A stretch of 63,179 nucleotides of DNA, the filler included, from Octopus bimaculoides (taxonomy: Eukaryota), in assembly GCF_001194135.2 (NCBI RefSeq). It is 6 parts of 6 records of this genome, joined end to end, with 100 filler letters (N's around TTAATTAATTAA, not from the genome) between each part and the next. Parts side by side here need not be neighbours in the genome. Positions count along the whole stretch, not along the records: positions 28,737 to 42,616 come from NC_068990.1; 5 more parts are not named here. The stretch is one strand, 5' to 3'. Every line of letters starts with the position of its first letter. Within the stretch, counting starts at the first letter, position 1. A program made the position numbers and the translations under genes. This document shows positions 1-63,179 of the stretch, piece by piece. The notes under the pieces were generated by a model, which did no database searches, was not told the DNA's origin, and worked only from the letters and a program-made list of their open reading frames with translations.

Positions 1-35
<35 letters not shown>

Positions 36-459
36 ATCGCATACTGGCAATGGCTACATGAATGGAGTATAGACTTTCCATCATCAATAACACTGAAGCC
101 CCTCTTAGCTTCTTTTATCATTCTGATCACAGACACCCCTTACGAATTAACCTATTAACTCACCAGTTTCTGGAGCTATTTCTAAACCATGAGGACTGTT
201 ACGAAAATAGTTATTGATTAACCCATAGGTCAGCCCTGATTAAACAGACTAATGATCAAAGAAATTCCAGCCTTAACAACCATGACTTTTTGTGTATCTA
301 AGTTTTATTTCTTTTTAGTCAAGAAGACAAGCAGAGTCCATGACACTTTACAGATTGGTGAAAGAGAAGGAGATATTCTTAAACCAGAGATCTGACCTGA
401 ATGCTTGCAATAGAGTGGACGCTACTAAAGGCATCAAAGACGTCAGATGGTGAAGTTAA

Positions 460-657
460 TCCGTTCACCCTTGGTTCTACAATATAAACTTGCCCTTTTG
501 CAGTAATTTAAATTAAAACTTTCCCCTTAAAATTTGATGTTGACTTATGTTCCAAACACTAGCCTGATAATGACAAAATTATTTTACTCGATTCTTATTT
601 TCAAAATTAGTTGAAACAAAAGCGCCGTATTTCAACAAAAATATGGTAACAAAGGGG
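460..657. mobile_element. piggyBac-type MITE, second family
   Basis: Ends ATATGGTAACAAAGGGG-TTAA. Related copies at ~776-1180 (interrupted) and ~25283-25460 (reverse orientation). Confidence 0.7.
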
Positions 658-3600
658 TTAAAGTGGATGACAGATTAAGTCTGCCACCCAAGTGGATTTC
701 AGAACATTGGTCATAGAACAATCCTGGTTGATTAGAGTATAAATTTAATTTAGTCAGTCAGGGACTGTATCTATTTTAACTGCTTTGATACCAACCTGCT
801 TCAGACTGCTCCAGGTTCTACTATACTAATTTCTTGTTTTAAAGTGATCTAAATTAAATTACGGAGATGTACTTGCATAGCAAGTGACCTGATCTGAGAT
901 CGTGTGCTGGAACGAAAACAATTGCAGCATGGAAGGTGTTTATAAGCCATTTAAAATAACACATAAAGACAGTTAGATTCACTTCAACATTTAAATTTAA
1001 TTTGTCTTTCATTAAAATTTCATGTTAATTTGTGTCCCCCAAAAAGTTTAATAATGATCATCATTATCATTTAATGTCTGTTGTCCATGCTGGCATGGGT
1101 TGTTATTATATTAAATCCATTATTTAAAAAATTAATTGGAACAAAGGCCATGTATTTCAAAACGAATATGGTAATTCTAAGGAGAAAACAGTTTAAGAGT
1201 GGATTATGTCAGCAGATGGAGATAATCATTCAAGCATTTGTTTTTATTGGAATAATTGAATGATGATGATCTGTTTCTATTAGGCAAAATGATCCATCAT
1301 TTAGTTCTTTGAGAGGAATTATGTAAAAATCAAATTCAATAATTGTAAAATCTGAATATTCATAACTTGAGTACTATTGATGGCCTAATGCTTTGATTGT
1401 GAGTAGAGGGAAGATAGATTCATCTAATAAATACAGGAGTTTTAAGGATGGTAGCACAAAAGGAAAATGATTCTGAGAAAATAACTGTTCAAATTGTTTC
1501 AATTTTTTTGTCTTTCAGTGGTTATAAATAAAGAAAATTTATAGGTTATTAGCATTATTGTAATTATGTATTATTAATGTTAAAATAATAGTAAGAATAA
1601 ACATGGAATGCAAAGTGCCAAGAAAACCATGAGGCATTCTGTCAAACTGTTGAATTTGCCCATTTACTGCCAATCTAAAATTACATTATTTAACATAGAT
1701 TTCCCTTTTAAAGCAGTGTGATTTAAAGAAAGTTAACTGCTATTTCTAGCAACTAGAGCTATAATATCAAGGCTTTCTCATTGACTCGCAAAAATAGTAT
1801 GGATGTACAACCAGACAGAAAAGTAAAAAGTCTGATTTTAAATGCTTTTAATCTGATGTTATTTATTCTCCCAGTGTTGTAAGAACCATTCTACTATGAA
1901 ATGGCAACAACAGCATAGTTAGAACATGAGAAGTAAAAGTAAAATGACCAAGAATGTTGTTATAACAATACATGTCATTATTACATGTTACTGCATGATG
2001 AGATAACCAATTTATGTAAGCTTAGAAAACCTCGAAGAATTAACAGTATTAGATACTTCCTGTCAGAAAGTAGTCGTATATATTAATAGTTAAGAATTTT
2101 TCTAAGTGTTTTTGTGTTTGTGAATCCAAGAACTGGGCAAGTATTTGTTAGTCATTAGTATAAAATGACAAAAACACTTATAAAAGAAAAAACAAAGAGA
2201 AACTTATTTTAAATTTAAAATTCCTCTAAACAGATTGACAAGGAACAAGAAAAACCATTTTACATCACTTTCAAACCTGCAATTATAGAAGGAAGAAAGA
2301 AAAAAACATCTGCAAGAAAAAGAATTGTTCCATTATTTCTATTTTTTTTATATTAGCTTCAGTCATTGGACTTCTGTCAAGGGTTTACTCTATCATATTG
2401 ACCTCAGCACCTATTTTATCAATCTCCATTTGTCAAAGCACTAGGCAGGTTCATAAACAGTTGTAAACAGAGACATGGATAGTTTGACAGGAGCTAGCAA
2501 GTCAAAGACTGCCCCGTCGTCTCGTACTTGGTGTGACATAATTTCTACAGCTGGAGGCCCCTCCTAATACCAACCCCTTTACAGAGTGAACTAAATGTTT
2601 TTTTTTTCTTTTATGTAGCACCAGCAGCAGTGAGGTTACCAAGTAACCTGCAAGACCTTTCAAATATATACACACACACACATACATAACTACAAACACA
2701 TCCCTTTTTTGAATTACAGGATAGTCACACAGTGTCATGCTGATTCTGTCCAAGAATTACCTTAAGGGAATACATGACTGTGAAACACTCAACCAATCAC
2801 ATGCTAATCTATTGAGCACACTCAATTGATCAAACACCTGAATCCTCCCTGTCAAAACCAATAGAGATCCATGTGTGTGTATGTGTGTACGCGCACACTT
2901 TGATGAATTCAGCAGAGAAGCTTGCAATAACCGATTAGCCCTCTGCAGGATGCAAAGCTTCTCTGATGTTTATTTCACCAAGAGTGGGTGTATTATTTTG
3001 AATTTAGCTCAATAACTGCCAAAACGACTGGATGGTTTCATAAATATTTAATCCTCTTTACAAAGGAAGAGTAATTAAGATACTCATTTCATCAGACATG
3101 GCTAATGAGTATCTAATTGTTTTCCCCATTGTAAGGAGGATTAATTATTTATGAAACCACCAGGTAATTTTGGTAGTTATGGAACTAAATTAAAAAATTT
3201 CTATACACATATACACACACACACAAACACATATATATATATATATATATATAGGGAGAATTCACAAAAAAAACAAAAGACGAAGACAGGTGGTGTAGAC
3301 AACAAACAGATGTATTAGTACAACACTCAGGAAGTGAAAAGTCTTTAACGTTTTAAGCCTACACTCTTCCACAGAAAGAAACAAGGAGAGAAAAAAAGAA
3401 TGTGTAGTGGCTAGCAATCTATCATGGCAAATGCCGGACATATATATATATATATGTTATCGTTATGTTAAACTGTAATATGTCCAAATTTTGTCAAATA
3501 CGTTTTTTTCAATATTCCTTTTTTGTTTGCAATAGCCAGTTCTTTTGGTCAAGTTATCCTATCTCCAGCTGTTTCAGATGCCAAGATATCAAAAATTGTC

Positions 3601-3676
3601 AAAGTGTACAACGATTTTGCTATAGAATGGTGAAACTATTTTTTCATTTTCTGAAAAAACAACATTAACGATTTAT

Positions 3677-4025
3677 ATTTTACTTGTATGTCAAGACACT
3701 GCGGCCACGAAGAATTTTTAGTCAAATGAATCAACCCTAGTACTCAATTCTTTTTTGAAGCTTGGTTATCATTCTATCGGTCTCTTTTGGCAAAGCGCTA
3801 AGTTACAGTGACAAACACACCAACACCAATTATCAAGCAGTAGTGGGGGACAAACCCAAAGACACACACACGACAGGTTTCGTTTAGTTTCCATCTACTA
3901 AATCCACTCACAGGACATTGGTCAACTCAAGGTTATAGTAGAAGACACTTGCCCATGGTGCCATGCAGTGGGACTGAACCTGGAACTATGTGGTTAGAAA
4001 GCAAGTTTCTTACCACACAGCACCT
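3677..4025 (-). mobile_element. tRNA-derived CORE-like SINE family B
   Basis: tRNA head (CCAGGTTCAGTCCC) followed by CACCATGGGCAAGTGTCTTCTACTATA, resembling the CORE domain ACCTTGGGCAAGT. Confidence 0.8.
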
Positions 4026-4286
4026 GTATATATCTCTCTCTCTCCATATATATAAATATATATATATATTCGCACACACATATACATACACACAGCTACA
4101 CCTGCACATATATACATCCATAAATATATATAGTCTTACACACACACACATCCTCTGACCAAATTCCATTCAGACAGTATTGGTTACCTGCCAAACAGTG
4201 AGATCAAATAAGAACTGCATGATTGCAAAACAAATTCCTGGACCATACAAGCATGTGTATATCTTCATTCATATTTATTCTGCCAG

Positions 4287-4322
<36 letters not shown>

Positions 4323-7300
4323 ATCTAAAGACAGGTTCTATTAAGTTCCATTTGCTTTGCAGTCTTCAGTTCATTTTGGTATGAGATCTTACTGACATTT
4401 GGAAGTGGTCATTTTTTTGACATGAATCCAACTGAAGAATTATCAGGATGTTTGATGACATTTGCCATCTTTTAACACAGAAACACATTTAGCTAAACTT
4501 TCTCCACCCAATAAAATGTATCTGCTATCCATCCGGTGATCTACCTCTCCAAAATAAAAACACTTTGGTCAGAGTCAAAAACGAAAATTAAAATCAAAGT
4601 AACTTTAATAATGACGAGCATAAATTGACATACAGAATTGAGTCAGCTATGTCAATTTATGCCTCAGATCGTCAAAAGGTGCAATTTGTGCACAAAGCTG
4701 TGAAATTATTAAAATTATTTAAAACAAGCAAATCATCATTTAACATTTAGTTTTCCACGCGTGCCTGGGTCAGTCAGAGATCGTTGGGGCAGATTTTCTA
4801 CAGATGAATACTTTTCCTGTTGCAACCCTCACCCGTTTTCAAGTAAAGTGATGTTTCCCCACGGGTAGGCAAATTTTCACCGAAGATTGGGAAAAAAATG
4901 AAAATGTTTAGTATTAAGGTGAAGCTCATATTACAACTAACGCACGATGTCAAGACAAGGAGACACAAACACACACCACACTTATATACATATATTTAAA
5001 TACACACATATGTACACATAGGACAAACATCTTTCAGTTTTAGACAATGAAATTCACTCACCAGCCATTAAAAGAAAAAAAAAACTTGAATAAAATTATA
5101 AAGGAAATTTTAAGAATCATTTGAGAGAAAAGAGACTATCTTCAACGTAGGTAATTTGAGCTGGAGGATATAATTTCAAAACTACATATCCGAGTCAAAT
5201 TCCCCATCAGAGAAACATAAGTGTCGCATAAAGTCTACTTAAAGGAACCAGATGCAAAAAATACTATAAAGATATGTCTGCTGAGTAGACCGACAGCATT
5301 CTCCAGTCACTATCCCCTCCCATATAACGTAATGGTTGAGCAAGAATTATGTCAGTCGCCTGTACGTAGAATGTTCAGAGATGAAGAAAAAAAACGTGTG
5401 TATGTAACAACCTCTGAATGTACACTTACATATAGTTGTACTGATGGTGCTCTTCAAACTTTATGAAAGAAAGAAAATTTCTTTTTTCGGGACCCCCCAC
5501 CATCTTCAGTAAAATCGCTTTTGAACATAGAACTTCATATCCAGTATAAAGAGAAAGAGCCTAGTGAAAGGGGTTTTTCTTTCCCTTTTTTTGTAACAAT
5601 AAGTGATGAGAAGACATCATCATCATGCTATTGTCAGAAGTAAAAAAAAAAAGACAATCTTTGAGACACTCCAAAATAAAAGGATATAAATTCTCAGAAG
5701 GAACAACTCAGGACTTGGCNNNNNNNNNNNNNNNNNNNNNNNNNNNNNNNNNNNNNNNNNNNNNNNNNNNNNNNNNNNNNNNNNNNNNNNNNNNNNNNNN
5801 NNNNNNNNNNNNNNNNNNNNNNNNNNNNNNNNNNNNNNNNNNNNNNNNNNNNNNNNNNNNNNNNNNNNNNNNNNNNNNNNNNNNNNNNNNNNNNNNNNNN
5901 NNNNNNNNNNNNNNNNNNNNNNNNNNNNNNNNNNNNNNNNNNNNNNNNNNNNNNNNNNNNNNNNNNNNNNNNNNNNNNNNNNNNNNNNNNNNNNNNNNNN
6001 NNNNNNNNNNNNNNNNNNNNNNNNNNNNNNNNNNNNNNNNNNNNNNNNNNNNNNNNNNNNNNNNNNNNNNNNNNNNNNNNNNNNNNNNAGGGGGTAGGGT
6101 AGTCGGACATGTGATGCGAACGGGGGGAAGGGAGGGGGAAATGAGGAAGAGGTGGGGCGGACTCGATATTATAATGTAGCTGAGAACTTCCTTCATAAAG
6201 GGAAATATGACAAAGCAAGAAAAAGAGCCCCCCCCCTCTCTTTTCTAGTCGTGAAACCTAGAGAAGTCAATAGAGGGGGTCGGTCGTTCTGACTTAAAAC
6301 CAAGGATAAAAGATAAAATAATAAAATGAGAAATAAAAATATGCCAAGGTTAGTGTGACAAAAAAATGTCAAAATGGAAAAAAGACCATTAAAGAATTTC
6401 CAAGAGGATTTGAAAACAAAAAAAAATACTTATTGTAATAACTTTAAAGACAATAAAAACAATACAGGTTGTTTGTTTAGCCACAGATCAATCATAATCG
6501 AGAAAACCCATAAAAAAAAAATCTATTCCAACCATCAGGTATTTCATTCAGTGATTTATCAAGGACTAGATTGTTTAATGTCCTTCCCTTTTTGCTTTTA
6601 AAAGGCGGTGTTGTTCGTTATACTTTTGACATTTGGCTGCCATTTCTAACAGGTCAAGTGATCACATGCCGGCTTCCTTGTCTCTTTTTCTTACACAGGT
6701 TATTGTTTAGCCCCTGGTCAGCTCTGATTCAGCAAACCTATGATATAAAACGTTCCGACGGTGACCATTCCATCATTTCTTTGAATATATCTACGATTGT
6801 ATTGTCCAATGTATCCTTCACTTTTAAAGAAGACGGTTAAAGGACTGATCGGGAGATTTTTTTTCTTCTTTGCACGCCGAACAACCATGTAATAACTACC
6901 CTGTTGGTCTCAAACAGGTTTTGCCGAGAAGCAACAATAGAAAATTTGGTTTGACATGTAAAGTAGGTAGGTTGTGAATGACTAATGAAATAAAATTATC
7001 GATAGAAGGCACCTACAATCAAATTAAATTCCAACCATGACTCACTCGCTCTTACCTTTTTTTTTTTTTTTTTCAATTTAATCCTTATATAGGTGGGGAT
7101 TTGATTTCTACTTTTAACAGGTTTGAGCGACCAAATAGAGTTTGGGAAATGGTTCGTTTAACATAAGGTGTCTAGGTCAACTTCTGAACGAGCAAACAAA
7201 TGACCAAAGATGTTCCAGTTGTGATCATCCCGTTTTTTTTTTCTTTCTTTTAGGCAGTGTATCTTCTTTAAAGCAGATTATGGTTTGAACGAGAATTTAG

Positions 7301-7690
7301 AGACGAGCTCTCTTGTTGGCACATTCGGCTTTAGTTCTTATNNNNNNNNNNNNNNNNNNNNNNNNNNNNNNNNNNNNNNNNNNNNNNNNNNNNNNNNNNN
7401 NNNNNNNNNNNNNNNNNNNNNNNNNNNNNNNNNNNNNNNNNNNNNNNNNNNNNNNNNNNNNNNNNNNNNNNNNNNNNNNNNNNNNNNNNNNNNNNNNNNN
7501 NNNNNNNNNNNNNNNNNNNNNNNNNNNNNNNNNNNNNNNNNNNNNNNNNNNNNNNNNNNNNNNNNNNNNNNNNNNNNNNNNNNNNNAGCATTGGTAAAGA
7601 ATGGCATCAGTTCCTGTTCTGCAATCAAAATCATGTAGAATGAAAGAGGAATATCTCTGTCCAACCTTATTTCATTAACCATAGAAATAC

Positions 7691-7732
<42 letters not shown>

Positions 7733-8247
7733 ATATTAATATCTTCCAGATATTGCAACTAATTTAATTATTAAATAAGTCCCGTGATCTTTAATTAAAA
7801 AGCCGAAAGTATTGTATATGTTAATTAATAAAACAAAAGCACTTTAAACAACAATAGATATTTTGTATATTTCTGTATTTATTCCATGAATTTTCAAGGG
7901 TTTTGATTTTATAATAAATATTATCGTAAGACTTCAATTAAAAATATAACATTTATTCTAAGATATTGTAAAACATGAAAATTTAACAACACCGGCGAAG
8001 CAGGTGACGTCGTCTTGTTATTAAAAAGATTTACACTGGGAAAATATTTTAGAGTTACAATAGACTGACTGAGCTAGAAAATTACGTGACATTCATGCAT
8101 TTCTTTATGTTTTAAATGATACTATATTAATGATTTTTACTATAGGTAAAAAGCGATAAATTTTCAAGCGAAGGTATGTAGTCGTCTTGATCATCTGATC
8201 GATGGCCAGAAACGTCTGGACATGTAAAGCCGGTTTACCGCACCCAC

Positions 8248-8254
8248 ACACAAC

Positions 8255-8319
<65 letters not shown>

Positions 8320-8535
8320 TACTCTCACATACATACATGTACACATATATATACACACAAACACATATATATTTAGAGAAAGAAAGAGACACACACATAC
8401 ACATGTATACAGACACATTTAGAGAGAGAAAGAGACACACATACAAATGTATACACACACACACACATATTTAGAGAGAGAAAGAGACACACATACATGT
8501 ATACGCACACACACACACATATATATATATATCTA
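8248..8535. repeat. Compound (TA)n/(CA)n/(GA)n microsatellite, representative of dozens in the window
   Basis: Direct inspection. Similar tracts, plus (TATG)n and (GATA)n, flank most N gaps and produce the YIYI/THTH/CVCV pseudo-ORFs. Confidence 0.9.
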
Positions 8536-10035
8536 CCTACAGAAAAAGAAAGAGGTGAGTGAGGGAAATAGATAAGAAGAGATAAGATAAAGATAAATAG
8601 GAAAAGGTAGTAGGATAACGGAAAGGTGCCGGTTGGGTGGGGGTGGGGTAATTTTTCTACCAAGGTAAAAGGCACATTTTTCTCCGAAAGATAAGATTTA
8701 AACACGCACGCACACACAGTAGAATTTGAACATATTGACAAGTGTAATTGGTTAATGACAAACAATAATTAATGCGGTGACTGAACAACGTCCATGCATT
8801 GAACATGTGTGCTGTTAGAACTACCATTTTCAGCAGCAGCTCGAAAGAACCTTCGCGTTTTCGATTCTTAACTAATGAGCTAAGACACGAGGTTAGTGTG
8901 TATGTAAGGGGTGGGTTGATAAGAACAATAAGATGTCGATAACGATGAAACAGCTCAAATTTAAGTTAAAAACATGTCATTTTTATCACTTATTAAAGAG
9001 AGCGAGGAAGAAAACGAGGGTAAAAAAGAGGGAGATATAAAGAAACAGAGAAAGGGAAAGAGATAAAGAGGAAAATGGAAATTGGAAAAGAGGAAGGGAA
9101 ACAGAGAAAGGTTGAGAGAAAGATTTCTAACTGAGAAGCAGCCGTAGAAATTGTGTGTAGTAGTAACTTGCAAGGTCTAGGGCAGCATTATAAATGATGA
9201 TGATAGCGACTGACAACGGTCTACCATAACCTCTGCCACCGCTACCACACAGCAGTCTCTCCCTCATTTACACACACAGGTTTTACTGATAAAACAGTCA
9301 TGCTGAATCATTGTGACTTAAAAAGAAAAAAAATACAAGATATAGTAATAATTTAGAAGAAGAAAAAACTATACAAAGAATTAATGTTTTGAATGTGTCA
9401 TTTCCTTGAAATAAAATGAAAGGTAAAAATTGACACTAAAAAAAAAAATTAAAAACAAGATTAAAAATTCGGATAAGATACCCCGACTGTACTGTTTTAT
9501 TTTAGATCAGTACACGAAATATGTACATTGTAGAGAAAATGTAGCATGAATAAAATTAGCCGGTTATAACCCTGGACAAAGAATGGGAAAGGAGGAATAC
9601 AACATGAAAATCCCGAGAAGATGCGAAGGTTCAAGAAGCTAGATAGTTTCCTCTTCTTCGGCAACATCATTGTAACTTAATTTTTAAAAGGTGAAACATG
9701 CGATAATAAATCGAAATGTTGTTGAAATGGCAGGTCGTTTACATTTCACGTTACAGGAATAAAATTTAGAGAAAAATTTTATAATAGCGAGATTAGGAGG
9801 AACCCCAACTATATTGGAAAGAAAAGATGCTAAAATGATTGCGGAAGCAAACAAACAATTGAATGAATGAATTAATATTCTCCTTATAAGAATAGAAACA
9901 TTAAACGATTTCCTATTAATTCAGCACCGATTCATTCATAGGTAAAATGCTAATATTTATTAATTTATGAAATTTTATAGATACGTTTCTCTATGTGAAT
10001 GGATATTGGATAGGATTGGGAAGTTACGGGCTTAC

Positions 10036-10879
10036 CTTGCTTAATTGATACAATTTTGCCAGTATGGGAAGTAAAGGTGACTTGTGGATGGCTGTCTTCG
10101 ATTGTAAATAGTTCATCTTTTGTGATGGTTCTGTTACGTGCCTTCATTGTGCCAGTGTGTCCGACAGCGGTTAAGTAGCAACCGTCAATATCTTTCAGAG
10201 CTAGACCAGAGATTATACCCGACTTGAGCTCAACTGTATATAAAGTTTCTTCCGACAACTCTTCGACCAGATGGCCATCACGGTGTAAATACCGATTATC
10301 ACAAGTGACCAGTGCATATTTTCCATCGATAAATTTCAAAATGATCAAACAATCTTGGCCCCATGGAATCACCTCGGTAAATTGAATTTCGCCCTCCTCG
10401 GCTGCTAGACGGGCATAAACTTTCCTATTTACGTTTTTAAGGTTAACTTGTGGATGAATTGCTAATTGTAAGGTCCACCATTCTGTGGCTGTGGGCTGCT
10501 TGGCATGTCCAACAACATTGTTATCGGTTCCTCCCACATAAAAACCATGTGCTACGTTTCGAATCGCCCACTGGCCCTTATCATTATATTCAATAGCAAA
10601 CTTTTCCGAAAGGCCTGGCTCTTCGCTCTCTCCGCTAATATTTCCATATTTATCTGAAGCCAGGTATCGACCTAAGTGACTCCGAATGTAGACTACTTCT
10701 TCTCTCGGGTCTTGCTCCAATGTCCATGCTTGTCTTTTCTTTAAACCCGTTCCAGAAGCATTTATCTTATAACCGAATGTCTCAGCTGTTAAGTATTTTT
10801 GCTCTGAATTAATAAATCCAACTTTCCACTGAAGGCCCGTCAAGTTATTCCTGTGTCCGTTTAATCCGTTTTCTGACAT
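10036..10879 (-). CDS. FSCN1/sn: Fascin/singed actin-bundling protein, first coding exon (281 codons + 1 nt; beta-trefoils 1-2 and the start of 3)
   Basis: Translation contains fascin hallmarks KYLTAETFGYKINAS..LKKRQAWTLEQ, RSHLGRYL, AIHPQVN, PWGQD, YLHRDG, KDELF..EDSHPQV and VSIKQG. ATG at 10879-10877. Donor CAAG|GTAAG with GT at 10035-10034 (phase 1). The last 23 residues of the track ORF (G-KPVT...KIS, to 9965) read into the intron. Confidence 0.97.
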
Positions 10880-11029
10880 AGTGGAAACCTCTTGATTAAT
10901 TTAAGTTCGTTCGTTTTGACGGTCGAAAAAAATCCCAGTTTGTATGCGGCTTTGCTAGAGTGCTACACTTGTCTCTCTCCTCGGTAGCTCTAGCAGGAGA
11001 TAGAAGGTGCTCACAACTAAAAAGACAAA

Positions 11030-11290
11030 GGGAGGGAAGGAGAGAGGAGAGGTGAGATCAGTTAGAAAGACGAAGTAATTTTGATGAAGTGTCGGTGGCT
11101 TGCGCCTACCGTTCCTTTCTAAATAGAGAGGGGGAGTTAGAGAGGAGGAAAGAGAGAGAGGTGGCCAGGAAGCCGGCTGCCTAAAGCAGAACTACCGCTC
11201 CAAGAGACCAGATGACACGAACAGCACTGATATGATTGGCCGCTTCTTACACGTTTTTCCTGGCCGCCATCAGTTGACACTATTCACTAT
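11030..11290 (-). promoter_or_regulatory. Putative fascin proximal promoter
   Basis: Unique, CpG-retaining sequence 150-400 bp upstream of the ATG. Canonical CCAAT box GGCCAATCA on the minus strand (11233-11241), ETS-like GGAA cores (~11167, ~11257) and a purine/pyrimidine tract. The TSS cannot be determined from sequence. Confidence 0.4.
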
Positions 11291-11846
11291 CTTTTGTTCT
11301 TAACGGAAGAAAAAGAAAGAGATAAAAAAAGAACAGCAAACAAGGTAGAAGAAAAAGATAATAAGAAAGAAGAGACTAGTTTAATGGAAAAGATGAATGA
11401 GAGACGGTGAGAAAGATTTGAATTATTAATGATCTGGCTTTGATAATTTTGCAGTCTGACTCACTGTAGCGAGTAGTGCTGCAAGTTATCGGAAGGAAAA
11501 AATGTTTTGCTAACTAAACAGCCCGAATAAAGAACTTCAATTTTATTCCTCTAGTTTTTCTTTGTGTAGACTAAATATTTATCTATCTTTCTATACATGT
11601 ATCAAGTATGAAACTACATTATTTCTCCTATCATATGGATGTCAACAATACAGTTTCTCGTCTCTTTCGCTTAGTGCATATACATCGAATGTTGGCGTCG
11701 AATCAGTTTAATGTAGTTGTGTGTCTGTGTGTGCGCGCACCAATCTTTAGAACATTGGAATATGTGTGTGTGCACCGATGTGTGCATGTATACCATAAAA
11801 TTCTGATTTTGCTTCATAATACCAAGATTTCATTTCTTTTGCATCA

Positions 11847-11888
<42 letters not shown>

Positions 11889-11988
11889 NNNNNNNNNNNN
11901 NNNNNNNNNNNNNNNNNNNNNNNNNNNNNNNNTTAATTAATTAANNNNNNNNNNNNNNNNNNNNNNNNNNNNNNNNNNNNNNNNNNNN
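11889..11988. other. Artificial assembly linker N44-TTAATTAATTAA-N44
   Basis: Exactly 100 bp with stops in all six frames. Repeated with the 12-mer at 28681, 42661, 52150 and 59374. Confidence 0.95.
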
Positions 11989-13156
11989 TGTTGGAACAAG
12001 ATTCTTGTGAATAAAAAAATGAAGCAGTAATGATTTCTAACATAAGCACAAAAGCACATTTTTGTGGAAAAGAACAAAGGACTATATCAGTTTTGGTGCT
12101 GCATTGGTCTTTCATTTTATTGGACCTAGTAGTAGAAAAGACAAACTCAACCTTGGAACTATTTGAACTCAGAATGTAAAGTGGTAAAACTTACTGCAAA
12201 GTAATTTTGTTAGTTGCTTTACTGATTTTGGGGTATGACTTTAAACTGTATTTGGTGGTGGGGCTTGAATTTGAGAGTTCAGGAGTTAGGAGGAATATGG
12301 AATTACTCCTTATTCACCACTACTTCCAGGTTTGCTCTGACCTGGTGTTACAGTACCTGTTAAGAGCCCCAGTTATGTGTCAATATCAGATGATGCTGTG
12401 GTTAAGGCATACTGGAATGGAGGAGGACTGGTCCCTGCACATGTCATTCAGGACTACCAGTTTGTGGACATATCCTGATGTCATGTGAGCCAGTCCCCTT
12501 GCCTTAGGGTTAAATAGTCTTGTACCTCAAGGGTAAACTTGAGAGTACAAGAAACTAGCAGAGTAAACTTTAAATAAACTGGTACAAGGCAGTAGGAAAC
12601 CAATGTTGTATTTTTCCTAACAAAAATCATGATGGTTTAGACTTTACATAATATACACAACAACGCATATGGTGTTGGACAGGAGGTCCAAGGGTGCTGA
12701 TGTCTGTCAGTGTGGCATGTAACAAGAGGGAATAAAATGCAAACAAACTTGTAGTAATATTTTCTTAGAGTTGTCCATCTTTACGTTCTGAAGTCAACTT
12801 TGCCTTTCATCCTTTCAGGATTGATAATACAAGTACTAGTTGAACATTGGGGGTCAATGTAATCAACAAATCCCCTCCCCCCAGAACTGCTGGCCTTGTG
12901 CCAAAATTTCAAACCAATGCTTTCTAAGTGTTCCATCACTCTTGATCAAGTTCATAATGATTAAATTTGTAGTTGTGCTGGTAGTAGTCCTTCTTTACTG
13001 TTACTGCTCCTACTTACTAAGTTAACACTGTAGTAATATGTTAATGACGATGAAATTACAAATGCAGCAGTTAGCATATTCACAAATTGATTTGTCAGTT
13101 GTCTCATCAGTTGAAAATGTATTCAGGCTTGTTATTTTTCATCGCCATTGTTTTAA

Positions 13157-13344
13157 CCCTTAAGCATTTAAACCAACCAATATCTGGCCAGATCTGGTCT
13201 CTCACACTTACCCTACAGTGTCATTCTAAAGAGTTAACTATTGCCTCATCAAAATCTCAAAGCTACAAGATGGTGCATGATTAATGCAAAACAATGTGAG
13301 TAAATAAGCATTACATTTAACAGAATAAGTTGAATGCTAAAGGG
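13157..13344. mobile_element. piggyBac-type MITE
   Basis: TTAA-CCCTTAAGCATT ... AATGCTAAAGGG-TTAA (TTAA TSD, CCC/GGG termini, 11/12 TIR). Confidence 0.9.
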
Positions 13345-16236
13345 TTAATGAAGGATGTGTATCACTGCTGTTATACCCAGATTTCAACTGCTGCCCTTAC
13401 CTGGAAATTGTACCAGTTTACAATCTTGCCCTTATTTAGAAGTGCAGTTGACTATCAAGGTTTCAACTGTTGCTCTTATTTAGAGGTTTAGTGACTGTAT
13501 TTAACTAGAGGAACAGTACAGTGGCTCTACCAATATTTTTACCCTTGCTCTTAATATCAATAGTCTGACATCATAACCTGCAATTATCATGTCTCTTCAC
13601 TGAAAATAAACTATTCACTTGACATGACAACAGAATCTCAAACATTAAGGACATTCATTACAAATGAAAATTTTACAATCAATATGCAGAAAATGTTTAC
13701 TTATTTTGTCTTGGACTTATTTTTATTGTTTGATCTTCTTTCATTCAGATATTCTTCAGTTTCAATTTCTCTGGGACACTTTCATTAACTTTAAAAGATT
13801 CCCATAAAAATGTCTTTATCTCTCATCACTGCACTCACCCATTCTTTCTCTGTACTTTGTTCTCTTTCTCTCTCTCAGCACACTGTATGTAGTTATCTGA
13901 ATTATTCTCAGTCATTTATTGATGTACCATGCTTGGGTGCCACTCCTAACTATTTCAGCTGATACATTACACTATGTCTGGGTGCTACTGTCTCCCCTTT
14001 TGACATTTGAAGGGGTGGGGCATCCAACTATTTTAAATTTGTTTTATATATCTTTTATCTCCACCTCCTTGAACCTTTCCTGCCTCTTATCCAACCACTT
14101 CTATATTAATCATATCAATATTTAATTTCTACTTAATCTTGGGAGAGATAGAGAGAGGGTGTGAGAAAGTGAGGTTAGATCCATATAGATCTGAAATTGA
14201 GGGAAAACATTTGTCCTCAGACAATCCTGTTCTATCAGAGATATATTTTTTTTTTGCCAAGAGATTTCACTTGCTTTCCTCTTTTTCATATTTGGTGAAG
14301 GTTTTTCACTTAACTGTCCTTCACACAAGCTGTAGCCACTTGAAATGCCTGACAGCTTTTAATGGTGTTTGCTTTGTTAGTTGGAAGCTGCTTCTTCAAC
14401 TTCTTTGAGAAAGTCTCAAGATTTTTGTAATTCTTAGCACACTTTGGCAAAATTCTTATCTGAAGATACCCTCCCCCGTCTTTATCTTTCTGTCTCACTC
14501 ACTCACGCACTCACTCTCTCTCTCGTACACACACACACACACACACAAATGGAGAAGATATTGGACAACTAGTTTGTGAGCCAGGAGTTCCAATCTACCC
14601 CAAATACTTTACTACTGTCTCTGGGCCTAGCACTTTTAATTCTATGCCATAATTTATTTAGATGTTAGCATTAGGTAACTGCCAACCTCATGATATTACC
14701 TATGAACAGAATAGGGTTGGATTCTATCAAGAGAAAGTTTCAGGTTGTCACAAGTAGTAGTGATGTTAGTGCTACTTCAGTGCAAAGTGCTGACTTCATG
14801 ATAGCTTGTTTGCATGTGAAAACGTTATTATTATTTTGATGTACAGGCTTTATAACACCACTTATTTAATTCTATTGGGATTTGAGGTCTGTAACACAGC
14901 GTTGTGTCGCGAACTGAAATTGAACAAGGTGGTAGGAAATATAAATAGTATGGCTGAAAAATAACTTGATCTATTTAGAAATATGTCACAACTTAGAGAA
15001 ATTGTATACAGCAACTTGTTTCACAGAAACATTTCCCTACAGACTTTCAGACAATTTTCCGTTGTTGTTATAACATCCAAACTTAATGAAAATTCTGATG
15101 CAACAAGCTTTTCTTCAATAACGCCTTTTGACACGTTATATATGTGCCACTATAAATCCAGACATATTTTTTCTCTCTCTGACTATTTTCTGTCCTCATT
15201 CCATTCTGCAGAAGAGCATAGACTCAAAATGTCAAATACTCCTCTCTTTTTACTGAGTATCAAACTAATACTCTTTGTTTGTTGTTCCTTTACCTGTCTC
15301 TGTCTTGTTTTTTGTACAATTTTGAACCATATATACATCATCGTCGTTTAACATCTGCTTTCCATGCTAGCATGGGTTGGACGATTTGACTGAGGACTGG
15401 TGGACTAGGAGGTGACACCAGGCTCCAATTTGATTTGGCAGTTTCTACAGCTGGATGCCCTTCCTAACGCCAACCACTCCGAGAGTGTAGTGGGTGCTTT
15501 TACATGCCACCGGCACGAGGGCCAGTCAGGTACATACATATTTATATATGTATGTGGTTTTAAGGGTATCATGGAAGGCCTGGTTGGAGGCCCAACCTTC
15601 CAAGTTCTTTTGCAGAAAAACTGAAGGACTGCTGCAATAAGTGTGTGAATCTGAGAGGGGAATATCATCGTCATCATCATCATCATTTAACGTCTGTTGT
15701 CCATGCTGGCATGGGTCAGACAGTTTGACTGGGTTGGCATGCTGGAAGGCTGTGCTAGGCTCCAGTCTGATTTGGCATGGTTTTCTGCAGCTGGATGCCC
15801 TTCCTAACACTAACCACTCTGAAAGTGTAATGGGTGCTTTTAGTTGCCACAGGCATTGGTGCTATTTGTGTGACGCTGGTATTTGCCACGACTGTAATTT
15901 TTCTTGGCTTCATGAATCTTCTTCTTATAGGATAAAATCATAATTAACTGATCCTCCTCCTGTATTTTCTTTTACCCAAAGCCAGGAACTTTTCAGCACC
16001 CCCTTGTATATATAATTTCTACTATAGCAGAAGGCCTGGAATTGTGGAGGAAAGAGCTAGTCAATTATATTGATCCCAGTGCTCAACTGGACTTATTTTA
16101 TTGATGCCAAAATGATGAANNNNNNNNNNCAATTATATTGATCCCAGTGCTCAACTGGACTTATTTTATTGATGCCAAAATGATGAAAAACAAAGTCAAG
16201 CTTTATCAAGATGTCCTAAGTCTGCTAAATTGCTAC

Positions 16237-16272
<36 letters not shown>

Positions 16273-17429
16273 TACTTCCAACATCATCAATATAGACATC
16301 AAAATAGTCGTCATTACCACTATGATTACTACTTTCACTAATACCACAATGATTGCCATCATCATCATCATCATCATAAGATTTAGATCCTATTTTTCCA
16401 AGTGACTGAGGTTAGAATTTTAGGGGTATTTTTCAATGGGGTTTTGGATTTTGGGCCAGTGCTTAAGAACATTGGTAGTCTGTAGTTAAAAAACAATGTT
16501 GTAAATTCAAGCTATTCTAAAGAATGTGCATTTTCCATGTGTTTTCCCATGTTAACATGGGTTAGATGCATAGATATGATTGAGGCATTGTTCTACAATG
16601 AGATGCCTTTCCTGTCACTAACCTTTTACCTGTTTTTTAATTAAAGGATTTCTTACTCCTCATTTTTGAAAGTGCAAGAGGATTTGTTGGGAGGTAAATT
16701 TCATTACTTTTAGCTTATGTTTTTTTATGTAGCATGTGCAGGTTGTCATGATGCACACACAAATACATGCACATGTGTCAGCAACCCACCACATACACAT
16801 GGCGAGCTTTGTGCACTGTCCATCAACCAAATTCACTGACGAGATATTAACCAATCTGGGGCTTGTGAGTGAACCCAAAACCATGTGGTTAACTAAAAAA
16901 ATAGTGAATACTAAGCTCAAGAAAGAAATTTTCTCGTGCAGAAACAGAACTCTAGTTTCAAAATGGCACCCAAAAATAAATAAATAAATGAATAAATAAT
17001 AGTGGATTGTTTGAATTAGTACTGGAAATCACTAGAATTAATATGATTAGTAGTTGTGATGGTTGTTTGTCCCTTTATTATTGTAATAAGGGCACAACTG
17101 AAGCTCCAGATAGTCATGTAGGGATTCACTGAAATGGCACCTCATTCTTTTCTCTAGGACTAAATTTGAACATATCAACAGCAACTTAGCGAACAGAGGA
17201 TCTCTAGATGGTTTCTTGACCAGCTAGAAAGAGCAGCTGAATCTCCCTCAAATCATGACCTATTAATTTAAATAACAGCTTGTACATTTAAGAACACAGT
17301 GCCACTGAACCTATTAGAAATAACAGTCAAATATCAGATCACACTCTACAAGAATGAAGGACACATTGGATAATGTGGTCCTTGATAGAATCTACCTGGG
17401 AAAAGTAAAGAAATGATGCAATGGTTCTA

Positions 17430-17556
17430 CAGGGTGTCCACAAAGTCTGGGTACATGGGGATTAACACATACTTTAAGAAATTATTATTTCTTATATTTA
17501 ATTGTTTATGTTATGATTTTATTTACTCCATGTAGTCAGACTTTGTGGACACCCTG
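17430..17556. mobile_element. Tc1/mariner-type MITE (127 bp)
   Basis: TA TSD; perfect 20-bp TIR CAGGGTGTCCACAAAGTCTG, extendable to 29 bp with 2 mismatches. Confidence 0.92.
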
Positions 17557-17599
17557 TAGTTTAAATGCCTTTAACCAATAAGTTTGTTTGGCCATTTCT

Positions 17600-17986
17600 G
17601 TTGTTGTTGGTACTCCGTCGCTTACGACGTCGAGGGTTCCAGTTGATCCAATCAACGGAACAGCCTACTCGTGAAATTAACGTGCAAGTGGCTGAGTACT
17701 CCACAGACACGTGTACCCTTAACGTAGTTCTCGGGGATGTTCAGTGTGACACAGTGTGACAAGGCTGACCCTTTGAATTACAGGCACAACAGAAACAGGA
17801 AGTAAGAGTGAGAGAAAGTTGTGGTGAAAGAGTACAGCAGGGTTCGCCACCATCCCCTGCCAGAGCCTCGTGGAGCTTTAGGTGTTTTCGCTCTATAAAC
17901 ACTCACAACGCCCGGTCTGGGAATCGAAACCGCGATCCTATAACCGAGAGTCCGCTGCCCTAACCACTGGGCCATTGCGCCTCCAC
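17600..17986 (-). mobile_element. Full-length tRNA-derived SINE with TSD
   Basis: 5' GGAGGCGCAATGGCCCAGTGGTTAGG (box A) ... GGTTTCGATTCCC (box B), (CAA)n tail. Flanked by TTGGCCATTTCT (17588-17599) and TTAGCCATTTCT (17987-17998). CpGs retained. Confidence 0.9.
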
Positions 17987-18824
17987 TTAGCCATTTCTAA
18001 CCCTAGGTTAAACCACAATAACTTGTTCTTGTAGACTACATAAACTGATTTTTATGTTTTTCGATGTGTAGGCTTTGTCTTTTATGTCCTTAGTTGGAAT
18101 TCTCTATAATGCAATTAATTCAAGAATGTAAATCCTTGAAAAGCTTCCACCAGTCATAGTAAAGTAAGTAGACATAGAATGGTAGATGTGGTTTATCTTA
18201 ATATAGTGGAATATTTATTGATTTTCAGATCATAGATCCATATCTTTATTTCAGTATGTTGCTCTTAGTGTCTTAATTAGCCTGGTTGAAAATAGAGTTG
18301 CTTTTGTCACCGTTGTTGTCTTCCACTACCACCACCATAACTGTTGCTGCTGCTTCATCATTATCATTGTTGTCAGCATCATCATCATCATTAACTGGAT
18401 GTCTATAGAGAAACGTTTGAGTGACAGCCATGAAAACACTTAATGACAACATGTATACAGATATTCAAATTTGCTTAAACTATTCTACCTATGCTGTCAT
18501 CATAATTGTTGTCATCCACATCATCCATCAGTTTGTTTTATCATCTAATGTTTCATGTTGTGCAAGGGTTTCACTGGTCTGCATTACAACACATTGTTAC
18601 TCTTATTCCTTTGTCATATCATCTGTGAGTTCATGTTAGCACTTTTTCCCACCTTTTCCTATGATGGAAGTCCTTTTTACTGTCGATAAATATGAATCAG
18701 CAAAAAAGGACTCCCTGTGCTTACTGGAACTGCTTGAAATAAGAGCCAAACTATCTTCAAACTAAACCCTAACATCTTGAAAAGAACATATTGGATAATG
18801 TAGAACAAGGTTCAGCATATCTAA

Positions 18825-19388
18825 CCCGTTAGCATTTAAACTGTCCATATCTAGCCCAAATATTTTACCCGTTTTCTGTTAAAACTGACCAGATCCAACC
18901 TCTCACATCTACTTACAATGTCATTTTAAAAATATACAGACACACCATTGAAATCTCCAACCTACAAGATAATGCGTGATTGATTCAAAACAATGTGAAT
19001 AAATAAGCAATCATCATCATCGTTTAACATCCGCTTTCCATGCTAGCATGGGTTGGACGATTTGACTGAGGATTGGTGAACCAGATGGCTACACCAGGCT
19101 CCAATCTGATTTGGCAGAGTTTCTACAGCTGGATGCCCTTCCTAATGCCAACCACACAGAGAGTGTTGTGGGTGCTTTTACGTACCACCGGCATGAAGGC
19201 CAGTCAGGCGGTACTGGCAACGGCCACTCTCGAAATGGTGTATTTTACGTGCCACCTGCACAGGAGCCAGTCCAGCGGTACTGGCAACGAACTCGCTCGA
19301 ATGTCTTTTCACGTGCCACTGGCACAAGTGCCAGGAAGGCGACGTTGGTAAGCAATACATTTGACAAAGAAATCTGAAAGCTAAATGG
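18825..19388. mobile_element. piggyBac-type MITE, same family, interrupted by retroposon C
   Basis: CTAA-CCCGTTAGCATT ... GCTAAATGG-TTAA. The MITE body resumes after the TSD at 19357. Confidence 0.85.
19012..19348 (-). mobile_element. Retroposon family C with (GAT)n tail, flanked by an 8-bp TSD
   Basis: 3' end ...AGGAAGGGCATCCAGCTGTAGAAAC...CCCATGCTAGCATGGAAAGCGGATGTTAAACGATGATGATG. TSD TAAGCAAT at 19004-19011 and 19349-19356. Other copies at 15336-15531 and 15665-15900; fragments at ~1060-1105 and ~2527-2580. Confidence 0.85.
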
Positions 19389-21332
19389 TTAAAGAACANN
19401 NNNNNNNNNNNNNNNNNNNNNNNNNNNNNNNNNNNNNNNNNNNNNNNNNNNNGGCTAAAGAACAACGACCAGCATCAGTAAAAACATTTATTGACTCTGT
19501 GCTGCTTATCCATTTATGTAACATGCCTAGTACAGTGGAGTTGGAGTTGTCTATCTCACATACTCGTCTGTTATTTAAAAAAATAGTTCTGTAAAGTATT
19601 TTGATTATCATGCTCTGTTGAATTTGTACCCAGTACTGTCTGTAAGTTCCCGAACTGTTTATAACTTATTCTCTTTCTTGTCTGCTCACCTCCATTATAA
19701 TACTAAAGCTAAGCATCAGCCTTTAACAGCTCCATTGTCCCCACTAGAAATTATTTACATGACATTTTCCCTATCATCACAAATATACAATTTGAACTGA
19801 ACATTAGTCATACAAGTTTCTTGCTGTTATTCTTAGCATCCACTCAAATCTTAGTAAGACTATGGACCGTTGTTTTCTTATTATTAGACTAAGGAATAAA
19901 TTCAAAAGAGAAAAAGTAAGGTGAGGGGCAGTTCTAAGAGAGAGAAACTCTTTCCTCCTCATCAAAGGTAATTGCTTCCTAAAACATCAACCAACTATTT
20001 TGAACTCTAGGCACCATGCTCTACTGATCTCTTACCCTCTATACTAATGAGGTCACCTTATCTATTTACTTCCGGTAGACAAGCAACAGTAGTCTATGTA
20101 ATTCTTTCTCTGTGGGAAGTTCATTCTTGTCAGTCACACTAGTTAGTGCGTTTGGTAATATTGATAAGGTTGAAGAGATTTGAACATAGTGGTGTTGTCA
20201 TCATCCACATCGTTATTACTGTTGTTGCAGGCTCATGTAATCACTTTTCCATGTCAGTACATATGATAAAAATAGGTGGTTCCTCTGCTAATCTACAAAG
20301 TGGATATTATAGTGATGGTAATGATGATGATGATATTCAATATCAGTTTTTTGTTTTTTTTTTCACAAGTCAACGTGGGTTGTATAGTCCTGCAAATATT
20401 CTGTGTGATTAGCTTTTAATTTTCCATGTGGGGTAGGTTATGGACAGGATTGGTAGTGGATTAAATGTCTTGTAGTATTTAGTTACATCCCTTCACATTA
20501 TAAGTTCAAATCCTGCTGAAATCAGTTGACTTCAATTTTCATCTTTCCAGAGTTGTCAGATTTGTACCAGTCAGGGTTGATTTAATCAATTAAACACCTT
20601 CTGTGCCCTTATGCCTGTGTTAGAAATTGCTATTTTACTGGGAGGTGAGCATCGGACAGGCTAGCACATGAGATAAAATGCCTTGAAATATTTAGATATT
20701 GAGGGCAGTTTCAGTGACCATATCCTCAAAATTTGTGGTCTTGTGGTATGGTTCTGTGTGATTAAGAAGTTTACTTGACAAACACATTGGTTAACAGTTT
20801 GACAGTATTGCAAAGTTTTAGACAAATTGAATTTCAATTCAATTCAAAATATCTAAATGGATTTGCATAGGGAGAAACTGAAGAAGACTGTCAGCTTCTT
20901 TAATACCACCTCTTAACCTTTAGTTGTTTCTAGCAGCTTCTGTTTTGTAATCATTCAGAGAAGATCTGTTTCATTCTGCCACGAACCATAATTTGTGATT
21001 CTTGCTACTTTATCTTTGCTACTCATAGAAGAACTCTATAGGTTTTTAATACTGCTCTTTCTCCTCTCATTAAGCCATTAATCAAATTTTAGAATCAATT
21101 ATTACTCAGAAATCATTTTTATTGTGTGCTTCCACTGCATTTATTGAATGCAACTGTGTACCCTGGTGATATGGTGTTTTGTTTTTGTTTTAATATATTT
21201 AAGTCCTGGGGTATGTGGTTATGTAATTTGTCTCTGTTTTTTTTTTATTCCAAAAGCAGCTTATTAGAAGGATTGCTTGTTTTCAGCCCCTACTTTCAGG
21301 TTATCTCTATTTCCAGATATTATTATTATTAA

Positions 21333-21497
21333 CCCTTCATTTATGTACAAACTGGTCAAATTCAGCATCTCAAACCTATTCTACAGTGTCGTTGTAAAAA
21401 TAAGCAATCACACCATTGAAATCTTAAAGCTAGAATTAATTCAAAACAATGCAAATGAGTAAGCATTACATTTGACAGTAATCTGAATGCCAAAGAG
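21333..21497. mobile_element. piggyBac-type MITE, decayed copy
   Basis: TTAA-CCCTT...GAATGCCAAAGAG-TTAA, body alignable to 13157-13344. Confidence 0.75.
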
Positions 21498-22031
21498 TTA
21501 AGATGGCAAGCGGGCAGAATCATTGGCATCGCAGACAAAATTTCTTTTGGCTCTTTATATTCTGAGTTCAAATATTGCTGAAGTTAGCTTTGTCTTTCAT
21601 CTCTTCAAGATTGATGAAATAAAGTACTAGTGTCTCTGTAATTGAATTGTTCTGTCCCCTTAAGATTGTTGGCCTTGTGGCCAATATTAGAAAGACGTAT
21701 ATTTTGTTATTATTTCATCATTCAGAGACATTATTTATTGATCCTGGAGGGATGAAAGGTGAAATTAGTCTTGTCAGAATATGAATTGGGGTATATAACT
21801 AAATGACCACTGGATATTTTGTCTGGTACTCTGCCACTTCTGACATTCTCTGTCCTTTATGATGATGAGGATGATGATGATGATGATAACGACAATTATT
21901 ATTATTATTGTTATTATTATTTCTGAAATGGTACCAGGCCACTAATTATGTAGGGAGTGTATTATTGTTAATTAATTCAAGCCCACTGTAGTACAGCTGC
22001 TGGCACCACCACAGGTGGTTTTTTCATGGTA

Positions 22032-22600
22032 CTACACCCTAAGGGTCACCAAGTAGCTTGCAAAGCAAAGACCTCTCTGTTGAGAGAGGGACTGAAACTG
22101 AGGGAAGTGGCTGTGTGCCAGGCAAAAGATTATAGTATTACATAGGGACAGAGATAGCTGTCTTGCTATAGAGGAGATACTTGGATATCCCAGTGGGATA
22201 AGGAAGGGTAGAGATAGAAAGATCGAGAGACAATCAGAGCGAGAAATAGATGGTGTTGGAGATGTATTGGAGCCTACCCACAGGGAAGAGGTAGATGTTC
22301 CATAAGAGGGTGTGGGTAGATGTTTAGAAATGGGGAAGACATGACTGTAGCAAGTGATGGTGAGAGAAATTAGAGTGGTTGGGAAGGGGATATGGTAGGT
22401 ATGTGAGGGAAAGTAAGAAAGCCTGCAGTAGGTGGGGCACATGAGGGAGAGTGGAGGGGAGGGTCTAGCAGCTGATGATGGGAATGTTGGAAAGACAGGT
22501 TGTAGGGGAGTTTTGACAGGACAGAGTATGTGTGTTTATGAGGTGGGGGGGTCCTGGCCATAAAGGACATGTCCAAATGTATTGTTGGCCACAATTTTAC
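22032..22600 (-). mobile_element. Possible highly decayed Penelope-like RT thumb/linker remnant
   Basis: Strongly purine-skewed plus strand. Antisense frames give IPFPTTL and PTPSISRSDCLS, loosely like PLE linker motifs. Confidence 0.3.
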
Positions 22601-22689
22601 TTAGCATGATGTGTCTTCTCAAGCACAACAAATCATGAGAAGTCTCAGTCCCTTGTCAGAGGCTCAATATCTGAAGATCATTTCTCGTC

Positions 22690-23380
22690 ACTTTACCCCT
22701 TGTCTTCCTGGGTCTATCTCTTCCACAGGCTCCTTTCACAATTAGGGCTCACCACCTTTTTTATGCAGCCATCCTCATCCATACACATCACATGACTATA
22801 CCAGCATAGTCTTCTCTCTTGCTCACTATATCCGATGCCTCTTATGCCTAATTTTCCTCTTAAATCATTTACACTCTGTTGTACATGCACACTGATGTAA
22901 CCCAGCTAGCATTTCTTTCAAGCCTTTGCATGTCCCCTGTAGTCAGCCCATATTTCATAAACAGGCATCATACAATCTGCCTTTCACTCTGAGGGAGAGG
23001 CTCTTTATGCCCAACAAAGGTAGTAGCTCTCTAAACTTTACCCAGCCCATTCTTATTCTAACAACTAAGTTTTCAGAACTTCCTCCTCCGCTGCTAACTT
23101 GATCACCAAGGTAACAGAAGTTATCTGCTACTTCTAAGTGCCCTCCCCCACCTCAGAGCATTTGAGGAAGTCTTTTTTTTTTCTCTGCATTCTTAGTGTT
23201 TATTGTATCTGTACATCTGCCACATGCCAACATTCCTTTTTCTGTTAACCTTCCTGTGATACTGCTGCACCTTTTATATGTTCATAGCTTGCACTGGGTA
23301 CATCATATGGAATTTCTACATATCAAGCAGGGCCATCTCCCTGAAGGGATTAGTAATTTGTCTTGTTTTCTTACTGACTA
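22690..23380 (-). mobile_element. RTE-clade LINE RT C-terminal remnant
   Basis: Antisense frames give KFRELLPLL..KSLSLRVKGRLYDAC, MQRLERN, LRGKLGIRGI...QERRLCWYSHVM.MDED, with stops and frameshifts. Confidence 0.75.
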
Positions 23381-23579
23381 GGACTTTGGTTGCAATTAAA
23401 TTAACTCTCAGGATTTTTGATTCCAGACTTTGCTTCCACACCTGAAATTTCTTCCCTAGTTCTTGTAGTGATTCAACTGTAAGACCAATGAAAAAACTGA
23501 ACTGATCTCTGTTTTTCTTACTTTTTCTTTATATAGTCTACCAATTCACTGACCTCATTTTAATAATAATAATAATAAT

Positions 23580-24000
23580 CCTTTCCACTATAGGCACAAA
23601 GCCTGAAATTTTGTAGGAGGACAATAGTCAATTACATTGACCCCCTCCCAGTATCCAACTGGTACTTATTTTATTGACCCTGAAAGGATGAAAGGTAAAA
23701 ATCGAACTCAGAATGTAAAGTTGGATGAAATGCCACTAAGCATTTTGCCTGGTGTACTAACGATTCTGCCGGCTTGCCTTCTCCTTTCGGTTATAGACAC
23801 AAGGACTGAAATTTTAGGGGAGGGGGCCACTTGATTATATTGACCCCAGTGCTCAACTGATATTTTTTCATTATCCCCCCCCCCTCCCAAAAGGATGAAC
23901 AGCAAAGTCGACCTTGGCAGATTTTGAGCTCAATACGTAGTGATGGGTAAAATACCACTAAACATTTTGTCCAGTGTGCTGATTCCGCCAGCTCACGACC
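23580..24000 (-). mobile_element. Two adjacent SINE family A copies, CpG-decayed
   Basis: Same motifs as 39161-39371 with systematic CG to TG/CA changes. Confidence 0.8.
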
Positions 24001-25590
24001 TTTCTTGATAATAATAGTAATTTCCATGAGGAACCACTGCCCATCCTATGAAGTTTCATGTCTTATCCTATCCTATTTCAACCCTGGTAGAATGAAATGC
24101 CAATTTGGGATTCCAAATCAGGACATAAAGAGATGTAGCTAAAAGCAAATTTTCAATGCTCAGCTGATTCAGATAATCCATGGTTTCAATTTCATACTAC
24201 TACTACTACTACTACTACTAGTAATACCAATACTATTACTAATAATGATACTAATACTACTAATAATAATTATCNNNNNNNNNNNNNNNNNNNNNNNNNN
24301 NNNNNNNNNNNNNNNNNNNNNNNNNNNNNNNNNNNNNNNNNNNNNNNNNNNNNNNNNNNNNNNNNNNNNNNNNNNNNNNNNNNNNNNNNNNNNNNNNNNN
24401 NNNNNNNNNNNNNNNNNNNNNNNNNNNNNNNNNNNNNNNNNNNNNNNNNNNNNNNNNNNNNNNNNNNNNNNNNNNNNNNNNNNNNNNNNNNNNNNNNNNN
24501 NNNNNNNNNNNNNNNNNNNNNNNNNNNNNNNNNNNNNNNNNNNNNNNNNNNNNNNNNNNNNNNNNNNNNNNNNNNNNNNNNNNNNNNNNNNNNNNNNNNN
24601 NNNNNNNNNNNNNNNNNNNNNNNNNNNNNNNNNNNNNNNNNNNNNNNNNNNNNNNNNNNNNNNNNNNNNNNNNNNNNNNNNNNNNNNNNNNNNNNNNNNN
24701 NNNNNNNNNNNNNNNNNNNNNNNNNNNNNNNNNNNNNNNNNCATACACACACACACTCATTTTTTTTTTCTAGTTTCAGCTAGTGCACTGTGTGAATATG
24801 TGTTCTGTTGTGTGTGTGTATGATTAAATGTGTTTGTATATAATGTTTACATGTATGTAATATTCCTGTGTATGTCTTTCTCTGTTAAGAGTCCTTTCTT
24901 ATGCTTAAGTATACATACCGATGTGTGAAATAAAACCATTAAGTGATGCTTGAGTTTATTGTGTGTGTACTGTGGATATATCTTTACAGTTAAATGTGGT
25001 GAGAACCAATATTAACTACATGACAGGATATCAAATACATAACAGAATAGCCTGACAGACAATATGTCTCTGTTGCTCGCTTAAGTTTAACTGTCTTGAC
25101 AGATGGGTAGGCAAAGATAGGTAGGCATTTAGTCAAATAGATGGAGAGATAGAAAGATAAACCTAGCCAGCAACAAAACTCATATTGTATCTTATAACTA
25201 CCCTGATATTTTTTGTTGACGTCTTGTCATTTTGTTAATTTTTGTTCTCTCACATTGCTTTAATGTAGATTTAAACTGCAAAGACAAGCATATCCCAAAT
25301 TTACCCCTTTTGTTACCATATTTCTATTGAAATACATTGCCTTTGTTTCAATAAATTTTGAAAATAGTGAAGAATTTAGTAAAATATCTTTGTCATTATT
25401 AAGCTAGTGTTTAAAAAATAAACACAAAGTTATGATGGAAGTTTTAGCTTGTGTCATTGACCCAGGGGCAGTCTCATGTAAATTGGTATCAAAAAGGCTA
25501 ATCGTTTTGTTTTACTTGATATATATATACACACACATATATATATGATTATCAGGAAGACCATTATTTAATACATTTAAAAATGTAGTG

Positions 25591-25627
<37 letters not shown>

Positions 25628-25629
25628 AT

Positions 25630-26058
25630 GTGCCACCGGCACAAGGGCCAGTCAAGCGGTTCTGGCAATGACCACACTCAAAAGGTGTTTTTACGTGCTA
25701 CCTTACATGGGAGCCAGTCTGGCGGCACTGGCAACGACCTCGCTCAAATGTTGTTTTCCACGTGCCACTGGCACATGTGCCGGTAAGGCGATGCTGGCAA
25801 CGATCACGCTTGGATGGTGCTTTTCATGTGTCACCGGTATGGGAGCCAATCAGGTAGTACTGTCATAGGCCACGTCAGCGATTTTAATTTGTTCACACTT
25901 GCCTCAGTAGGTCTTCACAAGCAAAGTTCATTGTCCAATGAATGAGGGGTACTCATAAGTAGGCTGGTTACACCCCACGTTCGAATGTGCTTTTAACGTT
26001 TCACTGGCATGAGTGCCAATCAGGCAGTACTGTCATCGGCCGCATCAGCAATTTTGAT
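25630..26058. repeat. Array of ~66-bp subunits from retroposon family C
   Basis: Units start at 25630, 25695, 25762, 25828 and 25998 (GTGCCAC.GGCA...GCCAGTCAGGCG..ACTGGCAACG..CACGCT...GGTGCTTTT). Confidence 0.75.
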
Positions 26059-26078
26059 GTGTGTGTGTATATATATAT

Positions 26079-26267
26079 ATTTTCCTCTTAAATCATTTAC
26101 ACTCTGTTGTACATGCACACTGATGTAGCCCAGCTAGCATTTCTTTCAAGCCTTTGCATGTCCCCTGTAGTCAGCCCATATTTCACACACAGGCATCATA
26201 CAATCTGCCTTTCACTCTGAGGGAGAGGCTCTTTATGCCCAACAAAGGTAGTAGCTCTCTAAACTTT
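26079..26267 (-). repeat. 189-bp direct copy of 22851-23039 (decayed RTE fragment)
   Basis: 186/189 identical by manual alignment. Confidence 0.9.
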
Positions 26268-26308
26268 GCGCTCCTTCAGTAGCTGGTGTTGGTTGCATTA
26301 ATTTATAC

Positions 26309-26584
26309 CAGTGGTTCCCAAAGTGGGCAGTATTGATCCCCTAGGGATGGTGGAAAATTCCAAGGGTGCGTTGAAGAAGAGTGGGGGTGATAATGGGATA
26401 GTGATTCGTGTAAAAACAACAAGATAATGGGTTCATTAGGTTAAGTTTTATTTGTGAAATACAGTTGTTTTGAATTTGCTTCAGAAAGAGGTCTGTGTTT
26501 GTGATGGTTAGTTGGGGTTGGGGTGCTAGGAATGTGGCCTGGGTGTCAAGGGAGTGGTAGCGTAAAAATGTTTGGGAACCACTG
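26309..26584. mobile_element. hAT-type MITE (276 bp)
   Basis: 14-bp perfect TIR CAGTGGTTCCCAAA; 8-bp TSD ATTTATAC/ATTTACAC. Confidence 0.9.
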
Positions 26585-27796
26585 ATTTACACTACAGAAT
26601 TTTCCCACATTATTTTATCCTGTATTATTTCAATAGTGAGACCCAATGTTTTACTATTTGACCTCAATGACTTACTCCCATCCACCTTACCTTGTGGTCA
26701 CATTTTCCAAGCAACTCAAAGGACAATTTATATCCAACCTGTATCATCTTTTCACTTTACATGATCCTCTATATCAGTCATTGGCAAATTTTGGTCTGCA
26801 GGACTTACTGCATGACATGTCTAACAGAAAATTACCTTGAATATTTTTTTAGTAGTGTGGCCCACATGATGTTTCATGTGAACCATTTCTTAAAAAAGTT
26901 TGCCCATGTCTGTTCTGTATTGGTGATTAAGAATTCTAGAGGGATACATTTCTAGGTAAAGAAGATTAGGATGAGACAGTATTAAAATGGAAGGAGGAGA
27001 AACAAATGTATTGTATCGCTTGGAATCATGTGTAGGTGGTGGTATAATGTCAGAAAGATTATATAGGTGCAGAGGCTGTTTTATGAGACTTTGAAAAAGA
27101 AAGTATATAAGACAATGGATCAAAGACTATAGTATTGGTGAGTGAAAGAGCATCTACATCATAGGTAAGTGTTTGTGAGGTAGCTAATGCTTTTGTTGCT
27201 GTGATCTAGGGAATGTTTTTTGTGTGGGTCCTGTGAACAGTATTCAAATGAACTATTTACTATTCATACTTTGTTAAAGCTATAACATCTGTTCAGGATT
27301 CAATTATTTCCTAGTGCTGTAGAGGAAGCCCAGCCTTTATGATACTATCTTGGTTGTGTGAAAGCAATGGGGTTGCCATGAAAGTTTTTTATCGGGGATT
27401 GTGAAGCACGGCAGTCATAGGGAGTGTGTTTTGGCTGTTAGGTGCAGCTATCTGAGTTTTCGCTGCTGTTGAATGAGATGTAATTCTTAACACTCTGCTG
27501 AAAGAACTTAATGTGGGTTTTGTTTATGGAGGATGTGCAAATCTGATGATACAAACAACATCCAACAGCAACAATCTAAAAGACTTTTCCCTAGATAAAA
27601 GCTTTGGAGCAAATGTCACCACACCCTCTTACACTATGATATCAGAATCAACATATTGATTATTTCCAGTTCTCTGTAAAATATATGTAAAATAGTGCCA
27701 AATTTAGCCTATAGCAGAAAGGACAGATTTCATGACATTAAATCATGATAATGATGTTGCGGATGTCTCATCTCACACACATCATGAGCATATGTA

Positions 27797-28636
27797 CAGG
27801 GGTTGGACAAAATAATGGAAACACCTTTAAATTTCAAACAAAGTTATTTTAATATGGGGTAGGACAATAATTACAGCTTGAATTTTTTGGCAATAATTAC
27901 AGCTTGAATTCTACGAGGTACGGACTTGTACAAAGTTTGAATTATTTCCAAAGGAATTTTTGTCCATTCTTCAGCTAAAACAGTCTCCAATTCTTGTAGT
28001 GATGATAGTGGAGGATATTGGCTCCTTGTTTGTTTTTCTAAAATGCACCATAAATGTTCAATAATATTGAGATCTGGCCAGATAAGTTCAACTTCACTAG
28101 AATGTTCCTCGTGCCATTCAGTAACAACTTTAGCTGTGTGATTTGATGCCTTATCATCTTGAAAGATAGCATTTGCCTCCGGAAACAGTTCCGCAACCAT
28201 AGGGTAAATTTGATCAGAAAAAATACTTAAATATTCTTGACTATTTATTCTGCCATGAAGGGAAACCATTGGGCTGGCGAATTTCCAAGATATTTCCCCA
28301 GATTATCACAGATCCTCCTCCATGTTTAACAGTTGGAAGAAGGCAGTCTGGGTCAAATGCTTCTTTTGAGGGTTTCTTTTGACTGTCTCCGGTGGTTGGA
28401 AATAGGGTAAAGGATGACTCGGCTGAGAATATAGCATTCTTCCACTGCTCTCTGGACCAATTCTGTAGGTTTTTGCTCCACTCTAAACGCTTTGCAACGT
28501 TTGTTTTTGAAAGCAGTGGTTTTCTGATTGTAGCCCTCCCATGAAATCTGGCTTTGTGCCGCTCCCAGTGAACAGTTTTTGTGGAGACTGGGTTCTCAAG
28601 GTGGTCATTGAGCTCTGCAGTAATTTTGGGAGCTGT
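27797..28636 (-). mobile_element. Tc1-family transposon, decayed, truncated by gap
   Basis: TA + CAGGGGTTGGACAAAATAATGGAAACACC terminus at 27797. Transposase C-terminus AIFQDDKASNH...WPDLNIIEHLW; upstream frames give RKPLLS..N...RLEW and PTVKHGGGSV. Confidence 0.92.
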
Positions 28637-28769
28637 NNNNNNNNNNNNNNNNNNNNNNNNNNNNNNNNNNNNNNNNNNNNTTAATTAATTAANNNNNNNN
28701 NNNNNNNNNNNNNNNNNNNNNNNNNNNNNNNNNNNNGTGTGTGTATGTATATATTTAGATAGATAGATT

Positions 28770-28802
<33 letters not shown>

Positions 28803-31154
28803 ATAGATAGATGCATACATACATGCATACATACATACATACATAGATACATACATACGTACATACATACATAAATTGTGTTATGCCTTTGTGTTTATCC
28901 CCCATGACACGTGTTGGTGTGTTTATTCTTCGTAATAGTTTGCAAGGTGTTTGGAGTGATTCCGTAATGTATTGATGGTAGACACCTAGATGCTTTGTTC
29001 TCATGTAAGAATGTTTTCATCTCATATTATCGTTATTGCTTAGCTTTGTTTAACCAGAAATGTGATCAAATTTATTCCTGATGTGACAAACCAATATATT
29101 GTAACTTTGAGTATATTATGCTGCGTAACATTCCTTTCTCTAAGACTGTAGTATGTCATTTGAGGAACATTATGTAACTACGTGTAACCATTCTACCAAA
29201 CATGTAAATAATTCTTGACTGGTTTCAATTATTTAGAGTTACAAAATGACGCATGAGAGGAGAAGTTGAAGTCACAATGAAATTATACTGCCATTTTTGC
29301 TTCACTTTGCTATTCACTGTTTTATATCTGTATAATCTTTGAATGCTGAAAGTTCTTCCGTTTACTTCACTTCCCCGAAATTGCTAGCTTTGTGCCAAAC
29401 TTTGATGATATTATTTATTGCATCTCATAATGTTTTGCGATTTAAGTTGGTGCGATACCATATATTTTGGGGTGGTTATAGTTGGTCAAAGTGTCCTAGT
29501 ATATACGCATTACTGCATATCATTGACTCTGGAAAGTTAAAAGGAAAGTTGAGCTTGACTGTAAATGAAACCAAGCTTAGAATGCCGCAACGAAATATTA
29601 GTACATATTTTGCAAATTGTTATACATATTCTTCCGAAGCATTTGGAAAAAATAAAATTGTCAAACATAACGAAAGGCCCAGTAATTTATAGCATCGTCC
29701 TATGTTAGAAACAATCGATGATTATGACGGAGTACTGGAATTGTACACGTCGGTATTTGTGTCCATAACATAAAGATCTGAAACATAACCAGAGGTTTTA
29801 GGCCTGTTCTCTAACGATTCTAGCATTCTACCACCCGGGATAATAACAATATATGTGGTACGTGAAACACTCATTTGTTATATGTGTAACTTCACCGAAG
29901 GATTTTTATTACGATTACACGACATTTGATTCTTGTGTCAGTTCTGACTTGTTTTATCTATTACTTCATCCCGCTTTATGGAAAAACTATTATATGAATA
30001 AGAAATCCGCTTACAAGAAATAAGCCTCTACAGGAGATAACATATATGAACATTTTCACATTATACCTTGCACATCGTGAGGTAAATATTTGTTCATGTG
30101 ATCGATTATAAATACGCTCTGTAGATATTAATATTATTTTAGTTGACCGAATCACCTTACTCAGACAAGAAAATTGAATGTTTCAAAACAGCGTAACGCT
30201 TATCGAACCGTAAATTGTGATGTATTTTGTAATAACTCGGAAATGTTAATGTCATTTATTTATATTACTTCTAAGTTTTCAGACAATACAATGTTGAAGT
30301 ATTTGTATATCTTCATTGGTTGCATTATTGTATTTGTAATATTACACTTGCTTTCAAACTACAGCAGCCATACATTAAAATGATGAGAGGATTGCAGCTT
30401 AAATGTCTTCCTGGCACTTTATAGGATACAAATACCTAGAAGTCGATTATATTTTACAAGCACACCCACTTAATGGATATCCATTTTTTTTACTACTGGT
30501 TTTCGTTCATTTACGTGTGTTTTATTTTTTATTATTCGCTACCAATAGAATTCACTTGGTCACACTTCGGTGCGGACGACGTATAATGACATAAAAGTTT
30601 TCTTTTTGAAGAAATATTTATGATTTCAAAATCGTTTGTTCACAATAAACTTTGGCTCTTTTTTTAAAAAATATATTTCAGAATCCTTTTGATGACACAC
30701 AGCTATCAACCATAATGTATTTGAAGTAATTTAGTTTATTATGCTTTTGTTTATCGTTTTACCAAACATATCCAGCACTTTAAATTTGTCAGTAGTTTAT
30801 TAATGATGCTTTCTAATAACTGTTCACTCTTTTCTAGAAAGATTGAAAGTTTGCCTATGTTTATTTGATGACAACAATGTAGAGAATTACGGACACATGG
30901 TAGACGGATGTACAGAGAATGTGTGATTATTAATTCACAAACGCTTTCATTAATGTAAACAGAAAGCGCTGTTAGATCATTGTACACTGTATTTGAATCT
31001 ACAACAGATGCATTAAATATAATTACTTAAAGGTTCAAACACAGAATCGGCAGACAGATATTTTTCGCACCAAATACTAAAAAGCAAGGAGTAATTCTAA
31101 CTATCCCTCTTACACTCCTGATAAATATAAAACACTTATTTACATATATAGTTA

Positions 31155-31224
31155 AACGCAGACGCGTTTCAGGATTATGATTAATAATTAACAATTAATA
31201 ATCAATTTCCTTCATCAGTACTGT
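31155..31224 (-). ncRNA. Second hammerhead copy: identical core, helix I 3' strand disrupted
   Basis: Identical to the 31713 copy over 83 bp, but after GTC-TGC it reads GTTT instead of TGT, leaving 3 contiguous helix I pairs. Predicted cut between 31161 and 31160. Confidence 0.7.
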
Positions 31225-31798
31225 ATTCCAGTAGTAAATTGCTAGCAAACCCTGCAAGCATGGACTGGTGATTCCACACCGACACAGATCAGAAAGCATA
31301 ACCGAATTCACCTCGGTCAGCTAGTCTAACTGTCCCCTCCTCAAGAAATTACCATGTGCGCGACAAGTGATATCGCAGTGAAATCTGCGTATACTAATCT
31401 GGAGTGAATAATTATTACAAATTAAAAGGGTAAAGGATTATCAATTTATTAATTAATAAATCAATTAATAATTAATAATTTTTACCAAGCCCATCGGTAT
31501 GAAAGCACCATTATTGGTGGAGAACTTATTCAAAAGTTCATATATTTATACATATAATTAAGGGATCAGCAAAATATTTGCTTCACCATATACCGAAGTT
31601 CAGAAAATAGCAGCTAAAAAAGCTGAGAATCTCACAGATAGCATCACTTGTAACTCACAAAGGCAAAAACAAGAAGAAAGAACAATGAAAAACTAACCAA
31701 TTCAGATGATTAACAGCAGACGCGTTTCAGGATTATGATTAATAATTAACAATTAATAATCAATTTCCTTCATCAGTACTGTATTCCAGTAGTAAATT
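31158..31798 (-). mobile_element. Non-coding hammerhead-bounded element (retrozyme-like / Penelope pseudo-LTR derivative)
   Basis: 83-bp perfect direct repeats (31158-31240 and 31716-31798) with a 558-bp period. No ORF of 60 aa or more in the track. No convincing TSD. Confidence 0.7.
31713..31782 (-). ncRNA. Type I hammerhead ribozyme, minimal Penelope-type (intact copy)
   Basis: Minus strand reads ACAGTA-CTGATGA-AGGA(33 nt AT-rich hairpin)TCCT-GAAAC-GC-GTC-TGCTGT. Helix I is ACAGUA/UGCUGU (6 bp, one G-U), core CUGAUGA and GAAA, palindromic ACGCGU helix III, GUC cleavage triplet (cut between 31719 and 31718). Confidence 0.85.
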
Positions 31799-32439
31799 TA
31801 CTCCTTATTTCCTCATCATTTTAAACTTATATTCACTTATTTTCTCTTTAACTACTTGTATAATAACTGTTACGACAAATTTCCTGGAGAAATTATATTT
31901 TTTAAAGAAACGAAGAAAATGGTGTACACTCGAAACTAAATTAACAAATTAAACTACTGTCATGTTTCATTATTGCATAACTTTTGATTTTGCTTATAAA
32001 TGTAAGTTTAAAATTTATTGAAATGCTTCATAGCTATTTCTGTTTATTTATTACGAACTTTCTTATAAGTGGTAGCAAATAAATTGGAATTTATTGCCCA
32101 CAGGATGCTAAACATAGAGGGGATAAACAAGGACAGACAAAGGGATTAAGTCGATTACATCGACTCCAGTGTATAACTGGTACTTATTTAATCGATCCCG
32201 AAAGGATGAAAGGCAAAATCGACCTAGGCGGAATTTGAACTCAGAACGTAACAGCAGACGAAATACCAATTTCTTTATTGCTCACATGGGGCCAAACACA
32301 GAAATGGTCAAAACAACTGATTGGGATCAGTAATACGTTATGATTTTACATAAAATATGAATATAAATATGATATAAAATATAAAAAAATTCGAATGAAA
32401 TTAACAATACAGAGTGAACACAAATGTAGCGATGATCAG

Positions 32440-33060
32440 GCCAAGGTCCGACCCCACAAGCCCCGATCTATCGGTGGTACCTTTTTGATCTTCTTTTGTA
32501 GCCTATTCACACAGTCCCTTGCACGCACAACACACGTGCAACACGATTCCGTCTCTTTTTGAACATGCTCTCCGACAGACACCTCTTTTCCAGCCACACC
32601 TTCCTTTTCAAATGAAAAGTCAAAAATGATCGTTAATCTTGACCGGAGATAAAGTTGCCTGTCTTAATCCCTTTTTATCTTAGTCTTCCATATTGCCTCT
32701 TTCACTATGGCTACAACCGTGAGAAAACAATTCTTACCTTTGTTTGTTAAAACTTCCGGTGAGTCGATTTTTATAATTGACTCAGTCGACAGCCGTACTC
32801 TTCTTTCGCCGGACAACAAGTGTTCAGCATAAACCCAGATTTCAGATATCTCCGGACACAGGACAATAGTGTGAGGGACGGTTTCCTTGACTCTCCCGCA
32901 TCTTAGACACGTCGGAGACTGACGGTAACCATGTCTTGCGAGCTTATCCCAAATGGGCAAGGCACTTCTGTAACATTTCCAGGTCAATGACTTTGGGAAG
33001 TTGTCCAACGTTCTCAACCCGAATGTACGATGGAACAGGCTATATACCACTATAAATGAC
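32440..33060 (-). mobile_element. L1/Tx1-clade LINE 3' fragment (zf-RVT)
   Basis: WKCYRSALP...CLRCGRVKETVPHTIVLCP..IW, matching the CxxC-ETxxH-C zinc knuckle of L1/Tx1 ORF2. Confidence 0.8.
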
Positions 33061-36000
33061 TGGGAGCTACTAATCTCTCTGATGTCTAAACTTTTCCCAA
33101 TGAATGCATAGAAAGAAAAGAAACTAGTTGAATTGATCGCATATTTTTCTTTTTTATAGCGGAACTAAAATCTTATGTCTATTAAAAGCTATGTCCTACT
33201 TTACTGACTCTGTTCAGTGAATAACTGGAAATGATTTACAGTTCCTGGTTAGAATTTACCTCGATATCATTTCAAATCAGTCTTGACAGTGCAGTAACTA
33301 GGTACTATACTACATTTAGTCTGTCATTATATAATCCGACCCATTTCCACGATCACACTGTTCTTTATTATTCATGTAATCAATGCCTATAGAAACAATA
33401 GAATGGCGTAGTTACTTTCAGAGAAGCATCTAAATTTTAACATACTTCTAATTAATTCCTCGTCTATAAAAATGTATTAGTTACGCTTTGGAAACCATTC
33501 CGTTAATCTGATTCTTCATTAACTCAACGATATATTAACGTTATTCCAATGTGCAACATAAATGTGGTTTTCTTATAGAAACACTAGTCATGAAATCTAG
33601 AAACTAAGTGTAGTTACTTAGATCAACCCTAGTATTCAACTAACACTAGTTTAGTGGCCATGTGTGTATGAAAGGTAAATTCTACCTAGCCGAGAATTGA
33701 ACTGAAGACATGAATGTAGTTATATAATGTTTTTGCAAGACATTTTCTTCTGCTCTATTGATGGTAGTAATTTAAATAAAAAAAAAACAATTGTATAACA
33801 TAAATATCAAATGAAAACCTTACGAAATATGAAGAAAATTGTAGTTTACAATCCGACACACGACAGGAAATATTTGAAATAAATTGTGACAATCTTTCTT
33901 CCTTAGAGAAAGATACAGCAGATATTTATCATAAATACGTAGTGCAAATGAAGTGTATTTTTTTATTCAAACAACTCTAATATATAATTGCTATTACTTT
34001 ATTAGCCACAAAAGGAAATAAATGGTGACACAAATGCATGTTCCTATAAATATTTATCCTTTACACAGCCTACATATCACTGATTTATGGGAGCGGCGCA
34101 ATCTGCATCTAGATATTTTTAACGCAAATAAATTTCTTTTAGAGATTTACAACGTATATTTGTCATATATTAGTAATATGGGAAGTGATGCAATTTACAA
34201 ACAACCCCAGGGAAACATGGATAATTAAATACGTTTCCATTGAACAGTAAACCAAACTAAAATTCTAATTTATAAATTGGTTTCTCATTGCTACGATGTA
34301 TTGCAATTTCCTTGATTACAACACAAACAAACACCTATCTTATTAATGCGTGGTTTCCTTGTTGAAACATTCCCGTTATGTGTCAGAATTTTAATATTTA
34401 CTGTCTTCCCCGTCTTCTCGTTCCCATTTACTTTATTCAAATAATTCAATTATTGCCACAATGAATCAGTTTACTCAATATTCCAAGTCATTTCATAATG
34501 TCAGCGTCTCTTTGTTGAGTCTCCAATCTAAACATGTTCCGCCCATCTAGCAGCTATATCAATTAATCGTACCAGATTGTTTCTGTTAGTTTGCACACGC
34601 GCACATATGTCCAGTATATTCAGCTTGAAAAATGAAGTCCATATATTGATATTATCATCCCTGAATTTATACAGGAAAAATTAATTCTCCAGCTCCAGCA
34701 TCCATAGAAAGAGGGAACTAAATTTCTGGTAATCTACATGCCACCTCCCGTTTAGATTTAATTTCCAAGTATGTTTACTTGTTCTATACTAATAATCTTT
34801 CCTCTTGTCGAAAAATTGAAGCGCTTCTCTACTTATAAACACAAAATGCTACTGGGCAAAATATTCAACAGCATAATATAAATAATATATGAGTTTGATT
34901 TCTGGATTATTTAGTTTAGTGTTACGCAGAAATATCATGAGTTAAATTATAACGCCTCCTCTACAGCACTATAGTCATGCCATTTGTATATATATNNNNN
35001 NNNNNNNNNNNNNNNNNNNNNNNNNNNNNNNNNNNNNNNNNNNNNNNNNNNNNNNNNNNNNNNNNNNNNNNNNNNNNNNNNNNNNNNNNNNNATATATAT
35101 ATATATATACCTATAGATACGTAACATAAATAAATTGATGAATAAATAGATATATAAATTATTTATATATATGCATGTATGTGTGTGTGCGTGTTGTCAA
35201 TAAAACTAGAGAAAACCATATGTAATTGGGCTACTCAGAATTTTCTGGACAGAATATTACAATATATTTCGTAATTTTTCAAGCTGCTAATGTCAATATG
35301 GTAGGTTAACCACTCTGTATGAGTTATATAATATTTACATTAGAGCACGTGGTGTGGAAATAAATTTAATAATCCGGCCAAGAAAACCTGTGTAACTGGA
35401 TTTCACGTGGTCTTTGTGTGGTTCTTGGAAAGCACGGAAGAACCTACTATGAAAGACGTGATTTCGGTTGCAATATTGTCACCGTTCCATAGACTTCTAT
35501 AATCTATTTCTAAAATACTGAAGAATGTTAAAAATTTATGATCTTGAGTCACCATTCCAAGCGGCTGAACCTTTCGGGGATTACACATCATTCCTTCAAT
35601 ATGAAGTGTGGAAGATCCGCAAAATATGAAGAGCAAGTTTCAAATTGTTTCCTAGCATATACTAACACCTATCATTTCATTTGAAAAGTCAATATTGCCT
35701 TCAACTTCATGAAGTTTGATAAAATAAGTACCAGTGAAATACTGGTTGATATTAATCAGCTATTAATTTCGACACTGTGCGTAGCATTCTCAGTAATCTA
35801 TATTTCTGTATTATACTTCAGAGCTAGTTGTTGCGATAATACGATGCAACACTGAGTGCTTTATCTTAAAGCTATTATTTATTCACTCCAAATTTTGAAT
35901 CCAGCAATGTTTCATTCAGAGACTTTATGAATCATTGTTGCTAATCTGAACATATTCCACAGAATTAGTCCTTTGTAGCGCGAACGTTTAACGCGCACAC

Positions 36001-36061
36001 ATGCATAAATGCATACATACGTATATACATACATACATGCGTACGTACATACATGCATATA

Positions 36062-36276
36062 CAGGGTGGCCCAAAAGTAGGTTTACAGTTATTCAACTCT
36101 CGCTTTCGTATTGATATATTAACAGTTTAGATCTAAATTATAAAAAAAATCTACAAAACCATTATTGTATGCTAATTAAGTTAATTGTAAGATAGAAATT
36201 TTAATGGAATAAAATGTTTTAAAAGAAATTTAAAGTGCGTACATGATAACTGTAAACCTACTTTTGGGCAACCCTG
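36062..36276. mobile_element. Tc1/mariner-type MITE (215 bp)
   Basis: TA TSD; 31-bp TIR CAGGGT(G/T)GCCCAAAAGTAGGTTTACAGTTAT with 1 mismatch. Confidence 0.92.
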
Positions 36277-37165
36277 TACATATATACACACAAAGACGCA
36301 AGATGCGTACATATCAATTGTAGATTAATATGTTAGATTTTCTTTTGGATTATATAAAACGTTGAATACAGTAAACTAGGATAGAGAAACATAGAATATA
36401 TTCCCATTATCTGTTTGTCATCTTCAAATTCATTGTTTATATCTGACGTCTCGTATACGAAACGTCGTAGTAAGCATTAGTGCTGGCTACAGTTTCTATT
36501 GAATATCTTTAGAGGTAACCTTAACAAATAATGTAGAAAGTGCACTACTGACGCAGTAGAACGTAGTATTGACTTACAGAATCCGTTTAATATAGTTTAT
36601 AGTATATTATGGTTGCATAACGAAGCACCAGGAGGTACCTACGAGTCAGGAAATAAAGAGAACGCTTAGGTTCTTCGACATAAGGTGAACTATGTGTCTT
36701 ACGTATATTAACTGCAGTGTAACGATTACACATTGTAATGAGCACTTTGAAGTCGATAAATATCCCATTTATCTTACTGGTAATTTCCAGTTGAATTATA
36801 AGTAACTGGAGCTCCAAACTTGGCATAACTAAATTTTCTTTTCACATTTATACAAAAGTTAATATTTGGGTATTACTTTCAGGACATATATTACAATTTC
36901 AACCATTCTGAGCGATGATTTGTCAAACAGAAGGTACATGTAAGGATTCTTGGTTTTGAGGTGAGTAACAATATCCAATACTTGTAGCATTTTTAAGTTG
37001 AAAACTCCTTTTAAACTATTTTAGGTGTATTTGTTTTTAAATAATGATCTGTAATCGTGTTTGTAATTAATTAATTTTTGTAATCTCATGCGAGTGCAAT
37101 TCGAATATATTATCAGTATAATATAATATAATATAATATAATATAATATAATATATTATAATATA

Positions 37166-37616
37166 TGCGTGGCACCTTGGGCAAGTGTCTTCTACTATAA
37201 CCTCGGGCCGACCAAAGCTTTGTGAGTGGATTTGGTAGACGGAAACTGAAAGAAGCCTGTCGTATATATGTTTATATATATATATATANNNNNNNNNNNN
37301 NNNNNNNNNNNNNNNNNNNNNNNNNNNNNNNNNNNNNNNNNNNNNNNNNNNNNNNNNNNNNNNNNNNNNNNNNNNNNNNNNNNNNNNNNNNNNNNNNNNN
37401 NNNNNNNNNNNNNNNNNNNNNNNNNNNNNNNNNNNNNNNNNNNNNNNNNNNNNNNNGAGCAAATCGTCCCCGTAACTTAGCGGTTCGGCAAAAGAGACCG
37501 ATAGAATTAGTACTAGGCTTACAAAGAATAAGTCCTGGGGTCGATTTGCTCGACTAAAGGCGGTGCTCCAGCATAGCCACAGTCAAATGACTGAAACAAG
37601 TAAAAGAGTAAAAGAG
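37166..37616 (+). mobile_element. CORE-like SINE family B copy, split by gap
   Basis: GGCACCTTGGGCAAGTGTCTTCTACTATA...GACTGAAACAAGTAAAAGAGTAAAAGAG. CpGs retained. Confidence 0.85.
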
Positions 37617-39160
37617 ATTTTAAGAATATATGTCTTAACCACAAATATTTCGTGCATATTTGTTTATCTTTATGGGGTCTATTCTTGTCATAAAAATCAA
37701 ATTGCGATGAAAAATGTTTTATTCTCGTGAGATGGACAGTAACCAACAGGACAGTAACCAAAAAGTTAAGAAGTGTGCGTGTCTAGATGGAATTTCGATG
37801 GCAGTTGATGAGCTGATAATTCTTGCCGAAGACTCCTGCATTAAAAATTAAAACCAAAAAATTATGATTCATATAATTATCTGTTACAGTAAATTTTTCT
37901 TTTCTATTAATATTGTCTATGTGCAGAGTTTGATAATTTCGGGTCGTAGCCTTTTTATCGATTTATCGATTTCAGTCATTGGAATGCTGCCATACAGGGT
38001 TACCGCCTGGAAGGGTTTAATCAAAGTAATCGATGTTAGGACTTATTTTTAAGATTGAAACTTATAAAAATATACACGCACACACAAAGCGCACCCAATA
38101 TAGATACATAAACACTGAAAATATACAGGCACACCTGTATGCATGTACCACACATGTCTGATAGCCTCTTACACATACGCAAACATGCGACAGTCATTTA
38201 CACATGCATACATAATCAGGAAATAAGTATACACAAGCATGTACACACACATGTTAAACGCACACCGTATATAAGCATATACGCACATAATCGCTTAATT
38301 CACACTTGCAATTGTAAATACACACGCGCGTGACAGCCTCATGCACATATATCAAATAAATTCACACCCACGCACGCACATAAACACGTACACACATGTA
38401 CAAATACACAGAGTATATACGCACTCGCGTGCTTTTATGCACCCGCGAACACATGCACACACACATACATACACACAAACATGCATGTGCAAGTACGAAC
38501 GCATGCTCGTCCATACATATATTCACGTGCACCCATTGACTCATATACACACGTGCTTTCGCTCATAGGCTAAACCACTGTTGTCTCCCTTGCCACTCAC
38601 ACCACAAGTAATATTCATTTGCTTCCTTTCATTTCAGCATAACTTGACCATTAAATTTACACCTGTTTCTCGTGCAAATCATATCGTTTGTATTAAATTC
38701 CATCTGTTGTATTTTAGTGAAACAGTGTGTGTGTGTGTGTGCATGTATGTATGTATGTATGTATGTGTGTGTGGGTGGGTGTATACATGCAAAAACTGCA
38801 CTTGAATGGTGAATGTTAAATCCATTATTATTCTTCACCAACGTTCCACGTCTTTCATGATTGACTCATGTTCATGCACACATGCAATACACACTCATGG
38901 ACACACACATACAAACACATACTCTGACACAAACAGCACAGATGTATGCAAATATGCATGTGTATACTCATGTACCTACGTATGTATGATTGTATATATA
39001 TATATATATATATAGATATAGATAGATAGATAGATACATGGATAGATAGATATAATGGGGGAGAATTACTATTTATTAAAATGCTAATATATGCGCATGC
39101 GTACTTCTGTGCTCGGTGTGTGTGTGCATGACTATACACTCTGTATTGCACGTGTAAGTG

Positions 39161-39371
39161 TTTTCTGCTCTAGGCACAAGGCCCGAAATTTTTGGAGAGA
39201 GGACCAGTCGATGAGATCGATCCCAATACTCAACTGGTACTTAATTTATCGACTCCGAAAGGATGAAAGGCAAAGTCGACCTCGGCGGAATTTGAACTCA
39301 GAACGTAGCGGCAGACGAAATACCGCTAAGCATTTCGCCCGGCGTGCTAACGTTTCTGCCATCTCGCTGCT
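39161..39371 (-). mobile_element. tRNA-derived SINE family A, well-preserved copy
   Basis: Box-B-like GAGTTCAAATTCC and shared body GTCGAC..TGCCTTTCATCCTTTCGG..GTCGAT..AAGTACCAGTTGAG. Related copies at ~12770-12920, 16030-16200, 20440-20620, 21500-21850, 23580-24000, 32090-32310, 35690-35760, 45490-45590, 46400-46500 and 51228-51313. Confidence 0.85.
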
Positions 39372-40442
39372 TAGTGTAAGACTGGGGCTGTGATATGTAT
39401 ATGTTTAACTATGTAAGTACGAAAGAATATATATTTAATCTGTATTTAATATGTGGACAACTAATCTGAAACGTCTGCCATCCTATACACGATTGTCGAA
39501 TTGCTATAATATTTAGTGGAGCGTTGTCAAATAAGAAGCAAATGAATAACATATNNNNNNNNNNNNNNNNNNNNNNNNNNNNNNNNNNNNNNNNNNNNNN
39601 NNNNNNNNNNNNNNNNNNNNNNNNNNNNNNNNNNNNNNNNNNNNNNNNNNNNNNNNNNNNNNNNNNNNNNNNNNNNNNNNNNNNNNNNNNNNNNNNNNNN
39701 NNNNNNNNNNNNNNNNNNNNNNNNNNNNNNNNNNNNNNNNNNNNNNNNNNNNNNNNNNNNNNNNNNNNNNNNNNNNNNNNNNNNNNNNNNNNNNNNNNNN
39801 NNNNNNNNNNNNNNNNNNNNNNNNNNNNNNNNNNNNNNNNNNNNNNNNNNNNNNNNNNNNNNNNNNNNNNNNNNNNNNNNNNNNNNNNNNNNNNNNNNNN
39901 NNNNNNNNNNNNNNNNNNNNNNNNNNNNNNNNNNNNNNNNNNNNNNNNNNNNNNNNNNNNNNNNNNNNNNNNNNNNNNNNNNNNNNNNNNNNNNNNNNNN
40001 NNNNNNNNNNNNNNNNNNNNNNNNNNNNNNNNNNNNNNNNNNNNNNNNNNNNNNNNNNNNNNNNNNNNGAGAGAAAGGGAAAGGCAGAGAGAAAGATCGC
40101 AACTGAGGTTTCAGCCCGTTTCTTTCTCTCTCGCTGTGTCTTTCTATATATATATATATGCTTATACAAGCAGACAATTATATGGAATGAGACAAAATGA
40201 TCCACATATAAAAACCGCATAAATTTACACTTTCATACATACATACATACATACATACATACATGCATACATACATGCATACATATATACATACGTACAT
40301 ATGTACATACATATGTACACATATATACAAACAGACTAACGCACAGAGAAGCATTCTCATCCGCATATATCTACAGGTACATATAATCACACATATAAAC
40401 ATATATATATGATATAACATACATACCTACATACATACATAC

Positions 40443-40481
<39 letters not shown>

Positions 40482-41145
40482 NNNNNNNNNNNNNNNNNNN
40501 NNNNNNNNNNNNNNNNNNNNNNNNNNNNNNNNNNNNNNNNNNNNNNNNNNNNNNNNNNNNNNNNNNNNNNNNNNNNNNNNNNNNNNNNNNNNNNNNNNNN
40601 NNNNNNNNNNNNNNNNNNATATACACACACAAACACATATATGAAGACAAACCAGTGGTGTATATGTATACCATAAGAGGATTACAAAGACTGAATGACG
40701 GCAGAGAATGAAGATTACGAAATATCCGTTGTCAAAGTTCAGTAGAATCTACGGATTATGTAGTTAATACGGCTTTCATTGTTGTATACTAAACAAACAG
40801 CTAGGCAAGATGTCATGAATTAATGTCACACTCGGACTACTGGTGCCGGACACGAACGTCGATTTATAGCACCATGCGAACGTGTAATATTATTGCAAAG
40901 AGTTTGTCTTTCCTAGATACTGGGTTTCGAATTGAGCAGGGATTTTATTTCATGTATTACGTATTTATGCGGCTGATGGTTCTTTGTAAATCAGTTTTAT
41001 CATAGATCTTGAATATGTATCAATGGCTGTTATTCTGATCGGCCAAGGAATGTTTCAATCTTTCCCGCAGCTTAGCACGGTCAGTATACGAAAAAGTGCA
41101 CCAAGCGAATTCCTATTTCAGTGATGATATCTATCTATCTATCTA

Positions 41146-41201
<56 letters not shown>

Positions 41202-42290
41202 NNNNNNNNNNNNNNNNNNNNNNNNNNNNNNNNNNNNNNNNNNNNNNNNNNNNNNNNNNNNNNNNNNNNNNNNNNNNNNNNNNNNNNNNNNNNNNNNNNN
41301 NNNNNNNNNNNNNNNNNNNNNNNNNNNNNNNNNNNNNNNNNNNNNNNNNNNNNNNNNNNNNNNNNNNNNNNNNNNNNNNNNNNNNNNNNNNNNNNNNNNN
41401 NNNNNNNNNNNNNNNNNNNNNNNNNNNNNNNNNNNNNNNNNNNNNNNNNNNNNNNNNNNNNNNNNNNNNNNNNNNNNNNNNNNNNNNNNNNNNNNNNNNN
41501 NNNNNNNNNNNNNNNNNNNNNNNNNNNNNNNNNNNNNNNNNNNNNNNNNNNNNNNNNNNNNNNNNNNNNNNNNNNNNNNNNNNNNNNNNNNNNNNNNNNN
41601 NNNNNNNNNNNNNNNNNNNNNNNNNNNNNNNNNNNNNNNNNNNNNNNNNNNNNNNNNNNNNNNNNNNNNNNNNNNNNNNNNNNNNNNNNNNNNNNNNNNN
41701 NNNNNNNNNNNNNNNNNNNNNNNNNNNNNNNNNNNNNNNNNNNNNNNNNNNNNNNNNNNNNNNNNNNNNNNNNNNNNNNNNNNNNNNNNNNNNNNNNNNN
41801 TATATATATATCAGCAAGACCACAGCTTTAGGGCTGAAACGTATAAAAGAATAAAACAATATATCAATATCTATACGTACGCACACACACAAATACACAC
41901 ACACATACACGCGCACAAGCGTATATATGTATATATGTATATATGTATATACATATCTCCCTGTGTCTGTATACACACACACACGCATACACACACATAC
42001 ACTTATATATACGAAGAAAGTGGGAGAGATACATAGATAAATAGACAGATATTTGAACGCATAAATGTTTTATAAACTTTCAAGTGAAAGTGATATTATT
42101 CATATTTTGAACATCGTCTCTTGAGGCACTTCGCATATACATAATAGCATGTAAATAATTGATTGAATTAAAAAAATAATTCTCTTCCAAATGATTTTTT
42201 TTCGGCCTAATATTCGTATTCTATTATTCATAGATTTTTTGATATGCCTCAAGAGCCAATATTTTCATATTTGTCCCCCGCCACAAACAT

Positions 42291-42327
<37 letters not shown>

Positions 42328-42356
42328 TACATATGTATACATACCCCCCACATATA

Positions 42357-42556
42357 CTCTTTTACTCTCTTTTTACTCTTTTAGTTGTTTCAGTCATTTG
42401 ACTACGGCCATGCAAATCGACCCCAGGACTTATTCTTTGTAAGCCTAGTATTTACTTATTCTATAGGTCTCTTTGGCCGAACCGCTAAGTTACAGAGACG
42501 TAAACACACCAACATCGGTTGTCAGGCGATGTTGGGGGGCACAAACAGACACACAC
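42357..42556 (-). mobile_element. SINE family B 3' half with an internal deletion
   Basis: Reverse complement of the 37460-37616 segment, lacking the TGGAGCACCGCCTTTAGTCGAGC stretch. Confidence 0.8.
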
Positions 42557-42557
42557 G

Positions 42558-42616
<59 letters not shown>

Positions 42617-42805
42617 NNNNNNNNNNNNNNNNNNNNNNNNNNNNNNNNNNNNNNNNNNNNTTAATTAATTAANNNNNNNNNNNNNNNNNNNNNNNNNNNN
42701 NNNNNNNNNNNNNNNNTGGTCTTCCAACAGCTAAATGCCTGTTGAAAAGAACTTCGAAATTCCAAAGTTCAAAAATAGCTGAATATGTACTTCTACTGAA
42801 ATTAA

Positions 42806-42926
42806 GCCAGTGTAAAGCTGGATTGCTGCCGGAGTGAAGCTGGAGTGAAGTTGAAATGGAGCTGGAGTGAAACTGGTGTGAAGTTGCAGTGTAGGTGGAA
42901 TGAAACCGGAGTAAACCTGGAGTAAA
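42806..42926. repeat. 11-bp minisatellite, 11 degenerate units (consensus GCTGGAGTGAA)
   Basis: Units stay in exact 11-bp register across the interval. Confidence 0.85.
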
Positions 42927-43327
42927 TCCAGCACGACATATTAGTTTGTAAATAAAGAAAGTGAAATTATTTTCGTTGTGATCTATTTTAGTCACGTAAA
43001 CCGTGGACTGTTAATTTGATGATCACCGCTCAATAGGAGACGAATGGTTGATAATTGTTTGGCTTCTGATCAGTTGAATGTGTGTCAAGGATAGACAGGA
43101 ATACAGAAGCATATTGTAGGAAACATATACACACAAACACAACACAAACAAAAACACACACACACACACACGCACACAAATACACACACACACGTACAAA
43201 GATCTACATATATGCAAAAAATGTTGTAAACGCAGGCATAGCATGTACAGTCACAAATATATAATTATATACGTATATATGTACATATATATAGATGGAT
43301 AGGTAAGTATATATCTCTCTTTGTGTG

Positions 43328-43358
<31 letters not shown>

Positions 43359-45779
43359 ATATATATATATTTATATATATATATATATGCATATGCATNN
43401 NNNNNNNNNNNNNNNNNNNNNNNNNNNNNNNNNNNNNNNNNNNNNNNNNNNNNNNNNNNNNNNNNNNNNNNNNNNNNNNNNNNNNNNNNNNNNNNNNNNN
43501 NNNNNNNNNNNNNNNNNNNNNNNNNNNNNNNNNNNNNNNNNNNNNNNNNNNNNNNNNNNNNNNNNNNNNNNNNNNNNNNNNNNNNNNNNNNNNNNNNNNN
43601 NNNNNNNNNNNNNNNNNNNNNNNNNNNNNNNNNNNNNNNNNNNNNNNNNNNNNNNNNNNNNNNNNNNNNNNNNNNNNNNNNNNNNNNNNNNNNNNNNNNN
43701 NNNNNNNNNNNNNNNNNNNNNNNNNNNNNNNNNNNNNNNNNNNNNNNNNNNNNNNNNNNNNNNNNNNNNNNNNNNNNNNNNNNNNNNNNNNNNNNNNNNN
43801 NNNNNNNNNNNNNNNNNNNNNNNNNNNNNNNNNNNNNNNNNNNNNNNNNNNNNNNNNNNNNNNNNNNNNNNNNNNNNNNNNNNNNNNNNNNNNNNNNNNN
43901 NNNNNNNNNNNNNNNNNNNNNNNNNNNNNNNNNNNNNNNNNNNNNNNNNNNNNNNNNNNNNNNNNNNNNNNNNNNNNNNNNNNNNNNNNNNNNNNNNNNN
44001 NNNNNNNNNNNNNNNNNNNNNNNNNNNNNNNNNNNNNNNNNNNNNNNNNNNNNNNNNNNNNNNNNNNNNNNNNNNNNNNNNNNNNNNNNNNNNNNNNNNN
44101 NNNNNNNNNNNNNNNNNNNNNNNNNNNNNNNNNNNNNNNNNNNNNNNNNNNNNNNNNNNNNNNNNNNNNNNNNNNNNNNNNNNNNNNNNNNNNNNNNNNN
44201 NNNNNNNNNNNNNNNNNNNNNNNNNNNNNNNNNNNNNNNNNNNNNNNNNNNNNNNNNNNNNNNNNNNATATAATGGAGAAATTATAGATAATGTATAAAT
44301 AGATGATGAGTAAAATACCGGCACAGTTTCGATTGCTTGTTGTTATCCGTAGATTTATTGCAAGAATTACGTAGTGGTGGTTGGGGTAACAGTATGAATA
44401 AAATAGATGGAATGAGTAAAAGATTTTATTGGGTACGACACATGTTTCGACTCGTTCTGGGTCCCTTCGGGTACATCAATAAAAGAGTCTCACTAGGGAT
44501 TTTCTGAGTCGGCTTCCGTACCGCTATATGTCCATCAAGTTAGAGAATGAGTAAAAAGGCAAAAGATTACTGAAACGTAAAAAATTCAAATATGAACGTG
44601 AAAATTATATATTCTAGTTTAGAGAAAATGACGTAATCAACTTTCGCCGTTGTAACTGTTAAGACAAAGAAAAAGGAAGTAGAAGTTGAAAGGAAAATAA
44701 TACTCGAACGAAAATGTTTGTGTGTTCGTGCTTAGACGCACATATACATACACAGACACATACGCACTCACACACGCACATCCAAGTATATGGGCATATA
44801 CATATAACTAGATACACGTGCATACGCACACGTATATATATATATATGTATGTCCTTACAGATATATATTACATGTTAGGTTCACCGAAGTGGGAGTTAG
44901 ATGCTCTATCATTTGGAATGCAAAAGTGCACAACTATTAGAACCGTTGCCTATACACATATATATGCGCGTGTATATATACACTTTCTCACACGCACATA
45001 TCTATATATATAGATGCATGTACACATATTTACATACATAATCTTCTCAACCGACGCCCACGCACTAATTTTTTTATTATTCAACGATAACAAATTGATT
45101 GATTCGTTCTAAGTACTTGGAAAAGTATGTATAAGTAAAATAATGACAATAAAAGCAAAACATATTTTAATTAAGTTGATAATTAACATAAAACTTATCC
45201 CTGATTACCCTCCTAACACATCAACCAAATATCCTATTTTCAGTTTAACTATTTTTAAATATCTTGCTGGCCTCAGCAATAATTCTATAACTACTACTGC
45301 AACGTAATGAATTTAGAAATCCACCTATTCATCCATTTCTCTTCCTCCTATTCGTGGGTTTTTGGAGTAGGCCCTACGAGTATCTTCTCCATAGTGTCCC
45401 ATCAGAAAACCGAGTGGATAATGAAGGGTGACCAACTGAGTCTCTTGATACTGCTCGAATTTCGGCAGAAGGCTATCAATTTCGAAGTAGGCTGTCAGTT
45501 GATTACACCGACCTAAATCTTCAACTGGTACTTATTTGCCGCTAAGCCTTTCGTGCAGCGTCTCAACGACTCTACCAACTCGCCGCCTTGATAATAATAA
45601 TGATTTAAAATTGCAGGATAAGGCCATCAACATAGCCATAGCGATTAAGTCCCCAGTTGACCCCATTTTTCAGCTGAAACATATTTACTGCTAAGCGTTT
45701 CGTCTGGCAAAGTCGTGCTTCATTGAATCCGGACGAAATGACGCTACGATGAAGAATGTTACAGACGGTGGGAGCAAAT

Positions 45780-46310
45780 CGAGCCTCGGGTGTGCACCTT
45801 TGTTATATGATAGAATTTTCATATATGATCCTGATTTCGAGGTTTAGCCCTAGGCCATCCAACCTACTTGACCAGTTGCTTAACATCAGATCAGTAATTA
45901 AAGATGAACGTCCATACATAACATTCTTGTTACTGTTGTTACGTTTGTTCTTTACATCCGGAGTACAAATCAGCTCTAATCTTATATACCTGCTGATCTT
46001 CACATTGTTTAACCACAGGCAGTCGTTTAAGTAGAAAAAAACCTAATGTTGGCTTTTATATTTTCAATATCAAGTCAAAGGTCAAATCTGATCGACCGAA
46101 GCTAATATCGTTGCTGCTATTGTTTTCGGGGTTGATGTTGTTTCCGCTCAGGCCACAGATCACGATGATCAATTGTGCCGACTCATGTTAGTGTTACGTA
46201 GCTCCAGGTCAATACTGAATTGACATGTCTATATACCTATACATCCCATACTTGATCAACATGTATTGATTTCCATTTACAACATAACCAGGATCACATA
46301 ACCTTTTACT
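45780..46310 (-). mobile_element. Highly decayed RTE-like LINE remnant
   Basis: Weak antisense similarity (ISFGR..., LMLSNWSSRLDG resembling L.WxGHVxRM). Confidence 0.35.
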
Positions 46311-46788
46311 AAAAAAATCGATATGGTATTGTATGGACTCGCAAACATAACAGACCTGGTGTCAGATGTTGTTATTTCAGTGAAATACTGTGCGGGATTG
46401 ACAAATCAGTGGAATACCGAGATTTAGTTAAATCCTTTTTTACGGCTGAGTTCAAATCCCACGAGATCAACTTTACCTTTTGTTCGTTCGCGGTCGATAG
46501 AATATAGAATAAATTACTATTCAAGATGCGAGAAAGAAGCCGGTGGAATAATCTAACAGTTTCATTTAACAGTTTCGACACGTTAAATAATCTAACAGTT
46601 TCGACACGTGTATAAACCACAAAACCAATAAATATATTTCGTTTTATATAATTAATTAAAAAAAAAGATATCTACTAATTTCTTCATGGTAATTATCATT
46701 GAAGACAAATACAGGATCTATGATAATGTGTGTGTGTTTGTGTGTGTGTGTGTGTGACTGTTGGGATTAATCTATATATAATTATGTT

Positions 46789-48166
46789 AGTGACTTTATT
46801 TTCTTTATCCATATGCTACCGATTGTGCTTCGTATCTTCGTTAGAAATCAACCACGTTCCTTAAAGGTGGAGAAAGAGATGTTGACCAGAAATCAATTAA
46901 TCCGGGCGGAATCTGCTAATACGATCTAAGCAGCTAGGATTAATGCTCCACATATAATTTGTTTGCGTATGTTTTTTTAAAAATCTATCTCCTTGCAATC
47001 AGAAAATATTTCGTACGAACTTAAACAAAATTGCAAGGTAATGCGATCAGCTTATAAAACATGATATATCTTCAGTTAAGTATGTTAATGAAGAAAAGAG
47101 TTAGGATGGCAACAGACGGAATATACTAGGTTCATTACACACACACACATATATATATTTATATATATATATATATATATACATATATATNNNNNNNNNN
47201 NNNNNNNNNNNNNNNNNNNNNNNNNNNNNNNNNNNNNNNNNNNNNNNNNNNNNNNNNNNNNNNNNNNNNNNNNNNNNNNNNNNNNNNNNNNNNNNNNNNN
47301 NNNNNNNNNNNNNNNNNNNNNNNNNNNNNNNNNNNNNNNNNNNNNNNNNNNNNNNNNNNNNNNNNNNNNNNNNNNNNNNNNNNNNNNNNNNNNNNNNNNN
47401 NNNNNNNNNNNNNNNNNNNNNNNNNNNNNNNNNNNNNNNNNNNNNNNNNNNNNNNNNNNNNNNNNNNNNNNNNNNNNNNNNNNNNNNNNNNNNNNNNNNN
47501 NNNNNNNNNNNNNNNNNNNNNNNNNNNNNNNNNNNNNNNNNNNNNNNNNNNNNNNNNNNNNNNNNNNNNNNNNNNNNNNNNNNNNNNNNNNNNNNNNNNN
47601 NNNNNNNNNNNNNNNNNNNNNNNNNNNNNNNNNNNNNNNNNNNNNNNNNNNNNNNNNNNNNNNNNNNNNNNNNNNNNNNNNNNNNNNNNNNNNNNNNNNN
47701 NNNNNNNNNNNNNNNNNGAACGTATATCCACAATAACTGCATAAAATCACGTCTCTGCAAGTTTGTGTGCGTATCTGTGTTGTGTTTATTTCTTCACGAT
47801 AAAATAAAACCCCGACGCACTCTTACGAGTAGAAAGAGATAATTCCCATCTACTATTATTTCGGATAACATCGTCTGTTTAGTCTCGACGTATTTCTGAG
47901 TCATTTCTGTGTTTATTGGGACACACATATCATAAAAAATATTTTACGATAGCAGCTTATCAAAACTGTTGTTTCTATTTGATTTAATGATAATATACCG
48001 CGTCTTGGCTTCCATATAAACCGGTGCATGTCATAGCTTCTATGTAAGTATGAATGGCCGGTTGTGTTTTTCTGAACATTTTCTCCACCTTTAAGGAAGG
48101 TGGTTGATATCTAACGAAGATACGAAGCACCATCAGTAGTATATGGAGAAAGAAAATAACGTCACT
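46789..48166. repeat. 87-bp inverted repeat pair (46789-46875 / 48080-48166)
   Basis: 80/87 identical by manual alignment. Confidence 0.8.
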
Positions 48167-50323
48167 TGTTGAACTTTAGAAAAGACTGTTCTACTTATTA
48201 GATATATATATATATATATANNNNNNNNNNNNNNNNNNNNNNNNNNNNNNNNNNNNNNNNNNNNNNNNNNNNNNNNNNNNNNNNNNNNNNNNNNNNNNNN
48301 NNNNNNNNNNNNNNNNNNNNNNNNNNNNNNNNNNNNNNNNNNNNNNNNNNNNNNNNNNNNNNNNNNNNNNNNNNNNNNNNNNNNNNNNNNNNNNNNNNNN
48401 NNNNNNNNNNNNNNNNNNNNNNNNNNNNNNNNNNNNNNNNNNNNNNNNNNNNNNNNNNNNNNNNNNNNNNNNNNNNNNNNNNNNNNNNNNNNNNNNNNNN
48501 NNNNNNNNNNNNNNNNNNNNNNNNNNNNNNNNNNNNNNNNNNNNNNNNNNNNNNNNNNNNNNNNNNNNNNNNNNNNNNNNNNNNNNNNNNNNNNNNNNNN
48601 NNNNNNNNNNNNNNNNNNNNNNNNNNNNNNNNNNNNNNNNNNNNNNNNNNNNNNNNNNNNNNNNNNNNNNNNNNNNNNNNNNNNNNNNNNNNNNNNNNNN
48701 NNNNNNNNNNNNNNNNNNNNNNNNNNNNNNNNNNNNNNNNNNNNNNNNNNNNNNNNNNNNNNNNNNNNNNNNNNNNNNNNNNNNNNNNNNNNNNNNNNNN
48801 NNNNNNNNNNNNNNNNNNNNNNNNNNNNNNNNNNNNNNNNNNNNNNNNNNNNNNNNNNNNNNNNNNNNNNNNNNNNNNNNNNNNNNNNNNNNNNNNNNNN
48901 NNNNNNNNNNNNATCGCGACCTGTTCACTGACAAAATTAAATTAAAATGTTGAAGTGAGTCTAAGAATCTCCAGACGTTTTTGTGTGTTTTAAAATGGCT
49001 TATAAACACTTGTGTGTGTGAGTGTATCTATAGCTGTATAGAAGTGTAAGCCGGCACACAACTGATATCAGATTAAATTATGATGTATATGTGTCCCTGT
49101 TTCAAGGACATAGAGGCAGTTCCTGCGGGTCTCTGCGAGCTGCCCGTAGCTAGCTTTCAGTGACAATATGTTTCATCTTCGTAGTAATCAAATGATCATG
49201 AGTTCATGAAACTGCCGTAGGGATTACCTCCAAATATTCCTTCTTAGCTTCTTCTATCTTTGCGTTTTTGCTGCAATGACTAGTCTTAAGCTACAATCTA
49301 ACATCAATAATGTTCTGAAAGTATATTAGAAGCATTATGAACATACCACTACTGAATATTTGGTGATCACATGTGATCTAAACTTCTGAACCTTGTTTCC
49401 TTCATTGAAGCTGTATAAACATGCAAATATATGGCATAATTTGAGCTGATACTAGTTGATTGTCTCTACCTTTTGTTCTATAATACAGGTTTCATTGAAG
49501 CTCAAGCTGGAGATAAAATAACAAGTCAACTGGTTGTTGGCACCTATTTTCCTATGTAGACATAAATATTACCAGAATCGTATATACATTTATATATCAA
49601 TATGCGTGTGTGTGTTTCTCTGTCTGTGTAATTCTGTGTTTCTGTGTGTGTATGTATATATGTAGATGAACATATATATGATTTATACACATATATACGT
49701 ATATATATATACCTATATATGTACACATATCTGTATATTAATATGTTTATATGTGTATTTGTTTATACATATAAATATATATATATGTATGTGAGTGTTG
49801 TGTGTATAAATATATCACATATATACAGACATTAGTCCGTATCATTAAGTCATACAGGGTTGAGAGAACGTGCTATTAAAAATACACGAGCGAGCGAGGA
49901 ATAATTCTTTTGACGTTAATTATAAACACGCACACACATATCTGTATATATATATATATAAACATTTGTCTGTGTATATATAAATGCACATACATATGCG
50001 TGTGTTTGCGTGTCTGTATGTATATAAATCGACAAGTGTGTGTTTGTGTCTATATATATGTGTATACATACACGTATATATTTATATACGCATGTATATA
50101 TGTAATATACGTGTATTACGTATGTATAGTAATCTCAGAGACAGAATTAGTGAGAGTGAGAGGGGTAGAGCGGTGGCGAAGAAAAATCTGTCAGCAAAAT
50201 AAAATACGATAGAAATATGTGAAAAAGTATATATTGCTAAGATGATGGATTGACGTTTAATGGAGAGACTGACAGATAGCCTGAAAGACTGAAACACGAA
50301 AACAGACATACACACAAGAAATC

Positions 50324-50363
<40 letters not shown>

Positions 50364-51313
50364 NNNNNNNNNNNNNNNNNNNNNNNNNNNNNNNNNNNNN
50401 NNNNNNNNNNNNNNNNNNNNNNNNNNNNNNNNNNNNNNNNNNNNNNNNNNNNNNNNNNNNNNNNNNNNNNNNNNNNNNNNNNNNNNNNNNNNNNNNNNNN
50501 NNNNNNNNNNNNNNNNNNNNNNNNNNNNNNNNNNNNNNNNNNNNNNNNNNNNNNNNNNNNNNNNNNNNNNNNNNNNNNNNNNNNNNNNNNNNNNNNNNNN
50601 NNNNNNNNNNNNNNNNNNNNNNNNNNNNNNNNNNNNNNNNNNNNNNNNNNNNNNNNNNNNNNNNNNNNNNNNNNNNNNNNNNNNNNNNNNNNNNNNNNNN
50701 NNNNNNNNNNNNNNNNNNNNNNNNNNNNNNNNNNNNNNNNNNNNNNNNNNNNNNNNNNNNNNNNNNNNNNNNNNNNNNNNNNNNNNNNNNNNNNNNNNNN
50801 NNNNNNNNNNNNNNNNNNNNNNNNNNNNNNNNNNNNNNNNNNNNNNNNNNNNNNNNNNNNNNNNNNNNNNNNNNNNNNNNNNNNNNNNNNNNNNNNNNNN
50901 NNNNNNNNNNNNNNNNNNNNNNNNNNNNNNNNNNNNNNNNNNNNNNNNNNNNNNNNNNNNNNNNNNNNNNNNNNNNNNNNNNNNNNNNNNNNNNNNNNNN
51001 NNNNNNNNNNNNNNNNNNNNNNNNNNNNNNNNNNNNNNNNNNNNNNNNNNNNNNNNNNNNNNNNNNNNNNNNNNNNNNNNNNNNNNNNNNNNNNNNNNNN
51101 NNNNNNNNNNNNNNNNNNNNNNNNNNNNNNNNNNNNNNNNNNNNNNNNNNNNNNNNNNNNNNNNNNNNNNNNNNNNNNNNNNNNNNNNNNNNNNNNNNNN
51201 NNNNNNNGAGAAATAAAGCACCAGTGAAACATAGGTGTTGATGTAATCGACTTATCCCATCCTCTAAAATTTCAGGCCTTGTGCCTGTAGTAGAAAGGAT
51301 TATTATTATTATT

Positions 51314-51720
51314 TTATTGTCTTTATTTTTAATGTAATACAGTGTCATTTGTTCACTGCCAGTGAACCAAGGTAACACCTCTTATTTTTCGAGCACCATC
51401 CGGAGTATTCGAGCGCTTTCAAGCAGTGCTGTTTTCTGCAAGTGCTCCACCCTTATTACAGCCCCTATTTGTTCCATGTACTTCTCAAGATTTTTACTCT
51501 CTGTTCCCAGGTCTCCCACAATTAGTGTTACCGCTGTCACCTTTTCCAACGACCACAACAGGTTAACCTCCCAAAATGACTTGTCATTAATATCAATATT
51601 TCTTTCATCTCTATCGCATACCTTCTTGTCAGCTGGGCATGCTATATCTATGATCCAGCATAGTTTGCTTTCTTTCCCAATTAACACTAAGTCTGGCTTC
51701 CTATTTTCTATCTAATGGTC
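51314..51720 (-). mobile_element. R4/Dong-like LINE 3' end (restriction-like endonuclease)
   Basis: CWIIDIACPAD...LIVGDLGT...LQKTALLESARILRMVLEK-stop, then a short 3' UTR ending in (TAA)n. Confidence 0.8.
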
Positions 51721-52205
51721 GCACTGAATCATGAAATCATATAGGATCTTTGCGTTGTCATTTTCGATGATGCCTTCGGGTTAGATGCCGTAAGAAACTT
51801 TTGCTGATCTGACACTTTGATTATCACTTGCCAATACGTACAAGCATAACTTGAATATAGTGGGATTTGAACGTTGATCGTCGATATCAAAAATATATAT
51901 TTTTTTTATCGGAAATCACACTATTCGACGATCTATCGTCGCCGCGAAATGACTGCAGTATTTGTCAATCAATGTTTATGTATACATGAATGTCTGTATG
52001 TATATGAGTTCTATGTGCCTGTCTCGCTTTCTTTGTCGTCTATACGTACGTATATATACGTATATATGTATGCCTATACGTATATATATATATATATATA
52101 TATATNNNNNNNNNNNNNNNNNNNNNNNNNNNNNNNNNNNNNNNNNNNNTTAATTAATTAANNNNNNNNNNNNNNNNNNNNNNNNNNNNNNNNNNNNNNN
52201 NNNNN

Positions 52206-52237
<32 letters not shown>

Positions 52238-52939
52238 GGTATCTATTCATTTATATATATATGTGCGTGTATGTATATATAAACATATATTTGTATGTAT
52301 GTATGTATGTATGTATGTATGTATGTATGTATGCGTATTGGTCGTGTCATTTGATTAAGCTGCAGCTGTCCAAAAATCTTTATGTAACTATAGAAATAGT
52401 TTTGTGCTTCTAAGGACATGTGAACGGAGGTTTTAGTATGCAACAGCCGCCAGAACACCAACAACAACAAGAACAAGAAAAGACGAAGAATCAGAAGCAA
52501 CATTGTGCCAACAATTCAACTCTTCTTTTTACCTTCTTCCAAATGTGAGTTGCTACGTTAGCATAGTAAGAAGACGATTAGTAGTTGCCATAACTGTTGA
52601 CGTTGTTGTTCATGATAATGATGATTATGATGATGATGCTGTTGTTGTTGTTTTAGTTGTTGTTATTGTCTACTCTCAGGTCAGCACAGATCGAACTGAA
52701 CACTGATCAAACGGTTTCCTCATCACTCCGTGTTGTTGTTTTTAGCTTCCTACAGTGATTGTGTCCCTGGGAATTGCTTAAACCTTTCACTCCCTAATGG
52801 AACATTGACGATCGACGATTTTTTCTCCACTCTTCTCGATTCTGGATTGTCTTTTATTTACTTCTCCCCCTCGGATCGTCACTTTTTCAGCTCTACCTCA
52901 ATATCCTGCCCATAACTGTTTTTCAAGGCGTCCTCTCTT

Positions 52940-53034
52940 CCATCTTCCTCAAGGACACATGCGCTGCCAGGAATCGAACTCACGACCTTACGATCTTGAG
53001 CCAAATACCGCAACCCACAAGGCCACGCACCTTC
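52940..53034 (-). mobile_element. tRNA-like SINE head with CORE-like motif
   Basis: TGGCCTTGTGG (box A), GAGTTCGATTCC (box B), then TGTGTCCTTGAGGAAGA. Not a functional tRNA: no acceptor stem recognised. Confidence 0.65.
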
Positions 53035-53658
53035 ATAAATTATATCCAGCCGTTTTTTAAATAAATTGTTATATTGCATAATATATACCGAGATAGAATT
53101 TGTCTTAAAAAAGAAATGAATTAAATATAAAATAACCCAGACGATTGGCTGTTGAAAATGTCTGATCTTAGGATTATTGTGTCTAGTCGACATAGAGCTA
53201 CAGAAAAAAAATGGAGGACATTGTGGATAGTGTAGTTCTGTGAACTGAATCTCTGAGAAGAATGACAGACTAGTCGCAGCTGGAACGCCTTTGATTGTAG
53301 CTGCCCTCGAACTAAATAATAGGAATTAGATCAAAAAGAAAGACACAGAGATAGACAACGTCTGAAATTAAAGTAGCATAGTCATATATGGAACGCTTTT
53401 GATCACGAACCTGCTTGATCTGGGATGCCTCGGAGCTAAACAACTGCAACAATAACACGAAGGAAGACATATTGGATAATTTAGTTTTAGACATAATATG
53501 TTTGAAAGATGACAAGTTCGAGGAGACAGCATATATTTGTGCATGTGTGTGCTTGCGCGTGCGTATTTCTGTATAGATATATACATATATATAGATACAT
53601 ATTTACACATAAACATACATGCTTATATTCACATACATATATATATATATTTATATAT

Positions 53659-53711
<53 letters not shown>

Positions 53712-53836
53712 CATGTATGTATATATATACATATATACTTGCATATATATANNNNNNNNNNNNNNNNNNNNNNNNNNNNNNNNNNNNNNNNNNNNNNNNN
53801 NNNNNNNNNNNNNNNNNNNNNNNNNNNNNNNNNNNN

Positions 53837-53880
<44 letters not shown>

Positions 53881-63179: not shown

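What the first reader, a model, noticed from the sequence alone, without database searches (positions are those of the whole stretch)
31158..31798. Hammerhead-bounded 558-nt non-coding unit: candidate retrozyme / circular-RNA-derived mobile element
Seen: two identical 83-bp direct repeats, each with a complete hammerhead core on the minus strand; cleavage sites 558 nt apart; no ORF. Homology between the repeats stops 3 nt past the GUC of the downstream copy, and about 80 extra nt of the monomer 3' end precede the full monomer. Known: Penelope-like elements carry minimal hammerheads in their pseudo-LTRs, and metazoan non-LTR retrozymes are tandem hammerhead repeats processed into small circular RNAs. 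Inference: the RNA 3' end was set by self-cleavage, and reverse transcription ran about 1.14 times around a circle or jumped template. Ligating the monomer ends would restore an intact helix I (ACAGUA/UGCUGU). This would be a non-autonomous ribozyme element mobilised in trans, possibly by Penelope machinery such as the GIY-YIG element at 62.5 kb. I cannot tell whether the family is already catalogued in cephalopods.
Basis: partly seen in the sequence, partly recalled or inferred. Interest (0 to 1): 0.85.

Follow-up and report, generated by a model that had tools for sequence, protein, structure and literature searches.

The report
Hammerhead-ribozyme retrozyme copy in octopus DNA
This is one genomic copy of a small non-coding mobile element that carries a self-cleaving hammerhead ribozyme motif and folds into a very stable RNA, a kind already known from many animals but which I could not find described for cephalopods.

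Summary
Two identical 83-bp direct repeats (31158-31240 and 31716-31798) each carry a full hammerhead core on the minus strand. The predicted cleavage sites are 558 nt apart, and there is no ORF. A hammerhead descriptor matches about 0.0005 times per shuffled 12.4 kb.

New evidence: the 558-nt unit folds unusually well in the hammerhead polarity (z = -7.1). The complement gives z = -3.8 and flanking controls about 0. The fold has 25 G-U pairs against 2 A-C oppositions, which points to an RNA-level structure. Helix III is a minimal palindrome (ACGCGU), and energy models favour the dimeric (double-hammerhead) form.

No reverse transcriptase or GIY-YIG domain lies inside or nearby, so this is not the pseudo-LTR of a coding Penelope-like element.

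The best reading is a 1.15-unit insertion of a metazoan non-LTR retrozyme, in an octopus-like genome.

Caveats:
- No Rfam hammerhead model matches.
- Pair 10.1-11.1 is A-U, not the usual G-C.
- The downstream ribozyme keeps only 3 bp of helix I.
- No second copy could be retrieved, so family status, covariation, cleavage, circularisation and Penelope dependence are untested.
- The repeat runs 3 nt past the cleavage site, which argues against a cleaved linear monomer as template.

Verdict: a new member of a known kind.

The parts
31158..31798 (-). Whole insertion as recognisable: 641 bp = 80 nt of unit 3' end + one full 558-nt unit + 3 nt (UGC), about 1.15 units
   Evidence: Repeat alignment in register
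31161..31718 (-). 558-nt unit between the two predicted cleavage sites (RNA 5'-UGCUGUUAAUC...GAAACGCGUC-3'); GC 33.9%, non-coding
   Evidence: Linear MFE -164.4 kcal/mol, z = -7.08. Circular MFE -158.9 kcal/mol, 67% of bases paired
31713..31782 (-). Hammerhead A, complete. Helix I 5' strand ACAGUA 31782..31777; CUGAUGA 31776..31770; helix II 31769..31729; GAAA 31728..31725; CGCG 31724..31721; U16.1 31720; C17 31719; cleavage between 31719 and 31718; helix I 3' strand UGCUGU 31718..31713
   Evidence: Read from the sequence. It is the only full descriptor match in the piece, with 0.0005 expected per shuffle
31158..31224 (-). Hammerhead B, with the same core (CUGAUGA 31218..31212; C17 31161). Only 3 nt (UGC, 31160..31158) of the helix I 3' strand remain before the flank
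   Evidence: fails the helix I criterion
31716..31798 (-). Upstream 83-bp terminal repeat (pseudo-LTR-like), holding hammerhead A
   Evidence: 83/83 identity with 31158-31240
31158..31240 (-). Downstream 83-bp terminal repeat, holding hammerhead B
   Evidence: 83/83 identity with 31716-31798
31317..31700 (-). Long-range paired domain of the unit RNA (unit positions 19-402), including a 14-bp helix with 6 G-U pairs
   Evidence: Helix list of the circular MFE structure; 25 G-U pairs against 2 A-C oppositions
31434..31476 (-). Internal AU-rich hairpin that is a diverged copy of the hammerhead helix II hairpin, ending in the same AUAAUCCU; it forms the tip of the paired domain
   Evidence: Local alignment score 45 against shuffle mean 25.6, sd 4.4; direct-repeat families D2/D3
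31152..31157 (.). Candidate target-site duplication, left copy (TTAAAC), abutting the element
   Evidence: post hoc p about 0.015; weak
31821..31826 (.). Candidate target-site duplication, right copy (TTAAAC), 22 nt beyond the repeat; 31799-31820 would then be a 5' 'tail'
   Evidence: weak. The tail's similarity to the hammerhead is not significant

Best explanation
The locus is a retro-inserted copy of a non-autonomous, non-coding hammerhead element of the metazoan non-LTR retrozyme type, sitting in an octopus-like genome.

Proposed mechanism:
1. Source copies, arranged as tandems or multimers, are transcribed on the strand that is the minus strand here.
2. Two hammerhead domains pair through the palindromic helix III (ACGCGU) to form a double hammerhead, which cuts after GUC.
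3. [quoted passage not shown]
4. A host RtcB-type ligase closes this RNA into a circle.
5. The circle settles into a very stable, highly paired fold that sequesters the ribozyme core.
6. A reverse transcriptase supplied in trans copies the circle, or an uncleaved multimer, for a little more than one turn. Penelope-like elements are the candidate named in the literature.
7. This leaves the 83-bp terminal redundancy that contains the ribozyme.

Shown here: the motif, the repeat geometry, the absence of coding capacity, the polarity-specific RNA structure, the energetic preference for the dimeric ribozyme, and the absence of a Penelope ORF.

Inferred only: transcription, cleavage, ligation, the identity of the reverse transcriptase, and mobility.

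This particular copy is probably a product rather than a source, because its downstream ribozyme keeps only 3 bp of helix I.
For: Motif: the hammerhead core is complete, with a GUC triplet, a 6-bp helix I and a 4-bp helix II. That is the geometry given for canonical metazoan type I hammerheads in PMC4209133 (sequence). A match is expected 0.0005 times per shuffled 12.4 kb.

Helix III: it is 1-2 bp with a palindromic loop. The monomeric catalytic fold scores -8.7 kcal/mol against an MFE of -15.9. The double hammerhead scores -36.9 against -31.8 for two separate monomers. This fits the dimer-dependent class.

RNA structure: the unit RNA has z = -7.08 in the hammerhead polarity, -3.84 in the complement, and 0.11 and -0.31 in two flanking controls. 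It has 25 G-U pairs against 3 in the complement's fold. Only 2 A-C oppositions occur in symmetric loops.

Other retrozyme features: GC is 33.9%. There is no ORF, linear or circular. There is no PBS, PPT or TG..CA terminus (read).

Not a coding Penelope element: no RT or GIY-YIG domain within about 2-3 kb on either side.

Architecture: the terminal redundancy contains the ribozyme, as in Penelope pseudo-LTRs.

Size and arrangement: the 558-nt unit falls within the 51-972 bp range of retrozyme consensus lengths, and solo monomers are reported as common.

Host: the genome is octopus-like. Octopus vulgaris has 31 recently active Penelope-like families.

Age: the two 83-bp repeats are identical, which fits a young insertion. 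This is inference.
Against: - No Rfam hammerhead model matches, at E <= 10 on 13.9 kb, 751 nt or 101 nt.
- Pair 10.1-11.1 is A-U, whereas G-C is described as highly conserved. The ribozyme may be weak or dead.
- Only one locus is known. There is no other copy in the 13.9-kb piece and none in 62 kb of Octopus bimaculoides sequence. Nothing came from the protein-word trick. The DNA pattern scans gave nothing in the viral collection and only two chance hits in bacterial coding sequence. Multi-copy status and covariation are therefore unproven.
- The locus has 1.15 units rather than a tandem of at least 2.
- Hammerhead B has only 3 bp of helix I.
- There is no clear target-site duplication. One 6-bp candidate has a post hoc p of about 0.015.
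Confidence: 0.75

Rival explanations
1. It is an internally deleted Penelope-like element (a 'mini-PLE'): two pseudo-LTRs with their hammerheads, and 475 bp left over from untranslated regions after the RT/GIY-YIG ORF was lost. It would not belong to a separate retrozyme lineage. The mechanism would be the same, with mobilisation in trans by the parent PLE family.
For: The architecture is pseudo-LTR(hammerhead) - internal part - pseudo-LTR(hammerhead), as in PLEs. A 2026 preprint argues that animal retrozymes derive from PLE pseudo-LTRs. PLEs are recently active in Octopus vulgaris.
Against: No remnant of RT or GIY-YIG is detectable inside or nearby. The internal 475 nt forms a strongly selected-looking RNA fold, which is not expected of leftover UTR. 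No octopus PLE sequence was available for comparison. The boundary between this reading and the best explanation is largely one of naming.
Confidence: 0.12
2. It is a local DNA-level event that happens to contain a hammerhead-like string. Candidates are a partial tandem duplication or the remnant of a satellite array. No RNA intermediate would be involved.
For: Only one locus is known. Rfam models do not call a hammerhead. There is no convincing target-site duplication. At about 0.0005 matches per 12.4 kb, I estimate on the order of a hundred chance descriptor matches in a genome of a few Gb (extrapolated; the genome size is assumed, not measured).
Against: The chance motif would also have to lie inside the 83-bp redundancy, with the repeat ending 3 nt from the cleavage site. 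It would further have to sit in a unit whose RNA of the same polarity folds at z = -7.1, with 25 G-U pairs against 2 A-C oppositions. A DNA palindrome decaying neutrally should show no such strand bias.
Confidence: 0.06
3. It is a DNA copy of an RNA-replicating, viroid-like or satellite-like circular RNA (a 'retroviroid-like' element) captured by a cellular reverse transcriptase. It would not be a genome-resident retrotransposon family.
For: The unit is a 558-nt, non-coding, highly paired RNA with a hammerhead. The insert is longer than one unit, as expected from a circular template.
Against: A ribozyme is present in one polarity only. No ribozyme family matches the complement. Symmetric rolling-circle replicons carry one in each polarity. 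The composition, at 34% GC, matches the host flanks at 32-34%. Type I hammerheads with a minimal helix III are typical of animal genomic elements.
Confidence: 0.04
4. The 83-bp repeat encodes a C/D-box snoRNA-like RNA: UGAUGA as the C box, CUGA as the D box, and ACAGUA/UGCUGU as the terminal stem.
For: There are weak cmscan alignments to snoU18, DdR17 and snoR23 on the same stretch.
Against: Scores are 15-17 bits against gathering thresholds of 47-80. Eight nucleotides separate the CUGA from the terminal stem, which breaks the kink-turn geometry. Every hammerhead core position is present instead.
Confidence: 0.01

Closest known systems
Metazoan non-LTR retrozymes (Cervera and de la Pena 2020, PMC7229834; review PMC7761336; Li, Clavereau and Pollet 2026 preprint, doi 10.64898/2026.07.22.740005)
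   Same: Both have a type I hammerhead with a weak palindromic helix III. Both are non-coding, low in GC and lack LTR, PBS and PPT. Both give a highly self-paired unit RNA and show head-to-tail redundancy. The proposed life cycle also matches: self-cleavage, ligation to a circle, then reverse transcription for more than one unit.
   Different: The unit is 558 nt, against about 170-400 nt in the 2020 paper, although it lies inside the 51-972 bp range of the 2026 preprint. Only 1.15 units are present here, rather than dimers or multimers. Pair 10.1-11.1 is A-U. Helix II carries a 33-nt extension. No cephalopod example turned up in my searches of the held library. Copy number and RNA expression are unknown.
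Penelope-like elements with minimal hammerheads in their pseudo-LTRs (Cervera and de la Pena 2014, PMC4209133; Craig et al. 2021, PMC8557442)
   Same: The direct terminal repeats carry a hammerhead near the 3' end. Both show partial-tandem insertion architecture, and both have a dimer-type helix III.
   Different: There is no RT or GIY-YIG ORF. [quoted passage not shown] Here helix I is 6 bp and helix II closes with 4 bp, as in 'canonical' metazoan type I hammerheads.
Newt/salamander satellite 2 and axolotl retrozyme hammerheads
   Same: Helix III is reduced to 1-2 bp with a palindromic loop, so efficient cleavage is expected only as a double hammerhead. The energy model here agrees.
   Different: The hosts are vertebrates, the units are 330-350 nt and the arrays reach tens of thousands of tandem copies. 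There is no sequence similarity to this element.
Plant LTR retrozymes (PMC4918200)
   Same: Both are non-autonomous hammerhead elements of about 600-1000 nt that give circular RNAs. Both have terminal repeats that hold the ribozymes.
   Different: The plant elements have type III hammerheads, true LTRs, a tRNA-Met PBS, a PPT, 4-bp TSDs and GC above 55%. None of these is seen here.

Membership tests
Hammerhead ribozyme, type I | Conserved core C3-U4-G5-A6-N7-G8-A9 ... G12-A13-A14 ... A15.1-U16.1, with H17 at the cleavage site | tested here: met
   CUGAUGA ... GAAA ... (A)CGCG(U)C in both copies
Hammerhead ribozyme, type I | Three helices around the core, open at helix I; the canonical metazoan geometry is helix I 6 bp and helix II 4 bp | tested here: met
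   In copy A, ACAGUA/UGCUGU gives 6 bp (one G-U) and AGGA/UCCU gives 4 bp. A match is expected 0.0005 times per shuffle. Copy B has only 3 bp of helix I
Hammerhead ribozyme, type I | G10.1-C11.1 pair closing helix II (described as highly conserved) | tested here: not met
   The pair is A10.1-U11.1 (sequence); conservation is stated in PMC4209133
Hammerhead ribozyme, type I | Match to the curated covariance models (Rfam Hammerhead_1 and related models) | tested here: not met
   No hammerhead match at E <= 10 on 13.9 kb, 751 nt or 101 nt. I suspect the 33-nt helix II insertion, the 2-nt loop 3 and the A-U at 10.1-11.1 are the reasons, but I did not test this
Hammerhead ribozyme, type I | Covariation supporting the helices across homologues | not testable with these tools
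   No homologue was retrieved; the two copies are identical
Hammerhead ribozyme, type I | Site-specific self-cleavage | not testable with these tools
   Needs in vitro transcription of monomeric and dimeric constructs
Metazoan non-LTR retrozyme | Type I hammerheads in direct head-to-tail repeats of a short non-coding unit | tested here: inconclusive
   There are two cores 558 nt apart and no ORF. Only 1.15 units are present and the second hammerhead lacks most of helix I
Metazoan non-LTR retrozyme | Low GC (below 45-50%) and no LTR, PBS or PPT | tested here: met
   GC is 33.9%. There is no TGG-type PBS after the 5' repeat, no purine tract before the 3' repeat and no TG..CA termini (read)
Metazoan non-LTR retrozyme | Unit RNA predicted to be stable and highly self-paired | tested here: met
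   z = -7.08, with controls about 0; 67% of bases paired in the circle
Metazoan non-LTR retrozyme | Multiple dispersed or tandem genomic copies (a repeat family) | not testable with these tools
   No eukaryotic genome collection can be searched by DNA. There is no copy in the piece or in L003
Metazoan non-LTR retrozyme | Expression as linear and circular RNA of unit length | not testable with these tools
   Needs RNA-seq, northern blots or RNase R treatment
Metazoan non-LTR retrozyme | Co-occurrence with autonomous Penelope-like elements in the host genome | not tested
   Literature only: 31 recently active PLE families in Octopus vulgaris (PMC13282606). There is no PLE in the piece
Penelope-like element (autonomous) | Single ORF with RT and GIY-YIG endonuclease between the pseudo-LTRs | tested here: not met
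   The 475 nt between the repeats have 11-19 stops per frame; no Pfam RT or GIY-YIG hit in 28880-34995
Plant-type LTR retrozyme / TRIM | Type III hammerhead, LTRs with PBS and PPT, 4-bp TSD | tested here: not met
   The hammerhead is type I; there is no PBS, PPT or 4-bp TSD
C/D-box snoRNA | Match to a snoRNA model at its gathering score; C and D boxes adjacent to a terminal stem | tested here: not met
   Scores are 15-17 bits against thresholds of 47-80

The most novel reading that the evidence does not exclude
The insert may not be a Penelope-dependent retrozyme. It could instead be the DNA footprint of an autonomously RNA-replicating, viroid-like circular RNA of an octopus (an animal 'retroviroid'), captured once by a cellular reverse transcriptase.

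A milder version also remains open. The 3-9 nt that run across the cleavage site, together with the TTAA microhomology at the 3' junction, could be a direct genomic fossil showing that the reverse-transcription template was the ligated circle.
Probability: 0.05. Interest if true: 0.8.

Novelty: new member of a known kind. Interest (0 to 1): 0.35.

Why it matters
Retrozymes are the only known route by which animal genomes make abundant circular RNAs without the spliceosome. How they are mobilised is still a hypothesis. A young, sharply bounded 1.15-unit insertion shows the junctions of one integration event. Here the copy runs across the cleavage and ligation site, which favours a circular or multimeric template over a cleaved linear one. 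If the family proves multi-copy in octopus, it would add cephalopods to the retrozyme hosts. That is a lineage with recently active Penelope-like elements and heavy RNA biology, and with a large unclassified repeat fraction. It would also supply a hammerhead variant that current Rfam models miss: A10.1-U11.1 with a long helix II. None of this would overturn current views.

Tried and rejected
1. Rfam/Infernal at three scales gave no hammerhead. The many mir-297/mir-466 matches in the piece are (TATG/TACA)n microsatellites.
2. I tried to find other copies through spurious ORFs. A concatenate of all stop-free translations of the element found nothing among 5.8 billion proteins.
3. The neighbouring zf-RVT ORF found nothing by word search or by exact look-up.
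4. The hammerhead pattern CTGATGAAGG-N20-50-CCTGAAACGCGTC gave 0 hits in viral contigs. It gave one hit each in metagenome and GTDB contigs, both in GC-rich bacterial coding sequence and both chance.
5. The 76-kb Octopus bimaculoides locus L003 has no copy of the element and no hammerhead-like motif.
6. Target-site duplication: only a non-adjacent TTAAAC candidate, with post hoc p about 0.015.
7. The 22-nt 'tail' resembles the hammerhead box (TGATGA-GGAAAT), but not significantly (p = 0.08-0.13). I dropped it.
8. The idea that the 558-nt unit is a diverged dimer of a unit of about 279 nt failed. Only the helix II hairpin is duplicated, and the halves are otherwise unrelated.
9. I looked for a shared tail between the element and the LINE 3' region. 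Self-BLAST found no similarity.
10. ARAGORN found no tRNA in the piece.
11. One number, the energy of the mirrored structure on the complement, is not meaningful because it scores non-standard pairs. I did not use it.
Full report
**1. What is in the sequence**

Positions 31158-31240 and 31716-31798 are identical over 83 bp, at an offset of 558. BLAST stretches the match to 89 bp because the next six bases match 4 of 6: TTAA-AC against TTAA-CA.

On the minus strand each copy reads AAUUUACUACUGGAAU-ACAGUA-CUGAUGA-AGGA[33 nt]UCCU-GAAA-CGCG-UC. This maps onto the hammerhead as follows:
- CUGAUGA is the core, C3 to A9.
- Helix II closes with AGGA/UCCU and extends into an interrupted AU-rich hairpin.
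- GAAA is G12 to A15.1.
- Helix III is reduced to A15.1-U16.1 plus C-G around a 2-nt loop, so the stretch ACGCGU is a palindrome.
- The cleavage triplet is GUC.

C17 is at 31719 in the upstream copy (A) and 31161 in the downstream copy (B), so the predicted cleavage sites are 558 nt apart. After copy A comes UGCUGU, which pairs with ACAGUA to give a 6-bp helix I with one G-U pair. After copy B only UGC is shared, and then the flank begins.

In RNA orientation the locus is therefore 80 nt of unit 3' end, one full 558-nt unit, and 3 nt. That is 641 bp, or 1.15 units.

**2. Is the motif more than chance?**

I wrote a descriptor in the style used for hammerhead searches. It requires the core boxes, helix II of at least 4 bp, a palindromic helix III, H17 and helix I of at least 5 bp. 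It matches only copy A in the 13.9-kb piece. It matches 0.0005 times per shuffled 12.4 kb on both strands, over 4000 shuffles. Copy B fails only on helix I.

Against this, Infernal with all 4227 Rfam 15 models reports no hammerhead family. This held at E <= 1 on the whole piece, at E <= 10 on 751 nt and at E <= 10 on 101 nt. The only alignments on the stretch are sub-threshold C/D-box snoRNA models (15-17 bits against 47-80). They pick up UGAUGA and CUGA.

The motif departs from the consensus in three ways that probably explain the miss, although I could not test this:
- a 33-nt extension of helix II;
- a 2-nt loop 3;
- A10.1-U11.1 where G-C is described as highly conserved (PMC4209133).

**3. 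The unit is a structured RNA in the ribozyme's polarity**

This is the main new evidence.
- The 558-nt RNA of the hammerhead polarity folds at -164.4 kcal/mol, against -119.8 +/- 6.3 for dinucleotide shuffles, giving z = -7.08.
- The complement gives z = -3.84.
- Two 558-nt flanking controls give z = 0.11 and -0.31.
- As a circle the unit folds at -158.9 kcal/mol, with 67% of bases paired.
- Unit positions 19-402 form a long interrupted helix with side hairpins.
- The fold contains 25 G-U pairs, against 3 in the best fold of the complement.
- Only 2 A-C oppositions occur in symmetric internal loops, a rough binomial p of 6e-6. This count is biased by the folding algorithm and by the 39% U content.

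A DNA palindrome decaying neutrally should show no such strand bias. The structure therefore looks selected at the RNA level, on the same strand as the ribozyme. In this stable fold the helix I strands and part of the core are paired elsewhere. The ribozyme would be off in the mature molecule, as described for viroids and retrozymes.

**4. Monomer or dimer ribozyme**

- For an 83-nt domain, the catalytic fold with a 1-bp helix III scores -8.7 kcal/mol against an MFE of -15.9.
- A double hammerhead is one in which the two ACGCGU stretches form a 6-bp intermolecular helix III and the helix I strands are swapped. It scores -36.9 kcal/mol, against -31.8 for two separate monomers and -40.3 for the unconstrained dimer.
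- This is the behaviour reported for newt and axolotl hammerheads and for Penelope hammerheads, which cleave efficiently only as dimers.
- At this locus, site A could be cut by a double hammerhead formed with B. Site B has only a 3-bp helix I, and the A&B double hammerhead scores -31.9.

This copy is therefore more likely a product than a productive source.

**5. What it is not**

- There is no coding capacity. The longest stop-free stretch is 44 codons. On the circle every frame has 11-19 stops.
- There is no RT, GIY-YIG or other Pfam domain in any stop-free segment of at least 48 codons between 28880 and 34995. The one exception is a zf-RVT match (PF13966, E = 2.6e-9) at 32664-33050 on the minus strand.
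- That match is the C-terminal end of a LINE-type reverse transcriptase. It lies 865 nt away and is separated from the element by a SINE.
- LTR-retrozyme or TRIM features are absent: no PBS, PPT, TG..CA termini or 4-bp TSD.

**6. Junctions and mechanism**

The repeat runs 3 nt (UGC) past the cleavage site. The next six bases match 4 of 6, and the shared TTAA abuts the flank.

A self-cleaved linear monomer ends at GUC with a cyclic phosphate and has nothing beyond it. The template of this copy therefore carried sequence across the site, so it was a ligated circle or an uncleaved multimer.

One reading of the TTAA is microhomology between the nicked target (TTAAAC) and the RNA (UGUUAA). That is inference from a single junction.

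A candidate 6-bp target-site duplication exists. TTAAAC at 31152-31157 abuts the element and recurs at 31821-31826. That would leave a 22-nt tail at the 5' end, and such tails are described for Penelope-like insertions. The post hoc probability is about 0.015, so I treat it as weak.

The two 83-bp repeats have no differences. By the logic used for LTRs, this suggests a young insertion. That is inference, and gene conversion cannot be excluded.

**7. Host and relatives**

- Peptides translated from the SINE next to the element match only Octopus bimaculoides proteins.
- The piece shares interspersed repeats at 85-97% identity with a 76-kb O. bimaculoides chromosome locus, L003.
- I could not obtain any other copy of the element. 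There is none in the piece and none in L003. Nothing came from the protein database using translated fragments. Scans of the viral, metagenome and prokaryote collections gave nothing in the viral contigs and two chance hits in bacterial genes.

**8. Comparison with what is known**

Metazoan non-LTR retrozymes are defined by these features:
- type I hammerheads in head-to-tail repeats of a short non-coding unit;
- low GC, and no LTR, PBS or PPT;
- abundant, highly self-paired circular RNAs;
- probable mobilisation by Penelope-like elements.

Sources are PMC7229834 and PMC7761336. A 2026 preprint reports consensus lengths of 51-972 bp and frequent solo monomers, and relates the elements to Penelope pseudo-LTRs.

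The present locus meets every feature I could test. The exceptions are that it has 1.15 units rather than two or more, and that family-level properties are untestable here.

It works like a retrozyme. Membership of the kind is likely but not proven.

The papers I searched for retrozymes or hammerheads in cephalopods contain very little:
- a count of 235 Rfam Hammerhead_1 hits in the giant squid genome (PMC6962438);
- no mention of hammerheads or retrozymes in a detailed 2026 repeat annotation of Octopus vulgaris, which does report 31 recently active Penelope-like families (PMC13282606).

**9. Verdict**

The best explanation is a recent 1.15-unit insertion of a non-LTR retrozyme with a dimer-type, somewhat atypical hammerhead (confidence about 0.75). 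It is a new member of a known kind. Interest is moderate to low (0.35). The finding fits the existing picture. It offers a clean junction and a hammerhead variant that Rfam misses, but it rests on one locus.

Noticed in passing
window 32090-32300 (-) and 39155-39370 (+): Two copies of a tRNA-related SINE-like repeat, about 86% identical to each other. It has many copies in the O. bimaculoides locus L003 at 78-94% identity. Its translated fragments are embedded in three annotated O. bimaculoides proteins. ARAGORN calls no tRNA in it.
   Followed up: partly
window 32664-33164 (-): A 5'-truncated LINE-type reverse transcriptase C-terminus (zf-RVT, PF13966, E = 2.6e-9). It is in the same orientation as the element and 865 nt upstream of it in RNA sense. 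It found no relatives in the protein database by word search.
   Followed up: partly
window 37166-37288, 37465-37633, 42350-42500: Further interspersed repeat families shared with O. bimaculoides L003 at up to 96.7% and 92% identity. 37465-37633 and 42350-42500 are inverted copies of one family, about 76% identical.
   Followed up: no
window 28740-28880, 35990-36060, 38400-39050, 40215-40480, 41885-42010, 42280-42616: (TATG/TACA)n-type microsatellites give dozens of sub-threshold matches to mir-297, mir-466, mir-3149 and mir-1277 models. These are low-complexity artefacts, not miRNA genes.
   Followed up: yes
window 34996-35092, 37289-37456, 39555-40068, 40482-40618, 41202-41800: Five runs of N (1515 bases in all) inside the piece. 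Each is bordered by TA/CA-rich simple repeats, so they are probably assembly gaps in microsatellites.
   Followed up: no
window 31434-31476 (-): The AU-rich helix II hairpin of the hammerhead has a diverged second copy about half a unit away, at the tip of the paired domain. It ends in the same AUAAUCCU but has no core boxes. The rest of the two half-units is unrelated.
   Followed up: yes
window 31722-31779 (-): The hammerhead core mimics C/D-box snoRNA signatures (UGAUGA ... CUGA) well enough to draw weak cmscan alignments. This could be a source of false snoRNA calls in genomes rich in such elements.
   Followed up: yes
L001 3119-3169 (+); L002 1831-1896 (-): The 23-base hammerhead pattern hit one soil-metagenome contig and one Thiobacillaceae MAG contig. 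In both cases the hit lies inside GC-rich protein-coding sequence. These are chance matches, at the rate I estimated beforehand from pattern length (about one per 10^12 positions).
   Followed up: yes
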